NCBI RefSeq assembly: GCF_003334305.1
Contig: NZ_QOWS01000033.1
Length of the DNA: 35,452 bases
Source: Escherichia coli
Lineage (GTDB): Bacteria; Pseudomonadota; Gammaproteobacteria; Enterobacterales; Enterobacteriaceae
Direction: 5' to 3' (one strand)
Part shown: piece by piece, positions 1 through 35,452 of the stretch
How positions within the stretch are numbered: the stretch's first letter is position 1
Layout of the letters: every line of letters begins with the position of its first letter
The notes under the pieces: model-generated
Database searches by the model: none
What the model saw: only the letters and a program-made list of their open reading frames with translations
Told to the model about the DNA's origin: nothing
Made by a program: the position numbers and the translations under genes

Positions 1-2
1 TT

Positions 3-497
3 GGTTTAGGAGAAGGCTCTGCATTACCGGTTGGGGTGCCTGTTCCGTGGCCTTCAGCCACTCCGCCAACAGGCTGGCTGAAATGCAATGGTGCGGCTTT
101 TTCTGCTGAAGAATACCCGGAACTGGCAAAGGCTTACCCGACCAATAAATTGCCTGATTTACGTGGTGAGTTTATTCGTGGCTGGGATGATGAACGTGGT
201 GTGGATAGTGGGCGAACTCTGCTTTCATCGCAAGGAGATGCTATTCGAAACATTACTGGCGGTTTTGGTCAGTTGCGCGTAAACAGCGAAATTAATGCAA
301 TTGTCGATGTTCAAAGTGTGAGTGGGGCTTTTTACGGAGGTACCTCAGTCCGGAATAACATCAATGTGTCTATGACATACGCTAATGACCGAAAAATCCG
401 ACAAGATGTTCACTTCTCGGCGGCAAATGTTGTTCCAACAGCAAATGAAAATCGTCCACGTAACATCGCCTTTAATTATATTGTGAGGGCCGCATGA
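3..497 (+). CDS. Tail fibre protein, C-terminal variable part (5'-truncated by window edge; constant part lies upstream)
   Basis: Frame is open from position 3; the translation (GLGEGSALPVGVPVPW...GWLKCNGAAFSAEEYPEL...) resembles phage tail-fibre tips; the stop overlaps the start of the next gene (ATGA at 494-497). Confidence 0.65.
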   Translation, partial: GLGEGSALPVGVPVPWPSATPPTGWLKCNGAAFSAEEYPELAKAYPTNKLPDLRGEFIRGWDDERGVDSGRTLLSSQGDAIRNITGGFGQLRVNSEINAIVDVQSVSGAFYGGTSVRNNINVSMTYANDRKIRQDVHFSAANVVPTANENRPRNIAFNYIVRAA

Positions 498-1102
498 TGA
501 ATAAAGCTGTATTAAATAGCAAACTCATTGCCATAAAAGCGGGAGACATTATCATTTATAATTATGATGGTGAAACGCGGGAATATATTTCTACATCAAC
601 TGAATATCTCGCTGTCGGCGTCGGTATCCCGGCATGTTCTTGTTTAGATGCTCCGGGCTCAAACAAAGCTGGTTATGCAATTTGTCGTTCTGTAGATTTA
701 AACTCATGGGAATATGTGCCAGACCATCGCGGTGAAGTTGTCTATAGTACCGAAACGGGAGATACCAAAGAAATCACAGCTCCGGGTGATTACCCTGAAA
801 ATACAACCATTATCGCCCCATTAACGCCATACGATAAATGGGATGGTGAGAAATGGGTGACCGATACTGAGGCACAGCATAGCGCCGCAGTAGACGCGGC
901 AGAAGCACAGCGTCAGTCACTGATTGATGCTGCAATGGCTTCCATCAGTCTGATTCAGCTGAAATTACAGGCCGGACGGAAGTTGATGCAGGCAGAAACA
1001 ACCCGGCTTAACGCCGTGCTGGATTACATTGACGCGGTGACGGCAACAGATACCAGCACCGCGCCTGATATTATTTGGCCTGTATTCCCTGAGACTGATT
1101 AA
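494..1102 (+). CDS. Tail fibre assembly chaperone (Tfa / P2 G-like)
   Basis: 202-aa ORF immediately after the tail-fibre gene with start/stop overlap; position and size fit a tail fibre assembly protein. Confidence 0.65.
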   Translation: MMNKAVLNSKLIAIKAGDIIIYNYDGETREYISTSTEYLAVGVGIPACSCLDAPGSNKAGYAICRSVDLNSWEYVPDHRGEVVYSTETGDTKEITAPGDYPENTTIIAPLTPYDKWDGEKWVTDTEAQHSAAVDAAEAQRQSLIDAAMASISLIQLKLQAGRKLMQAETTRLNAVLDYIDAVTATDTSTAPDIIWPVFPETD

Positions 1103-1292
1103 CCTCAATTAGTATTGGTTCGCCTTTCTCATTAATTGTTAGCTCCATGCCCTGAGGAATTTCTGTCATAGTAAAAAACCAGTTGTCCTCCGGTAATTCA
1201 ATAGCCCCGGTCACGTCATGAAGACCGGGGATTACTTCAGTCAAAGTAACTGGATTAAACAGGCGCACAATAAACCCTCCAGGAAAAAGCAT
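1071..1292 (-). CDS. Alternative (inverted-orientation) short tail fibre assembly protein
   Basis: Minus-strand ORF convergent with the plus-strand assembly gene, downstream of the minus-strand fibre cassette; start placed at an internal Met; arrangement mirrors Mu G-segment / e14 cassettes. Confidence 0.35.
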   Translation of the reverse strand: MLFPGGFIVRLFNPVTLTEVIPGLHDVTGAIELPEDNWFFTMTEIPQGMELTINEKGEPILIEVNQSQGIQAK

Positions 1293-1596
1293 TTGATGAT
1301 GGTCTGCCGTCGTACATCTGGCAGCGGGCATAAAAGCCGGTATTTGTTACCTGATCATCCACGATCATTGAAACATGAACATTATTAGGTGTGCTCTCGT
1401 AATCCGTTCTTATTCTTTCCGCGATACTGATAAAACGTGAAAGTTTAGGCAGTGCAATTGGGTAAACAACTTTAGCCAGTCCATTATCATTAGATCCACC
1501 GGTTCCAAATACTTCTATTGCACCGTCTGACCAGCGTATCCATGCACCATTGGCATTAGCTCCTCGCTGAATGACATATCTGGCTTCTCCCAAACC
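1255..1596 (-). CDS. Alternative tail-fibre C-terminal cassette, promoterless, expressed only after inversion
   Basis: Minus-strand frame encodes ...VGLGEARYVIQRGANANGAWIRW...; the VGLGE junction matches the GLGE junction at the window start; the Met codons at 1638 lie outside the inverted repeat and are probably incidental. Confidence 0.5.
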   Translation of the reverse strand, partial: GLGEARYVIQRGANANGAWIRWSDGAIEVFGTGGSNDNGLAKVVYPIALPKLSRFISIAERIRTDYESTPNNVHVSMIVDDQVTNTGFYARCQMYDGRPSSNAFSWRVYCAPV

Positions 1597-1610
1597 AACG
1601 TTTAAGAAAA
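1585..1610. repeat. Invertase crossover site (hix/gix-like), right end of invertible segment; partner half-site at 1-14
   Basis: 1585-1598 TTCTCCCAAACCAA is the reverse complement of window positions 1-14 (TTGGTTTAGGAGAA) with one mismatch; 1585-1610 has the form TTCTCCCAAACC-AA-CGTTTAAGAAAA, resembling the 12-2-12 Hin/Gin crossover sites. Confidence 0.55.
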
Positions 1611-1659
1611 TGCAGAGGTAACAGCTAACTGGCATCATCTCCGGTTTTTATTCAGGGGG

Positions 1660-2232
1660 ATGATCATGCTTATTGGCTATGTACGCGTGTCAACAAATGA
1701 CCAGAACACCGATTTGCAACGTAATGCACTGAACTGCGCGGGATGTGAGCAGATTTTTGAGGACAAAATCAGTGGCACTAAGTCCGACAGACCGGGGCTG
1801 AAAAAACTACTCAGGACACTATCGGCAGGAGACACGCTGGTTGTCTGGAAGCTGGACAGGTTGGGGCGCAGTATGCGGCATCTTGTTACGCTGATAGAAG
1901 AGTTGCGCCAGCGTGGTGTGAATTTCAGAAGCCTGACTGACAGTATTGATACCAGTACCCCAATGGGTCGTTTCTTTTTTCATGTCATGGGTGCCCTGGC
2001 TGAAATGGAACGCGAACTGATAGTTGAACGTACCAGGGCAGGGCTGGCTGCAGCTCGTGCCAAAGGCAGAGTAGGTGGACGCCGTCCTAAGTTGACCACC
2101 GAACAGTGGGCACAGATTGGGCGTTTACTCGAGGCCGGAGAATCAAGACAGCGTATTGCACTGATTTTTGATGTAGGCGTTTCTACCATTTATAGAAAAT
2201 TTCCGGCAAATAAGATCAATGAATCCCCCTGA
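1660..2232 (+). CDS. Serine DNA invertase (Pin/Gin/Hin/Cin family)
   Basis: N-terminus IGYVRVSTNDQ with the catalytic Ser context, a resolvase-type catalytic domain and a C-terminal HTH (GVSTIYRKF); lies directly beside the right crossover site. Confidence 0.85.
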   Translation: MIMLIGYVRVSTNDQNTDLQRNALNCAGCEQIFEDKISGTKSDRPGLKKLLRTLSAGDTLVVWKLDRLGRSMRHLVTLIEELRQRGVNFRSLTDSIDTSTPMGRFFFHVMGALAEMERELIVERTRAGLAAARAKGRVGGRRPKLTTEQWAQIGRLLEAGESRQRIALIFDVGVSTIYRKFPANKINESP

Positions 2233-2374
2233 ATCAGCATTATGTTGATTATCCCTGCAAGCAGACAAATACCGTTATTTTGTGTGAATAACGACACAAC
2301 TGCGCTTAGCTGTTTGTCAGGCACAATCACTTCAACATAGGGCGAAGCCTAATCCAATCAGGAGGTTCGCCACT

Positions 2375-3547
2375 ATGGCTCAGGATTACCACCACGGGGT
2401 GCGCGTTGTTGAAGTCAACGAAGGCACCCGATCTATTACCACGGTGAGCACCGCCATCGTGGGTATGGTCTGCACGGGCGATGATGCCGATGCAAAAATG
2501 TTTCCTCTTAATAAACCCGTGCTGATCACTGATGTGCTGACTGCCAGCGGTAAAGCGGGTGAGTCAGGTACTCTGGCCCGTTCGCTGGATGCCATCGCTG
2601 ACCAGGCAAAACCCGTGACCATTGTTGTGCGTGTGCCGCAGGGTGAAACGGAAGACGAAACCACGACCAATATCATCGGCGCAGTGACTGCTGAAGGTAA
2701 AAAAACAGGTATGAAAGCCCTGTTATCTGCCCAGTCACAGCTCGGCGTTAAACCGCGCATTCTCGGCGTGCCAGGCCACGACACCAAGGCGGTAGCTACT
2801 GAGTTGCTGAGCGTGGCGCAAAGCCTGCGTGGATTTGCTTACCTGTCAGCGTATGGCTGCAAGACAGTGCAGGAGGCGATCACTTACCGCGAAAACTTCA
2901 GCCAGCGCGAAGGGATGCTGATCTGGCCTGACTTTACTGGCTGGGACACGGTGCTGAATGCCGAAGCAACGGCATATGCCACCGCCCGTGCGCTTGGTCT
3001 GCGCGCCAAAATTGACGAGCAGACCGGATGGCACAAAAGCCTGTCCAACGTGGGCGTGAACGGTGTCACCGGAATTTCTGCAGATGTGTTCTGGGATCTG
3101 CAGGACCCGGCAACCGATGCAGGTCTGCTGAACCAGAACGACGTCACCACGCTTGTGCGTAAAGACGGTTTCCGCTTCTGGGGTTCCCGCTGCCTGAGTG
3201 ATGACCCGCTCTTTGCCTTCGAAAACTACACCCGCACGGCGCAGGTGCTGATGGACACGATGGCAGAAGCACACATGTGGGCGGTGGATAAACCGCTTAA
3301 CCCGTCGCTGGCCCGCGACATTATCGAAGGTATCCGCGCCAAAATGCGCAGCCTGGTCAGTCAGGGCTATCTCATTGGTGGTGATTGCTGGCTGGATGAG
3401 TCGGTGAACGACAAAGACACGCTGAAAGCCGGAAAACTCACCATCGACTACGACTACACGCCAGTGCCGCCACTTGAAAACCTGATGCTGCGTCAGCGCA
3501 TCACCGATCAGTACCTGGTGAATTTCGCCAGCCAGGTCAGCGCGTAA
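2375..3547 (+). CDS. Contractile tail sheath protein (P2 FI-like)
   Basis: 390-aa ORF first in the conserved FI-FII-E-T-U-D order; size and position fit the sheath. Confidence 0.8.
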
Positions 3548-3556
3548 GGGGACAAC

Positions 3557-4072
3557 ATGGCATTACCACGCAAATTAAAACACCTGAACCTGTTTAACGA
3601 CGGGAACAACTGGCAGGGGATCGTTGAGTCGCTGACGCTGCCGAAATTTACCCGCAAATATGAGAAGTATCGCGGCGGCGGAATGCCGGGTGCGGTGGAT
3701 GTGGATCTGGGGCTTGATGACAGTGCGCTGGACACAGAATTTTCCATTGGTGGTACTGAATTGCTGCTGTTTAAACAGATGGGTAAAGCCACGGTGGATG
3801 GCATCCAGCTGCGCTTTACCGGCTCTATTCAGCGTGACGATACCGGGGAAGTGCAGGCCGTGGAGCTTGTCGTGCGTGGACGTCACAAAGAAGTGGATTC
3901 CGGCGAGTGGAAGACGGGCGAAAGCAACACCACCAAAGTGACCAGTACCAACAGCTACGCGAAGCTGACCATCAATGGTGAGGTGCTCTATGAAGTGGAC
4001 CTTATCAACATGGTGGAAATTGTGGACGGTGTGGACCTGATGGAAGCGCACCGCAACGCCCTCGGCCTCTGA
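3557..4072 (+). CDS. Tail tube protein (P2 FII-like)
   Basis: 171-aa ORF directly after the sheath gene. Confidence 0.8.
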   Translation: MALPRKLKHLNLFNDGNNWQGIVESLTLPKFTRKYEKYRGGGMPGAVDVDLGLDDSALDTEFSIGGTELLLFKQMGKATVDGIQLRFTGSIQRDDTGEVQAVELVVRGRHKEVDSGEWKTGESNTTKVTSTNSYAKLTINGEVLYEVDLINMVEIVDGVDLMEAHRNALGL

Positions 4073-4126
4073 TATATCTGAACGGCGCGGGATACCGCGC
4101 CAGAACCCAATTGACAGGACAGCAAA

Positions 4127-4429
4127 ATGAGCGATAAGCAGACTGAAAAGACCATTCAACTGGATACCCCCATCAAGCGCGGTAAAACAGAAATCACCGA
4201 AATTGTGCTGCGTAAACCGCAGTCCGGTGCGCTACGCGGTACACGCCTGCAGGCCATTATGGATATGGATGTAAACGCGATGATGACCGTGATCCCCCGC
4301 ATCTCCAGTCCGGCACTGACTGCACAGGAAATTGCAGAGATGGACCCGGCAGATCTCACTGCCATGTCGGTTGAGGTTGTCACTTTTTTGTTGAAGAAGT
4401 CGGTGCTTGCCGGTTTACCGACAGCCTGA
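4127..4429 (+). CDS. Tail assembly chaperone E
   Basis: 100-aa ORF between tube and tape measure; contains the slippery run TTTTTTG near its 3' end. Confidence 0.75.
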   Translation: MSDKQTEKTIQLDTPIKRGKTEITEIVLRKPQSGALRGTRLQAIMDMDVNAMMTVIPRISSPALTAQEIAEMDPADLTAMSVEVVTFLLKKSVLAGLPTA

Positions 4430-4563
4430 CGGTTGACGATCTGGTGGCAGATATCGCCACCATTTTTCACTGGCCGCCATCCGTTACTGACGTTATGCCG
4501 CTGACCGAAGTGCTGGAATGGCGGTATAAAGCGATTCAGAGAAGCGGGGCCAACGATGAGTGA
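4127..4563 (+). CDS. Tail assembly chaperone E+E' made by a programmed -1 frameshift at TTTTTTG (4384-4390)
   Basis: The -1 frame after the slippery site stays open to a TGA at 4561-4563, encoding ...ADIATIFHWPPSVTDVMPLTEVLEWRYKAIQRSGANDE and overlapping the tape-measure ATG at 4556. Confidence 0.6.
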
Positions 4564-7500
4564 TAACAACCTGCGTCTGCAGGTCATTCTTAATGCGGTT
4601 GACAAGCTCACCCGCCCATTTCGATCTGCGCAGGCCAGTTCAAGAGAACTGGCTGCTGCTGTCAAAAAATCCCGCGATGCAATAAAGCAGCTTGATCAGG
4701 CCGGGAGCAGTCTGGACAGCTTCCGAAAGCTGCAGGCAGAAAATCAGAAATTAGGCGACAGGCTGAACTATGCCCGCCAGCGTGCAAATTTGCTCAGTCA
4801 GGAACTGGGAGCGATGGGGCCGCCTTCGCAACGTCAGGTTGTTGCTCTGGGCCGTCAACGGCTGGCTGTTCAGCGCCTGGAAGAACGCCAGAAAAAGCTG
4901 CAGCAGCAGACGGCGCTTGTGCGTGCTGAACTGTACCGGGCGGGAATTTCTGCGAAAGACGATGCGGGAGCAACTGCCCGTTTAGCCCGTGAAACATCAC
5001 GTTATAACCAGGAACTTTCGAAACAGGAGGCGCGGCTGAAGCGACTGGGGGAAGCTCAGCGCAGGATGAATGCAGCGCGTGCCAGTTATGCCCGTTCGCT
5101 GGAGGTGCGTGATCGTATTGCAGGTGCCGGAGCCACCACCACGGCTGCAGGGCTGGCAATGGGTGCGCCAGTGATGGCGGCAGTAAAAAGCTATACCAGC
5201 ATGGAAGATGCCATGAAAGGTGTGGCAAAGCAGGTCAATGGTCTGCGTGACGATAATGGCAACCGCACTGCACGTTTTTATGAAATGCAGGATGCCATCA
5301 AGGCTGCCAGCGAACAGTTGCCGATGGAAAACGGTGCGGTGGACTTCGCTGCACTGGTTGAAGGTGGTGCGCGCATGAACGTCGCAAACCCTGACGACAG
5401 CTGGGAAGATCAGAAACGTGACCTGCTGGCCTTCGCCAGTACGGCAGCAAAGGCGGCAACAGCCTTTGAGCTGCCAGCGGATGAACTGTCAGAAAGTCTG
5501 GGGAAAATCGCCCAGCTCTACAAAATCCCCACCCGCAATATTGAACAGCTCGGTGATGCGCTGAACTATCTGGATGATAACGCCATGTCGAAAGGGGCAG
5601 ACATCATTGATGTGATGCAACGTCTGGGCGGTGTGGCTGACCGTCTGGATTATCGTAAAGCGGCGGCGCTGGGTTCCACCTTCCTGACACTGGGCGCTGC
5701 GCCGGAGGTTGCAGCCAGTGCAGCAAACGCGATGGTGCGTGAATTGTCCATTGCCACCATGCAAAGCAAGAGTTTCTTTGAAGGGATGAATCTGCTGAAA
5801 CTCAATCCTGAAGTGATTGAAAAGCAGATGACGAAGGATGCGATGGGAACCATCCAGCGCGTGCTGGAGAAGGTAAACGCGCTGCCGCAGGACAAGCGCC
5901 TGTCTGCCATGACTATGTTGTTTGGTAAAGAGTTTGGCGATGACGCGGCGAAACTGGCAAACAACCTGCCGGAACTGCAGCGTCAGTTAAAACTGACAGC
6001 GGGCAATGATGCGCTTGGCTCCATGCAGAAAGAATCCGACATTAACAAGGATTCACTTTCTGCGCAGTGGTTGCTGGTCAAAACCGGAGCGCAGAACACC
6101 TTCAGCAGCCTGGGCGAAACGCTGCGCCAGCCGCTGATGGATATTCTGTACACGGTGAAAAGCGTCACGGGGGCGTTGCGTCGCTGGGTGGAAGCTAACC
6201 CGGAACTGACAGGCACACTGATGAAAGCATCGGCTGTTGTGGCTGCGGTTACCGTCGGCCTCGGCACCTTAGCGGTGGCGCTGGCTGCAGTGCTGGGGCC
6301 GCTGGCAGTGATCCGTCTGGGATTCTCTGTGTTGGGTATCAAAACGTTATCTTCCGTTACGGCAGCAGTAACTCGAACCAGCAGCGCGTTGTCCTGGCTG
6401 GCTGGCGCACCACTGGCACTGCTGCGACGCGGGCTTGCTTCATCGGGCAACGCCGCAGGTTTACTTACTGCGCCGTTGTCGTCTTTGCGCCGCACGGCAT
6501 CACTGACGGGAAATGTCCTGAAAACTGTAGCAGGTGCGCCGGTTGCACTTTTGCGGTCTGGATTATCCGGTTTACGTGCGGTTGCTGTGATGTTTATGAA
6601 TCCACTGGCAGCACTACGCGGCGGGCTGGCTGCCGCAGGCACGGTGCTGCGAGTACTGGCATCTGGTCCACTGGCGATGTTGCGCGTTGCCCTGTATGCC
6701 GTATCTGGTCTGTTAGGTGCTCTGCTCAGTCCGATAGGTCTTGTGGTTACTGCACTGGCGGGTGTGGCACTGGTTGTCTGGAAATACTGGCAACCCATCA
6801 CCGCATTTCTCGGTGGCGTGGTGGAAGGATTCAAAGCGGCGGCAGGTCCCATCAGTGCAGCGTTCGAACCGCTTAAGCCTGTGTTCCAGTGGATTGGTGA
6901 CAAAGTGCAGGCGCTGTGGGGCTGGTTTACTGATCTGCTGACGCCCGTTAAGTCGACTTCTGCCGAACTGCAGAGCGCAGCGGCAATGGGGCGACGATTC
7001 GGGGAGGCACTGGCGGAAGGGCTGAATATGGTCATGCATCCGCTGGACTCCCTGAAATCCGGCGTTTCCTGGTTGCTGGAGAAGCTCGGCATTATCAGTA
7101 AAGAGGCCGCAAAGGCAAAACTGCCGGAAAGCGTGACGCGTCAGCAACCTGCGACGGTGAATGCAGACGGTAAAGTGATGATGCCATCGGGTGGTTTTCC
7201 GTCATGGGGATATGGCTTTGCGGGGATGTATGACAGCGGCGGCTATATCCCGCGCGGGCAGTTTGGCATCGTCGGTGAAAACGGGCCGGAAATTGTTAAC
7301 GGCCCGGCAAATGTGACCAGCCGGAGAAATACAGCTGCACTGGCTGCCGTTGTTGCCGGAATGATGGGCGTTGCTGCCGCGCCTGCAGAGCTTCCACCGT
7401 TGCACCCTTTGGCACTTCCCGCGAAAGGCGGCGAAGCGATGGTGAGTCGTGCAGCCACTGTGCCGCCCGTTCAACGGATTGAGGCACCGATGCAGATCAT

Positions 7501-7633
7501 CATTCAGACGCAGCCAGGACAAAGTGCGCAGGATATTGCGCGGGAGGTGGCCCGCCAGCTTGATGAACGTGAACGCAGGCTGAAGGCAAAAGCCAGGAGT
7601 AACTACAGCGATCAGGGGGGATACGACGCATGA
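4556..7633 (+). CDS. Tail tape measure protein (P2 T-like)
   Basis: 1025-aa ORF with a coiled-coil-like N-terminal region, central hydrophobic Ala/Leu/Gly repeats and the canonical position after E/E'. Confidence 0.85.
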   Translation: MSDNNLRLQVILNAVDKLTRPFRSAQASSRELAAAVKKSRDAIKQLDQAGSSLDSFRKLQAENQKLGDRLNYARQRANLLSQELGAMGPPSQRQVVALGRQRLAVQRLEERQKKLQQQTALVRAELYRAGISAKDDAGATARLARETSRYNQELSKQEARLKRLGEAQRRMNAARASYARSLEVRDRIAGAGATTTAAGLAMGAPVMAAVKSYTSMEDAMKGVAKQVNGLRDDNGNRTARFYEMQDAIKAASEQLPMENGAVDFAALVEGGARMNVANPDDSWEDQKRDLLAFASTAAKAATAFELPADELSESLGKIAQLYKIPTRNIEQLGDALNYLDDNAMSKGADIIDVMQRLGGVADRLDYRKAAALGSTFLTLGAAPEVAASAANAMVRELSIATMQSKSFFEGMNLLKLNPEVIEKQMTKDAMGTIQRVLEKVNALPQDKRLSAMTMLFGKEFGDDAAKLANNLPELQRQLKLTAGNDALGSMQKESDINKDSLSAQWLLVKTGAQNTFSSLGETLRQPLMDILYTVKSVTGALRRWVEANPELTGTLMKASAVVAAVTVGLGTLAVALAAVLGPLAVIRLGFSVLGIKTLSSVTAAVTRTSSALSWLAGAPLALLRRGLASSGNAAGLLTAPLSSLRRTASLTGNVLKTVAGAPVALLRSGLSGLRAVAVMFMNPLAALRGGLAAAGTVLRVLASGPLAMLRVALYAVSGLLGALLSPIGLVVTALAGVALVVWKYWQPITAFLGGVVEGFKAAAGPISAAFEPLKPVFQWIGDKVQALWGWFTDLLTPVKSTSAELQSAAAMGRRFGEALAEGLNMVMHPLDSLKSGVSWLLEKLGIISKEAAKAKLPESVTRQQPATVNADGKVMMPSGGFPSWGYGFAGMYDSGGYIPRGQFGIVGENGPEIVNGPANVTSRRNTAALAAVVAGMMGVAAAPAELPPLHPLALPAKGGEAMVSRAATVPPVQRIEAPMQIIIQTQPGQSAQDIAREVARQLDERERRLKAKARSNYSDQGGYDA

Positions 7634-8115
7634 TGATGGTGCTGGGATTGTACGTGTTTATGCTGCGCACCGTGCCGTATCAGGAGCTGCAGTATCAACG
7701 CAGCTGGCGACATGCGGCAAACAGCCGGGTAAACCGACGTCCGTCCACGCAGTTTCTGGGACCGGACAACGACATGCTGACGCTTTCCGGTGTTCTTATG
7801 CCGGAGATAACAGGTGGCAGGCTGTCGTTGCTGGCACTGGAGCAGATGGCAGAACAGGGGAAAGCATGGCCCCTGATTGAAGGCAGCGGCACGATTTATG
7901 GCATGTATGTGATTGAGGGACTGAATCAGACTAAAACGGAGTTTTTCCGCGACGGTATGCCGCGCCGGATTGAGTTCACCCTGTCGCTCAAACGGGTGGA
8001 TGAATCCCTGTCCGATATGTTCGGTGATCTCAGTGCGCAACTGAATAATCTGCAGGAAACGGCAACGTCTGCCTTAAGCGATATCAGTAAAACGGTGGGA
8101 GGGCTGCTGTCGTGA
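7630..8115 (+). CDS. Tail protein U-like
   Basis: 161-aa ORF whose start overlaps the tape-measure stop; position matches P2 gene U. Confidence 0.75.
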   Translation: MMMVLGLYVFMLRTVPYQELQYQRSWRHAANSRVNRRPSTQFLGPDNDMLTLSGVLMPEITGGRLSLLALEQMAEQGKAWPLIEGSGTIYGMYVIEGLNQTKTEFFRDGMPRRIEFTLSLKRVDESLSDMFGDLSAQLNNLQETATSALSDISKTVGGLLS

Positions 8116-9212
8116 ATTTCAGCTCTGAACTGCTTAACAAAAGCAACAAAACTCCGGCATTCAGCATCAGTATTGAGGGCAGGGATATCACTACTGTGCT
8201 GGATAACCGCCTGATGAGTCTGACTCTGACGGACAATCGGGGCTTTGAAGCAGACCAGCTTGATCTGGAGCTGGACGATGCCGACGGGAAAATCGTGCTG
8301 CCGCGCCGTGGTGCGGTCATTACGCTGGCGCTGGGCTGGAAGGGGCAGCCGCTTTTCCCGAAAGGGGCATTCACGGTGGACGAGATTGAACACACTGGCG
8401 CACCGGACCGCCTGACTATCCGGGCGCGAAGTGCTGATTTTCGGGAAACGCTGAATACCCGCCGTGAAAAATCGTGGCACAAGACCACCATTGGGGAAGT
8501 GGTGAAGGAGATAGCCGCGCGGCACAAGCTGAAGATGGTACTGGGTAAAGACCTGTCGGATAAGCTCGTGGAGCATATAGACCAGACTAATGAGAGTGAC
8601 GGTAGTTTTCTGATGCGGCTGGCGCGCCAGTACGGTGCTATTGCGTCGGTGAAAAATGGCAATCTGTTATTCATCCGGCAGGGACAGGGCAAAAGTGCCA
8701 GCGGTAAACCACTGCCGGTGATCACTATCACACGTAAGGACGGCGACAGTCACCGCTTTACCCTGGCAGATCGCGGAGCCTATACGGGCATAATTGCCAG
8801 CTGGTTGCATACCCGCGAACCCGCGAAGAAAGAAAGCACCACGGTGAAGCGTAAGCGCAGGACTAAGAAGCAGAAGAAAGAGCCGGAAGCGAAGCAGGGC
8901 GATTACCTGGTGGGTACGGATGAAAACGTGCTGGTACTTAATCGCACTTATGCCAACCGGAGCAACGCTGAACGGGCAGCGAAAATGCAGTGGGAACGCC
9001 TGCAACGCGGCGTTGCGTCATTCTCGCTACAACTGGCGGAAGGGCGGGCAGATCTCTACACGGAAATGCCAGTGAAAGTCAGTGGCTTTAAACAGCCGAT
9101 AGATGATGCGGAATGGACCATTACGACTCTGACACATACCGTCAGCCCGGATAATGGTTTTACGACCAGTCTTGAGCTTGAAGTGAAGGTTGATGATCTC
9201 GAAATGGAATGA
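8112..9212 (+). CDS. Tail protein D-like (late tail gene)
   Basis: 366-aa ORF with a GTG start overlapping the U stop; position matches P2 gene D. Confidence 0.75.
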   Translation: MNFSSELLNKSNKTPAFSISIEGRDITTVLDNRLMSLTLTDNRGFEADQLDLELDDADGKIVLPRRGAVITLALGWKGQPLFPKGAFTVDEIEHTGAPDRLTIRARSADFRETLNTRREKSWHKTTIGEVVKEIAARHKLKMVLGKDLSDKLVEHIDQTNESDGSFLMRLARQYGAIASVKNGNLLFIRQGQGKSASGKPLPVITITRKDGDSHRFTLADRGAYTGIIASWLHTREPAKKESTTVKRKRRTKKQKKEPEAKQGDYLVGTDENVLVLNRTYANRSNAERAAKMQWERLQRGVASFSLQLAEGRADLYTEMPVKVSGFKQPIDDAEWTITTLTHTVSPDNGFTTSLELEVKVDDLEME

Positions 9213-9302
9213 TTCTTCACAATGGAGAACTTTTAAGTTTGAAAAATGGAATAATGCGATATCATTATTGTGAATTTAGCAAAAATGGGGAGAACTCGAA
9301 AA

Positions 9303-9521
9303 ATGATGATTTGCCCACTGTGTGGAAGTGCCGCCCATACTCGCAGCAGTTTTCAGGTATCTTCATTGACCAAAGAGCGTTACAACCAGTGCCAGAACAT
9401 TAACTGCAGCCATACTTTTGTTACCCATGAAACTTTTGTTCGTTCGATTGCAACGCCAAAAGAGTCAAATCCGGTTCAGCCGCATCCTCATAAATTTAAA
9501 CAGGTGGGTTTGCCGATTTAA
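9303..9521 (+). CDS. ogr: Ogr/Delta-type zinc-finger late transcription activator
   Basis: CPLCGSAAHTRSS...YNQCQNINCSHTF is a C4 zinc-finger pattern like P2 Ogr; start placed at the Met preceding CPLC, with a GGGAGA Shine-Dalgarno upstream. Confidence 0.75.
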   Translation: MMICPLCGSAAHTRSSFQVSSLTKERYNQCQNINCSHTFVTHETFVRSIATPKESNPVQPHPHKFKQVGLPI

Positions 9522-9585
9522 ATGGCGACATAACTACATGATTTAAAACTATACTTTTCTATAAGTTGAGGTTAAATTAACAATG

Positions 9586-9762
9586 CCTGACGTTAGCGGG
9601 GATTTATCCCCACTCCGTAGATATGTAGTTTGTCGCTTTGCGACTGCGGACCGATTACCTGATTGCCATGTAATCGGACGCCGACTTGTTAAGCTTTCTG
9701 GGCTAACTGGTTGTTATTTTTTATTTAGTTAGGGCCATGCGCTTGCGCTAAGAGACGTCAGG
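9586..9762 (+). ncRNA. Candidate structured non-coding RNA upstream of the reverse transcriptase (retron msr/msd-like or DRT-type ncRNA)
   Basis: Long-range inverted repeat CCTGACGTTAGCG (9586-9598) with CGCTA-AGAG-ACGTCAGG (9746-9762) enclosing hairpins at 9598-9611, 9632-9644 and 9651-9677; no convincing ORF inside. Confidence 0.4.
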
Positions 9763-9782
9763 TATCTATGGAGGAACAAGTT

Positions 9783-9956
9783 ATGGATACAAACGAACTT
9801 GGCTTAGTTAAGGCGCGTGTTGAACTGATCACCGCTATGCTCAAATGCGCAACCGCGTTTGTTGGCTTAGTTGGTGCGGTTTACGCCGTTCTTAACATGG
9901 CCTTCAACTACAACAATTTAACTCATGACAATAGAAGTTCAAAGGTGGGAAGATAA
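9783..9956 (+). CDS. Small hypothetical protein with one hydrophobic helix (possible small effector, or frameshifted RT N-terminus)
   Basis: Only open frame across 9768-9956; GGAGGA Shine-Dalgarno about 7 nt before the ATG at 9783; hydrophobic stretch AFVGLVGAVYAVLNMAF; overlaps the RT start by about 30 nt in another frame. Confidence 0.3.
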   Translation: MDTNELGLVKARVELITAMLKCATAFVGLVGAVYAVLNMAFNYNNLTHDNRSSKVGR

Positions 9957-10698
9957 ATTTGAGATTAAGCCCGGGGTTTGGGTTTATGTCCCAAGCGTTG
10001 AGGCACGTAAAGTCGGAGGGAAGATACTTCAGGCTGTCAGAAACAAGTGGATTCCGCCACTCTATTTTTACCATCTAAGAACTGGTGGGCATCTTAAAGC
10101 TGCCAGATTACACTTAAAAAGTGATTTTTTTGCCGTTGTTGATATTAAACAATTTTTTCAGTCAACGAGCCGTAGTCGTATCACCCGTGATCTAAAGAGC
10201 TACTTCACCTATTCTCAAGCGCGGGAAATCTCAACATTTTCAACTGTAAGAAACTTGTCCCATAGTCCACATAAGCATGTCCTCCCTTTTGGTTTTGTTC
10301 AATCTCCAATACTTGCAACCCTCTGCTTAGATAAAAGTTATTTTGGTAGCTTACTACGCCGATTGAACAAACATCATGATCTCAAGCTAAGTGTGTTTAT
10401 GGATGATGTGATCATCTCGTCAAACGATTTGGCCCAATTACAAGCGGCTTACGACGAAGCACTAGTGGCAATGCGTAAATCTGGTTATCAAGCCAACATG
10501 AGTAAAACTCAGGCACCATCGTCAAAGATTAGCGTGTTTAATTTAACTTTGAGTAAGGGAGTTATGAAAGTCACATCTCAGAAAATGAGTGACTTCCTGA
10601 TTGATTTCTATTCAAGCAATTATGAGCCGCACAGAATAGGGGTCAAAAACTACGTCGAAGCTGTTAATCCAGGGCAAGCGAAACTCTTTAAGTTGTAA
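9925..10698 (+). CDS. Compact reverse transcriptase (retron/Abi/DRT-like RT domain)
   Basis: RT motifs readable in the translation: fingers FEIKPGVWVYVPS, motif A VVDIKQFFQS, motif B LPFGFVQSPILATLCL, catalytic YxDD box FMDD; AT-rich with rare codons (AGA, ATA, CTA). Confidence 0.75.
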   Translation: MTIEVQRWEDKFEIKPGVWVYVPSVEARKVGGKILQAVRNKWIPPLYFYHLRTGGHLKAARLHLKSDFFAVVDIKQFFQSTSRSRITRDLKSYFTYSQAREISTFSTVRNLSHSPHKHVLPFGFVQSPILATLCLDKSYFGSLLRRLNKHHDLKLSVFMDDVIISSNDLAQLQAAYDEALVAMRKSGYQANMSKTQAPSSKISVFNLTLSKGVMKVTSQKMSDFLIDFYSSNYEPHRIGVKNYVEAVNPGQAKLFKL

Positions 10699-10806
10699 TT
10701 GCGATCGCATGTAGTAGCAACTGGGCTTGACTGAATGTCTGCCGCCATTTTGCCGCCACTACTAAAGAAAAAAGGGCTACGCTTTCACGTAACCCCTTGA
10801 TTTATT

Positions 10807-11169
10807 TGGTGGAGCTGGCGGGAGTTGAACCCGCGTCCGAAATTCCTACATCCTCGGTACTACATGCTTAGTCAGTCTTTACATTCGCTTGCCAGCTGCG
10901 GACGGACACGCCACTAACAAACTAGCCTGATTAAGTTTTAACGCTTCAACCCCAGGCAGGGCTTCCACGCGATCTCTTTTGGGTTTGACCTCTCTTGATC
11001 CCCGTCCTAAGAGCGGAGGCTAGGGAGAGAGGGCTCTAAGCAGGTTATTAAGCTGCTAAAGCGTAGTTTTCGTCGTTTGCGACTATTTTTTGCGGCTTTT
11101 TACGAGGCCAACCGCCCCTCGGCATGCACCTTGGGTTTCGCAAATCCCGTCGAATCCAGAATCAGCCCC
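10807..11169 (-). ncRNA. ssrA: tmRNA (SsrA)
   Basis: Reverse complement matches E. coli tmRNA from GGGGCTGATTCTGG (5' end at 11169) to GCTCCACCA (3' end at 10807), including the tag-coding region. Confidence 0.95.
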
Positions 11170-11383
11170 AATGTGTAAAGGTAAGTATACCAGATTTATG
11201 AGCGCCATGACCAGCCTCAATGGCGTTATCGTTAAAGATTTAGCACCCATGTAGCCTGATTTTTATTCGATTAAGCAATGGGATGGCAACATTTGTGTCG
11301 GATGTGATAGCCAATAAGATGTTCATTCGCGCCGCCGGAGAGGGAGGCGCGGTGAGGAACTGGTCAATAATTGGAGTGCAGGT

Positions 11384-11866
11384 TTAACGGTGGGCGTTTT
11401 TCATGATACGTGCTTTATCCACCTGCCATTCGCGTTCTTTGATATCTGAACGTTTATCGTGCTGTTTTTTACCTTTGGCGACGCCGATTTTCACTTTGCA
11501 CCAGGCATTTTTCCAGTACAGGGAGAGCGCCACTACGGTATAGCCTTCTCGATTGACGCGACCGTACAATGAGTCCAGTTCGCGTTGGTTGAGAAGTAAC
11601 TTGCGGGTACGGGTAGGATCGCACACCACATGCGTGGAGGCCACGGCCATTGGCGTGATGTTAGCGCCAAACAGAAATGCCTCTCCGTCACGCAGAAGGA
11701 CGTAGCTGTCGCTGATATTGGCTTTTCCTGCGCGCAGGGATTTAACCTCCCAGCCTTGCAGGGCAAGTCCCGCTTCGAACTCTTCTTCGATAAAGTATTC
11801 GTGACGGGCGCGCTTGTTAAGCGCGATGGTCGCTGAACCAGGTTTATGTGCTTTTTTCTTCGTCAT
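11384..11866 (-). CDS. smpB: SsrA-binding protein SmpB
   Basis: 160-aa translation is the recognisable SmpB sequence; lies directly upstream of ssrA on the same strand. Confidence 0.95.
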
Positions 11867-11997
11867 AAGCGTCGTGAATCATCGGTAATCTGAAATCGAA
11901 AACACCCCATATCAATCCTGCGGGGGACAAGGCTCTATCTTAGCATGAACCCGATGTTACCCAGCGCCGGGATAGCGTTTTTTTTACAGCAGGATAA

Positions 11998-12474
11998 ATG
12001 ATATTATTTGTTGGATTTTTGTTGATGGAAATTGTTATGCCTCAGATTAGCCGGACCGCACTGGTACCCTACAGCGCGGAGCAAATGTATCAGTTAGTGA
12101 ATGACGTTCAGTCTTATCCTCAGTTTTTGCCGGGTTGTACCGGAAGTCGGATTCTGGAGTCCACTCCTGGGCAGATGACTGCGGCGGTAGATGTCTCTAA
12201 GGCTGGGATCAGCAAAACGTTTACTACCCGCAACCAGTTGACCAGTAACCAAAGTATTCTTATGAATCTGGTGGATGGGCCGTTCAAGAAATTGATTGGT
12301 GGATGGAAGTTTACGCCGCTGAGCCAGGAGGCGTGTCGTATCGAGTTTCATCTCGACTTTGAGTTTACCAATAAGTTGATTGAACTCGCCTTTGGTCGCG
12401 TGTTTAAAGAGCTGGCGTCTAATATGGTCCAGGCTTTTACGGTTCGTGCGAAAGAGGTTTACAGTGCCAGGTAA
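11998..12474 (+). CDS. ratA: Ribosome association toxin RatA (YfjG, SRPBCC family)
   Basis: Conserved divergent neighbour of smpB; translation consistent with YfjG; true start may be an internal Met. Confidence 0.8.
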
Positions 12475-12754
12475 AATTGCCGTTGAGGTGGCTTATGCGC
12501 TACCTGAGAAGCAGTACCTGCAGCGCGTGACGCTGCAGGAGGGCGCGATGGTTGAAGAAGCTATTCGCGCCAGTGGCTTGCTGGAATTGCGTACCGATAT
12601 CGATTTAACTAAAAACAAAGTCGGCATTTACAGCCGTCCGGCAAAACTAAGCGATAGTGTGCATGATGGCGATCGGGTGGAGATTTATCGCCCTCTCATT
12701 GCCGATCCGAAAGAGCTTCGCAGGCAACGAGCAGAAAAATCAGCGAATAAATAA
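12464..12754 (+). CDS. ratB: RatB / YfjF (UPF0125 family)
   Basis: GTG start overlapping the ratA stop; 96 aa; conserved operon partner. Confidence 0.75.
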
Positions 12755-12761
12755 CAGACAG

Positions 12762-12790
12762 AAAAAAGGTGCTCATTGAGCACCTTTTTT
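12762..12790. terminator. Bidirectional rho-independent terminator between ratB and bamE
   Basis: AAAAAAGGTGCTCATTGAGCACCTTTTTT: GC stem flanked by an A-run and a T-run. Confidence 0.6.
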
Positions 12791-12815
12791 AACGTCTTTG
12801 AGAGCAACTTTATTA

Positions 12816-13157
12816 TTAGTTACCACTCAGCGCAGGTTTGTTATCAATATTGGTCAACACACCGCTACTGTTAAAGGTCAGCGTCAGCGTTTGCTGCGTT
12901 ACACCTTCATGACCTGGTTGCTGGCGGAAGACATAGAACCAGGTATTCGTACCAAATGGATCGGACATCAGCGGTGTACCCAATGCGTACGCAACTTGTT
13001 GTTGCGTCATGCCAACACGTATTTTGGATACGTCGTTAGCGGTCAGATAGTTCCCCTGGTTGATGTCAGGACGGTAAACCACTCGCTCCAGAGTGGAACA
13101 GCCTGCGGTCAACATCAATAGTACTGCTGCTGCAGCAGTCAGCGTTTTACAGCGCAT
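12816..13157 (-). CDS. bamE: Outer membrane protein assembly factor BamE (SmpA)
   Basis: 113-aa lipoprotein with signal peptide and lipobox (LTAGC); conserved position. Confidence 0.9.
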
Positions 13158-13305
13158 AGTGATTTGATTCCTTTTCGGGCCCGAGCAGTACGTGGCTCAT
13201 CTGTAATATGCCGATGATAATAGACCTTTCATCACTTTAAAACCTTTTGCTTTCCGGTCTTACGGCGTTTTGCTGTTTACTCTGACCGTGAAGCAGGAAA
13301 AAAGT

Positions 13306-14967
13306 TTACGCTGCAAGCAGTTCTTTCGCATTCGCCAGTGTATTACGTGTGACTTCACTGCCACCAAGCAGGCGCGCCAGCTCTTGTAACCGCGCTTTTT
13401 TATTCAGGGATTGCATATGCGTTTCTGTCATCGCACCATCGGTTTCTTTGCTGACAAAATAGTGTTGATGACCACATCCCGCGACTTGTGGCAGGTGGGT
13501 AACACACATCACCTGAGTTGATTCGCCGAGTTGACGCAGCAGTTTGCCGACAACTGCCGCTGTTGGACCGCTAATACCTACATCCACTTCATCAAAAATC
13601 AGTGCCGGGGTTTCCATTTTACGCGCCGTGATGACCTGGATTGCCAGTGCGATGCGGGACAATTCACCACCGGATGCGACTTTGGCAATAGGCTGCATTG
13701 GCTGACCTGGGTTGGTGGTTACCCGAAACTCAATACGATCGGCACCGTCAGCGCCCAGGTGATGCTCGTCAAATTTAACATCGATCGTAAACTGCCCATG
13801 CGGCATTGAGAGCGCATGCATACTGTCGGTGATCAGCTGTGCAAGTTCTTCTGCATATTGCTGGCGTTGTTGGTGTAATGCGCGCGCGATTTCCAGTGCC
13901 TGCTGATGATGTTTCGTTACCGCCAGCGCAAGCGTTTCTTGTGAGTCGGCCTGATCGTCCAGTTGCTGCTGTTCTTCCAGTAGCGACTGGTAATACTGTG
14001 GCAATGCCTCAGGGCTGACGTGATGTTTACGTGCCAGCGAAATCTGTTTTGAGATGCGCTGTTCAAGTTCAAATAGTCGGTTGGGATCGAGATCCAGACG
14101 ATCGCAGTAGTGGCGCAGTTCATCGCTGGCTTCAGCAATCTGGATGGTAGCTTCTTCCAGCATATCAAGTACGCCGGACAGTTTGCTGTCCATGCCAATC
14201 AATTCGCTCACCAGTTGTTTAGCCGTGTAAAGCTGACTTTGCAGGTTTGCGTCTTCACCGTCGGCCATTAATGCCAATGCATTCTGGCTGGTGGTCAGCA
14301 ATTGACCGCTGTTCGCCAGACGTTTGTACTCTTCGTCGATTTGTTCAAACTCTCCGGGCTGCGGATTAAATTCGTTAAGTTCTTTTAATTGGTATTGCAG
14401 CAGTTCCGCACGGGCGGCGCGTTCCTGACTTAACTGTTGATGATGCGCGAGGTCACGGCAGCTTTGATGCCACAACTGATAACGTGCGGTCATTTCCTGC
14501 AGTAGAGAGGTTTCATTGGCATAGCCATCAAGCAGGAATTTTTGGTGCTCAGGTTTGGTGAGTAATTGATGAGCGTGCTGACCATGGATCTGAATCAGCA
14601 ACTGACCCAGTTCGCGCAGTTGTGACAGAGGAACAGCTGTACCGTTGATGAAACCACGGGAGCGACCATCGCTGCTGATCACTCGACGAAGCAAACATTC
14701 ATGCCCGTCTTCAAGCTGATTTTCTTCCAGCCAGCGCAGAGCCGCTGGCGTATCTTTCAGAGAAAAACGGGCGCACAGGTCAGCGCGAGCAGCGCCGGTA
14801 CGCACCATGTCGGCTTCAGCGCGACCACCGAGACAAAGACCGAGGGCATCTATTGCAATAGATTTACCCGCGCCGGTCTCGCCAGTTATTACGGTCATGC
14901 CGCTATGAAAATCAATCTCAAGCTCACGAACGATAGCAAAGTTGCTGATGGTCAGTTGTGCCAACAT
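13306..14967 (-). CDS. recN: DNA repair protein RecN
   Basis: 553-aa SMC-like protein with an N-terminal Walker A (GETGAGKS) and LexA boxes upstream. Confidence 0.95.
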
Positions 14968-14995
14968 AGTCGTTTTCCTGTATGAAAAACCATTA

Positions 14996-15033
14996 CTGTT
15001 ATTGTGTACAGTATAAACTGGTTTTATATACAG
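14996..15033. promoter_or_regulatory. LexA (SOS) operators in the recN promoter region
   Basis: CTGT-N8-ACAG at 14996-15011 (CTGTTATTGTGTACAG) and CTGG-N8-ACAG at 15018-15033, directly upstream of recN on the minus strand. Confidence 0.6.
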
Positions 15034-15052
15034 TAAAGAGGCTGGCGTAAAA

Positions 15053-15931
15053 TTAGAATAATTTTTTTGACCAGCCGAGCTTGGTGCTTAATGTGTTGAA
15101 ATAACTGTAATCTTTCGGATGAATCAGATTCAGATGGTAATCACAGCGACGAATCAGGACATCTTCACCTTCCTGAATCGGCAGTGCTATCTGGCTGTCG
15201 CAACTGATTTCCAGGTCGTTACGGCGATGCGAAAAACGCAGACGGATCGTGCTGCTGCTGTTTATGACCAGTGGTCGTGCTGACAACGTATGCGGGAACA
15301 TGGGCACCAGGGTAATCGCATCCAGAGAGGGGGTCAGAATAGGACCGCCTGCAGAGAGGGAATAGGCGGTGGAGCCTGTTGGCGTCGAAATAATTAGTCC
15401 ATCAGATCGCTGAGAAAACGCAAAGATCTCGTCGATATACACTTCGAACTCAATCATATGCGCCACTTTGCCTGGATGAAGCACCACTTCATTTATCGCG
15501 GTGCTGATGCGTTTCTGGCAATCTTGCTGACAGACTTGCGCTTCCAGCAAAAAACGTTTCTCGCTGATGTAGTGGCCTTCCAGCACATCGGCTAACTGTT
15601 GCTGGGCGTTATCGGGGTCAAGGTCAGTCAAGAAACCCAGGTTGCCACGGTTGATTCCAATAACTTTAATATCGTAACGGGCGAGTGTGCGCGCCGCGCC
15701 CAGCATATTACCGTCGCCACCAACGACTACCGCGAGATCAGCTAGTTGCCCAATCTCCGCGAGCGTGCCAGTTTTCACATTCTTCAGTTGCAGTTCGTGA
15801 GCGATTTGTTGCTCAACGATGACCTCGTAACCTTTTGTGCACAGCCAGCGGTAGAGCATTTCATGTGTTGTCAGTGCAGTAGGGTGCCGTGGGTGTCCCA
15901 CAATGCCAATACACTTGAAATGATTATTCAT
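15053..15931 (-). CDS. nadK: NAD kinase
   Basis: 292-aa translation with the GGDG motif ([14 protein letters not shown]); conserved neighbour of recN and grpE. Confidence 0.9.
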
Positions 15932-15979
15932 TTTTCCGAGGTCCTTGTTGCGAAGATTGATGACAATGTGAGTGCTTCC

Positions 15980-16008
15980 CTTGAAACCCTGAAACTGATC
16001 CCCATAAT
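15980..16008 (+). promoter_or_regulatory. Sigma-32 heat-shock promoter of grpE
   Basis: CTTGAAA (15980-15986), 13-nt spacer, CCCCATAAT (16000-16008): a close match to the sigma-32 consensus. Confidence 0.6.
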
Positions 16009-16020
16009 AAGCGAAGTTAG

Positions 16021-16647
<627 letters not shown>

Positions 16648-16668
16648 TTTCTGTTTTCGTAATAATTC

Positions 16669-16700
16669 ACGGCCCTGCATGCGAATGCAGGGCCGTTTTC
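16669..16700 (+). terminator. Rho-independent terminator after grpE
   Basis: CGGCCCTGCA-TGCGAA-TGCAGGGCCG hairpin followed by TTTT. Confidence 0.6.
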
Positions 16701-16701
16701 G

Positions 16702-17964
16702 TTACTCCGCCACACTCTCGCGCAGCGGTTTCACAGGAAAAACTTTTACCTGCTTAATCATATTGTCCTGTACGTCGAGAATATCTATATCGTACTCGCC
16801 AATACGCACGCGGGTGCCTGCGACAGGGATCTCTTCCAGTGCCTCAAGAATGACGCCATTAACCGTGCGGGCATCATCTTCCGGTAGATGCCAGTTAAAG
16901 GCTTTGTTGATTTCCCGCACGTTGGCGGTGCCATCGATAATCACCGAACCGTCGTTTTGCGGCGTGACCTCTTCGGCAAGTGTTGGCGACATCGACGTAG
17001 TGAAATCGCCGACAATCTCTTCCAGAATATCTTCAACCGTCACCAGCCCCTGAATGTCGCCATACTCGTTGACGACCAGGCCGACTTTCTTTTTGTTGCG
17101 CTGAAACTTTACCAACTGCGTGCTGAGCGGCGTACCTTCCGGCACAAAATAGATCTCGTCCGCGGCGCGCAGCATGGTTTCTTTGGTGAACTCTTTTTTC
17201 TCCGACATCAACCGCCAGGCTTCACGTACTCGCAGCATACTGATGGCGTCGTCCAGCGAATCACGGTAGAGCACGATGCGCCCGTGAGGTGAGTGGGAGA
17301 GTTGGCGCAGAATCGATTTCCAGTCATCGTTGATATCAATACCGATAATTTCACTGCGCGGCACCATGATGTCATCAACGGTCATTTTTTCCAGATCGAG
17401 CACCGACAGCAGCATATCCTGATTGCGACGGGAAATTTGTGAGCGTGATTCGTGCACGATAGTGCGCAACTCTTCTTTGCTCAAAGAGCCGCTAACCACG
17501 ATATCGGTTTTGATACCCATCATGCGCATCAGCATACGGGTGATAGCATTCAGCAACCAGACCAGCGGCATCATCAAAATTTGCAGCGGAGCCAGCAGAA
17601 AACTACTCGGATAAGCGACTTTTTCCGGGTACAGCGCGGCAATGGTTTTCGGCAATACCTCAGCAAAAACCAGTACGACAAAAGTCAGCACACCAGTCGC
17701 AATTGCCACGCCCGCATCGCCGTACAAACGCATCCCAACAATAGTGCCGAGCGCGGAGGCAAGAATATTGACCAGGTTATTGCCGATTAACACCAGGCTT
17801 ATCAGGCGGTCTGGCTTACGCAGCAATTTTTCGACGCGTTTGGCCGAGCGATTACCCTGTTTCGCCATATGTCGCAGACGATAGCGGTTGAGGGTCATCA
17901 TTCCGGTTTCGGACCCGGAAAAATAGGCTGAAATGACCACCATGATGATCAGAATAATGATCAA
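16702..17964 (-). CDS. yfjD: CNNM/CorC-family inner membrane protein with CBS domains (YfjD)
   Basis: 420-aa translation with N-terminal transmembrane helices and CBS/CorC-type C-terminus; conserved position. Confidence 0.8.
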   Translation of the reverse strand: MIIILIIMVVISAYFSGSETGMMTLNRYRLRHMAKQGNRSAKRVEKLLRKPDRLISLVLIGNNLVNILASALGTIVGMRLYGDAGVAIATGVLTFVVLVFAEVLPKTIAALYPEKVAYPSSFLLAPLQILMMPLVWLLNAITRMLMRMMGIKTDIVVSGSLSKEELRTIVHESRSQISRRNQDMLLSVLDLEKMTVDDIMVPRSEIIGIDINDDWKSILRQLSHSPHGRIVLYRDSLDDAISMLRVREAWRLMSEKKEFTKETMLRAADEIYFVPEGTPLSTQLVKFQRNKKKVGLVVNEYGDIQGLVTVEDILEEIVGDFTTSMSPTLAEEVTPQNDGSVIIDGTANVREINKAFNWHLPEDDARTVNGVILEALEEIPVAGTRVRIGEYDIDILDVQDNMIKQVKVFPVKPLRESVAE

Positions 17965-18008
17965 CGTAGTAGTAGAAATGTGTTCCAGGGGAAACTCCTT
18001 TTCTGGGT

Positions 18009-18800
18009 TTAGCTGATTAACTGCTGGACAATTCGGCTGCCGAAGTAGGCCAGTGTCAGGATGACTGCACCCGCAACGTTAAACCAGACGACACGGCGTC
18101 CACGCCATCCTTCATGATAATGTCCCCACAGCAGCACAATATAGACAAACCACGCCACGATAGAGAGCACGGCCTTGTCGATATTTTCCATGCTAAATAA
18201 GTTGTGCATGTAGAACAGGCCAGTGCAAAGCGTGAGCGTTAGTAGCACCACGCCAATCTGCGTGATGTGGAACATTTTACGCTCGATACTCATCAATGGC
18301 GGCATTTCTTGGTTAAACGCCAGCTTCTTGTTCTTCAGTTGGTAATCAATCCACGCCAGTTGTAGCGCGTACAGGGCGGCAATTATCAGCGTGGCATAGG
18401 AAAAGAGCGATAAGCCAATGTGCACCAGCATCCCAGGCGTTGCTTCCAGATGGGTGATGTATTCATTGGGCATGAAGGTCGCCAGCGCCAGGTTGATAAG
18501 CGCAAAGGCATAGACAATGGGTAGCAGCAACCAGCCACGATTGCGAGAAGCCACAATGGTCATTACCGTACAGATCATCAAACTGACCAATGAACCAACG
18601 TTCAGCAGGCTGAGGTTTTGTCCGCTATCACCGTCGGGCAGGATGCGGGCTTCCAGAGCGATTGCGTGGCAGACCAGCGCAATGACCGCAGAAATAATAG
18701 CCATGCGCCGCCAGCCGCCGTTTTTTTGCAGCAGACCGGGAACAATCAGCGCAAGACTGACGGAGTAGGCGACAAGCGCGAGCAGAGCAAAAACGGGCAT
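18009..18800 (-). CDS. ypjD: Inner membrane protein YpjD (cytochrome c assembly-like family)
   Basis: Polytopic membrane protein divergent from ffh; start placed at the internal Met (MPVFALLALVAY...) giving about 263 aa; the longer ORF start is less likely. Confidence 0.75.
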   Translation of the reverse strand: MPVFALLALVAYSVSLALIVPGLLQKNGGWRRMAIISAVIALVCHAIALEARILPDGDSGQNLSLLNVGSLVSLMICTVMTIVASRNRGWLLLPIVYAFALINLALATFMPNEYITHLEATPGMLVHIGLSLFSYATLIIAALYALQLAWIDYQLKNKKLAFNQEMPPLMSIERKMFHITQIGVVLLTLTLCTGLFYMHNLFSMENIDKAVLSIVAWFVYIVLLWGHYHEGWRGRRVVWFNVAGAVILTLAYFGSRIVQQLIS

Positions 18801-18966
18801 AGTGATGTCGACAGTTTGAGCAATAAGAAAGAGAAGCAGTATAGCGTCAGGTGAACGCTGCTCCAACCGTTGCATAACAACAAAGACGCCTTCATGTTAT
18901 ACTGCGGCAAAATACTGATGATGTGTCGCGATTGCGGCCAACCGTTTCCACCCCAGGCGAGAGACA

Positions 18967-20328
18967 ATGTTTGATAATTTAACCGATCGTTTGTCGCGCA
19001 CGCTGCGCAATATCAGTGGCCGTGGACGCCTCACTGAAGACAACGTAAAAGATACGCTGCGCGAAGTGCGCATGGCGCTGCTGGAGGCGGACGTCGCTCT
19101 GCCGGTAGTGCGTGAGTTTATCAATCGCGTAAAAGAGAAAGCGGTTGGTCATGAAGTTAATAAGAGCCTGACGCCGGGGCAGGAGTTCGTCAAAATCGTC
19201 CGTAACGAACTGGTTGCGGCGATGGGCGAAGAGAACCAGACCCTGAACCTGGCGGCGCAACCGCCTGCGGTCGTGCTGATGGCGGGCCTGCAAGGTGCCG
19301 GTAAAACAACCAGCGTTGGTAAACTCGGTAAGTTCCTGCGCGAGAAGCACAAGAAGAAAGTACTGGTGGTTTCTGCCGACGTTTATCGCCCGGCGGCAAT
19401 CAAACAGCTTGAGACGCTGGCAGAGCAGGTGGGCGTTGATTTCTTCCCTTCTGATGTTGGTCAGAAGCCGGTAGATATCGTTAACGCGGCGCTGAAAGAA
19501 GCCAAACTGAAATTCTACGACGTGCTGCTGGTGGATACCGCTGGTCGTCTGCACGTTGACGAAGCGATGATGGACGAGATCAAACAAGTCCATGCGTCGA
19601 TTAACCCGGTTGAAACCCTGTTTGTGGTTGACGCCATGACCGGTCAGGATGCGGCCAATACGGCAAAAGCATTCAATGAAGCGTTACCGCTTACCGGCGT
19701 AGTGTTGACCAAAGTGGACGGCGATGCCCGCGGCGGTGCGGCGCTCTCTATTCGTCACATCACTGGCAAACCGATCAAGTTTCTCGGTGTTGGCGAGAAA
19801 ACTGAGGCGCTGGAGCCGTTCCATCCGGACCGCATCGCGTCGCGTATTCTCGGCATGGGCGACGTACTGTCGCTGATCGAAGATATCGAAAGCAAAGTTG
19901 ACCGCGCGCAGGCAGAGAAATTAGCCAGCAAGCTGAAAAAAGGCGACGGCTTCGATCTCAACGATTTTCTTGAGCAACTGCGCCAGATGAAAAATATGGG
20001 CGGCATGGCTAGCCTGATGGGCAAGCTGCCGGGCATGGGGCAGATCCCGGATAATGTTAAGTCGCAGATGGACGATAAAGTGCTGGTGCGTATGGAAGCC
20101 ATCATCAACTCGATGACGATGAAAGAGCGCGCTAAGCCAGAAATCATCAAAGGTTCGCGTAAGCGTCGTATCGCTGCCGGTTGCGGTATGCAGGTGCAGG
20201 ACGTGAACCGCCTTCTGAAGCAGTTCGACGACATGCAGCGCATGATGAAGAAAATGAAGAAAGGCGGAATGGCGAAGATGATGAGAAGCATGAAGGGTAT
20301 GATGCCCCCAGGCTTCCCTGGTCGCTAA
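18967..20328 (+). CDS. ffh: Signal recognition particle protein Ffh
   Basis: 453 aa with SRP54 GTPase motifs (GLQGAGKTT, DTAGR, TKVDGD) and a Met-rich C-terminal M domain. Confidence 0.95.
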   Translation: MFDNLTDRLSRTLRNISGRGRLTEDNVKDTLREVRMALLEADVALPVVREFINRVKEKAVGHEVNKSLTPGQEFVKIVRNELVAAMGEENQTLNLAAQPPAVVLMAGLQGAGKTTSVGKLGKFLREKHKKKVLVVSADVYRPAAIKQLETLAEQVGVDFFPSDVGQKPVDIVNAALKEAKLKFYDVLLVDTAGRLHVDEAMMDEIKQVHASINPVETLFVVDAMTGQDAANTAKAFNEALPLTGVVLTKVDGDARGGAALSIRHITGKPIKFLGVGEKTEALEPFHPDRIASRILGMGDVLSLIEDIESKVDRAQAEKLASKLKKGDGFDLNDFLEQLRQMKNMGGMASLMGKLPGMGQIPDNVKSQMDDKVLVRMEAIINSMTMKERAKPEIIKGSRKRRIAAGCGMQVQDVNRLLKQFDDMQRMMKKMKKGGMAKMMRSMKGMMPPGFPGR

Positions 20329-20498
20329 TCGGCCTGGCTTGTTTGCCATTTTGGCACCGGGATGTGCTCGTCATCCTCACGTACTGCGTGTACGCTCCGG
20401 TGACTGCGCGCACTCCGGCACCAAACTGGCTGCACCGCCGACGGCCTTTTACAGCAGAGTTAGCAACTGTTGATTGCAATTCCCGCAAAAATGAGTAA

Positions 20499-20825
<327 letters not shown>

Positions 20826-20843
20826 TCTGTCACGGTGGTCATG

Positions 20844-21392
20844 ATGAGCAAACAACTCACCGCGCAAGCACCTGTTGATCCCATCGTTTTGGGGAAAATG
20901 GGTTCGTCTTACGGTATTCGTGGGTGGCTCAGAGTGTTTTCTTCCACCGAAGACGCCGAAAGCATTTTTGACTATCAGCCCTGGTTTATCCAGAAGGCGG
21001 GTCAGTGGCAGCAAGTCCAGCTGGAAAGCTGGAAGCACCACAATCAGGACATGATCATCAAGCTGAAAGGCGTTGACGATCGTGATGCGGCGAACCTGCT
21101 GACGAATTGTGAAATTGTCGTGGATTCATCGCAGCTGCCTCAGCTTGAAGAGGGGGACTACTACTGGAAAGACCTGATGGGCTGCCAGGTAGTAACCACT
21201 GAAGGCTACGATCTCGGTAAAGTCGTCGATATGATGGAAACCGGATCTAATGACGTTCTCGTCATTAAGGCAAACCTGAAAGATGCGTTTGGTATCAAGG
21301 AACGTCTCGTACCGTTCCTCGATGGGCAGGTTATCAAGAAAGTCGATCTCACTACTCGTTCAATCGAAGTAGATTGGGATCCTGGTTTTTAA
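20844..21392 (+). CDS. rimM: Ribosome maturation factor RimM
   Basis: Operon position and translation; start placed at the MSKQL Met. Confidence 0.9.
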
Positions 21393-21422
21393 ACCACCGG
21401 ATAAACGGTAAAAGACGGCGCT

Positions 21423-22190
21423 ATGTGGATTGGCATAATTAGCCTGTTTCCTGAAATGTTCCGCGCAATTACCGATTACGGGGTAACTGGCCGGGCAGTT
21501 AAAAATGGCCTGCTGAGCATCCAGAGTTGGAGTCCTCGCGACTTCACGCATGACCGGCACCGTACCGTGGACGATCGTCCTTACGGCGGCGGACCGGGGA
21601 TGTTAATGATGGTGCAACCCTTGCGGGACGCCATTCATGCAGCAAAAGCCGCGGCGGGTGAAGGCGCAAAGGTGATTTATCTGTCACCACAGGGACGCAA
21701 GCTTGATCAAGCGGGCGTCAGCGAACTGGCAACGAATCAAAAATTGATTCTGGTGTGCGGTCGCTACGAAGGTATAGATGAGCGCGTGATCCAAACCGAA
21801 ATTGACGAAGAATGGTCAATCGGCGATTACGTTCTCAGTGGTGGTGAGTTACCAGCAATGACGCTGATTGACTCCGTTTCCCGGTTTATTCCGGGAGTAC
21901 TGGGACATGAAGCCTCGGCAACGGAAGATTCCTTTGCTGAAGGATTGCTGGATTGCCCGCACTATACGCGGCCTGAGGTGTTAGAAGGGATGGAAGTTCC
22001 GCCAGTGTTACTGTCGGGCAACCATGCCGAGATACGTCGCTGGCGTTTGAAACAGTCGCTGGGCCGTACCTGGCTTAGAAGACCTGAACTTCTGGAAAAC
22101 CTGGCTCTGACTGAAGAGCAAGCAAGGTTGCTGGCGGAGTTCAAAACGGAACACGCACAACAGCAACATAAACATGATGGGATGGCGTAA
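21423..22190 (+). CDS. trmD: tRNA (guanine37-N1)-methyltransferase TrmD
   Basis: 255-aa translation; operon position. Confidence 0.95.
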
Positions 22191-22228
22191 GCCCCCGAGA
22201 TATCAGTTTACCCAGGATAAGAGATTAA

Positions 22229-22579
<351 letters not shown>

Positions 22580-22607
22580 GATTTCGCTTAAGCGACATCC
22601 TGTTAAG

Positions 22608-22640
22608 AAGGGCTGGCCAATTGGCTGGCCCTTTTTTTAT
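22608..22640 (+). terminator. Rho-independent terminator after rplS
   Basis: GGGCTGGCCAATTGGCTGGCCC hairpin followed by TTTTTTT. Confidence 0.6.
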
Positions 22641-22655
22641 CTGTTTGCTCGTGTT

Positions 22656-23138
22656 TTAAGGGGTAGTAATCACCACTGCGACGCGGCGGTTCTCGGCGCG
22701 GCCCTGGGCGGTCTTGTTACTGGCTATGGGATATTTTTTTCCTAAACCCTGTGTGGTGAGATTGCTGCGTGGAATTTGTCCACCCATAGCCCATGCATCG
22801 GCCACGACATTCGCCCGTTTCAATGATAAGCCTTCGTTGTAACTGTCTTCACCATAGTTATCGGTGTGTCCATCCATACGGGCATGTGTTAGCCCTGTCG
22901 AGGCCAATTTGGCTGCCATGGTTTGGATCTGTTGCTGGCTTTCCGGGAGCAATTTGTAGTCATTTTTTGCGAACAGAATGGCATCTGATAAGCCCAGCGA
23001 CCAGTCGCCGGCGGATTCAGTAAATCCATAAGATTGCATAGCGGCGACTTGCTCAGGAGTAAACTTTCCCTGAGGGGACTGGCAGCCAGTCAGTATTAGT
23101 GAGGTGAAAATCAGGGGTGCTACCAGGTGCTTTATCAT
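22656..23138 (-). CDS. yfiB: OmpA-family lipoprotein YfiB
   Basis: Lipobox (LTGC) and OmpA-like C-terminus; last gene of the yfiR-yfiN-yfiB cluster. Confidence 0.85.
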   Translation of the reverse strand: MIKHLVAPLIFTSLILTGCQSPQGKFTPEQVAAMQSYGFTESAGDWSLGLSDAILFAKNDYKLLPESQQQIQTMAAKLASTGLTHARMDGHTDNYGEDSYNEGLSLKRANVVADAWAMGGQIPRSNLTTQGLGKKYPIASNKTAQGRAENRRVAVVITTP

Positions 23139-23153
23139 ATCGATATATCCTTG

Positions 23154-24380
23154 TTATCTCACCAGCTTTTCGGCACGCTGGTGTTTGGCCTGATACATAT
23201 TGTGATCGGCAAGCTCTTGTAATTTTTCCGCAGAGGCGTGCTCAATGGTCATCGCGTAACCAATGCTTAATGTCATGGTGGTCTGATGGCCATTATGAAG
23301 ATCAAACGGGAGATTAAAGATTTGTGTCAGTGCTGAGCATATCTGCTGCACTTCAGATTCTGACTGTACATCATAGAGCACCATAGCGAATTCATCGCCG
23401 CCCAGGCGGTATGCTTTATGTCGCAGCCCGCCAAATTCAGCTAACCGTTTTGCGATTTCAATCAAGACCCTATCGCCCGTCGCATGACCCCAGGTATCAT
23501 TGATGTATTTGAAATTATCGCCATCAAGAAATAGTAACGCCGACGTTTTTCGGGCATCGGAATTGTTCATCAACGTGTTGATGCCGCTACGAAACGCTGC
23601 GCGGTTAGCCAGCCCGGTTAATGGGTCATGTAGCGCGGTACGTAGAAGCTGCGCATTTTTAGCCTGTAAACGAAGCTGCCACTCTTCCATTTCATCCAGC
23701 AGACTGTTGAAGTCGAGAGCGAAGCGGTGAAACTCAGCGATACGTTCTTCCGAAACTCGTCGGGAAAAATTGCGGTTGGAACGCACATCATGTACGACAT
23801 CGGTGATATTTTTCAGTGCTTCCACCAGGCCATTGTGCAAATGGCGGGTGAGGGTAATTGCGATTCCTGATGCCAGCAGAATACAACCGGTCAGTACGGC
23901 GAGCGAAAACCAGATAAAATGGCTGATTGAACTGTCGCGAGCGGTTAAGCGTACTTCGCCAATGGTTTCGCCATTGTGACGAATCGGCTGAATGATGGGG
24001 GCAGGGAAGAGCCAGTGGCTTATGAAATTGCTGAAAGTATCGCCTGGATCCTTACGGGTGTAATGCCAGGATGCCAGAATATTTTGCTGCTTATCACGTA
24101 CTTCTGCAGTTGAAAATTGCCCTTGCTGGCCCAGCGCTGCCAGTGTTTCAGTTGCTGCAGGGCCATCGGCAAAAACGACAGCTGCTTCCAGACTGTAAGT
24201 CATTGTTGCTGCTGTCAGTGCCAGGTTTTTTTGCGCGTACTGTTTCAGGGTCAGCACCGAGGTCACGGAAAGCAGCAACCAGATCAGCATCATAGTGATA
24301 AATATGCTGGTCATACTGATGTTGCGTAATGCTCTTTTAAACGTGGGGCGCTTATTAAGAGAATTATCGTTATCCATCAT
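23154..24380 (-). CDS. dgcN: Diguanylate cyclase DgcN (YfiN), GGDEF domain
   Basis: N-terminal transmembrane/HAMP region and a C-terminal GGDEF-type domain (RLGGDEF). Confidence 0.85.
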
Positions 24381-24888
24381 TTTTCTTCCGTGCGAGCATT
24401 AAGACATCCGGGTTGACCTTTACACCGCTACGCGATAAGGCATCCAGGTTTACGGCAAATCTGACGTCATTATTGTGGATGATCAGACAAAAGGCGCTAC
24501 CAATAATGCACTCGGTATTTTGTTCGGCAATTAATAATAACGCCTTTGACGGATATTGTTCGGTTAATTCCATCTGGAATGTCGGTGACTCGTTGCCAAA
24601 ATAAAAACCATTGCAGCCTGAAATCATCGCCTCTTGTTGAGTGTGAATGATGACAGGCAGATAAGGCAAAGATGTCGCGGCATTCTCTTGTAGGGCGGTA
24701 CTAAAACGTGAAGATGAAAAGATACATAACTTTGGTGGCCCTGATAGCGCAGGCCAGCGGGTGTAACTGACAATACCGGAAACCATCATACGCACGTTTT
24801 TCGCAACGTCAGAAGGCTCCTGAGCGAGTATTGGTGCTCCCGTCAGCAGGAGAATCAGAAGTAAGAACAGTCGGTGAGAAAAACGCAT
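24370..24888 (-). CDS. yfiR: Periplasmic repressor of DgcN, YfiR
   Basis: 172 aa with a signal peptide; overlaps the start of yfiN. Confidence 0.8.
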
Positions 24889-25037
24889 TCAGGGATCCCC
24901 ACCATCTTCGCTCGAAATGCATCGATATTTTTTCAGAATGCTCATTAAAATATCATTTTTTCATGCGATCGTCATCAATGTGAGAAATAAAACACAATGA
25001 GTAAAATCTTATGTTTAATTTATTTGTGGGGTTTTAA

Positions 25038-25403
25038 TTAATTTAATCGTATTGTGCTGGCATTTTCATCAGCCCCTTTTTGCCATACTTCATGCAGTTG
25101 GCTGGCATTTTCAACATTGTTGCAGCTGGCAGGAAAGCTTTTACCGGAAAGTCCCCGGGCATAAGTAAAATCGGTCTGGCAAGTTTTCTTTTGTCCTTCG
25201 GCATATCCTTTAAGGTATAGACCGCGATCCGCCTGTGAATCGCTAAATGCATCGTCATCTTTTATGGCGCTGCCCGATATCGCATCTTCCATACCAACAT
25301 CATACCAGTCGGTGCTGGTCAAGGTTGGCGCGTGAGTATAAGGATCAATCTGACATCCGCTAACCAGTAAAGCCAACAAGGGGGCGATAAACTTTTTCAT
25401 CAT
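25038..25403 (-). CDS. yfiL: Lipoprotein YfiL
   Basis: Signal peptide with lipobox (LVSGC); start placed at the MMKKF Met. Confidence 0.65.
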   Translation of the reverse strand: MMKKFIAPLLALLVSGCQIDPYTHAPTLTSTDWYDVGMEDAISGSAIKDDDAFSDSQADRGLYLKGYAEGQKKTCQTDFTYARGLSGKSFPASCNNVENASQLHEVWQKGADENASTIRLN

Positions 25404-25448
25404 TTCTTTCTCCTTTTTCAAAGCATAGCGGATTGTTTTCAAAGGGAG

Positions 25449-25518
25449 TGTAAACTTATCTATACAGAAGTAAGGGTTGAAATCGCGACTAAATTGCCTG
25501 TGTAAATAAAAATGTACG
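25449..25518. promoter_or_regulatory. TyrR boxes in the aroF promoter region
   Basis: TGTAAA-N6-TATACA at 25449-25466 and TGTAAA-N6-TGTACG at 25501-25518 fit the TGTAAA-N6-TTTACA TyrR consensus, upstream of aroF. Confidence 0.45.
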
Positions 25519-25612
25519 AAATATGGATTGAAAACTTTACTTTATGTGTTATCGTTACGTCATCCTCGCTGAGGATCAACTATCGCAAACGAGCATAAAC
25601 AGGATCGCCATC

Positions 25613-26683
25613 ATGCAAAAAGACGCGCTGAATAACGTACATATTACCGACGAACAGGTTTTAATGACTCCGGAACAACTGAAGGCCGCTTTTCCATTGA
25701 GCCTGCAACAAGAAGCCCAGATTGCTGACTCGCGTAGAACCATTTCAGATATTATCGCCGGGCGCGATCCTCGTCTGCTGGTAGTATGTGGTCCTTGTTC
25801 CATTCATGATCCGGAAACTGCTCTGGAATATGCTCGTCGATTTAAAGCCCTTGCCGCAGAGGTCAGCGATAGCCTCTATCTGGTAATGCGCGTCTATTTT
25901 GAAAAACCCCGTACCACTGTCGGCTGGAAAGGGTTAATTAACGATCCCCATATGGATGGCTCTTTTGATGTAGAAGCCGGGCTGCAGATCGCGCGTAAAT
26001 TGCTGCTTGAGCTGGTGAATATGGGACTGCCACTGGCGACGGAAGCGTTAGATCCGAATAGCCCGCAATACCTGGGCGATCTGTTTAGCTGGTCAGCAAT
26101 TGGTGCTCGTACAACGGAATCGCAAACTCACCGTGAAATGGCCTCCGGGCTTTCCATGCCGGTTGGTTTTAAAAACGGCACCGACGGCAGTCTGGCAACA
26201 GCAATTAACGCTATGCGCGCCGCCGCCCAGCCGCACCGTTTTGTTGGCATTAACCAGGCAGGGCAGGTTGCGTTGCTACAAACTCAGGGGAATCCGGACG
26301 GGCATGTCATCCTGCGCGGTGGTAAAGCGCCGAACTATAGCCCTGCGGATGTTGCGCAATGTGAAAAAGAGATGGAACAGGCGGGACTGCGCCCGTCTCT
26401 GATGGTAGATTGCAGCCACGGTAATTCCAATAAAGATTATCGCCGTCAGCCTGCGGTGGCAGAATCCGTGGTTGCTCAAATCAAAGATGGCAATCGCTCA
26501 ATTATTGGTCTGATGATCGAAAGTAATATCCACGAGGGCAATCAGTCTTCCGAGCAACCGCGCAGTGAAATGAAATACGGTGTATCCGTAACCGATGCCT
26601 GCATTAGCTGGGAAATGACCGATGCCTTGCTGCGTGAAATTCATCAGGATCTGAACGGGCAGCTGACGGCTCGCGTGGCTTAA
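25613..26683 (+). CDS. aroF: Tyr-sensitive DAHP synthase AroF
   Basis: 356-aa translation from [11 protein letters not shown]...; followed by tyrA. Confidence 0.95.
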
Positions 26684-26693
26684 GAGGTTTATT

Positions 26694-27815
26694 ATGGTTG
26701 CTGAATTGACCGCATTACGCGATCAAATTGATGAAGTCGATAAAGCGCTGCTGAATTTATTAGCGAAGCGTCTGGAACTGGTTGCTGAAGTGGGCGAGGT
26801 GAAAAGCCGCTTTGGACTGCCTATTTATGTTCCGGAGCGCGAGGCATCTATGTTGGCCTCGCGTCGTGCAGAGGCGGAAGCTCTGGGTGTACCGCCAGAT
26901 CTGATTGAGGATGTTTTGCGTCGGATGATGCGTGAATCTTACTCCAGTGAAAACGACAAAGGATTTAAAACACTTTGTCCGTCACTGCGTCCGGTGGTTA
27001 TCGTCGGCGGTGGCGGTCAGATGGGACGCCTGTTCGAGAAGATGCTGACACTATCGGGTTATCAGGTGCGGATTCTGGAGCAACATGACTGGGATCGAGC
27101 GGCTGATATTGTTGCCGATGCCGGAATGGTGATTGTTAGTGTGCCAATCCACGTTACTGAGCAAGTTATCGGCAAATTACCGCCTTTACCGAAAGATTGT
27201 ATTCTGGTTGATCTGGCATCAGTGAAAAATGGACCATTACAGGCCATGCTGGCGGCGCACGATGGCCCGGTACTGGGGTTACACCCGATGTTCGGCCCGG
27301 ACAGCGGTAGCCTGGCAAAGCAAGTTGTGGTCTGGTGTGATGGACGTAAGCCGGAAGCATACCAATGGTTTCTGGAGCAAATTCAGGTCTGGGGCGCTCG
27401 GCTGCATCGTATTAGCGCTGTCGAGCACGATCAGAATATGGCGTTTATTCAGGCTCTGCGCCACTTTGCTACTTTTGCTTATGGGCTGCATCTGGCAGAA
27501 GAAAATGTTCAGCTTGAGCAACTTCTGGCGCTCTCTTCGCCGATTTACCGCCTTGAGCTGGCGATGGTCGGGCGACTGTTTGCTCAGGATCCGCAGCTTT
27601 ATGCCGACATTATTATGTCGTCAGAGCGTAATCTGGCGTTAATCAAACGTTACTATAAGCGTTTCGGCGAGGCGATTGAGTTGCTGGAGCAGGGCGATAA
27701 GCAGGCGTTTATTGACAGTTTCCGCAAGGTGGAGCACTGGTTCGGCGATTACGCACAGCGTTTTCAGAGTGAAAGCCGCGTGTTATTGCGTCAGGCGAAT
27801 GACAACCGCCAGTAA
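26694..27815 (+). CDS. tyrA: Bifunctional chorismate mutase / prephenate dehydrogenase TyrA
   Basis: 373-aa translation; operon with aroF. Confidence 0.95.
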
Positions 27816-27821
27816 TAATCC

Positions 27822-27852
27822 AGTGCCGGATGATTCACATCATCCGGCACCT
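27822..27852. terminator. Bidirectional terminator between convergent tyrA and pheA
   Basis: GTGCCGGATGA-TTCACATC-ATCCGGCAC palindrome with flanking T/A runs. Confidence 0.55.
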
Positions 27853-27857
27853 TTTCA

Positions 27858-29018
27858 TCAGGTTGGATCAACAGGCACTACGTTCTCACTTGGGTAACAG
27901 CCCAATACCTTCATTGAACGGGTAATTTCCCCTAACTCTTTCAATGCTTTTTGCATTTCCGCTGATTCAAGATTGGCCTGAATATCCAGATAAAACATCT
28001 CTTCCCATGGATTACCGTGAATCGGGCGTGATTCCAGACGGGTCATAATCAGATTGTGGTTGCGCAGCACCAGCAACGCTTCAACCAGCGCACCGGCTTG
28101 TTGCCCGGTCGCCATTAACAACGTCGTTTTCGCCGGAACCTGGTCAGACACGTTAATGGCTTTACGTGCCAACACCACAAATCGGGTGAAGTTTTGTTGC
28201 TGATTCGCTTCAATACGCTCCAGTACCTGCAAACCGTACAAAGTGCCGCCAGCTTCGCTTCCCAACGCAGCAACATGCGGTGATTTTGCCTGTGCAACCT
28301 TTTCCATTGCCGCAGACGTACTTTCGGTATATTCAATCTTCCAGTGAGGATAACGATTAAGGAATTTGCTGCATTGCTGGAATGGCTGCGGATGGCTGTA
28401 GACCGTATTAATGGTGGATAAATCAGTCGTGCCGGAGACCAACAAACAATGGTCGATAGTTAACGTCATCTCGCCAACAATCGACAAGCTGGTATGTTGC
28501 AGCAGATCGTAAACGTCGTTTATGGCACCGGAGCTGGTATTTTCAATCGGTACGACGGCATAGTCGGCCTGGCCGGTTTCCACCTGATTAAAAATATCGG
28601 CAAATTTGGCGCAGCCACTTTCAATGAATTGCTCAAAGTGACGGGCAGCATACTGGCGCGCCGCAAGATGGGAATAAGAACCTTTGGGGCCGAGAAAAGC
28701 GATGCGTGCTGAGTGCGGATTAATTTTATTGAGATGTTGCTGGAGCAAAGCCTGCTGAGTTAATACGGAATCTTCAATGATGAGCTGGAACAGGCGAGTA
28801 ATGTAATGGGCGTCCAGATGGTGCGCTTTACCGAGCGTAATTAATCTTTCCAGTAAATCGCGTTCACGATCAATATCTCGTACCGGGCGATGCGAGAGCA
28901 GTTTGGCTTTTCCTACCTCGACGGCCAATTCGCGCCGCTCTGCCAGTAATGCTAATAATTTTTCATCCAGCGCGCTGATTTTCTCTCGCAGCGCCAGTAA
29001 CGGGTTTTCCGATGTCAT
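27858..29018 (-). CDS. pheA: Bifunctional chorismate mutase / prephenate dehydratase PheA
   Basis: 386-aa translation; leader peptide and attenuator lie upstream. Confidence 0.95.
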
Positions 29019-29039
29019 AGTGTTGCCTTTTTGTTATCA

Positions 29040-29075
29040 ATAAAAAAGGCCCCCCGATTTGGGAGGCCTTATTGT
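29040..29075 (-). terminator. pheA attenuator terminator hairpin
   Basis: On the minus strand GGCCTCCC-AAATC-GGGGGGCC followed by a T-run, between pheL and pheA. Confidence 0.6.
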
Positions 29076-29116
29076 TCGTCTTCGCATTCTGTTTCACACG
29101 ACGAAACGCCTCCCAT

Positions 29117-29164
29117 TCAGGGGAAGGTAAAAAAGAATGCGAAGAAAAACGGTGTGTGTTTCAT
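29117..29164 (-). CDS. pheL: pheA leader peptide, 15 aa, Phe-rich ([15 protein letters not shown])
   Basis: Direct translation of the reverse complement gives seven Phe codons in 15. Confidence 0.85.
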   Translation of the reverse strand: [15 protein letters not shown]

Positions 29165-29267
29165 GTTTGTTTCCTTAAGTGACTTTAGTACAGTACCCGT
29201 ACTGTTTTCACGCTGTCAACAAAAAACGCGCCCGAAGGCGCGTTGGCGATACACTCAATATAAAGGA

Positions 29268-29663
<396 letters not shown>

Positions 29664-29879
29664 TCAAAATGTGTGATGGGAATCTCATAATTTTGTCACT
29701 TTTTGTCAACGAATCTTTTTTGTGAGAAATCGCAGGAAGAGGTGTTTTTTTACTTGAGGAATATCTCAAAGCGAGCCATATTTGATGAGATCGATAGTGA
29801 CTAAATCGCTTCAGTTTCACAACTAACAGAATAAAAAAACGGCAGCTCAAGGGCTGCCGTTTTGTATTTCAGGTTTCTG

Positions 29880-30617
29880 TTATGTATTGCTGCTGTTTGC
29901 GGCGATGATTTTCGCTACTTTTTCAGCTTGCGCATTCATCTGCATCTGACGGTATGCATTTTCCATCAGCGGCAGCGCATCACGCGTAGCCTGGGTATCC
30001 GGGTAGTCGCGCAACATTCCTTCTACGCGGTTAACGACGGCAACCCATGCGCCACGTTCTGTATAGTACTCGGCCACGGAGTATTCATATTTCGCCAGAC
30101 GATCTTTCAGGAATACCAGACGTTTGGTGGCATCGGTGGTGTACTGACTGTTTGGATAGCCGCGCACCAGTTTGGAAAAGTCACTAAACGCAGCTCGTGC
30201 ATGTTGAGGATCGCGATCGCTACGGTCAACGCCAAAGAACCCTTGCAGCGCACTGTCATCCAGCGCCATATTGGTCAGGCCACGCATGTACATGACATAA
30301 TCGATATTCGGATGGGTCGGGTTAAGGCGAATAAAACGATCGATGGCAGCCTGCGCTAACGGCAAATCGGCGTTTTTATAGTAGGCGTAGATGAGATCCA
30401 GCTGCACCTGCTGCGAATACGGACCAAACGGATAGCGATTATCTAACGCTTCCAGTTGCGTTATTGCCTGTCTCCAGTTACCGTCCTGCAGCTTTTGTTG
30501 TGCAGTCGCGTAAATTTCATTTGGCGGATTATCAGGTACTTCTTCCTTTGACCCCGAGCAACCCGCCAAAAACAGGCTTAGTGTGGCGGCTGCCACCAGA
30601 TATTTCATGCGCGTCAT
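29880..30617 (-). CDS. bamD: Outer membrane protein assembly factor BamD (YfiO)
   Basis: 245-aa TPR-like lipoprotein (LAGCSG lipobox); divergent from rluD. Confidence 0.9.
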
Positions 30618-30751
30618 GACGTTTTGACTTTCCTCAAAATGTAATACGGGAGATTCTCTGTTCCTGCTCCCGGTTAAGACCAGCTACAATAGCACACTAT
30701 ATTAAACGGCAAAGCCGTAAAACCCCAACGATAAACGAAGAAGCAGTATAT

Positions 30752-31732
30752 ATGGCACAACGAGTACAGCTCACTGCAACGGTGTCCGAAAACCAACTCG
30801 GTCAACGCTTAGATCAGGCTTTGGCCGAAATGTTCCCGGATTATTCACGTTCGCGAATAAAAGAATGGATCCTCGACCAGCGCGTGCTGGTAAACGGCAA
30901 AGTTTGTGATAAGCCGAAAGAAAAAGTATTGGGTGGCGAGCAGGTTGCCATCAACGCTGAGATTGAAGAAGAAGCGCGTTTTGAACCGCAGGATATCCCG
31001 CTGGATATCGTCTATGAAGATGAAGATATCATCGTCATTAATAAACCGCGCGACCTGGTGGTACATCCTGGCGCGGGTAACCCGGATGGCACGGTACTGA
31101 ATGCGTTGCTTCATTACTATCCGCCCATTGCCGATGTACCGCGTGCGGGCATCGTCCATCGTCTGGATAAAGACACCACTGGCCTGATGGTTGTGGCAAA
31201 AACTGTTCCGGCTCAGACGCGTTTAGTCGAATCTTTGCAAAGGCGTGAAATTACTCGTGAGTATGAAGCGGTGGCAATTGGTCATATGACTGCTGGCGGT
31301 ACAGTAGATGAACCAATCAGCCGCCACCCGACCAAACGTACTCACATGGCGGTGCATCCCATGGGCAAACCGGCGGTCACTCACTATCGCATCATGGAAC
31401 ACTTCCGTGTGCACACGCGTCTGCGGTTGCGTCTGGAGACTGGACGTACGCACCAGATCCGCGTGCATATGGCCCATATCACTCATCCGCTGGTGGGCGA
31501 TCCGGTTTATGGTGGCCGTCCGCGTCCGCCAAAAGGTGCTTCGGAAGCATTTATCTCCACGCTGCGTAAATTTGACCGCCAGGCGCTACATGCAACCATG
31601 TTGCGTCTTTATCACCCGATCTCCGGCATCGAAATGGAATGGCATGCGCCTATTCCACAAGATATGGTGGAGCTGATTGAGGTGATGCGCGCCGATTTCG
31701 AAGAGCATAAGGATGAAGTGGACTGGTTATGA
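30752..31732 (+). CDS. rluD: 23S rRNA pseudouridine synthase RluD
   Basis: 326 aa with an S4-like N-terminus and the RluA-family catalytic motif (HRLDKDTTGLMVVAK). Confidence 0.95.
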   Translation: MAQRVQLTATVSENQLGQRLDQALAEMFPDYSRSRIKEWILDQRVLVNGKVCDKPKEKVLGGEQVAINAEIEEEARFEPQDIPLDIVYEDEDIIVINKPRDLVVHPGAGNPDGTVLNALLHYYPPIADVPRAGIVHRLDKDTTGLMVVAKTVPAQTRLVESLQRREITREYEAVAIGHMTAGGTVDEPISRHPTKRTHMAVHPMGKPAVTHYRIMEHFRVHTRLRLRLETGRTHQIRVHMAHITHPLVGDPVYGGRPRPPKGASEAFISTLRKFDRQALHATMLRLYHPISGIEMEWHAPIPQDMVELIEVMRADFEEHKDEVDWL

Positions 31733-32460
31733 GTAAGCTGATTGTCCCGCAGTGGCCGCTGCCAAAAGGTGTTGCGGCCTGTAGCTCTACTCGTATCGGC
31801 GGCGTGAGCTTGCCCCCGTATGACTCACTCAACCTCGGTGCCCATTGTGGCGATAACCCGGATCACGTTGAGGAGAATCGCAAGCGACTTTTTGCTGCGG
31901 GCAATTTGCCTTCTAAACCGGTCTGGCTTGAGCAGGTACACGGCAAAGATGTGCTTAAGCTTACTGGCGAACCTTATGCCTCAAAACGAGCTGATGCCTC
32001 TTATAGCAATACGCCTGGCACGGTTTGCGCAGTGATGACTGCCGACTGCCTCCCTGTGCTGTTTTGCAATCGAGTGGGAACGGAAGTCGCCGCCGCTCAT
32101 GCTGGCTGGCGTGGACTGTGCGCAGGCGTGCTGGAAGAGACGGTTTCCTGTTTTGCTGATAATCCGGAAAATATTCTCGCCTGGTTAGGGCCGGCAATTG
32201 GTCCACGCGCGTTCGAAGTGGGGGTGGAGGTTCGCGAGGCGTTTATGGCAGTAGACGCTAAAGCAAGTGCAGCTTTCATTCAGCATGGTGATAAGTATCT
32301 GGCGGATATTTATCAGCTTGCCCGGCAGCGTCTGGCGAACGTGGGTGTTGAGCAAATTTTCGGCGGCGACCGTTGTACATATACGGAAAATGAGACTTTC
32401 TTCTCTTATCGTCGCGACAAGACCACCGGTCGTATGGCAAGTTTCATTTGGCTGATATAA
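31729..32460 (+). CDS. yfiH: YfiH / PgeF (purine nucleoside phosphorylase / laccase-domain protein)
   Basis: 243 aa; start overlaps the rluD stop; conserved position before clpB. Confidence 0.85.
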   Translation: MSKLIVPQWPLPKGVAACSSTRIGGVSLPPYDSLNLGAHCGDNPDHVEENRKRLFAAGNLPSKPVWLEQVHGKDVLKLTGEPYASKRADASYSNTPGTVCAVMTADCLPVLFCNRVGTEVAAAHAGWRGLCAGVLEETVSCFADNPENILAWLGPAIGPRAFEVGVEVREAFMAVDAKASAAFIQHGDKYLADIYQLARQRLANVGVEQIFGGDRCTYTENETFFSYRRDKTTGRMASFIWLI

Positions 32461-32522
32461 CCTAAAGAATCAAGACGATCCGGTACGCGTGATTTTCTTT
32501 TCACATTAATCTGGTCAATAAC

Positions 32523-32550
32523 CTTGAATAATTGAGGGATGACCTCATTT
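32523..32550 (+). promoter_or_regulatory. Sigma-32 heat-shock promoter of clpB
   Basis: CTTGAA (32523-32528), 14-nt spacer, CCTCATTT (32543-32550), resembling the sigma-32 -35/-10 consensus. Confidence 0.5.
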
Positions 32551-32589
32551 AATCTCCAGTAGCAACTTTGATCCGTTATGGGAGGAGTT

Positions 32590-35163
32590 ATGCGTCTGGA
32601 TCGTCTTACTAATAAATTCCAGCTTGCTCTTGCCGATGCCCAATCACTTGCACTCGGGCACGACAACCAATTTATCGAACCACTTCATTTAATGAGCGCC
32701 CTGCTGAATCAGGAAGGGGGTTCGGTTAGTCCTTTATTAACATCCGCTGGCATCAATGCTGGCCAGTTGCGCACAGATATCAATCAGGCATTAAATCGTT
32801 TACCGCAGGTTGAAGGTACTGGTGGTGATGTCCAGCCATCACAGGATCTGGTGCGCGTTCTTAATCTTTGCGACAAGCTGGCGCAAAAACGTGGTGATAA
32901 CTTTATCTCGTCAGAACTGTTCGTTCTGGCGGCACTTGAGTCTCGCGGCACGCTGGCCGACATCCTGAAAGCAGCAGGGGCGACCACCGCCAACATTACT
33001 CAAGCGATTGAACAAATGCGTGGAGGTGAAAGCGTGAACGATCAAGGTGCTGAAGACCAACGTCAGGCTTTGAAAAAATATACCATCGACCTTACCGAAC
33101 GAGCCGAACAGGGCAAACTCGATCCGGTGATTGGTCGTGATGAAGAAATTCGCCGTACCATTCAGGTGCTGCAACGTCGTACTAAAAATAACCCGGTACT
33201 GATTGGTGAACCCGGCGTCGGTAAAACTGCCATCGTTGAAGGTCTGGCGCAGCGTATTATCAACGGCGAAGTGCCGGAAGGATTGAAAGGCCGCCGCGTA
33301 CTGGCGCTGGATATGGGCGCGCTGGTGGCTGGGGCGAAATATCGCGGTGAGTTTGAAGAACGTTTAAAAGGCGTGCTTAACGATCTTGCCAAACAGGAAG
33401 GCAACGTCATCCTGTTTATCGACGAATTACATACCATGGTCGGCGCGGGTAAAGCCGATGGCGCAATGGACGCCGGAAACATGCTGAAACCGGCGCTGGC
33501 GCGTGGTGAATTGCACTGCGTAGGTGCCACGACGCTTGACGAATATCGCCAGTACATTGAAAAAGATGCTGCGCTGGAACGTCGTTTCCAGAAAGTGTTT
33601 GTTGCCGAGCCTTCCGTTGAAGATACCATTGCGATTCTGCGTGGCCTGAAAGAACGTTACGAATTGCACCACCATGTGCAAATTACTGACCCGGCAATTG
33701 TTGCAGCGGCGACGTTGTCTCATCGCTACATTGCTGACCGTCAGCTGCCGGATAAAGCCATCGACCTGATCGATGAAGCAGCATCCAGCATTCGTATGCA
33801 GATTGACTCAAAACCAGAAGAACTCGACCGACTCGATCGTCGTATCATCCAGCTCAAACTGGAACAACAGGCGTTAATGAAAGAGTCTGATGAAGCCAGT
33901 AAAAAACGCCTGGATATGCTCAACGAAGAACTGAGCGACAAAGAACGTCAGTACTCCGAGTTAGAAGAAGAGTGGAAAGCAGAGAAGGCATCGCTTTCTG
34001 GTACGCAGACCATTAAAGCGGAACTGGAACAGGCGAAAATCGCTATTGAACAGGCTCGCCGTGTGGGGGACCTGGCGCGGATGTCTGAACTGCAATACGG
34101 CAAAATCCCGGAACTGGAAAAGCAACTGGAAGCCGCAACGCAGCTCGAAGGCAAAACTATGCGTCTGTTGCGTAATAAAGTGACCGATGCCGAAATTGCT
34201 GAAGTGCTGGCGCGTTGGACGGGGATTCCGGTTTCTCGCATGATGGAAAGCGAGCGCGAAAAACTGCTGCGTATGGAACAAGAACTGCACCATCGCGTCA
34301 TTGGTCAGAACGAAGCGGTTGATGCGGTATCTAACGCTATTCGCCGTAGCCGTGCGGGGTTGGCGGATCCAAATCGCCCGATTGGTTCATTCCTGTTCCT
34401 CGGCCCAACGGGTGTGGGGAAAACTGAGCTTTGTAAGGCGCTGGCGAACTTTATGTTTGATAGCGACGAGGCGATGGTCCGTATCGATATGTCCGAGTTT
34501 ATGGAGAAACACTCGGTGTCTCGTCTGGTTGGTGCGCCTCCGGGATATGTCGGTTATGAAGAAGGTGGCTACCTGACCGAAGCTGTGCGTCGTCGTCCGT
34601 ATTCCGTCATCCTGCTGGATGAAGTGGAAAAAGCGCATCCGGATGTCTTCAACATTCTGTTGCAGGTACTGGATGATGGTCGTCTGACTGACGGGCAGGG
34701 GAGAACGGTCGACTTCCGTAATACGGTTGTCATTATGACCTCTAACCTCGGTTCCGATTTGATTCAGGAACGCTTCGGTGAACTGGATTATGCGCACATG
34801 AAAGAGCTGGTGCTCGGTGTGGTAAGCCATAACTTCCGTCCGGAATTCATTAACCGTATTGATGAAGTGGTGGTCTTCCATCCGCTGGGTGAACAGCACA
34901 TTGCCTCGATTGCGCAGATTCAGTTGAAACGTCTGTACAAACGTCTGGAAGAACGTGGTTATGAAATCCACATTTCTGACGAGGCGCTGAAACTGCTGAG
35001 CGAGAACGGTTACGATCCAGTCTATGGTGCACGTCCTTTGAAACGTGCTATCCAGCAGCAGATCGAAAACCCGCTGGCACAGCAAATACTGTCTGGTGAA
35101 TTGGTTCCGGGTAAAGTGATTCGCCTGGAAGTTAATGAAGACCGGATTGTCGCCGTCCAGTAA
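32590..35163 (+). CDS. clpB: Disaggregase chaperone ClpB (Hsp100)
   Basis: 857 aa from [10 protein letters not shown]; two AAA+ modules with Walker A motifs ([16 protein letters not shown]) and a middle coiled coil. Confidence 0.95.
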
Positions 35164-35167
35164 ATGA

Positions 35168-35197
35168 TAAAACGAGCCCTTCGGGGCTCGTTTTTGT
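35168..35197 (+). terminator. Rho-independent terminator after clpB
   Basis: AAACGAGCCC-TTCG-GGGCTCGTTTTT hairpin with a T-tract. Confidence 0.7.
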
Positions 35198-35278
35198 CTA
35201 TAAGTTAGACGGAAAAGACTATATTTAAGATGTTTTGCCTGAAAAATGAGCGAACGATAAAGTTTTTATATTTTTCGC

Positions 35279-35306
35279 TTGTCAGGCCGGAATAACTCCC
35301 TATAAT
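35279..35306 (+). promoter_or_regulatory. rRNA operon P1 promoter (-35 TTGTCA, 16-bp spacer, -10 TATAAT) with an AT-rich UP element upstream
   Basis: CTTGTCAGGCCGGAATAACTCCCTATAATGCGCCACC is the characteristic rrn P1 core; an AT-rich tract precedes it at about 35240-35278. Confidence 0.7.
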
Positions 35307-35397
35307 GCGCCACCACTGACACGGAACAACGGCAAACACGCCGCCGGGTCAGCGGGGTTCTCCTGAGAATTCCGGCAGAGAAAGCAAAAATAAATGC

Positions 35398-35425
35398 TTG
35401 ACTCTGTAGCGGGAAAGCGTATTAT
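35398..35425 (+). promoter_or_regulatory. rRNA operon P2 promoter (-35 TTGACT, -10 TATTAT)
   Basis: TTGACTCTGTAGCGGGAAAGCGTATTATGCACACCCCGCGCCGCTGAG matches the rrn P2 core; the rRNA gene itself lies beyond the window. Confidence 0.65.
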
Positions 35426-35452
35426 GCACACCCCGCGCCGCTGAGAAAAAGC

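What the first reader, a model, noticed from the sequence alone, without database searches (positions are those of the whole stretch)
9768..9960. Small hydrophobic ORF overlapping the RT start in a different frame: separate effector, or a frameshifted RT N-terminus?
The only open frame across 9768-9956 encodes a 57-62 aa peptide with a strong Shine-Dalgarno (GGAGGA before the ATG at 9783) and a 17-residue hydrophobic segment. It ends about 30 nt inside the RT ORF, which is in the +1 frame and closed by a TAA (9919-9921) just before its ATG. The RT as called has only about 12 residues before its first fingers motif, whereas retron RTs usually have a 30-50 aa N-terminal extension. So either this is a small membrane partner of the RT, or the RT N-terminus is encoded here and joined by a +1 frameshift, an inactivating mutation or a sequencing indel near 9922-9954.
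Basis: partly seen in the sequence, partly recalled or inferred. Interest (0 to 1): 0.6.

Follow-up and report, generated by a model that had tools for sequence, protein, structure and literature searches.

The report
Conserved helical peptide partnering compact retron RT
The small ORF is a real, separately translated gene for a single-helix peptide that accompanies a compact, apparently unclassified retron reverse transcriptase across Proteobacteria; it is not a frameshift or a sequencing error, and it is the only candidate effector of this prophage-borne system.

Summary
ATG 9783 (SD GGAGGA 9770-9775) opens a 57-aa ORF that ends at 9956, 32 nt inside the RT gene (9925-10698, +1 frame, TAA at 9919-9921).

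It is not an error or a pseudogene. The junction is identical in independent E. coli and Klebsiella-phage records. About 98% of RT homologues start at the equivalent of 9925. Nearly all of about 80 homologous loci from alpha-, beta- and gamma-proteobacteria carry a 40-90 aa ORF in the same place, with a conserved core ending in Asn-Tyr. pN/pS is 0.42 in that frame, against 0.87 and 1.41 in the other two.

The frame offset is +1 in 54 loci and +2 in 7, so a conserved programmed frameshift is unlikely. The peptide is fused in frame to the RT at least four separate times, for example in K. pneumoniae.

The cassette is a retron-like module: msr-msd ncRNA, then peptide, then a 257-aa RT, with no HTH or other partner. 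The peptide's SD pairs with an msr segment, and the RT has no SD of its own.

Best reading (inferred): a Type VI-like small-protein effector whose translation the ncRNA gates. Main rival: a detached RT N-terminal extension. The RT fits none of the modelled retron types.

The parts
9583..9765 (+). Retron-like ncRNA (msr-msd) directly upstream of the small ORF
   Evidence: Fold of 9575-9790: -69.1 kcal/mol, z = -3.2, closed by the a2/a1 stem. The sequence is conserved in Enterobacterales and Vibrionaceae (alignment A5). It matches no Rfam family.
9583..9593 (+). a2 inverted repeat (ATGCCTGACGT)
   Evidence: Pairs with 9755-9765 (I4). On A5 this helix is 86.5% paired and 4 pairs change on both sides, e.g. 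G:C to A:U in Vibrionaceae; for the submitted structure (this helix plus the msr hairpin) 0 of 500 shuffles reach the covariation score.
9593..9597 (+). TTAGC motif after a2; G9596 is the candidate branching (priming) guanosine
   Evidence: TTAG is invariant in A5. TAGG, TAGC or ATAGG follows a2 in most of the 55 loci where an a2/a1 pair was found. The role as branch point is inferred by analogy with Ec86 (own knowledge).
9598..9611 (+). First msr hairpin (GGGGATTTATCCCC)
   Evidence: (I15). Four of its 5 pairs change on both sides in A5.
9613..9624 (+). Anti-SD segment of the msr (CTCCGTAGATAT)
   Evidence: Complementary to 9762-9773 (GTATCTATGGAG), which contains the start of the SD (I5, 56). 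Score 11 against 6.1 for shuffled 3' arms, 0 of 200 shuffles as good. The equivalent pairing, with different sequences, occurs at the same relative position in other lineages (18 of 55 loci at p<=0.05). On A5: 75.9% paired, 2 of 500 shuffles reach the score, but a +2 slide scores the same.
9739..9748 (+). Conserved GCGCTTGCGC hairpin at the 3' end of the msd, next to a1
   Evidence: ATGCGCT(T/C)GCGCTA is nearly invariant (one T-to-C change) across all 9 sequences of A5, including Vibrionaceae.
9755..9765 (+). a1 inverted repeat (ACGTCAGGTAT)
9770..9775 (+). Shine-Dalgarno GGAGGA of the small ORF
   Evidence: Duplex with the 16S 3' end: -9.3 kcal/mol. The family median is -8.5 for the small ORF and -2.5 for the RT start.
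9783..9956 (+). Small ORF, 57 aa (MDTNELGLVKARVELITAMLKCATAFVGLVGAVYAVLNMAFNYNNLTHDNRSSKVGR)
   Evidence: Annotated by PGAP as WP_000380485.1. Homologues of 57-59 aa occur in eight genera. No Pfam, NCBIfam, PADLOC or PHROG family matches.
9783..9911 (+). Conserved 43-aa core of the peptide, ending in Asn-Tyr; predicted to be one continuous alpha-helix
   Evidence: Family alignment A6: Tyr invariant, Asn in at least 90%. Tyr codons TAT 40 / TAC 33. pN/pS is 0.42 in this frame against 0.87 and 1.41. AlphaFold2: helix 3-41, pLDDT 89.5.
9912..9956 (+). Variable tail of the peptide; from 9925 it overlaps the RT start
   Evidence: The tail is not conserved, even among close homologues, whereas the RT N-terminus read in the other frame is conserved.
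9919..9921 (+). TAA closing the RT frame 3 nt before the RT ATG
   Evidence: The same TAA is present in the 83%-identical E. coli variant locus.
9925..10698 (+). Compact retron-type reverse transcriptase, 257 aa, with no SD of its own
   Evidence: Pfam RVT_1. The best PADLOC model is RT_VI at only 63 bits. NCBIfam retron_St85_RT scores 49.5 bits against a cut-off of 235. The AF2 model has pLDDT 93.7 and its best PDB matches are retron RTs. SD duplex energy is +2.6 kcal/mol.
10396..10407 (+). Catalytic box FMDD (family norm YMDD or YVDD)
   Evidence: Alignment A3: Tyr is present in at least 90% of members and the window has Phe.

Best explanation
SHOWN. Positions 9783-9956 are a genuine protein-coding gene. 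It encodes a 57-aa peptide whose 43-residue core is a single long alpha-helix ending in a conserved Asn-Tyr.

The peptide is the constant companion of a compact (about 255 aa) retron-type RT. The module is: msr-msd ncRNA with a2/a1 repeats and a TTAG branch motif (9583-9765), then the peptide gene immediately after a1, then the RT gene overlapping the peptide's variable tail in another frame. No HTH or any other conserved gene belongs to the module. Here it is cargo at the right end of a P2-like prophage, between ogr and the ssrA attachment site.

The peptide and the RT are normally two polypeptides. In a few lineages they are fused in frame.

INFERRED. The peptide is the system's small-protein effector, analogous to the SP toxin of Type VI retrons. 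It would be an amphipathic or hydrophobic helix that damages the membrane or otherwise arrests growth when it is made in quantity or released.

Its translation, and that of the SD-less RT behind it, would be gated by the ncRNA: an msr segment (9613-9624) base-pairs with the SD region (9762-9773). This pairing overlaps a1 by 4 nt, so it is probably an alternative to the a2/a1 priming helix rather than simultaneous with it.

RT synthesis would depend on ribosomes that translate the peptide gene (translational coupling). That would keep the two products linked in amount, and the natural fusions suggest they also interact physically. How infection would unmask the SD is not known.
For: Real gene:
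- A small upstream ORF with the Asn-Tyr-ended core is conserved in 80 of 90 loci held.
- Homologues of 57-59 aa occur in eight genera.
- A profile search returns 86 stand-alone proteins of 42-77 aa.
- pN/pS is 0.42 in the ORF frame against 0.87 and 1.41 in the others, and it is the lowest of the three frames in 32 of 36 pairs.
- The invariant Tyr uses TAT 40 times and TAC 33 times.

Separate from the RT:
- RT homologues are 245-270 aa and begin at the equivalent of 9925.
- The junction is identical in independent records.

Retron nature:
- ncRNA fold and a2/a1 covariation.
- The best HMM and structural matches of the RT are retron RTs.

No third gene within 2.5 kb in 80 loci.

SD masking:
- In the window the pairing scores 11, with 0 of 200 shuffles as good.
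- 18 of 55 loci reach p<=0.05, where about 3 are expected.
- The 5' arm always lies about 25-35 nt after the a2 start and the sequences differ between lineages.

RT without SD:
- Median duplex energy -2.5 against -8.5 kcal/mol for the small ORF.
- An energy of -6 or better in 5 of 61 RT starts against 45 of 61 small-ORF starts.
- The two genes always overlap, by 4-112 nt.

Helix and hydrophobicity. N-terminal net charge is +2 or more in 48 of 61 peptides.

Precedent: in Type VI retrons a 55-79 aa helical SP encoded on the same RNA as the msr-msd is the toxin and is translationally repressed by RNA structure (bioRxiv 10.1101/2025.10.22.683967; bioRxiv 10.64898/2026.04.27.721009).

Mobile or defence-like contexts: P2-like prophage ends (window, L002, L044, L045), phage tail genes in Dickeya, and a umuDC/resolvase island in K. 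pneumoniae.
Against: - Nothing here tests toxicity, membrane binding, msDNA synthesis or defence.
- Family-wide the helix is amphipathic, not a classical TM segment (median +4.7 kcal/mol; only 6 of 61 at +2 or less).
- In the fused lineages a membrane-spanning N-terminus would be awkward for a cytoplasmic RT.
- The anti-SD pairing is retained in the fused K. pneumoniae locus. It therefore gates RT production too and is not toxin-specific.
- If the RT is coupled to the peptide, the toxin and the enzyme needed beforehand would be made together.
- The anti-SD signal is weak or absent in most alphaproteobacterial loci. On alignment A5 a +2 slide scores as well as the proposed register.
- The strictly conserved Asn-Tyr suggests a specific macromolecular contact rather than generic membrane activity.
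- No homology to Type VI SPs could be tested, because no sequences were available.
- The AF2 models show only a free helix, so they give no evidence on docking either way.
Confidence: 0.5

Rival explanations
1. The peptide is a detached N-terminal extension of the RT. It would be a structural or RNA-binding subunit that assembles with the 257-aa enzyme and is needed for ncRNA recognition or priming. It would not be a toxin. The family would then either lack a dedicated effector or use one encoded elsewhere, or use the msDNA itself.
For: - The peptide sits exactly where canonical retron RTs have their N-terminal extension. The RT start aligns to Ec86 residue 50, and 43 + 257 = 300 aa is about the size of canonical retron RTs of 306-320 aa.
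- It is fused in frame to the RT N-terminus at least four separate times: K. pneumoniae P0036, Serratia P0019, P0262 and P0241.
- In the alphaproteobacterial clade the RT ATG overlaps the Tyr codon (AACTatg). This looks like a gene split by a 1-nt shift.
- The RT has no SD and always overlaps the peptide gene, as expected for subunits made in fixed ratio.
- The invariant Asn-Tyr points to a specific contact.
- Anti-SD masking is kept in the fused form.
Against: - There is no detectable sequence similarity between the peptide and the N-terminal extension of any solved retron RT. The HMM alignment starts at profile position 41.
- AF2 predicts a free 39-48-residue helix, not a folded domain packed on the RT. 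The helix is predicted with equal confidence without the RT.
- Hydrophobicity is much higher than is usual for a soluble extension (Kyte-Doolittle 19-residue maximum of 1.6 or more in most members; GxxG-type motif in the window clade).
- Every characterised retron has an effector (own knowledge), and no other candidate exists here.
Confidence: 0.33
2. In this window a programmed +1 ribosomal frameshift between 9922 and 9954 joins the peptide to the RT. The functional enzyme would then be a fusion of about 300 aa, alongside or instead of the two separate products.
For: - In-frame fusions exist in nature, so a fusion product is compatible with function.
- The offset is +1 in 54 of 61 loci.
- The rare Arg codon AGA occurs twice in the overlap. 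Rare codons can promote +1 slips (own knowledge).
Against: - The offset is +2 in 7 loci from at least five lineages, including close pairs that differ (L011 +1 and L012 +2; L086 +1 and L085 +2).
- The overlap region has no conserved nucleotide or peptide motif, and its length ranges from 4 to 112 nt.
- The RT has its own conserved ATG and N-terminus.
- The +1 bias is explained by descent from the AACTATG arrangement, with the RT start codon moving in steps of 3 nt.
Confidence: 0.04
3. The split is an artefact or a decay product: a sequencing indel or a recent inactivating frameshift in a formerly longer RT gene.
For: One related E. coli genome (strain G3) does carry a 1-nt deletion in a T-run inside the RT, so such lesions occur in this cassette.
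Against: - Positions 9760-9970 are identical in E. coli C2, E. coli Z0117EC0133 and Klebsiella phage Kp4845-2.
- 29 E. coli genomes and 13 phage records are at least 99% identical.
- The 257-aa RT cluster has 198 member sequences, one of them seen on 963 contigs.
- The same split architecture occurs across three proteobacterial classes.
Confidence: 0.01
4. The ORF is not translated. Its conservation would reflect RNA-level constraints, such as a 3' extension of the ncRNA or the RT translation-initiation region.
For: - The ORF lies directly after a structured ncRNA.
- In one clade the Asn-Tyr codons overlap the RT start codon.
- The Asn codon is strongly biased (AAC 63, AAT 5).
Against: - Frame-specific excess of synonymous change.
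- A strong SD at the correct spacing in 45 of 61 loci.
- The peptide is conserved in amino-acid character while the nucleotide sequence diverges completely between classes.
- Asn-Tyr is retained where the RT ATG lies 10-31 nt away.
- The ORF is read as part of a larger protein in the fused lineages.
Confidence: 0.02

Closest known systems
Type VI retrons (Retron-Vpa2, Retron-Eco12, Retron-Sen3; Mestre et al. 2020 PMC7736814; bioRxiv 10.1101/2025.10.22.683967; bioRxiv 10.64898/2026.04.27.721009)
   Same: - A small helical protein is encoded immediately after the msr-msd, on the same RNA and upstream of a short RT.
- The small protein's ribosome-binding site is buried in RNA structure.
- The small protein has a hydrophobic helix.
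- RT_VI is the best PADLOC model for the window's RT.
   Different: - There is no Cro/C1 HTH gene; that protein is the antitoxin or repressor in Vpa2 and Sen3. None was found in 80 loci.
- The RT scores only 39-78 bits on RT_VI, and other retron models tie with it for distant members.
- The peptide is one helix of about 40 residues, not a two- or three-helix protein of 55-79 aa.
- The peptide gene overlaps the RT gene and is sometimes fused to it.
- The a1 repeat lies before the peptide gene, not after it.
- There is no msd copy of the anti-SD sequence that would let msDNA open the riboregulator as proposed for Vpa2.
Canonical retron RTs with an N-terminal extension (e.g. Ec86/Eco1, PDB 7v9u, 7v9x)
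   Same: - RT fold and motif order are shared.
- The ncRNA is upstream, with a2/a1 repeats and a TTAGC branch motif.
- The first ORF begins a few nucleotides after a1.
- Peptide plus RT together equal the canonical RT length.
   Different: - Here the first 43-57 residues are a separate polypeptide in another frame.
- They show no sequence similarity to the Ec86 extension.
- The retron hallmark VTG is replaced by an invariant (V/A)FN.
- There is no separate large effector gene.
Type IV retron (Ec48/Eco6), with a two-TM effector
   Same: The retron's partner is a small hydrophobic protein, and the partner gene overlaps or abuts the RT gene (PMC7736814).
   Different: The Type IV partner has two TM helices and lies downstream of the RT. 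Here there is one helix and it lies upstream. RT_IV is not among the 25 best PADLOC matches listed (46 matched in all).
Retrons with effector domains fused to the RT (I-C RT-Toprim, XI RT-protease, XII RT-TIR, VII-A1 RT-DUF3800)
   Same: The partner can be either a separate gene or a domain of the RT polypeptide within one family, as with VII-A1 and VII-A2 (PMC7736814).
   Different: Those fusions are C-terminal and involve enzymatic domains. Here the fusion is N-terminal and involves a 40-residue helix.
Type I toxin-antitoxin peptides (TisB, Hok, Ldr, SprA1)
   Same: They are peptides of about 30-60 aa made of one amphipathic or hydrophobic helix with a basic N-terminus, and their translation is blocked by RNA pairing at the SD (own knowledge; PMC8309996 listed).
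   Different: The repressing RNA here is a cis element of a retron ncRNA, not an antisense sRNA. There is no sequence similarity. Toxicity is untested.

Membership tests
Retron (general) | RT belonging to the retron lineage | tested here: inconclusive
   The best HMM and structural matches are all retron RTs. Scores lie far below family cut-offs (49.5 bits against 235 for NF038233; 39-78 bits on PADLOC models). The VTG hallmark is replaced by VFN. No phylogeny with reference RTs was made.
Retron (general) | Adjacent upstream ncRNA with a1/a2 inverted repeats and a conserved priming G | tested here: met
   a2 is 9583-9593, a1 is 9755-9765, and TTAGC follows a2. Covariation supports the stem. 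An a2/a1 pair followed by a TAG-type motif was found in 55 of 61 loci.
Retron (general) | Production of branched msDNA | not testable with these tools
   Needs RT-DNA extraction and gel analysis or sequencing.
Retron (general) | Associated effector that confers abortive infection | not testable with these tools
   The only conserved partner is the small peptide. Its activity is unknown.
Type VI retron | RT in the Type VI clade (clade 3) | tested here: inconclusive
   RT_VI is the top model for the window, K. pneumoniae and Dickeya RTs, at 63-78 bits. It is not the top model for the five more distant members tested (P0050, P0057, P0062, P0068, L065).
Type VI retron | Cro/C1-type HTH gene (cluster 2_1) upstream of or overlapping the RT | tested here: not met
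   There is no ORF between the peptide and the RT in the window. No recurrent third gene lies within 2.5 kb in 80 loci. The source paper notes that about 22% of Type VI entries lack the HTH.
Type VI retron | Small helical accessory protein (SP) encoded after the ncRNA | tested here: met
   Position and helical nature are met. Homology to SP clusters 2075, 2760, 3272 and 3897 was not tested because no sequences were available.
Type VI retron | SP ribosome-binding site sequestered in the RNA (hybrid RNA) | tested here: inconclusive
   Anti-SD pairing is significant in 18 of 55 loci, including the window. The alignment-based count is ambiguous as to register. The geometry differs from Vpa2, and there is no msd repeat.
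Programmed +1 frameshift gene | Conserved frame relation and a conserved shift site | tested here: not met
   Offsets of +1 and +2 both occur, the overlap is 4-112 nt, and the tail is not conserved.
Single-pass membrane peptide / type I-toxin-like | Hydrophobic segment able to span the bilayer, with a basic N-terminus | tested here: inconclusive
   The window clade scores +0.7 to +1.9 kcal/mol (Hessa scale, 19 residues). The family median is +4.7. N-terminal net charge is +2 or more in 48 of 61 peptides, but -1 in the window peptide. No dedicated TM predictor was available.

The most novel reading that the evidence does not exclude
This would be a minimal, previously unclassified retron type, widespread in Proteobacteria. 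It is present in thousands of K. pneumoniae genomes and in S. Typhi CT18 and E. coli prophages. Its only partner and effector would be a single-helix peptide of about 40 residues encoded directly behind the msd. That peptide would be interchangeable between a free polypeptide and an N-terminal extension of the RT. Its translation, and with it that of the RT, would be switched by an msr anti-SD element that competes with the priming helix. In such a system the ncRNA fold would decide between reverse transcription and toxin synthesis, without any HTH regulator.
Probability: 0.35. Interest if true: 0.78.

Novelty: new variant of a known kind. Interest (0 to 1): 0.62.

Why it matters
If the reading is right, this is the simplest retron architecture so far: one ncRNA, one 257-aa RT and one peptide of about 45-60 aa.

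It would extend the newly described 'small-protein' logic of Type VI retrons to a family that has no HTH antitoxin.

The family escapes current defence-system annotation. PADLOC, NCBIfam, Pfam and PHROGs have no model for the peptide, and the RT gets only weak, non-specific matches to RT models. Yet it is common in clinically important Enterobacterales and is carried by P2-like prophages.

The natural split and fused pairs offer a ready experiment on whether a retron effector acts while bound to its RT.

Compact RTs with a defined ncRNA are also of practical interest for retron-based genome editing.

For annotation, the result shows that the small ORF should be kept as a gene and that the RT start at 9925 is correct.

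Tried and rejected
1. Sequencing error or recent frameshift: rejected.
2. Conserved programmed frameshift: rejected, because the frame offset and the overlap both vary.
3. A hidden third gene or HTH: none was found when ORFs of at least 60 aa within 2.5 kb were clustered across 80 loci. The only recurrent clusters are the peptide itself, antisense shadows of the RT and lineage-specific neighbours.
4. Vpa2-style activation, in which msDNA hybridises to the riboregulator: there is no direct repeat of the anti-SD in the msd (1 of 18 loci at p<0.05).
5. Using AF2 confidence of the peptide in an artificial peptide-RT fusion as evidence that it docks on the RT: the peptide alone is predicted as the same helix with pLDDT 89.5. 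The high confidence is therefore intrinsic and says nothing about docking.
6. The 20-nt complementarity between 9602-9621 and 9939-9958 (I1): by eye, the E. coli variant locus, which has essentially the same msr (one upstream difference) but a diverged RT, does not seem to keep it. I treated it as chance without a formal test.
7. Family assignment of the peptide through Pfam, NCBIfam, PADLOC and PHROGs: no hits.
8. Looking for the window's RT accession or Type VI SP sequences in paper supplements: none are held or none were found. One request failed for lack of a slot. Homology to Type VI SPs therefore remains untested.
9. Rfam: only the tmRNA matched, and nothing matched the ncRNA.
Full report
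**Setting**

The window's left 10.7 kb is the right end of a P2-like prophage. It carries the tape-measure gene (4556-7633), gpU, gpD (8112-9212) and ogr (9270-9521). The prophage is integrated next to ssrA (tmRNA at 10807-11169 on the minus strand, 295.8 bits), and smpB follows.

Between ogr and the attachment site lies a 1.2-kb cargo cassette: a structured non-coding region, the small ORF of the finding, and a reverse-transcriptase gene.

**Checking the observation**

- The ORF is open from 9768 to 9956.
- The SD GGAGGA (9770-9775) sits 7 nt before ATG 9783. That ATG is the start PGAP uses (57 aa, WP_000380485.1), and all homologues begin there.
- The RT ORF starts at 9925 in the +1 frame, 3 nt after an in-frame TAA (9919-9921). 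The overlap is 32 nt.
- The RT has only seven residues before its first conserved motif.
- In a profile alignment to the solved Ec86 RT, the start of this RT corresponds to Ec86 residue 50. The 'missing' N-terminal extension is therefore a fair description.

**Not an artefact or a pseudogene**

- The cassette is 99-100% identical in 29 complete E. coli genomes from different hosts and laboratories, and in 13 Klebsiella phage records.
- Positions 9760-9970 are letter-for-letter identical in three records I compared.
- The 257-aa RT cluster has 198 member sequences. It includes Klebsiella (one member on 963 contigs) and S. Typhi CT18.
- A search of 1.84 billion cluster representatives with a peptide+RT profile found 293 clusters at E<=1e-30. 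Among the best 150, about 145 are 245-270 aa and match from profile positions 38-44, that is, from the RT start. The short RT is the family norm.

**The small ORF is a real, conserved gene**

- Close homologues of 57-59 aa occur in Salmonella, Citrobacter, Enterobacter, Klebsiella, Pectobacterium, Serratia and Buttiauxella. Their first 43 residues are conserved and their tails vary.
- I fetched 80 loci encoding RT relatives of 31-81% identity from alpha-, beta- and gamma-proteobacteria and scanned them with a script. Of the 90 loci held, 80 have an ORF of 40-90 aa directly upstream of the RT, overlapping its start, with a core that ends in Asn-Tyr.
- The ten exceptions: three are the fused K. 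pneumoniae loci, four look like cut contigs, one is a variant motif my pattern missed, and two are unexplained.
- In the family alignment (A6) Tyr is invariant and Asn is present in at least 90% of sequences. The N-terminus is usually basic (MKK...), and about 30 hydrophobic or amphipathic residues lie between.
- The invariant Tyr is encoded by TAT 40 times and TAC 33 times.
- In 36 pairs of 70-97% nucleotide identity, pN/pS over the 38-codon core has a median of 0.42 in the ORF's frame, against 0.87 and 1.41 in the other two frames. It is the lowest of the three in 32 pairs, and in 8 of 9 phylogenetically separate pairs.
- A profile search with the peptide alignment returned 86 further proteins, all 42-77 aa.
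- No Pfam, NCBIfam, PADLOC or PHROG family matches the peptide.

**Split or fused?**

The two genes are in different frames in nearly all loci: +1 in 54 and +2 in 7 of 61 non-redundant loci. The +2 cases fall in at least five lineages. They include close pairs that differ (Pantoea L011 against L012; L086 against L085).

The overlap ranges from 4 to 112 nt, and the peptide's tail is not conserved. This rules out a conserved programmed frameshift.

The +1 bias has a simple explanation. In the alphaproteobacterial clade the RT ATG overlaps the Tyr codon (AAC TAT G). Elsewhere the RT start codon has moved in steps of three.

The same peptide is fused in frame to the RT in several cases:
- K. pneumoniae, K. 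variicola and K. quasipneumoniae (302 aa...LFNIVPNY|MTLSMSTPSDWLHKFEIK...; indexed in 7802 blocks of the collection);
- Serratia marcescens and S. proteamaculans (309 aa);
- two metagenomic representatives (P0262, P0241).

Relatives of the Klebsiella form in Pantoea and Ewingella are split, so the fusions are derived and independent. They are classic 'Rosetta-stone' evidence that the peptide and the RT work together.

**The cassette is a retron-like module**

- Positions 9583-9765 fold into a structure closed by an 11-bp stem, a2 9583-9593 with a1 9755-9765 (-69.1 kcal/mol, z = -3.2).
- a2 is followed by TTAGC, the context of the priming G in Ec86 (own knowledge).
- Across Enterobacterales and Vibrionaceae, the motifs CCTGAC(G/A)TTAG and ATGCGCTTGCGCTA(A/G)G..(C/T)GTCAGG are conserved, with a compensatory G:C to A:U change.
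- On that alignment the a2:a1 helix is 86.5% paired and has four pairs changed on both sides. For the submitted structure (this helix plus the msr hairpin), no shuffle out of 500 reaches the covariation score.
- An a2/a1 pair followed by a TAG-type motif was found at similar distances in 55 of 61 loci.
- The RT model is confident (pLDDT 93.7) and its best PDB matches are retron RTs: Ec86, Ec83, Eco7, Eco8 and Eco2.
- However, no retron model fits well. RT_VI is best at 63 bits for the window. Six other family members score 39-78 bits on it, and for the more distant ones I-B or II-A models tie with or exceed it. NCBIfam's retron_St85_RT gives 49.5 bits against a cut-off of 235.
- The retron hallmark VTG is replaced by an invariant (V/A)FN.
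- No third gene recurs within 2.5 kb of the RT. In particular there is no Cro/C1 HTH.

**Translation control**

- The peptide gene has a good SD in most loci, and the RT start does not. Median duplex energy with the 16S 3' end is -8.5 against -2.5 kcal/mol. An energy of -6 or better occurs in 45 of 61 small-ORF starts against 5 of 61 RT starts. In the window the values are -9.3 against +2.6.
- With the obligatory overlap, this suggests that the RT is translated by ribosomes that have read the peptide gene. This is an inference.
- An msr segment just after the first hairpin (9613-9624, CTCCGTAGATAT) is complementary to 9762-9773 (GTATCTATGGAG), which includes the first bases of the SD.
- A per-locus search restricted to the same relative windows found such a pairing at p<=0.05 in 18 of 55 loci, where about 3 are expected by chance.
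- The 5' arm always lies about 25-35 nt after the a2 start, and the sequences are unrelated between lineages (for example TCCGTAGAA/TTCTACGGA, CTCTCTGTAC/GTATAGAGAG, CCTCTATTCGT/ATGAATAGAGG, CCTTATCAAGGT/ATTTTGATAAGG).
- On the nine-sequence alignment the helix is 75.9% paired and 2 of 500 shuffles reach its score. A +2 slide does as well, because the register differs between clades.
- The signal is weak in most alphaproteobacterial loci.
- The pairing overlaps a1 by 4 nt and would form a strained pseudoknot with a2:a1. The two are therefore probably alternative folds (inference).
- The pairing is retained in the fused K. pneumoniae locus, so it gates RT production as well.

**What the peptide is**

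- AlphaFold2 predicts one continuous helix, both alone (residues 3-41, pLDDT 89.5) and in an artificial fusion to the RT (residues 3-50). The models therefore say nothing about docking.
- The window's clade is hydrophobic enough for a membrane span (+0.7 to +1.9 kcal/mol on the Hessa scale; a GLVGAVYA motif).
- The family median is +4.7, which indicates an amphipathic helix. The N-terminus is usually basic.

**Comparison with the literature**

Type VI retrons encode a 55-79 aa helical small protein (SP) right after the msr-msd.
- In Retron-Vpa2 the SP is the toxin. It lies on the same 'hybrid RNA' as the template, its RBS is sequestered, and msDNA accumulation on infection derepresses it (bioRxiv 10.1101/2025.10.22.683967).
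- In Retron-Sen3 the SP is constitutively made and neutralised by the HTH (bioRxiv 10.64898/2026.04.27.721009).

The present family shares the position and general nature of the SP and the buried SD. It differs in several ways:
- it lacks the HTH;
- it has a simpler peptide;
- it places a1 before rather than after the peptide gene;
- its msd has no copy of the anti-SD that would let msDNA open the switch;
- its RT is at best a distant relative of Type VI.

My searches of the held literature found no description of this architecture. That is not proof that none exists.

**Verdict**

Shown:
- the ORF is a conserved, separately translated gene and the obligate partner of a compact retron-type RT;
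- the RT start at 9925 is correct;
- frameshift, indel and pseudogene readings fail.

Inferred (about 0.5): the peptide is the effector, gated by the ncRNA in a Type VI-like way.

Main rival (about 0.33): the peptide is a detached N-terminal extension of the RT with no toxic role. This is supported by its position, the fusions, the coupling and the invariant Asn-Tyr.

The two readings are not exclusive. A peptide held on the RT and released or over-produced on infection would satisfy both.

Noticed in passing
window 9520-9854 versus 9855-10700; L002 and L003: An E. coli variant of the cassette sits in a P2-like prophage at the ybjL site. It is almost identical to the window through ogr, the ncRNA and the first two thirds of the peptide gene, then drops to about 78% identity from about 9854 onward. 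This indicates a recombination breakpoint inside the peptide gene. Two diverged RTs (67% aa identity) thus serve a nearly identical ncRNA (three single-base differences).
   Followed up: partly
L003 (E. coli G3), locus about 3540-3615: The RT of this strain has a 1-nt deletion in a T-run, and RefSeq annotates only a 185-aa C-terminal fragment. The peptide gene and the ncRNA are intact. It may be a real inactivation or a homopolymer sequencing error.
   Followed up: no
window 10396-10407: The catalytic box of this RT reads FMDD, whereas at least 90% of family members have YMDD or YVDD. One other member (L060) also has FMDD. Its effect on activity is unknown.
   Followed up: no
window 10660-10680 region of the RT (thumb) and alignment A3: The retron-specific VTG motif is replaced family-wide by an invariant (V/A)FN, and NAxxH by (V/L)xAxxxH. 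These could serve as signature motifs for a dedicated model of this family.
   Followed up: partly
window 9522-10806: The cassette occupies the space between ogr and the ssrA attachment site, at the extreme right end of the P2-like prophage. This is a different site from the P2 hotspot that Rousset et al. 2022 describe (its passage cites the variable locus of Odegrip 2006). The phage-end sequence TCTGCCGCCATTTTG(C/T)CGCCA (10738-10760) is shared with the ybjL-site prophage.
   Followed up: partly
window 9583-9732: A 49-aa ORF (MPDVSGDLSPLRRYVVCRF...) lies entirely inside the ncRNA. It is identical in the variant locus only because the RNA is conserved, so it is almost certainly not a gene.
   Followed up: no
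L007 78-1562; L009 41-619: In K. pneumoniae the fused peptide-RT gene lies beside umuDC and a yedK-like SRAP gene. In some strains a second, 494-aa RT or a resolvase lies upstream. This suggests a variable island that may hold further defence genes.
   Followed up: no
L044, L045 (Salinicola, Halomonas): Distant members of the family (RT 37% identical) also lie next to a P2 gpD-like late-control gene. The association with P2-like prophage ends therefore extends beyond Enterobacterales.
   Followed up: no
window 9739-9748: A GCGCTTGCGC hairpin immediately 5' of a1 is nearly invariant from E. coli to Vibrio (one T-to-C change in the loop). It would be the first sequence copied by the RT. It may be an RT recognition or initiation element.
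   Followed up: no

Follow-up and report, generated by a model that had tools for sequence, protein, structure and literature searches.

Within the window, which is the whole stretch of 35,452 nucleotides of Escherichia coli DNA analysed here, a convergent spacer of exactly 108 bp (10699-10806) separates the stop codon of a reverse transcriptase (RT) gene from the 3' end of the tmRNA gene ssrA, as set out in the preliminary description. The RT ORF (9925-10698, plus strand) codes for 257 aa, ends with the stop codon TAA at 10696-10698 and is assigned to Pfam RVT_1 (2.4e-21). On the other side, ssrA (10807-11169, minus strand) is recognized by ARAGORN and by Rfam (295.8 bits) and specifies the tag peptide ANDENYALAA, while smpB (11384-11866, minus strand) lies beyond it. 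This ssrA-smpB part of the window is matched by 5,426 of 5,426 complete E. coli genomes. To the left of the RT gene are phage gene D (8112-9212, plus strand) and the late-gene activator ogr (9303-9521, plus strand; PHROG 603, E = 4.6e-27), which is the last conserved phage gene ahead of a cargo slot and whose equivalent position in E. coli C2 is annotated as ogr/Delta-like. The cargo between ogr and the attachment site (9522-10737, plus strand) comprises a structured non-coding region (about 9585-9764), a 57-aa hydrophobic ORF (9783-9956), the RT ORF and a tail of 39 bp. Further to the left, a 190-aa ORF (1660-2232) corresponds to the 'recombinase family protein' of the C2 prophage and has tail-fibre assembly genes nearby in both orientations; this locus is a P2-type invertible tail-fibre segment.

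Read outward from ssrA, the proposed order of elements in the spacer is an 8-nt 3' trailer (AAUAAAUC; 10799-10806, minus strand) leading from the mature CCA end of the tmRNA to a hairpin, a predicted intrinsic terminator for ssrA formed by this hairpin and its U-tract (10762-10798, minus strand), two tandem 11-bp arm-type repeats as putative integrase-binding sites (10740-10761), and the cassette-specific tail (10699 to about 10737, plus strand), which includes the palindrome TGCGATCGCA (10700-10709) and the sequence GTAGTAGCAAC (10711-10721). The A-run (10764-10773) and the sequence GGGCTACGCTTTCACGTAACCCCTT that follows it (10774-10798), both pointed out in the preliminary description, are present.

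The attachment core and the arm-type repeats

The arm-type repeats had been missed by the preliminary description and were found by a repeat search, in which TGCCGCCA occurs twice in direct tandem, at 10740 and 10751, with an 11-bp spacing. The two sites read TGCCGCCATTT and TGCCGCCACTA (TGCCGCCAttt and TGCCGCCActa), and both match the arm-site consensus of the 186-group integrases, tgccGCCActt (Nilsson et al. 2011, PMC3448106). C2 (L003, ~6134-6158), SopEPhi, Cartapus and MLG42 have a matching repeat pair on their int-side arm, some 95 bp away from the core; at least two direct repeats of the tgccGCCActt type are present on each side of the core, the int side having been read in these same genomes. 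In the Cronobacter phage ESSI-2, hairpin and 45-bp core are the same, yet each of the two arms bears TGGAC-containing, P2-like repeats instead. Such a joint swap on the two arms is good evidence, by comparison, for the repeats being integrase arm sites, and the N-terminal domain of the integrase would bind the TGCCGCCAnnn repeats during excision and integration.

Between the core and the arm sites lies a candidate IHF site (10790-10802, minus strand), a perfect match (AATCAAGGGGTTA) to the consensus WATCAANNNNTTR, which could act as a bend site between arm repeats and core. Matches to this consensus number 4 in 35 kb, one of them at this position, against 1.65 expected, and the site carries one mismatch in the arms of Fels-2, SopEPhi and 500465-1; it is retained as a lead only. 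The first arm-type site also takes part in a 9-nt inverted repeat, complementary at 8 of 9 positions, that pairs 10739-10747 (CTGCCGCCA) with 10816-10824 (TGGCGGGAG) in the tmRNA acceptor/T-arm portion of the core and that is probably due to chance.

The far end of the prophage lies outside the window, and attL was read in other strains whose attR is identical. E. coli C2 is 100% identical to the window over 9200-11400, and the whole prophage can be read there. A query with window positions 10650-10950 against the C2 locus returned one other copy, an exact 45-bp match to 10807-10851, located about 35 kb away (L003, 5996-6040). This identity block (TGGTGGAGCTGGCGGGAGTTGAACCCGCGTCCGAAATTCCTACAT, minus strand) is made up of the 3'-terminal 45 nt of ssrA. 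The preliminary description had placed the attachment core in the spacer and had proposed a comparison with the far end of the prophage as the way to locate it; that comparison puts the start of the direct repeat at 10807, inside ssrA and outside the spacer, and no spacer sequence occurs at the C2 attL. The C2 copy lies beyond the prophage integrase gene and two cargo genes and directly adjoins a CP4-57-like island with an integrase of its own, which stands in tandem with the prophage. On its phage side the copy runs on as ACCATTTTTATC, on the opposite side it enters a different terminator, GCCCACACAGCACAAGCTCTGCGGGCTTTTTT, and the flanks of the repeat diverge at once on both sides. In two other genomes with the RT, OY754371 and 2020N21-246, a junction search located the core joined to the int-side arm at a distance of 35-36 kb from attR. 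In strain A28, whose attR is identical, no int-side junction is found at the expected distance, where IS elements and unrelated genes are present, thus indicating that some attR carriers hold rearranged prophages.

The same limits are seen in phage genomes. In the unintegrated genomes of Cartapus (L014) and MLG42 (L017) the 45 bp stand between CCCCTTGATTTATT and ACCATTTTTA, in the order ogr-side arm, 45 bp, int-side arm and int, and just these 45 bp are held in common with ssrA. The records of SopEPhi, whose att site was taken from GenBank/RefSeq annotations and from Nilsson et al. 2011 (PMC3448106), and of RE-2010 stop exactly at the inner edge of the block (...CCTACAT), and that of SopEPhi starts with TT followed by the 45 bp. 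In the Fels-2 RefSeq record attP is split into 23 and 24 bp, which corresponds here to 47 bp, that is, the 45-bp block and 2 nt. SopEPhi and Fels-2 have been reported to integrate into ssrA (PMC3448106), and over 335 aa the Int of the C2 prophage, encoded outside the window, shares 91% identity with that of SopEPhi. The arrangement seen in C2 is the standard signature of integration into tRNA and tmRNA genes, in which the gene is restored at one end of the element and a displaced 3' fragment marks the opposite end (Islander, PMC4383910).

From these alignments we infer that strand exchange takes place somewhere within 10807-10851. As the phage carries an exact copy of the ssrA 3' end, its integration regenerates an intact tmRNA gene, and the far junction in this strain would be expected to read ...TGGTGGAGC...CCTACAT, then ACCATTTTTA, with the TGyCGCCA pair about 95 bp further on. 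A core located within 10699-10806, which would make the spacer the site of the sequence shared by attP and attB and of the crossover, is very improbable. It could appeal to the Salmonella phage RE-2010, whose annotated terminal repeat of 84 bp takes in 39 bp corresponding to window positions ~10768-10806, and to the decayed arms present in 3,118 of 5,426 E. coli genomes, a fossil of which, if it abutted ssrA, would stretch the repeat into the spacer; where a decayed arm copy abuts the host ssrA, the repeat can indeed extend into the spacer equivalent. Against this placement stand the exact limits of the C2 repeat with its immediately differing flanks, the 45 bp that alone are common to free phage genomes and ssrA, the 47 bp annotated as attP in Fels-2, and the occurrence of spacer sequence after ssrA only where the phage arm is present. 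With the core within ssrA, the boundary of the prophage is fixed, as it ends inside the gene at 10807-10851; therefore, the DNA from ogr through the RT cassette to 10806 is phage DNA and would leave with the phage. The spacer is thus the ogr-side arm of the phage attachment site, now part of attR.

The decayed copies mentioned above comprise arm and hairpin together with the initial ~13 nt of the core, and they include one in K-12 MG1655 (2783464-2783543; L011, 3001-3080), between ypjB and pinH, in which the arm repeats are degenerate, the hairpin has one broken pair and TGGTGGGCTGGC is present. Such a copy looks like the fossil of an old Fels-2-like integration at ssrA that was displaced by later islands. 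In E. coli FDN-24 (L007, 5918-5969) the RT cassette and the arm are joined to a fossil-type core (TGGTGGGCTG) that is followed by a SIR2-family gene and not by ssrA, a junction that suggests recombination between a live arm and a fossil arm.

The reverse transcriptase cassette between ogr and the arm

The preliminary description had asked whether the RT cassette is inside the prophage or is a separate insertion and had pointed to an att repeat upstream of 9530 as the finding that would place it outside. No copy of the ssrA 3' end occurs in window positions 1-10806, which contain only chance matches of 10-11 nt, and the cassette is located between ogr and the arm sites, hence inside the prophage. 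In particular, the RT gene is separated from ssrA by the arm sites and the terminator, which in free phage genomes adjoin the core without a break. Because arm sites, terminator and core to the right of the cassette form an intact attP arm, the cassette falls between attL and attR.

The interval between ogr and the arm is variable in content among related phages. Fels-2 and SopEPhi have nothing there beyond the ogr terminator, whereas Cartapus, 500465-1 and MLG42 have a 160-aa minus-strand ORF and Klebsiella phages have small ORFs. The RT cassette is absent from Fels-2, SopEPhi, 500465-1 and Cartapus and is present in this interval in Klebsiella Kp4845-2 with 99.4% identity. A cassette of 87% identity lies between ogr and the pair TGCCGCCAtttTGTCGCCA in a prophage at the ybjL site; the core of this prophage is different, and the tail behind its RT stop is unrelated. 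A by-product of this analysis is the definition of the RT cassette as mobile cargo, placed in a variable slot beside attP. The slot on the other side of attP, from the int-side arm to int, is likewise variable: it contains two hypothetical proteins in C2 (L003, 6154-8529), a RES-domain protein in Cartapus (L014, 2038-3243) and the YopC-like orfY in SopEPhi (L010, 161-1372). In at least 7 of about 28 E. coli carriers of the cassette, ogr and the small ORF are separated by an inserted IS421 element (IS4 family, ~1.35 kb; window 9522-9782 against L007 3323-4932), which falls in the candidate non-coding RNA region and probably disrupts it.

The tail of the cassette has been observed only together with the RT cassette, both in the window and in Klebsiella Kp4845-2, and homology to the arms of other phages starts at 10734-10745. 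One T (10699) after the RT stop, it opens with the perfect 10-bp palindrome TGCGATCGCA, which includes a GATC Dam site, belongs to the cassette alone and is missing from the ybjL-site variant. The short inverted repeat noted in the preliminary description, GTAGTAG (10711-10717) with CTACTA (10759-10764), is present; it is not significant, as only 6 bp are perfectly complementary and about one such pair is expected per 108 bp by our estimate. The pair was not reported by the repeat search at a minimum length of 7 bp. As minus-strand RNA it can form 11 pairs, three of them G-U (z = -2.55, 2 of 200 shuffles), and on the plus strand z is -0.17. The left arm belongs to cassette-specific DNA, the right arm to a conserved integrase arm site, so that the pairing is absent from arms with other cargo. 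A functional hairpin at this position was considered and judged to be chance or marginal, since its arms consist of an integrase site and cargo DNA and it lies beyond a strong terminator.

These features bear on a rival view of the cassette as a mobile element in its own right that entered between prophage and ssrA, or that has ends of its own in the spacer, with the inverted repeat or TGCGATCGCA as boundary or terminator. The 39-bp tail (10699-10737) does travel with the cassette in the window and in Kp4845-2, the 11-pair helix on the minus-strand RNA could be taken as an end structure, and the cassette is found in phages of different att specificities and in non-P2 contexts. Yet the DNA on its right is an intact attP arm, no flanking direct repeats or terminal inverted repeats were found around the cassette, and the tail of the ybjL-site copy is unrelated, which therefore leaves no conserved end element, while the helix lies beyond a strong terminator on its strand and borrows one of its arms from an integrase site. 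An independent insertion is accordingly highly unlikely, and the cassette is best regarded as cargo carried inside the prophage.

The RT cassette is a more interesting object than the spacer. It is retron-like and yet unclassified, as no retron, DRT or Abi model fits at the family level: the RT reaches 49.5 bits with the NCBIfam model retron_St85_RT, whose cut-off is 235, and 63 bits with RT_VI, the best of the PADLOC models, and a search of 9450-10900 against Rfam at a permissive threshold returned the tmRNA alone, with no msr match. Upstream of the RT, a long-range inverted repeat pairs GCCTGACGTTAGCG (9585-9598) with CGCTAAGAGACGTCAGG (9748-9764) in a region of about 180 nt that folds with z = -2.86, and this structured region shows few differences, as judged by eye, between two cassettes with 87% overall DNA identity. 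The 57-aa hydrophobic ORF overlaps the start of the RT ORF, and a small partner ORF, of 52-57 aa, recurs with the Serratia homologue described below. The RT homologues form a coherent, unnamed family, mostly of 244-270 aa and largely from Enterobacterales; a Serratia homologue of 50% identity has a partner ORF of 52 aa and lies at a prophage end next to ybjL. A tentative reading, which we regard as possible rather than probable, is that the arm sites form the right-hand limit of a cargo slot extending from ogr to the attP arm in 186-type P2-like phages, occupied here, at the prophage end, by an undescribed retron-like anti-phage system made up of a compact RT, a 57-aa peptide and a conserved structured RNA. 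Such a slot would differ from the hotspot that Rousset et al. surveyed (PMC9122126), which lies between the portal (Q) and replication (A) genes; that study also cites two variable loci described earlier.

The hairpin downstream of ssrA

The preliminary description had expected the ssrA terminator in the spacer, and a terminator-like structure is indeed found there, at 10762-10798. On the minus strand it consists of a 12-bp stem (10771-10798), AAGGGGUUACGU-GAAA-GCGUAGCCCUUU, in which GAAA forms the loop, followed by UUUCUUU (the tract UUUUUUCUUU), and it is the sole terminator-like call in the spacer. Its stability depends on the strand, as the minus-strand fold reaches -17.1 kcal/mol (z = -4.8, equalled by 0 of 200 shuffles) and the plus-strand fold -8.8 kcal/mol (z = -2.05), and the same holds for the fold of the whole spacer, with -40 kcal/mol (z = -4.75) on the minus strand compared with -25 kcal/mol (z = -0.84) on the plus strand. 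The pairing is conserved, as 99% of the cells are paired across 10 distinct variants and a single broken pair is seen, in the decayed K-12 copy. The nine changes in the hairpin among these variants are all one-sided and compatible with G-U pairing, whereas their plus-strand equivalents would be A-C mismatches; double-compensatory changes do not occur across the 10 variants. On the plus strand, no terminator for the RT gene was called in the spacer.

The origin of the hairpin was examined by scanning one genome per species, from about 120 species, for the 3'-terminal 26 nt of ssrA. Among the 121 copies, 3 have the hairpin behind them, each with phage arm repeats alongside: one in Citrobacter, with 186-type repeats and the ogr terminator behind them, and those of Photorhabdus thracensis (L064) and of L133, with repeats of the (T/C)CCAC type as judged by eye. 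The hairpin is also present in the packaged or unintegrated genomes of Cartapus, MLG42 and ESSI-2. In a sample of 30 E. coli records spread over 5,434 that match, homology to the window breaks at 10802-10807 in 27. Thus, the rarity of the hairpin after ssrA, its constant association with arm repeats and its presence in packaged phage genomes indicate that it is phage-borne and not native. That the hairpin might instead be the native chromosomal terminator of ssrA, with the phage integrated beyond it, is extremely improbable: its position 8 nt past the tmRNA 3' end, its conservation across E. coli, Salmonella, Klebsiella, Cronobacter and Citrobacter and its retention in ESSI-2, where the arm-site type changes, would suit such an origin, but it resides within free phage genomes, accompanies ssrA across species only together with phage arm repeats, is replaced by divergent sequence from 10802-10807 onward in the sampled E. 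coli genomes, and does not follow the displaced ssrA fragment of C2, which precedes GCCCACACAGCACAAGCTCTGCGGGCTTTTTT.

Each element that occupies ssrA brings its own terminator, and the phage-borne hairpin would replace whichever terminator preceded integration. The formation of the tmRNA 3' end in this strain would depend on the predicted terminator that the phage supplies. A hairpin in the corresponding position is also seen in 186-type phages at the 3' end of rplS (613R3, L018 ~1830-1905; SI22/SW9, L019), where TGCCGCCA repeats, the hairpin and the last rplS codons follow one another; its outer stem is the same as that of the ssrA-arm hairpin (GGGG...CCCC) and its inner stem is different. 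The native rplS terminator within the window (22600-22640) is alike in architecture and different in sequence, and this comparison is uninformative.

Relation to known integration systems

Collectively, the left part of the window very probably represents the tail end of a P2-like prophage of the Fels-2/SopEPhi type, with a 186-type integrase, inserted in the 3' end of ssrA, and the spacer its ogr-side attR arm. A copy of the 3' end of the target gene, a terminator of its own and arm repeats are textbook features of phages that integrate into tRNA and tmRNA genes. The layout of the spacer is already known from Fels-2 and SopEPhi and from 186-type integrases, with nothing new in its design, and the spacer shows every testable defining feature of an ogr-side attR arm of this type apart from the core, which it does not contain.

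Fels-2 and SopEPhi (Felsduovirus), which occupy ssrA in Salmonella, have the same 45-bp core from the ssrA 3' end, an integrase of 91% identity and ogr as the last gene before the site. Their ogr-side arm is 92.6% identical to the window over 10739-10806, including both TGyCGCCA repeats and the hairpin, whose outermost stem pair is G-U in the window and G-C in Fels-2 and SopEPhi. The window differs from them in its host, E. coli, and in the 1.2 kb of cargo, that is, the RT cassette with its 39-bp tail, between ogr and the arm sites, a position at which Fels-2 and SopEPhi have only the ogr terminator and a third copy of the repeat. Phages with 186-type integrases appear, from the sequence match, to share the arm consensus with the spacer repeats, although phage 186 itself targets a tRNA-Ile gene.

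CP4-57 and other P4-type islands resemble the prophage in that they also lie at the 3' end of ssrA, regenerate the gene and bring their own downstream terminator. They differ in the integrase family, in the arm sequence and in the position of int, which adjoins ssrA in the islands and lies at the far end here. The excision of CP4-57 causes a 1-nt deletion (U357) that inactivates tmRNA and switches ribosome rescue pathways (PMC10107115). Unlike that of CP4-57, excision of the present prophage should leave ssrA intact, because the displaced 45-bp copy is exact in C2.

In the P' arm of lambda attP, the core is followed by the H' IHF site and by the tandem arm sites P'1-P'3. By analogy, the spacer may follow the same logic and order, with the core, a candidate IHF site and tandem repeats about one helical turn apart, although the two share no sequence relationship. 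What sets the present arm apart from that of lambda is that the DNA between these sites doubles as the predicted terminator of the target gene.

Follow-up and report, generated by a model that had tools for sequence, protein, structure and literature searches.

The recN promoter in this strain is the native, three-box E. coli promoter

We found that the short spacer upstream of recN in an E. coli contig (NZ_QOWS01000033.1) is almost certainly a native SOS-regulated E. coli recN promoter, at which LexA bound to tandem operators would exclude RNA polymerase until the DNA is damaged. The whole stretch of DNA that was analysed, 35,452 nucleotides in length, is referred to below as the window. The feature itself is already known: it is the canonical three-box LexA-controlled recN promoter, real but ordinary. 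What was observed directly is its sequence identity to K-12, the scores of its sites with the LexA matrix, their geometry and their conservation across species.

The spacer (14968-15052, 85 bp) lies between two open reading frames of the minus strand. On its downstream side is recN (13306-14967), a coding sequence of 553 aa whose C-terminal end reads ...ELLAA, recognized from the list of open reading frames and by comparison with K-12; on its upstream side is the 292-aa open reading frame of nadK (15053-15931), recognized from the same list and from the K-12 annotation. The RefSeq annotation of the matching DNA also gives recN and nadK, and the downstream gene is indeed recN, the encoded SMC-like DNA repair protein being identical to RecN of K-12 MG1655 in 553 of 553 residues. 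Read on the minus strand, the spacer runs ...CTCTTTACTGTATATAAAACCAGTTTATACTGTACACAATAACAGTAATGGTTTTTCATACAGGAAAACGACTATG, with a G+C content of 33%.

The spacer is 100% identical to that of E. coli K-12 MG1655. A comparison with the K-12 recN promoter had been proposed together with the original prediction of tandem LexA operators at this locus; over the promoter region, 141 of 141 bases proved identical, and the neighbouring genes are likewise nadK and bamE. The gene order of K-12 (grpE / nadK / recN / bamE / yfjF-ratA / smpB / ssrA) is retained in the window. The difference from K-12 lies 4 kb away, at ssrA, where K-12 carries CP4-57 whereas the present strain carries a P2-like prophage to which CP4-57 is unrelated. 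When a 301-base query spanning the recN promoter was used, it was matched in all 5426 of 5426 complete E. coli genomes, with 5308 records at 99% identity or more. In the divergent strain E. coli KV7 (95.3% identity over the 301-nt query), the substitutions in the spacer are found solely upstream of the predicted -35 hexamer. At the other end of the gene, the ...ELLAA C-terminus of RecN is encoded at the 3' extremity (13306-13320); RecN is degraded by ClpXP via short C-terminal signals (PMC10714372).

The three boxes are the best LexA matrix matches in the window

According to the original prediction, two operators fit the pattern CTGT-N8-ACAG, one at 14996-15011 and the other at 15018-15033. 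The coordinates were correct for both, and the first, which reads CTGTTATTGTGTACAG on the plus strand, is an exact match. The second (CTGGTTTTATATACAG on the plus strand, CTGTATATAAAACCAG on the recN strand) departs from the strict pattern by one mismatch, CTGG on the plus strand, that is, CCAG on the recN strand. The strict pattern shows no excess over chance in the window, where it occurs exactly once against 0.41 expected, and 33 of 100 shuffled windows contained at least one exact copy. When one mismatch was allowed, the window held 15 matches against 11.6 expected, a count that is not informative alone. Since the strict pattern is uninformative as a test of significance, we replaced it by a symmetrised matrix of 20 positions for the gammaproteobacterial LexA operator (SOS box, TACTG(TA)5CAGTA), built from 17 published E. 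coli sites (PMC3009722 Table 4) with recN omitted.

Over all 35,452 bases, the recN boxes provide the top three matches to this matrix, and the fourth-best match anywhere in the window scores 10.1 bits. Box 1 (15016-15035, minus strand, TACTGTATATAAAACCAGTT) is the strongest, with 24.7 bits and a p value of 2e-9 per position; it is listed verbatim as the recN site in the motif table from which the other sites were taken (PMC3009722 Table 4). Box 2 (14994-15013, minus strand, TACTGTACACAATAACAGTA), which contains the exact CTGT-N8-ACAG, scores 17.7 bits (p 5e-7 per position). Box 3 (14976-14995, minus strand, TAATGGTTTTTCATACAGGA) is degenerate and scores 14.1 bits (p 4e-6 per position); the 16-mer core of this 20-mer (14978-14993) reads ATGGTTTTTCATACAG on the recN strand. 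A degenerate third box had been suspected just upstream of the other two. The matrix match bears out its existence but not that position: recN being encoded on the minus strand, this box lies to the downstream side of boxes 1 and 2 and closer to the ATG.

Against an AT-rich background, the p values per position for boxes 1, 2 and 3 become 1.8e-8, 2.3e-6 and 1.7e-5, about 4-9x higher. We also simulated the window 300 times with a first-order Markov model; the top score was at least 24.7 bits in no simulation, at least 17.66 bits in 5 and at least 14.06 bits in 36. In a genome of 4.6 Mb, some 20 matches of 14 bits or more would be expected by chance. When the 17 known sites were scored by leave-one-out, boxes 1, 2 and 3 outranked 14, 5 and 2 of them, respectively. 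The Berg-von Hippel heterology indices obtained with this matrix were 4.2, 9.1 and 11.7 for boxes 1, 2 and 3. The published indices of the recN boxes are reportedly about 5.2, 9.4 and 11.5. The customary heterology-index limit for LexA sites is 15 (PMC11002266). Scoring with a LexA matrix, the check on which the prediction had been staked, thus did not refute it: all three boxes are within the leave-one-out range of known sites, have heterology indices below 15 and stand above chance in their sequence context. Boxes 1 and 2 pass this test comfortably and box 3 marginally; we found no evidence contradicting boxes 1 and 2.

The boxes overlie a predicted promoter

A promoter scan of 14700-15300 returned a single sigma-70-like site, on the recN strand, with a 16-nt spacer and 9 of 12 matches to the consensus. 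The count of one such site compares with 0.8 expected in shuffled sequences, so that this bare consensus match is weak evidence alone. The predicted -35 hexamer, TTTACT (15032-15037, minus strand), and the predicted -10 hexamer, TATACT (15010-15015, minus strand), both come from the scan together with conservation. Since transcription usually begins ~7 nt beyond a -10 hexamer, the start would be near 15003. A Shine-Dalgarno sequence, AGGA (14976-14979, minus strand), can be read at a distance of 8 nt from the ATG of recN.

The left arm of box 1 overlaps the predicted -35 hexamer, and that of box 2 the predicted -10 hexamer. Box 1 also covers the promoter spacer and box 2 also overlaps the predicted transcription start, so that the operators are positioned to block the predicted promoter downstream of which recN lies. 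Relative to the presumed start, box 1 would extend from about -32 to -13, box 2 from about -10 to +10 and box 3 from about +9 to +28, within the leader. The centres of boxes 1 and 2 are 22 bp apart and those of boxes 2 and 3 are 18 bp apart; box 3 overlaps box 2 by 2 bp, and its final 4 bases are the Shine-Dalgarno AGGA. A terminator scan of 14700-15300 found none between nadK and the recN promoter, the two terminator-like matches in this interval both being within the recN coding sequence. In the absence of a terminator-like site between nadK and recN, the box array could therefore also block read-through from nadK. An Rfam search over 14900-15100 found no RNA family. Elsewhere in the window, Rfam identified two ordinary features of the E. 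coli core genome, the phenylalanine leader (29040-29165, minus strand, 132 bits) and the sRNA RyfD (32471-32609, plus strand, 125 bits).

This layout suggests how the promoter would be controlled. In undamaged cells, LexA dimers would sit on the tandem operators of the recN promoter. Occupancy of box 1 would cover the -35 hexamer and the promoter spacer, and that of box 2 the -10 hexamer and the start site, and LexA at these two boxes would jointly exclude RNA polymerase. Box 3, which is weak and adjoins box 2 in the transcribed leader, would probably provide extra occupancy or a roadblock. Upon DNA damage, RecA filaments would provoke LexA self-cleavage, the operators would be vacated and recN would be strongly transcribed. 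We infer this division of labour between the boxes, as well as any cooperativity among them.

Tandem LexA sites over one promoter are also found at lexA (two boxes) and at the colicin genes (overlapping double boxes), and such arrangements are thought to tighten repression and to shape the timing of induction. The recN promoter differs from these in having three sites, with centre spacings of 22 bp and 18 bp.

LexA binding and LexA-dependent induction by damage would be expected at this promoter from the literature on the identical K-12 sequence. A passage of PMC10714372, citing Rostas et al. 1987, describes E. coli recN as having three SOS boxes and as being under tight LexA control. The gene is among the most prominent of those induced by UV (PMC3009722), and both its transcript and its protein are strongly increased after ciprofloxacin, the transcript by a log2 fold change of up to 4.6 (PMC11002266). 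In a lexA-defective strain, recN was up 128-fold, and wild-type lexA restored its control (PMC12211044). The tight SOS control of recN that had been assumed at the outset is therefore supported, the promoter being identical to that of K-12 and LexA control being documented in the literature.

The box array is conserved in Enterobacteriaceae

We scanned one genome per species, which gave 80 other Enterobacteriaceae loci with RecN proteins 83-98% identical. Counted from the ATG, boxes 1, 2 and 3 of the 80 species stand at 48, 26 and 8 nt, the sites at 48 and 26 nt being strong; in four species they are jointly shifted by 1 nt (boxes 1 and 2 at 47/25 or 49/27). In 80 of 81 sequences, the starts of the two best matrix matches are separated by 22 bp, and box 2 always begins 22 bp after box 1. 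In the other sequence box 1 is weak, and boxes 2 and 3, at a distance of 18 bp, give the two best matches.

In 78 distinct sequences, conservation is 90-100% from the -35 hexamer through to the last base of box 3, compared with 77% in the 32 bases upstream and 74% in the 8 bases that separate box 3 from the ATG. The -35 hexamer is about 99% conserved among species and the Shine-Dalgarno AGGA is nearly invariant; conservation of the hexamers is inseparable from conservation of the boxes. In the 80 species, box 2 has half-sites that are clearly more constrained than the spacer between them, the CTGT/ACAG tetranucleotides being 99.8% conserved and the N8 spacer 78%. On sequence grounds, this is a classic operator footprint. 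The same comparison is less telling for boxes 1 and 3, because core and spacer are both conserved there.

A published analysis of Salmonella recN placed three LexA boxes at distances of 8, 26 and 48 bp from the ATG, box 3 having been added by hand (PMC8072944). The recN promoter of Salmonella enterica thus shares with that of E. coli the three-box layout and the distances to the ATG, and differs from it in the spacer and outer bases of box 2. Compared with E. coli, S. enterica arizonae has a higher-scoring box 2 (24.3 bits) and a lower-scoring box 3 (10.6 bits).

In Enterobacter and some related species (loci L039, L042, L045-L047, L052, L054, L055, L065, L066 and L075 of the scan), a fourth, weak LexA-like 20-mer is present, for example TTCTGATTTTGCATCCAGCA, with scores of 8-12 bits. 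Its position is about 71-72 nt ahead of the ATG of recN, and in the alignment it falls in the columns occupied by the end of E. coli nadK; the E. coli sequence at that place scores no more than 0 bits.

Box 3 is a marginal LexA site

Box 3 may function as an operator, or its conservation may have some other cause. On the second reading, boxes 1 and 2 would be the sole functional LexA operators, and box 3 would chiefly represent a conserved element of the leader or of ribosome binding that happens to include a single good LexA half-site (ATACAG). The scores in other species lend this some substance: the box-3 position has a median of 9.8 bits, lower than every leave-one-out score obtained for known sites except one, and most species fall below threshold, with 13.7 bits or more in only 14 of 81 sequences. 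The box-3 sequence, TTATGGTTTTTCATACAGGA, is nearly invariant across species, with its ATGG left half and its spacer 95-98% conserved. That left half, which is ATGG in nearly all species, is without the C of CTG and shows no drift towards CTGT, and the spacer, 95% conserved as against 78% for that of box 2, is held more strictly than LexA recognition needs. Such a pattern is not what LexA recognition alone predicts, and it suggests a constraint beyond LexA. The Shine-Dalgarno sequence also occupies the last four bases of the box. Moreover, box 3 of Salmonella was missed by FIMO and has a heterology index of 12.97 (PMC8072944).

On the other side, box 3 is the third-best matrix match in 35 kb, and a match of its grade would arise by chance in the 85-bp spacer with a probability of only about 1e-3 (1.7e-5 under the AT-rich background x about 66 positions). 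Its offset of 18 bp from box 2 is invariant, and its heterology index of 11.7 is within the customary limit of 15. A left half of the TTGG type also occurs in known functional sites such as dinG, and three recN boxes are counted in the literature (PMC10714372, PMC8072944). We retain box 3 as a LexA site, albeit a marginal one. Because of the conservation pattern and the ribosome-binding site within the box, we nevertheless regard the leader-element reading as a possibility deserving some weight, if clearly the less likely one. It is somewhat more doubtful that the block (14976-14995) combines a weak LexA site with a second function; possible second roles would be that of a leader or translation-control element, or that of a fixed docking geometry for cooperative binding of LexA with box 2.

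Box 3 also contains an ATG (14993-14991), 26 nt upstream of the recN start and out of frame with recN. The 13-codon open reading frame that begins there has no ribosome-binding site, and its stop codon is within the recN codons. We rejected it as a gene because 1-nt indels in some species change or fuse the frame.

The neighbouring P2-like prophage

From its first base up to about position 10806, the window consists of the right arm of a P2-like prophage, inserted at the ssrA 3' end. Of this arm, 93% is covered at 95.7% identity by Klebsiella phage Kp4845-2 and its relatives, the match ending at 10804. The attachment site of the prophage is ssrA, the tmRNA gene (10807-11169, minus strand), identified by ARAGORN and by Rfam (295.8 bits). 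In the prophage arm, RefSeq annotates late control D (8112-9212), ogr (9270-9521) and a tail protein. The original prediction had put an SOS-responsive locus about 4 kb from the prophage end, and this distance was confirmed: measured against the match end at 10804 and ssrA at 10807-11169, the boxes are 4.17-4.23 kb away.

The closeness of the recN promoter to the prophage might be thought functionally meaningful, for instance as a coupling of the prophage to the SOS response, and a P2-like prophage does end at about 10804-10806, adjoining ssrA. We consider this very improbable. The order recN-bamE-yfjF/ratA-smpB-ssrA is the same in K-12, with CP4-57 at ssrA, and the recN region is present in 5426 of 5426 E. 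coli genomes, the prophage junction in only 26. Although transcription of recN runs in the direction of the prophage, the two are separated by bamE, two genes of the opposite strand, smpB and ssrA. When the visible prophage arm (1-10806) was scored with the LexA matrix, no site exceeded 8.5 bits. Given the shared recN-ssrA order in K-12, the presence of the junction in 26 of 5426 genomes and the lack of any prophage-arm site above 8.5 bits, the distance to the prophage is best regarded as coincidental synteny.

Between ogr and ssrA, the prophage arm carries a cargo module (9522-10806). It comprises a small open reading frame with a hydrophobic stretch (about 9784-9957, plus strand) and a reverse transcriptase of 257 aa (9925-10698, plus strand), the best PADLOC match of which is the retron-type RT_VI (E = 6.6e-18). 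The region upstream of the reverse transcriptase (about 9522-9780) is non-coding and contains hairpin-forming repeats, and it could be a candidate retron msr/msd; an Rfam search over this non-coding stretch found nothing.

Probable LexA control of recN in this strain

The view that the palindromes arose by chance in an AT-rich intergenic spacer and lack a regulatory role, as the 33% G+C of the spacer and the lack of window enrichment of the strict CTGT-N8-ACAG pattern might suggest, is effectively refuted by the low p values of all three boxes even under an AT-rich background, by the adjacency of sites that are also the top three of the window, by a box architecture kept in 80 species with core tetranucleotides 96-100% conserved, and by the LexA-dependent expression documented for the identical K-12 promoter.

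Beyond correct annotation, the significance of these results is slight. They indicate that recN in this strain is a normal, tightly LexA-repressed SOS gene, and that the recN locus is undisturbed by the neighbouring P2-like prophage.

Follow-up and report, generated by a model that had tools for sequence, protein, structure and literature searches.

Sigma-32-type heat-shock promoters of grpE and clpB in an Escherichia coli contig, and the overlap of the clpB promoter with the small RNA gene ryfD

The window, that is, the whole stretch of 35,452 bp of DNA that was analysed, belongs to E. coli: the 1-kb piece around grpE was matched in 5,426 of 5,426 complete E. coli genomes, with an identity below 99% in 2,306 of them. 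The K-12-like part of the window carries ssrA, smpB, ratA, bamE, recN, nadK, grpE, ffh, rpsP-rplS, aroF-tyrA, pheA, raiA, bamD, rluD, yfiH, and clpB in this order, which is the gene order of the 58-59 min region of K-12 on the opposite strand. Base for base, MG1655 has the same DNA (100% identity) between nadK and grpE and between yfiH and clpB, and the two promoters described here are therefore literally the K-12 promoters. On the minus strand of K-12, the grpE promoter has its -35 element at 2750782-2750777 and its -10 element at 2750762-2750754, and the clpB promoter has them at 2734240-2734235 and 2734220-2734213, respectively. Two structured RNAs of the region were recovered by Rfam, namely tmRNA (ssrA) at 10807-11169 on the minus strand (296 bits) and the Phe leader of pheA at 29040-29165 on the minus strand (132 bits).

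An earlier note on this DNA had placed one sigma-32 promoter at 15980-16008, upstream of grpE, and another at 32523-32550, upstream of clpB. Both motifs were found at these coordinates exactly as claimed. The features of the two loci are as follows (PWM, position weight matrix).

15980..15986, plus strand: sigma-32 -35 element of grpE, CTTGAAA; preceded by TTCC, fits cCTTGAA, and is part of the top PWM match
16000..16008, plus strand: sigma-32 -10 element of grpE, CCCCATAAT; its last six bases, CATAAT, also resemble a sigma-70 -10 element
16015..16017, plus strand: transcription start region of grpE; A16015 by dnaK P1 geometry, published 5' end at 16017
16054..16647, plus strand: grpE coding sequence, 197 aa, from the ORF list and the RefSeq annotation of identical DNA
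32523..32528, plus strand: sigma-32 -35 element of clpB, CTTGAA; part of the second-best PWM match in the window
32543..32550, plus strand: sigma-32 -10 element of clpB, CCTCATTT; T for consensus C at -13
32558..32559, plus strand: predicted sigma-32 starts of clpB, A then G, 32 and 31 nt before the ATG; placed by dnaK P1 geometry, 7 nt past the -10 block
32590..35163, plus strand: clpB coding sequence, 857 aa, with the annotated start at 32590 (RefSeq)

The grpE site lies on the coding strand, 74 nt 5' of the start codon; CTTGAAA is followed after 13 nt by CCCCATAAT, and ATG 16054 comes 46 nt after the -10 element. The clpB site also lies on the coding strand, 67 nt 5' of the start codon, and consists of CTTGAA, 14 nt, and CCTCATTT, followed by GGAGG and ATG 32590. 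The ORF list begins clpB at ATG 32578, inside the Shine-Dalgarno sequence, and RefSeq begins it at 32590. Further downstream in clpB, an internal GTG start at 33034-33036 (plus strand), with GGAGG before it (33022-33026), is that of the short isoform ClpB80 annotated in K-12.

The sigma-32 consensus and geometry were taken from the sigma-32 open-complex structure paper and BioCyc; in the former, CTTGAA occupies -35 to -30 of dnaK P1 and CCCCAT occupies -15 to -10. The -35 context of grpE, TGCTTCCCTTGAAA, is a good fit to the C-rich upstream extension in the consensus TNtCNCcCTTGAA; that of clpB, CAATAACCTTGAAT, is a poor one. The -10 element of grpE, CCCCATAA(T), matches 7/7 specified bases of the consensus CCCCATNT, apart from the register of the last T, and that of clpB has a single mismatch, at -13. 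The gap between CTTGAA and the CCCCAT-type block is 14 nt at both sites, as in dnaK P1 (sigma-32 range tested, 13-15 nt). The resemblance to the sigma-32 consensus that the earlier note had asserted was thus borne out, the core bases of dnaK P1 being matched 12/12 by grpE and 11/12 by clpB. Unlike dnaK P1, clpB has a T at -13, and the -10 element of grpE ends in AAT, which creates the sigma-70-like CATAAT.

We examined how far the two motifs exceed chance. A loose consensus, CTTGAA-N12-16-CCNCAT, searched on both strands of the 35,452 bp, matched only at the grpE and clpB sites, with 0.07 matches expected and at least two matches in 0/100 shuffles. CCNCAT was used since a stricter pattern, CCNCATNT, misses grpE, whose -10 element ends in AA. 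CTTGAA alone was not enriched in the window (13 observed versus 23 expected). A PWM was then built from the K-12 upstream regions of eleven other heat-shock genes by an iterative two-block search, from which grpE and clpB were excluded. The search recovered the classical promoters of dnaK P1, clpP, lon, htpG, fxsA, groS, hslV, ibpA, htpX, and rlmE, and these ten sites were used; five of them have a gap of 14 nt, four have 15 nt, and the remaining one has 13 nt. The site picked by the motif finder for yrfG (4.6 bits) looked wrong and was left out.

In this PWM scoring, a check that the earlier note had proposed, grpE (21.1 bits) and clpB (17.0 bits) ranked first and second among 70,840 window positions. 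Their scores are within the range of 8/10 training promoters (leave-one-out, 12.5-20.9), clpP giving 14.7 and htpX being an outlier at 2.8. In dinucleotide-preserving shuffles of the window, the grpE score was reached in 0/300, so that the grpE motif is far beyond chance on its own. The clpB score was reached in 41/300 (14%), and the clpB motif therefore convinces only when its position, strand, and conservation are considered as well; two sites of that score appeared in 1/300. The grpE site is as good a match as groS or htpG, and the clpB site is a middling match that takes its significance from its context. The next PWM sites, both sub-threshold and intragenic, were at 23499 (plus strand, 14.2 bits), antisense in dgcN, and at 28547 (minus strand, 13.4 bits), sense in pheA; both are probably chance matches.

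These statistics bear on the notion that both motifs are chance matches without promoter function. Short two-block motifs are common, and the motif by itself predicts weakly, given that just 52 of 1,036 genomic instances of the RpoH motif were bound (E. coli RpoH ChIP-exo paper). Against a chance origin, no other PWM site in the window scores as high as these two, a pair of that score being so rare in shuffles, and they lie on the correct strand, at promoter distance, upstream of the two classical heat-shock genes of the window. The mapped 5' ends and the conservation described below effectively refute it, and we regard it as having a negligible probability.

Published 5' ends were compared with the two sites. 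For grpE, the Mendoza-Vargas 2009 supplement gives a 5' end at -37 relative to the ATG, which carries the flag 'Known' and is 2 nt away from the grpE promoter of RegulonDB; gcttCCCTTGAAAccct is reported there as the -35 box of this known promoter. The 5' end corresponds to window position 16017, 8 nt past the -10 block, and fits the sigma-32 expectation of ~6-9 nt. The start-site comparison foreseen by the earlier note thus came out in favour of the grpE promoter. For clpB, it came out as consistent yet unpinned. The passage of PMC6941012 that quotes Squires 1991 describes a primary A and an adjacent secondary G by primer extension, and A32558/G32559 would be consistent with this pair, with the AG at 32561-62 as an alternative. 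The Mendoza-Vargas 2009 supplement also records, for clpB, a minor 5' end at -24 that has 2 reads, carries the flag 'New', and was assigned a sigma-70-type -10; we take it to be a processed or minor end. In the parts of the Cho 2014 and Kim 2012 supplements that were available, no grpE or clpB start sites were found by gene name, b-number, or coordinate, and neither gene is mentioned in the genomic SELEX study of Shimada 2017. RpoH ChIP in Salmonella shows clpB bound and does not name grpE, and the E. coli RpoH ChIP-exo paper confirmed 39/40 previously reported RpoH promoters.

Absence of the motifs from close relatives would have counted against the promoters, and they proved to be retained there. 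Each promoter, taken as a 48-bp segment, was present in 5,426/5,426 complete E. coli genomes, with at least 99% identity over the aligned stretch in 5,423. For grpE, one genome per species was scanned, which yielded 80 Enterobacteriaceae loci (GrpE identity 83-99%) with 77 distinct upstream sequences. CTTGAA, TCCCCATAATAA, and the 14-nt gap were invariant in all 77, as were positions 15998-16010, and the spacer (ACCCTGAAACTG, TCCCGGAAACTG, ACCCGCAGCACG) and the DNA 5' of the -35 element varied. Boxes fixed around a variable spacer constitute a clean phylogenetic footprint of a two-box promoter. One of the loci, L059 (CACSKA010000005.1), is labelled Chryseobacterium sp. and has an Enterobacteriaceae-type grpE locus, with a GrpE identity of 88% and the same upstream sequence as L038 (labelled Citrobacter sp. 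18056); judging from these sequences, mislabelling or contamination of the record is probable.

For clpB, 120 metagenomic loci were retrieved with a degenerate pattern covering its first eleven codons, and their ClpB N-terminal identities range from 100% down to ~51%. A sigma-32-type site scoring at least 12 bits in the PWM was present in 86 of the 89 distinct full-length upstream sequences, and in 85 of the 89 it lay at -57 to -71 from the ATG. Such a site was still found at clpB in relatives with only 51-71% ClpB N-terminal identity, in which the flanks had diverged; in the most distant, where other resemblance was gone, CCTTGAA-14-CCCCAA or CTTGAA-14-TCCCAT, for example, was retained. CCTCAT is conserved through the Enterobacterales, and CCCCAA or TCCCAT stands at that place in the farther relatives. 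In the hslV promoter, the same C-to-T change in the -10 element reduced expression 1.7-fold and eliminated activation by RpoH (PMC2681174); the off-consensus CCTCAT of clpB is nonetheless kept across the Enterobacterales. Within this order, 32520-32610 is nearly invariant, the spacer TTGAGGGATGA included, and this invariance is confounded because the RyfD RNA overlaps the block. With invariant footprints at both genes and a mapped grpE start downstream of its site, a chance origin of the two motifs has little left to rest on.

Considering that sequence, position and strand, PWM rank, and conservation in E. coli and the Enterobacterales all agree, the sigma-32 reading is supported, and the two sites are almost certainly the native sigma-32 (RpoH) heat-shock promoters of grpE and clpB. 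The earlier note had called them heat-shock promoters, and the DNA is indeed that of the characterised K-12 promoters. The grpE element is the same as the K-12 promoter listed as grpEp in RegulonDB/EcoCyc (K-12 2750754-2750782, minus strand), 100% identical and with no difference. The clpB element is identical in sequence to its K-12 counterpart (K-12 2734213-2734240), whose adjacent A/G starts fit 32558/59. The heat-shock promoter of K-12 grpE was reportedly described by Lipinska et al. in 1988 and that of K-12 clpB by Kitagawa et al. and by Squires et al. in 1991. Both genes are said to be rpoH-dependent and heat-induced, in work associated with the names Lipinska 1988, Kitagawa 1991, Squires 1991, and Nonaka 2006. 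From such established knowledge we infer that the source strain, too, would show sigma-32 dependence and heat induction of both genes. Both promoters are already known, and have long been so; they are the same elements in another strain and nothing new. The finding itself matters little, as two textbook promoters of the heat-shock regulon have been re-identified, and its use is that of a positive control for recognising sigma-32 promoters from sequence.

The expected mode of action draws on established sigma-32 biology and the cryo-EM paper, with the 5' ends taken from the literature. In the sigma-32 RNA polymerase, region 4 of sigma would contact CTTGAA at -35, and the CCCCAT-type block (-15 to -10) would be bound via sigma-32 regions 3 and 2, with melting of the DNA. 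Transcription would start ~7 nt downstream, at ~16015-16017 for grpE and ~32558/59 for clpB, leaving leaders of 37-39 nt and 31-32 nt, respectively. Unfolded proteins would titrate DnaK/DnaJ/GrpE, sigma-32 would accumulate, and both genes would be induced with the rest of the regulon; GrpE would then exert negative feedback on sigma-32.

The tail of the grpE -10 element raises the question of a second sigma factor. The grpE site (15981-16008, plus strand) can also be read as a sigma-70-type TTGAAA-16-CATAAT with 10/12 matches. A sigma-70 scan for TTGACA and TATAAT separated by 16-18 nt, which asked for at least 9/12 matches and for A and T at positions 2 and 6 of the -10, respectively, found this to be the only such site in the grpE intergenic region, and among 12 sigma-32 promoters only fxsA scored as high. 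The grpE promoter may thus have dual specificity, with sigma-70 reading TTGAAA and CATAAT; this would add to the sigma-32 reading and not replace it. Overlap of sigma-32 and sigma-70 promoters is a known phenomenon. GrpE is essential at all temperatures, and a sigma-70 contribution from the same start is therefore plausible; if true, sigma-70 would supply basal grpE transcription when sigma-32 is scarce. In line with such a role, none of the 77 sequences departs from CCCCATAAT, not even in the AAT tail, which the sigma-32 consensus leaves loose, and the ChIP-exo paper cites Wade 2006 for the presence of RpoD at many of the annotated heat-shock genes. The 16-nt spacer, however, is suboptimal for sigma-70, and the conserved AAT tail could equally serve sigma-32 or the discriminator and initial transcribed region. 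On these sequence grounds we consider dual specificity a possibility to be entertained, with somewhat more doubt than belief.

Several other properties of the grpE upstream region were recorded. The predicted fold of the grpE leader (16015-16110) is no more stable than that of shuffled sequences (z = +0.12), and the leader therefore gives no evidence of an RNA thermometer or similar element. Across about 80 species there is almost no variation, even at synonymous positions, in the leader and the initial ~45 nt of the grpE reading frame (16017-16100, plus strand), and a small GGGGCAAGCCCC hairpin at 16083-16094 (plus strand) lies in this near-invariant stretch. In the divergent nadK-grpE intergenic region, GACAAT at 15961-15966 (plus strand), 14 nt 5' of the grpE -35 element, is invariant amid variable DNA; a nadK promoter or leader, or the site of a regulator, are possibilities. 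The sigma-70 scan of this intergenic region yielded no sigma-70-type promoter for nadK.

The clpB promoter lies within a second gene, ryfD, which has the same orientation and encodes an abundant small RNA. This gene spans the whole yfiH-clpB intergenic region with the entire sigma-32 promoter of clpB and extends over the initial 21 nt of the clpB reading frame (codons 1-7). Its features are as follows.

32453..32461, plus strand: putative extended -10 element of RyfD, TGATATAAC; overlaps the yfiH stop codon, 7 nt before the annotated 5' end A32468
32468..32610, plus strand: RyfD small RNA gene (K-12 ryfD, b4609, 2734153-2734295; Rfam RF02768)
32472..32495, plus strand: 5' arm of the RyfD closing helix in the minimum-free-energy (MFE) fold; 5' of the sigma-32 promoter and absent from sigma-32-initiated mRNA
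32585..32607, plus strand: 3' arm of the RyfD closing helix in the MFE fold; comprises the start codon of clpB, the 5 nt that precede it, and codons 2-6

The Rfam model RF02768 (RyfD/Ysr155) matched window positions 32471-32609 over model positions 1-140 with 125.3 bits (gathering threshold, 42 bits). This is a full-model match, and the 3' end of the gene at 32610 is the mapped Term-seq end at K-12 2734153, which in strength far exceeds the neighbouring entries given in the Adams 2021 tables. RyfD contains no ORF; the RNA was validated by northern blotting in Yersinia pestis, where it was constitutive with respect to temperature and hfq, and has recently been seen contacting the lpp 5' UTR. 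RyfD is an overlapping gene on the same strand and offers no alternative identity for the clpB promoter. Upstream of it, ATGGCA-16-TATAAC with an upstream TG has a score of 9/12, and TGnTAnAAn occurs at a fixed spacing 5' of RyfD in 57 of 73 relatives, a count confounded by the coding constraint on yfiH. TGATATAAC may be part of RyfD's own promoter, which is a prediction only.

The 143-nt RyfD RNA is predicted to be highly structured (MFE -52 kcal/mol, z = -5.6; 0/200 shuffles as stable). Its closing helix of 23 bp buries the clpB start codon in the predicted fold, and an mRNA that starts at 32558 and lacks the 5' arm folds no better than shuffles (z = +0.55). For the cofold of the arm with the start region, energies lie between about -28 and -41 kcal/mol in nearly all Enterobacterales sequences, the exceptions being L095 and L143, which have lost the arm, and between -9 and -22 kcal/mol in farther relatives. 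In a 68-sequence alignment, 88% of cells in the helix were paired, versus 34-46% with the partner slid. Covariation in the helix was weak, with double changes in four pairs and 95 of 500 shuffles doing as well. Most changes are one-sided (A-U to G-U) and covariation is weak because the 3' arm is coding and nearly invariant. Conserved complementarity, and not covariation, is what argues for the predicted helix. A second, small conserved hairpin, UGAGG/CCUCA, is formed by the clpB spacer and -10 element, in which the off-consensus T pairs with A32535.

Given this overlap, the clpB block might be conserved as part of RyfD, with its sigma-32 resemblance incidental. The near-invariance of 32520-32610, which includes TTGAGGGATGA, goes beyond what a promoter alone would constrain, the spacer and the -10 element are engaged in the UGAGG/CCUCA hairpin, and the window-wide chance of such a PWM score is about 0.14. 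Distant relatives that have no RyfD-like sequence or long helix, however, keep CTTGAA-14-CCCCAA/TCCCAT at the same distance from the ATG. Primer extension and RpoH binding in Salmonella point the same way, the quoted starts lying just past the -10 element and clpB being bound by RpoH. Moreover, RyfD is constitutive, whereas clpB is heat-induced, the latter from established knowledge. We therefore judge an incidental resemblance very improbable, and a working sigma-32 promoter of clpB inside ryfD remains the preferred reading. Keeping the UGAGG/CCUCA hairpin may explain both the conserved clpB spacer and the off-consensus CCTCAT at -10.

With the clpB promoter nested in ryfD, we speculated whether promoter choice sets the translatability of clpB. 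In a transcript from the RyfD promoter or from yfiH read-through, 32472-32495 would pair with the clpB start, and the RNA would end as RyfD. A sigma-32-started transcript would lack the 5' arm, keep an open ribosome-binding site, and be a translatable clpB mRNA. Upstream-started transcripts would thus be shut as RyfD and sigma-32-started ones open, and ClpB synthesis would be insulated from upstream transcription. We offer this model tentatively and think it rather unlikely to hold. The papers on RyfD that were consulted do not discuss its relation to clpB promoter choice. The function of RyfD is still poorly understood, and the nesting supplies a concrete hypothesis on how two overlapping genes might be kept separate; as the grpE and clpB promoters are already known, the nested RyfD/clpB arrangement is the only part of this analysis with some potential for novelty.

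At the other end of the window, left of ssrA, positions 1-10700 (plus strand) hold a P2-like prophage remnant, distinct from the CP4-57 element of K-12. A serine recombinase/invertase is encoded in it at 1660-2232, followed by a tail tube protein at 3557-4072, a tape measure protein at 4556-7633, and, at 8112-9212, a VgrG-related (gpD-like) protein. By the ssrA attachment site, at the variable end of the prophage, lies a 257-aa reverse-transcriptase ORF (9925-10698, plus strand). Among the PADLOC models, retron RT type VI matches it best (63 bits, E = 7e-18), and it stays below every NCBIfam cut-off; it may be a defence reverse transcriptase of the retron or Abi type.

Follow-up and report, generated by a model that had tools for sequence, protein, structure and literature searches.

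The window, a stretch of 35,452 nucleotides of Escherichia coli DNA, very probably holds a standard E. coli pheL–pheA transcription attenuator whose leader peptide is of the common Thr4 (ACA) type, an allele that is most likely neutral and ancestral. The window itself is an ordinary E. coli chromosome segment, running from ssrA to clpB. Positions 12000–35452 (23.4 kb) are 100% identical to E. coli chromosomes including those of strains TUM1887, NCTC9088 and A7, and TUM1887 and the window agree at approximately 99.98% identity across their common 24.7 kb. The genes stand in their usual order: smpB, ratA, bamE, recN, nadK, grpE, ffh, rpsP-rimM-trmD-rplS, yfiB-dgcN-yfiR, aroF-tyrA, pheA-pheL, raiA, bamD, rluD, yfiH and clpB.

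Architecture of the phe leader

Around the leader, the order aroF-tyrA, pheA-pheL-raiA is the normal synteny. The features of this region, all on the minus strand, are the following.

29268–29609, minus strand: raiA ORF, upstream of pheL
29225–29244, minus strand: terminator of the upstream gene raiA (predicted terminator and TUM1887 annotation)
29214–29219, minus strand: candidate −35 hexamer TTGACA of the pheA promoter (perfect hexamer and primer position)
29040–29165, minus strand: Phe leader RNA, Rfam RF01859, comprising the leader ORF, the 1:2 pause helix and the 3:4 terminator
29117–29164, minus strand: pheL leader peptide ORF, read from the translated reverse complement, 15 codons, ending UUC_CCC_UGA
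29154, minus strand: polymorphic base, C in the window (ACA, Thr4), T in K-12 (ATA, Ile4), at Rfam model position 12
29040–29070, minus strand: intrinsic terminator of the attenuator, with a 10-bp stem (7 G–C pairs) and a 5-nt loop, followed by TTTTTTAT
27858–29018, minus strand: pheA (chorismate mutase/prephenate dehydratase), a 386-aa ORF, also annotated in TUM1887

The element is identified as a Phe_leader attenuator because it gives a full-length Rfam match, contains the terminator and lies directly upstream of pheA in normal synteny. The covariance model RF01859 aligns over positions 1–125 of 125 with 132.2 bits (E = 3e-25), against a gathering score of 55 bits. The 1:2 pause helix, which overlaps the Phe codons, is matched as a helix of the Rfam consensus and recurs in the minimum-energy fold. 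The same fold contains the terminator, whose stem occupies 29070–29046 and is followed by a T-run to approximately 29040. These limits nearly coincide with the hairpin at 29040–29075 that the first-pass annotation had called intact. The gene pheA follows directly downstream of the attenuator on the same strand as pheL, starting 21 nt past the T-run.

The leader ORF reads, on the minus strand, ATG AAA CAC ACA CCG TTT TTC TTC GCA TTC TTT TTT ACC TTC CCC TGA. Its translation bears out the earlier claim of Thr at position 4, encoded by ACA (29155–29153), and all seven Phe codons are present, as that annotation had also stated, in the arrangement FFF-A-FFF-T-F within the 15 codons. The leader falls within the definition used in PMC3082878 (Gurvich et al. 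2011), which asks for a short leader ORF in which Phe codons number 5 or more and 2 or more of them are adjacent. Its end, ACC TTC CCC TGA, with the conserved Pro codon (CCG, Pro5) at −10, fits the enterobacterial CCC_UGA group as that paper describes it. RF01859 corresponds to this UUC_CCC_UGA pheL group, and the window element shares with it a full-length match, the ORF end and intact pause and terminator helices. It departs from the RF01859 consensus at codon 4, where a weakly conserved ‘aua’ stands in the model and ACA in the window, at a position that is unpaired and variable.

The promoter is assigned more cautiously. A consensus promoter scan near pheL returned no sigma-70 site above threshold, and the likely placement of the pheA promoter at TTGACA therefore rests on the perfect hexamer and on a promoter-amplifying primer which, in PMC3082878, begins at that hexamer. 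The sequence TACTGT, 18 nt downstream of TTGACA, is a weak candidate −10 element.

The K-12 pheA attenuator closely resembles that of the window, with promoter, leader, pause helix and terminator identical but for one base, and with the same gene neighbourhood. Compared with the K-12 derivative J53, the window has a single base difference in the 171 nt that cover promoter, leader and attenuator. That base makes codon 4 ATA (Ile) in the K-12 pheL (WP_010723158.1, ‘phe operon leader peptide’, in J53), whereas the window has ACA (Thr). The K-12 leader was given correctly as Ile4 in the first-pass annotation: J53 reads ATA at codon 4, and so does the K-12 pheL primer given in PMC3082878, ATGAAACAC ATACCGTTTTTC. 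Segments 2 and 3 of the window leader have the same sequence as in K-12, and the same holds for every sequence element needed for attenuation.

Attenuation of pheA by ribosome stalling in the leader is a classical, established mechanism, and the alternative 2:3 antiterminator pairing is established for K-12. In the window, scarce charged tRNA-Phe would cause the ribosome to stall at the seven Phe codons of the 15-codon leader; the stalled ribosome would block the 1:2 helix, the 2:3 antiterminator would form and RNA polymerase would read through into pheA. With plentiful Phe, the ribosome would instead reach the UGA stop, the 3:4 terminator would form and transcription would end before pheA.

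Distribution and ancestry of the codon 4 alleles

Most E. coli genomes carry Thr4, and the Ile4 of K-12 is the minority allele. We searched 5,426 complete E. coli genomes with probes of 57 nt that have the variable base at their centre; all matches cover at least 80% of the probe, so that every alignment spans the variable base. The ACA (Thr) probe is found exactly in 3,989 of the 5,426 genomes (74%) and at 95–99% identity, mostly with one mismatch, in a further 1,430. The ATA (Ile) probe, the K-12 form, is exact in 1,383/5,426 genomes (25%), and roughly 54 genomes have some other difference in the probe region. Strains with Thr4 include O157:H7, O145, ST131, SE11 and Rosetta2(DE3), and those with Ile4 include the K-12 derivatives MC1061 and J53, ETEC H10407 and UMNF18. 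The comparison with K-12, of the kind proposed at the first pass, agrees that K-12 has Ile4 and not Thr4; the genome counts reverse the direction that had been implied, since K-12 carries the minority form. These counts also refute the idea that the C at 29154 arose by faulty sequencing or assembly or as a mutation private to this strain, to which we give no weight: 3,989 independent complete genomes have exactly the same 57 nt, and several strains match the wider window at 100% identity.

The two alleles are an already known, common polymorphism within E. coli, and nothing about it is novel. RefSeq gives them separate accessions, WP_001386991.1 (Thr) and WP_010723158.1 (Ile). The window shows no difference from WP_001386991.1 and thus carries the allele already catalogued there, which TUM1887 also has at the corresponding position, annotated as ‘pheA operon leader peptide PheL’. 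The same name stands on every exact match of the ACA probe among the matches listed. A full-text literature search found neither PheL peptide string, Thr or Ile form. In practical terms, K-12 is unrepresentative at pheL codon 4, and a mismatch to the K-12 leader at this codon is nothing unusual.

Could Thr4 instead be a marker of some other species or lineage, such as Shigella or a cryptic clade of Escherichia? The first-pass annotation had suggested a strain or species marker, and both E. albertii and Escherichia sp. MOD1-EC7003 do have Thr4. We consider this reading extremely improbable and reject it: both alleles segregate within E. coli, where Thr4 is the majority form, and 23.4 kb of the window match E. 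coli chromosomes at 100% identity. Moreover, S. flexneri 2a is reported to have the Ile allele, not Thr, since the legend to Figure 2 in PMC3082878 gives it the same pheL nucleotide sequence as K-12.

The preferred reading, a common E. coli allele, extends to its ancestry. Scanning one genome from each species with a degenerate pattern, we found pheL in at least 120 enterobacterial species; the matches listed do not include E. fergusonii, E. marmotae, E. ruysiae, Salmonella, Shigella or the E. coli representative. The codons for His-Thr are CAT ACT in E. albertii and CAC ACA in Escherichia sp. MOD1-EC7003, and MKHT is also encoded by Huaxiibacter, Pseudenterobacter, a Citrobacter amalonaticus genome and Enterobacteriaceae bacterium RIT714. 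A whole-leader alignment shows that the Escherichia outgroups are truly diverged at other positions. Among the 121 sequences compared, ATA at codon 4 occurs in the K-12 sequence only. By parsimony on this incomplete set of outgroups, Thr4 is probably ancestral in Escherichia, since E. albertii, one other Escherichia and more distant genera have it, and a C-to-T transition probably gave rise to the K-12 Ile4 with its rare AUA codon, which would be the derived form.

In the same scan, the PheL of Escherichia sp. E1V33 and of ‘Escherichia whittamii’ is the peptide of the Enterobacter cloacae group and not the MKH(T/I) form of Escherichia. The genus labels of these two genomes may be doubtful.

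Codon 4 and leader function

We infer that Thr and Ile at pheL codon 4 are effectively neutral with respect to each other, because the codon precedes the Phe run and takes part in none of the leader helices. The variable base is inside the unpaired 5′ segment (positions 1–15) of the Rfam consensus, and helix 1:2 comes after it. Folding of the leader with either allele predicts the same minimum-energy structure, at −51.7 kcal/mol, with the base unpaired. U at the variable site raises the ensemble pairing probability from 0.01–0.04 to 0.14–0.31 and leaves the minimum-energy fold unchanged. Across at least 120 enterobacterial species, PheL positions 3–5 are hypervariable, and 12 residues occur at position 4 among the 39 distinct peptides, namely T, L, V, I, D, Q, F, H, R, P, E and S. 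These N-terminal residues thus appear free to vary. The core of the Phe run is alike in every match, but it was required by the search pattern and its constancy is not independent evidence. The earlier judgement that the substitution is probably neutral is accordingly kept as the most likely one, on the strength of the predicted fold shared by both alleles and the variability of position 4.

AUA is decoded by tRNA-Ile2, which must have lysidine at its wobble position. If the difference between Thr and Ile were functional, the rare AUA could slow the ribosome at codon 4 and so alter both the coupling between the ribosome and paused RNA polymerase and the basal expression of pheA, with ACA giving the faster leader. 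Codon usage is in keeping with such an effect. In the 26 genes of the window, ATA is used less than any other Ile codon (for 27 of 423 isoleucines, or 6%, and 3.8 times per 1,000 codons), and ACA makes up 43 of 359 Thr codons (12%), so that a small kinetic difference in early translation of the leader is conceivable. A ribosome held at codon 4 would, in addition, overlap the start of segment 1, at model position 16. Against this stand the range of residues accepted at positions 3–5, the high frequency of both alleles within E. coli and the minimum-energy fold that they have in common, and we judge a functional difference very unlikely. A related proposal, that the change from rare AUA to ACA measurably alters the kinetics of leader translation and thereby shifts the set-point of pheA attenuation, we also hold to be very improbable. 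Were it true, attenuation parameters measured in K-12 would not be representative of most E. coli.

Published mutational work on this leader is in keeping with neutrality. The effects reported for pheL frameshifting mutants in the accessible text of PMC3082878 are at codons −1, −2 and −10 (Pro5), with none there for codon 4, and the abstract of the paper describes pheL frameshifting as without influence on pheA expression.

Prophage end and other features of the window

At its other end, the window contains part of a P2-like prophage beside the gene for tmRNA.

10807–11169, minus strand: ssrA (tmRNA), with the end of a P2-like prophage inserted beside the gene

The prophage part, at 1–9521, is a tail and late module (tail fibre, sheath, tube, tape measure, gpD and ogr) that adjoins ssrA. 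The first 10.8 kb of the window form the prophage end and are 100% identical to E. coli A7, a strain from an orangutan. At least 80% of the P2-like module is present in only 171 of the 5,426 genomes, and in TUM1887 the ssrA site is occupied by a different P2-like prophage.

Between the prophage gene ogr and ssrA lies a short reverse transcriptase ORF (9925–10698, plus strand, 257 aa), with retron RT_VI as its best PADLOC match (E = 6.6e-18) and many weaker matches to retron and DRT reverse transcriptases. It is preceded by a 57-aa ORF (9783–9956, plus strand), for which PADLOC gave no match. Judged from the sequence, positions 9783–10698 may constitute retron-type defence cargo at the prophage end. 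Within the tail module, a recombinase-family gene (1666–2232, plus strand), possibly a DNA invertase, has as its neighbours the gene tfaE for tail-fibre assembly and, on the opposite strand, two small ORFs (1071–1635, minus strand). The layout at 497–2232 suggests an invertible host-range segment. At the far side of the window, the sRNA RyfD (RF02768, 125 bits) is found at 32471–32609 on the plus strand, just upstream of clpB, its usual location in E. coli.

Follow-up and report, generated by a model that had tools for sequence, protein, structure and literature searches.

The 35,452-nt stretch of Escherichia coli DNA analyzed here (contig NZ_QOWS01000033.1 of RefSeq assembly GCF_003334305.1; hereafter, the window) breaks off in the intergenic region that follows the clpB gene, which raises the question of what this region controls and, if it belongs to one of the seven rRNA (rrn) operons known from strain K-12, to which of them. 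The initial annotation, made from the letters of the sequence alone, placed the end of the window inside an rrn control region with two promoters, P1 and P2, and assigned it, as the probable operon, to rrnG from the gene order. Homology and genomic context bear out the former claim and support the latter: the right end of the window almost certainly holds the region that controls the E. coli rrnG operon, in the 443 nt that separate clpB from the 16S rRNA gene rrsG. This region is already known and thoroughly characterized, to the point of being textbook biology, and the rrn P1/P2 pair is among the best-studied bacterial promoter systems. The features of the region and the differences between the window and the K-12 leaders are listed in Table 1.

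Table 1. Features at the right end of the window, with the number of differences from the K-12 rrn leaders where these were counted by segment
Feature	Coordinates	Strand	Basis or remark	Differences from rrnG	Differences from rrnA/B/C	Differences from rrnD/E/H
clpB CDS	32590..35163	+	ORF list; RefSeq annotation of strain 120899 (locus L001) and K-12; coordinate mapping			
clpB stop to before P1 -35	35164..35278			1/115	60-74	71-101
clpB intrinsic terminator	35169..35197	+	Fold and sequence			
Candidate distal Fis site GTCTATAAGTTAGAC	35196..35210 (center -112 from P1 +1)		Match to GNNYRNNWNNYRNNC			
Candidate Fis site GCCTGAAAAATGAGC	35237..35251 (center -71 from P1 +1)		Match to GNNYRNNWNNYRNNC			
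P1 UP-element tract GATAAAGTTTTTATATTTTTCG	35256..35277 (-59 to -38)	+	A+T content; partial consensus match			
rrnG P1 core (-35 to predicted +1)	35279..35315	+	Promoter scan; 37/37 identity to K-12 rrnA/B/C/G P1	0/37	0/37	10-16
P1-specific leader segment between the promoters (P1 +2 to before P2 -35)	35316..35397	+	Polymorphic in rrnG alleles; here of the rrnA/B/C type	10	1	43-46
P2 -35 to window end	35398..35452			1	rrnC, 0; rrnA/B, 1	17-18
rrnG P2 core	35398..35434	+	Promoter scan; comparison with K-12 leaders			
boxB hairpin, 5' arm and loop (GCCGCTGAGAAAAAGC...)	35437..35452	+	Extension through L001			

To identify the operon, the sequences preceding each of the seven 16S rRNA genes of K-12 were aligned with the window and its extension, and the differences were counted segment by segment. 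The clpB open reading frame ends with a stop codon at 35161 to 35163 on the + strand, and the rrnG leader follows immediately downstream in the same direction. The operon is assigned to rrnG because the stretch from 35164 to 35278, where the seven leaders diverge, matches rrnG alone: it is identical to K-12 rrnG at 114 of 115 positions and effectively unalignable to the six other K-12 leaders. The alignment with the seven leaders, which the initial annotation had suggested as a check, thus agrees with its assignment, with the P1 core shared by K-12 rrnA, rrnB, rrnC and rrnG and the upstream stretch found only in rrnG. Three elements do not vary among the seven K-12 leaders, and their spacing is fixed: the P1 -10 hexamer, the GCGCC start of the P1 discriminator, and the P2 -35 hexamer TTGACT. 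Like the K-12 rrnG control region (promoters rrsGp1 and rrsGp2), that of the window has clpB and its terminator upstream and, in identical genomes, the same order of rRNA genes and kgtP downstream. From 35164 through 35315, the two sequences differ at a single base (A/G at 35246), and their P2 hexamers are identical. Unlike K-12 rrnG, the window carries a cluster of 10 differences, including a 1-nt indel, at 35351 to 35391, between P1 and P2, and an A instead of a G in the P2 spacer at 35416, the window base being the rrnC version.

The rRNA genes themselves lie outside the window, and the body of the operon was inferred from identical genomes. In a megablast search of 5426 complete E. coli genomes, a query comprising window positions 34400 to 35452 (1053 nt) found matches in all 5426, and in 5423 of them at least 80% of the query was covered at one place. 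Several genomes are 100% identical to this query, the annotated feature beneath the match being clpB. One such genome is that of strain 120899. Its matching locus (L001) aligns collinearly with the window for 8053 nt, and all 26 substitutions between the two fall upstream of the final 1053 nt. The locus carries the gene order tyrA, pheA, pheL, raiA, bamD, rluD, yfiH, clpB, 16S, tRNA-Glu, 23S, 5S, and kgtP. The end of the window corresponds to position 8053 of this locus and the start of the 16S rRNA gene to position 8208 (window-equivalent 35607), so that the 16S gene that the initial annotation expected within a few hundred base pairs is found, in full, 155 nt past the window end, according to both the annotation and Rfam, which reports a full-length SSU match (1580.9 bits) followed by tRNA, LSU, and 5S. 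In K-12, clpB (b2592) adjoins rrsG (b2591), and the MG1655 annotation lists rrsG-gltW-rrlG-rrfG as the operon beside clpB, with kgtP beyond it; strain 120899 and K-12 share the single tRNA-Glu gene in the 16S-23S spacer, the lack of a distal tRNA gene, and kgtP downstream. Another Rfam family within the rrn transcription unit, StyR-44 (RF01830, 124.9 bits), matches L001 at 9988 to 10096 on the + strand, in the spacer, immediately ahead of the 23S rRNA gene.

One alternative is that the window carries the head of rrnG joined, through inversion or recombination, to the body of another rrn operon, in which case the downstream flank would not be the gltW...kgtP one. The rrn operons do recombine (the W3110 listing in PMC4696680 gives INV(rrnD, rrnE)), the rrnA/B/C-type stretch between P1 and P2 in the window shows that sequence has been exchanged among leaders, and no downstream sequence specific to one operon is reached within the window. 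Nevertheless, this arrangement is very improbable: in a genome that matches the last 1053 nt of the window without a difference, the canonical rrnG body and the kgtP flank follow, the query joining clpB to the leader is covered to at least 80% at one place in all but 3 of the 5426 genomes, and the converted patches that were seen span tens of bases rather than whole operons. The right end of the window is placed at the clpB-rrnG junction, which on the K-12 map lies near 2.731 Mb and reads in the opposite orientation. That the window breaks at this place is probably a consequence of the rrn operons being multicopy repeats, at which assemblies and windows commonly break.

Two features elsewhere in the window belong to the description of its gene content. 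The pheL attenuator (Rfam RF01859, 132 bits) is found at 29040 to 29165 on the - strand, upstream of pheA, and fits the K-12 gene order. The tmRNA gene ssrA is located at 10807 to 11169 on the - strand (RF00023, 295.8 bits), and window positions 1 to 10800 lie on its 3' side; prophages and islands often integrate at ssrA.

Both promoters were recovered by a promoter scan on the + strand at exactly the coordinates that had been read from the sequence. P1, which matches the consensus at 11 of 12 hexamer positions, consists of the -35 hexamer TTGTCA (35279 to 35284), a suboptimal 16-nt spacer, the -10 hexamer TATAAT (35301 to 35306), and the G+C-rich discriminator GCGCCACC (35307 to 35314). P2, with 10 of 12 positions matching, consists of TTGACT (35398 to 35403), a spacer that is also 16 nt long, and TATTAT (35420 to 35425), followed by a discriminator that begins with GCACACC. 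Its -35 hexamer lies 119 nt from that of P1, and the tandem rrn promoters are described as being approximately 120 bp apart (PMC4696680). In rrnB P1, the UP element spans -60 to -40, the discriminator spans -8 to -1, and transcription starts 9 nt after the -10 hexamer (PMC7822876). Because the P1 core of the window is identical to that of rrnB P1, which initiates at an A located nine nucleotides after the -10 hexamer, transcription from P1 is predicted to start at the A at 35315, the ninth nucleotide after its own -10 hexamer; the P2 start would fall at about 35432 to 35434.

The A+T-rich tract that had been proposed as an UP element ahead of P1 is readily recognized, with 90% A+T at 35256 to 35275 compared to 49% in the whole window. 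Scored against the UP consensus, the tract matches at 8 of 15 positions in register, which places it in the top 5% of positions in the window, and at 10 of 15 when shifted by 1 nt (top 0.4%); it has no proximal AAAA subsite, and its sequence is identical in K-12 rrnG. The same count gives 12 of 15 for rrnA/B/C and 6 of 15 for rrnE/H. These comparisons delimit the likeness to rrnB P1, the model rRNA promoter examined by the Gourse laboratory and by cryo-EM (PMC7822876): the two promoters are identical from -35 through +1, and the stretch between P1 and P2 differs at 1 base, whereas the upstream sequence is unrelated, the rrnB UP element AGAAAATTATTTTAAATTTCCT matches the consensus at 12 positions and that of the window at only 8, the Fis sites lie in other sequence, and the upstream neighbor is murI rather than clpB.

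The hexamers by themselves do not single out these promoters. In a comparison with 300 dinucleotide-preserving shuffles of the whole 35.4-kb window, sites matching at least 10 of 12 positions showed no enrichment (7 in the window versus 7.1 +/- 2.7 expected), there was 1 site matching at least 11 of 12 versus 0.45 expected, and a same-strand pair 30 to 200 nt apart occurred in 31 of the 300 shuffles (approximately 10%). The identification of P1 and P2 therefore rests on homology and context. These counts could suggest that both hexamer pairs are chance matches in A+T-rich intergenic DNA that have no promoter function, but there is practically no likelihood of that, given that the P1 core is that of the experimentally characterized rrnB P1, that the P2 segment differs from rrnB at one spacer position, that both hexamer pairs are conserved at fixed spacing in all seven K-12 leaders with the 16S rRNA gene at the expected distance, and that promoter activity of an rrnG fragment has been measured (PMC4696680). 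Initiation at both sites has, moreover, been published for K-12 rrnG.

The window ends within the leader itself. It stops in the loop of boxB, 10 nt short of boxA, with the 3' arm of boxB lying beyond its end. In L001, boxA (TGCTCTTTAACAA) occupies window-equivalent positions 35463 to 35475, starting 11 nt past the window end, and boxC (TGTGTGGG) occupies 35490 to 35497, starting 38 nt past it. Thus, of the rrn nut-like antitermination signal known from studies of the rrnG transcription antitermination complex (rrnG-TAC; PMC6614797), the window holds the 5' arm and loop of boxB; this is a fragment only, and boxA, the sole essential element, is outside. The boxB hairpin folds only marginally better than shuffles in the extended sequence (z = -1.15), a weakness that fits the view that rrn boxB is a potential hairpin that lacks a consensus and is dispensable; the consensus given for boxA is UGCUCUUUA (PMC6614797).

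Rfam has no curated family for rrn promoters or leaders, and its sole hit in this region is a subthreshold match to RF02849 (Yersinia sRNA 197), at 35232 to 35452 on the + strand (E = 6e-8, cut off by the window end). That the region encodes an sRNA of the Ysr197 family, instead of or besides the rRNA leader, is a reading that can be set aside with hardly any reservation, as the match, at 42.6 bits, falls far short of the gathering score (167), the region taken at full length from L001 is likewise below that score, and the match spans the promoters themselves; the RF02849 model probably captures the homologous Yersinia rrn promoter and leader. Two short open reading frames on the - strand (35205 to 35339 and 35300 to 35431; 43 to 44 amino acids) were likewise dismissed, since nothing corresponding to them is annotated in either K-12 or strain 120899.

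Upstream of the rrnG promoters, clpB ends with a strong intrinsic terminator, in which the stem CGAGCCC (35173 to 35179), the loop TTCG, and the stem GGGCTCG (35184 to 35190) are followed by a T-run (35191 to 35195). Its fold has an energy of -20.3 kcal/mol (z = -5.8), and none of 200 shuffles folds as well. Despite this strong fold, a simple consensus scan of the window did not list the clpB terminator, probably because the stem is extended by A/U pairs that take up the T-run. At the other end of the gene, the mechanically called clpB reading frame begins at 32578 and is thereby four codons longer than the annotated one, which has its ATG at 32590, and the sRNA RyfD (RF02768, 125 bits) is found at 32471 to 32609 on the + strand, upstream of and overlapping the clpB start, as in the K-12 annotation (ryfD, b4609).

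Counted from the P1 start, the terminator spans -143 to -119 and so overlaps what would be the far end of the activator region upstream of rrnG P1; the palindromic Fis-like match GTCTATAAGTTAGAC abuts it directly. The candidate Fis site centered at -71 coincides in position with Fis site I of rrnB P1, the one nearest to that promoter. The pattern used to find both candidates, GNNYRNNWNNYRNNC, occurs in the window at chance frequency (75 matches versus approximately 69 expected) and is too degenerate to identify sites on its own. For the rrnG promoter fragment, three Fis sites had been proposed earlier, and more than six were found by gel shift (Maeda et al. 2015; PMC4696680). The initial annotation had the control region begin at 35240; its P1 and P2 stand, but its starting point does not, as the Fis-type upstream activator region would reach back to the clpB terminator at approximately 35196.

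The layout of the region can thus be described as the clpB terminator, a Fis-type activator region, an UP element, a strong, growth-rate-regulated P1, and P2, in this order, with protein binding, start sites, and regulation at the rrnG leader predicted from its resemblance to characterized leaders. The mechanism is carried over from rrnB because the P1 core is identical to that of rrnB P1, for which the mechanism is established. At rrnB P1, binding of the RNA polymerase alpha-subunit C-terminal domains (alpha-CTDs) to the UP element raises transcription more than 30-fold, and initiation is sensitive to DksA/ppGpp, with promoter escape being favored (PMC7822876); Fis bound upstream activates P1 in fast growth, and P2 provides basal expression in slow growth and stationary phase (PMC4696680). 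By analogy, the alpha-CTDs would bind the UP element of rrnG P1, Fis bound upstream of P1 would recruit polymerase during fast growth, and P2 would keep rRNA synthesis at a basal level when cells grow slowly or are in stationary phase. The boxA of the leader recruits NusB/NusE, which assemble with NusA, NusG, S4, and SuhB into the rrn antitermination complex; this complex was studied with the rrnG leader RNA as the substrate (PMC6614797). Transcripts from both promoters are expected to read through boxB-boxA-boxC, so that the Nus/SuhB antitermination complex would be loaded before the 16S rRNA gene is reached.

The stretch between P1 and P2 is the part of the region in which the window departs most from K-12 rrnG. 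It is of the rrnA/B/C type, from which it has 1 difference (at 35370), compared to the 10 that separate it from K-12 rrnG. Sequences that are at least 99% identical to the 289-nt intergenic sequence of the window were found in 2076 of 5429 E. coli records (∼38%); most other records are 95 to 99% identical over the 289 nt, and K-12 derivatives are 96.2% identical. Six rrnG leaders were sampled and aligned, with the K-12 rrnB and rrnC rows of this alignment covering only the part from +4 of P1 onward, which does not affect the comparison between P1 and P2. The BL21 leader is of the window type, and that of strain PD23 is exactly of the rrnA/B/C type, including the CCTC just upstream of the -35 element. 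In strain S1-KEN-07-A, the 5' half of the patch is of the K-12 rrnG type and the 3' half is of the rrnA/B/C type, whereas the leaders of strains JS316 and XD35 are of the K-12 type. The promoter hexamers are unchanged in the sampled rrnG leaders except for the P2 -10 hexamer of strain ECE170 (L011), which reads TATCAT rather than TATTAT; in XD35 (L014), the first base of the P1 discriminator is A rather than G. Each of these two variants may be genuine or may stem from an error in the assembly. Judging from these alignments, the mosaic structure of the rrnG leader is suggestive of gene conversion over short tracts between rrn leaders; recombination that homogenizes rrn genes has been discussed previously (PMC4696680).

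The identification of the right end of the window as the rrnG control region matters only as annotation, and the understanding of rrn P1 and P2 is unchanged by it. The mosaic P1-P2 segment is not a discovery, but it neatly illustrates how rrn leaders evolve in concert. A more consequential but unlikely possibility is that gene conversion in the leader alters the behavior of the operon, so that rrnG expression differs between lineages. If this were true, the effect could be exerted through Fis or H-NS occupancy, through read-through from P1 to P2, or through the folding or processing of the P1-specific leader RNA, and strain-level mosaicism of the rrn leaders would then constitute a small, previously unrecognized source of variation in rRNA operon usage.
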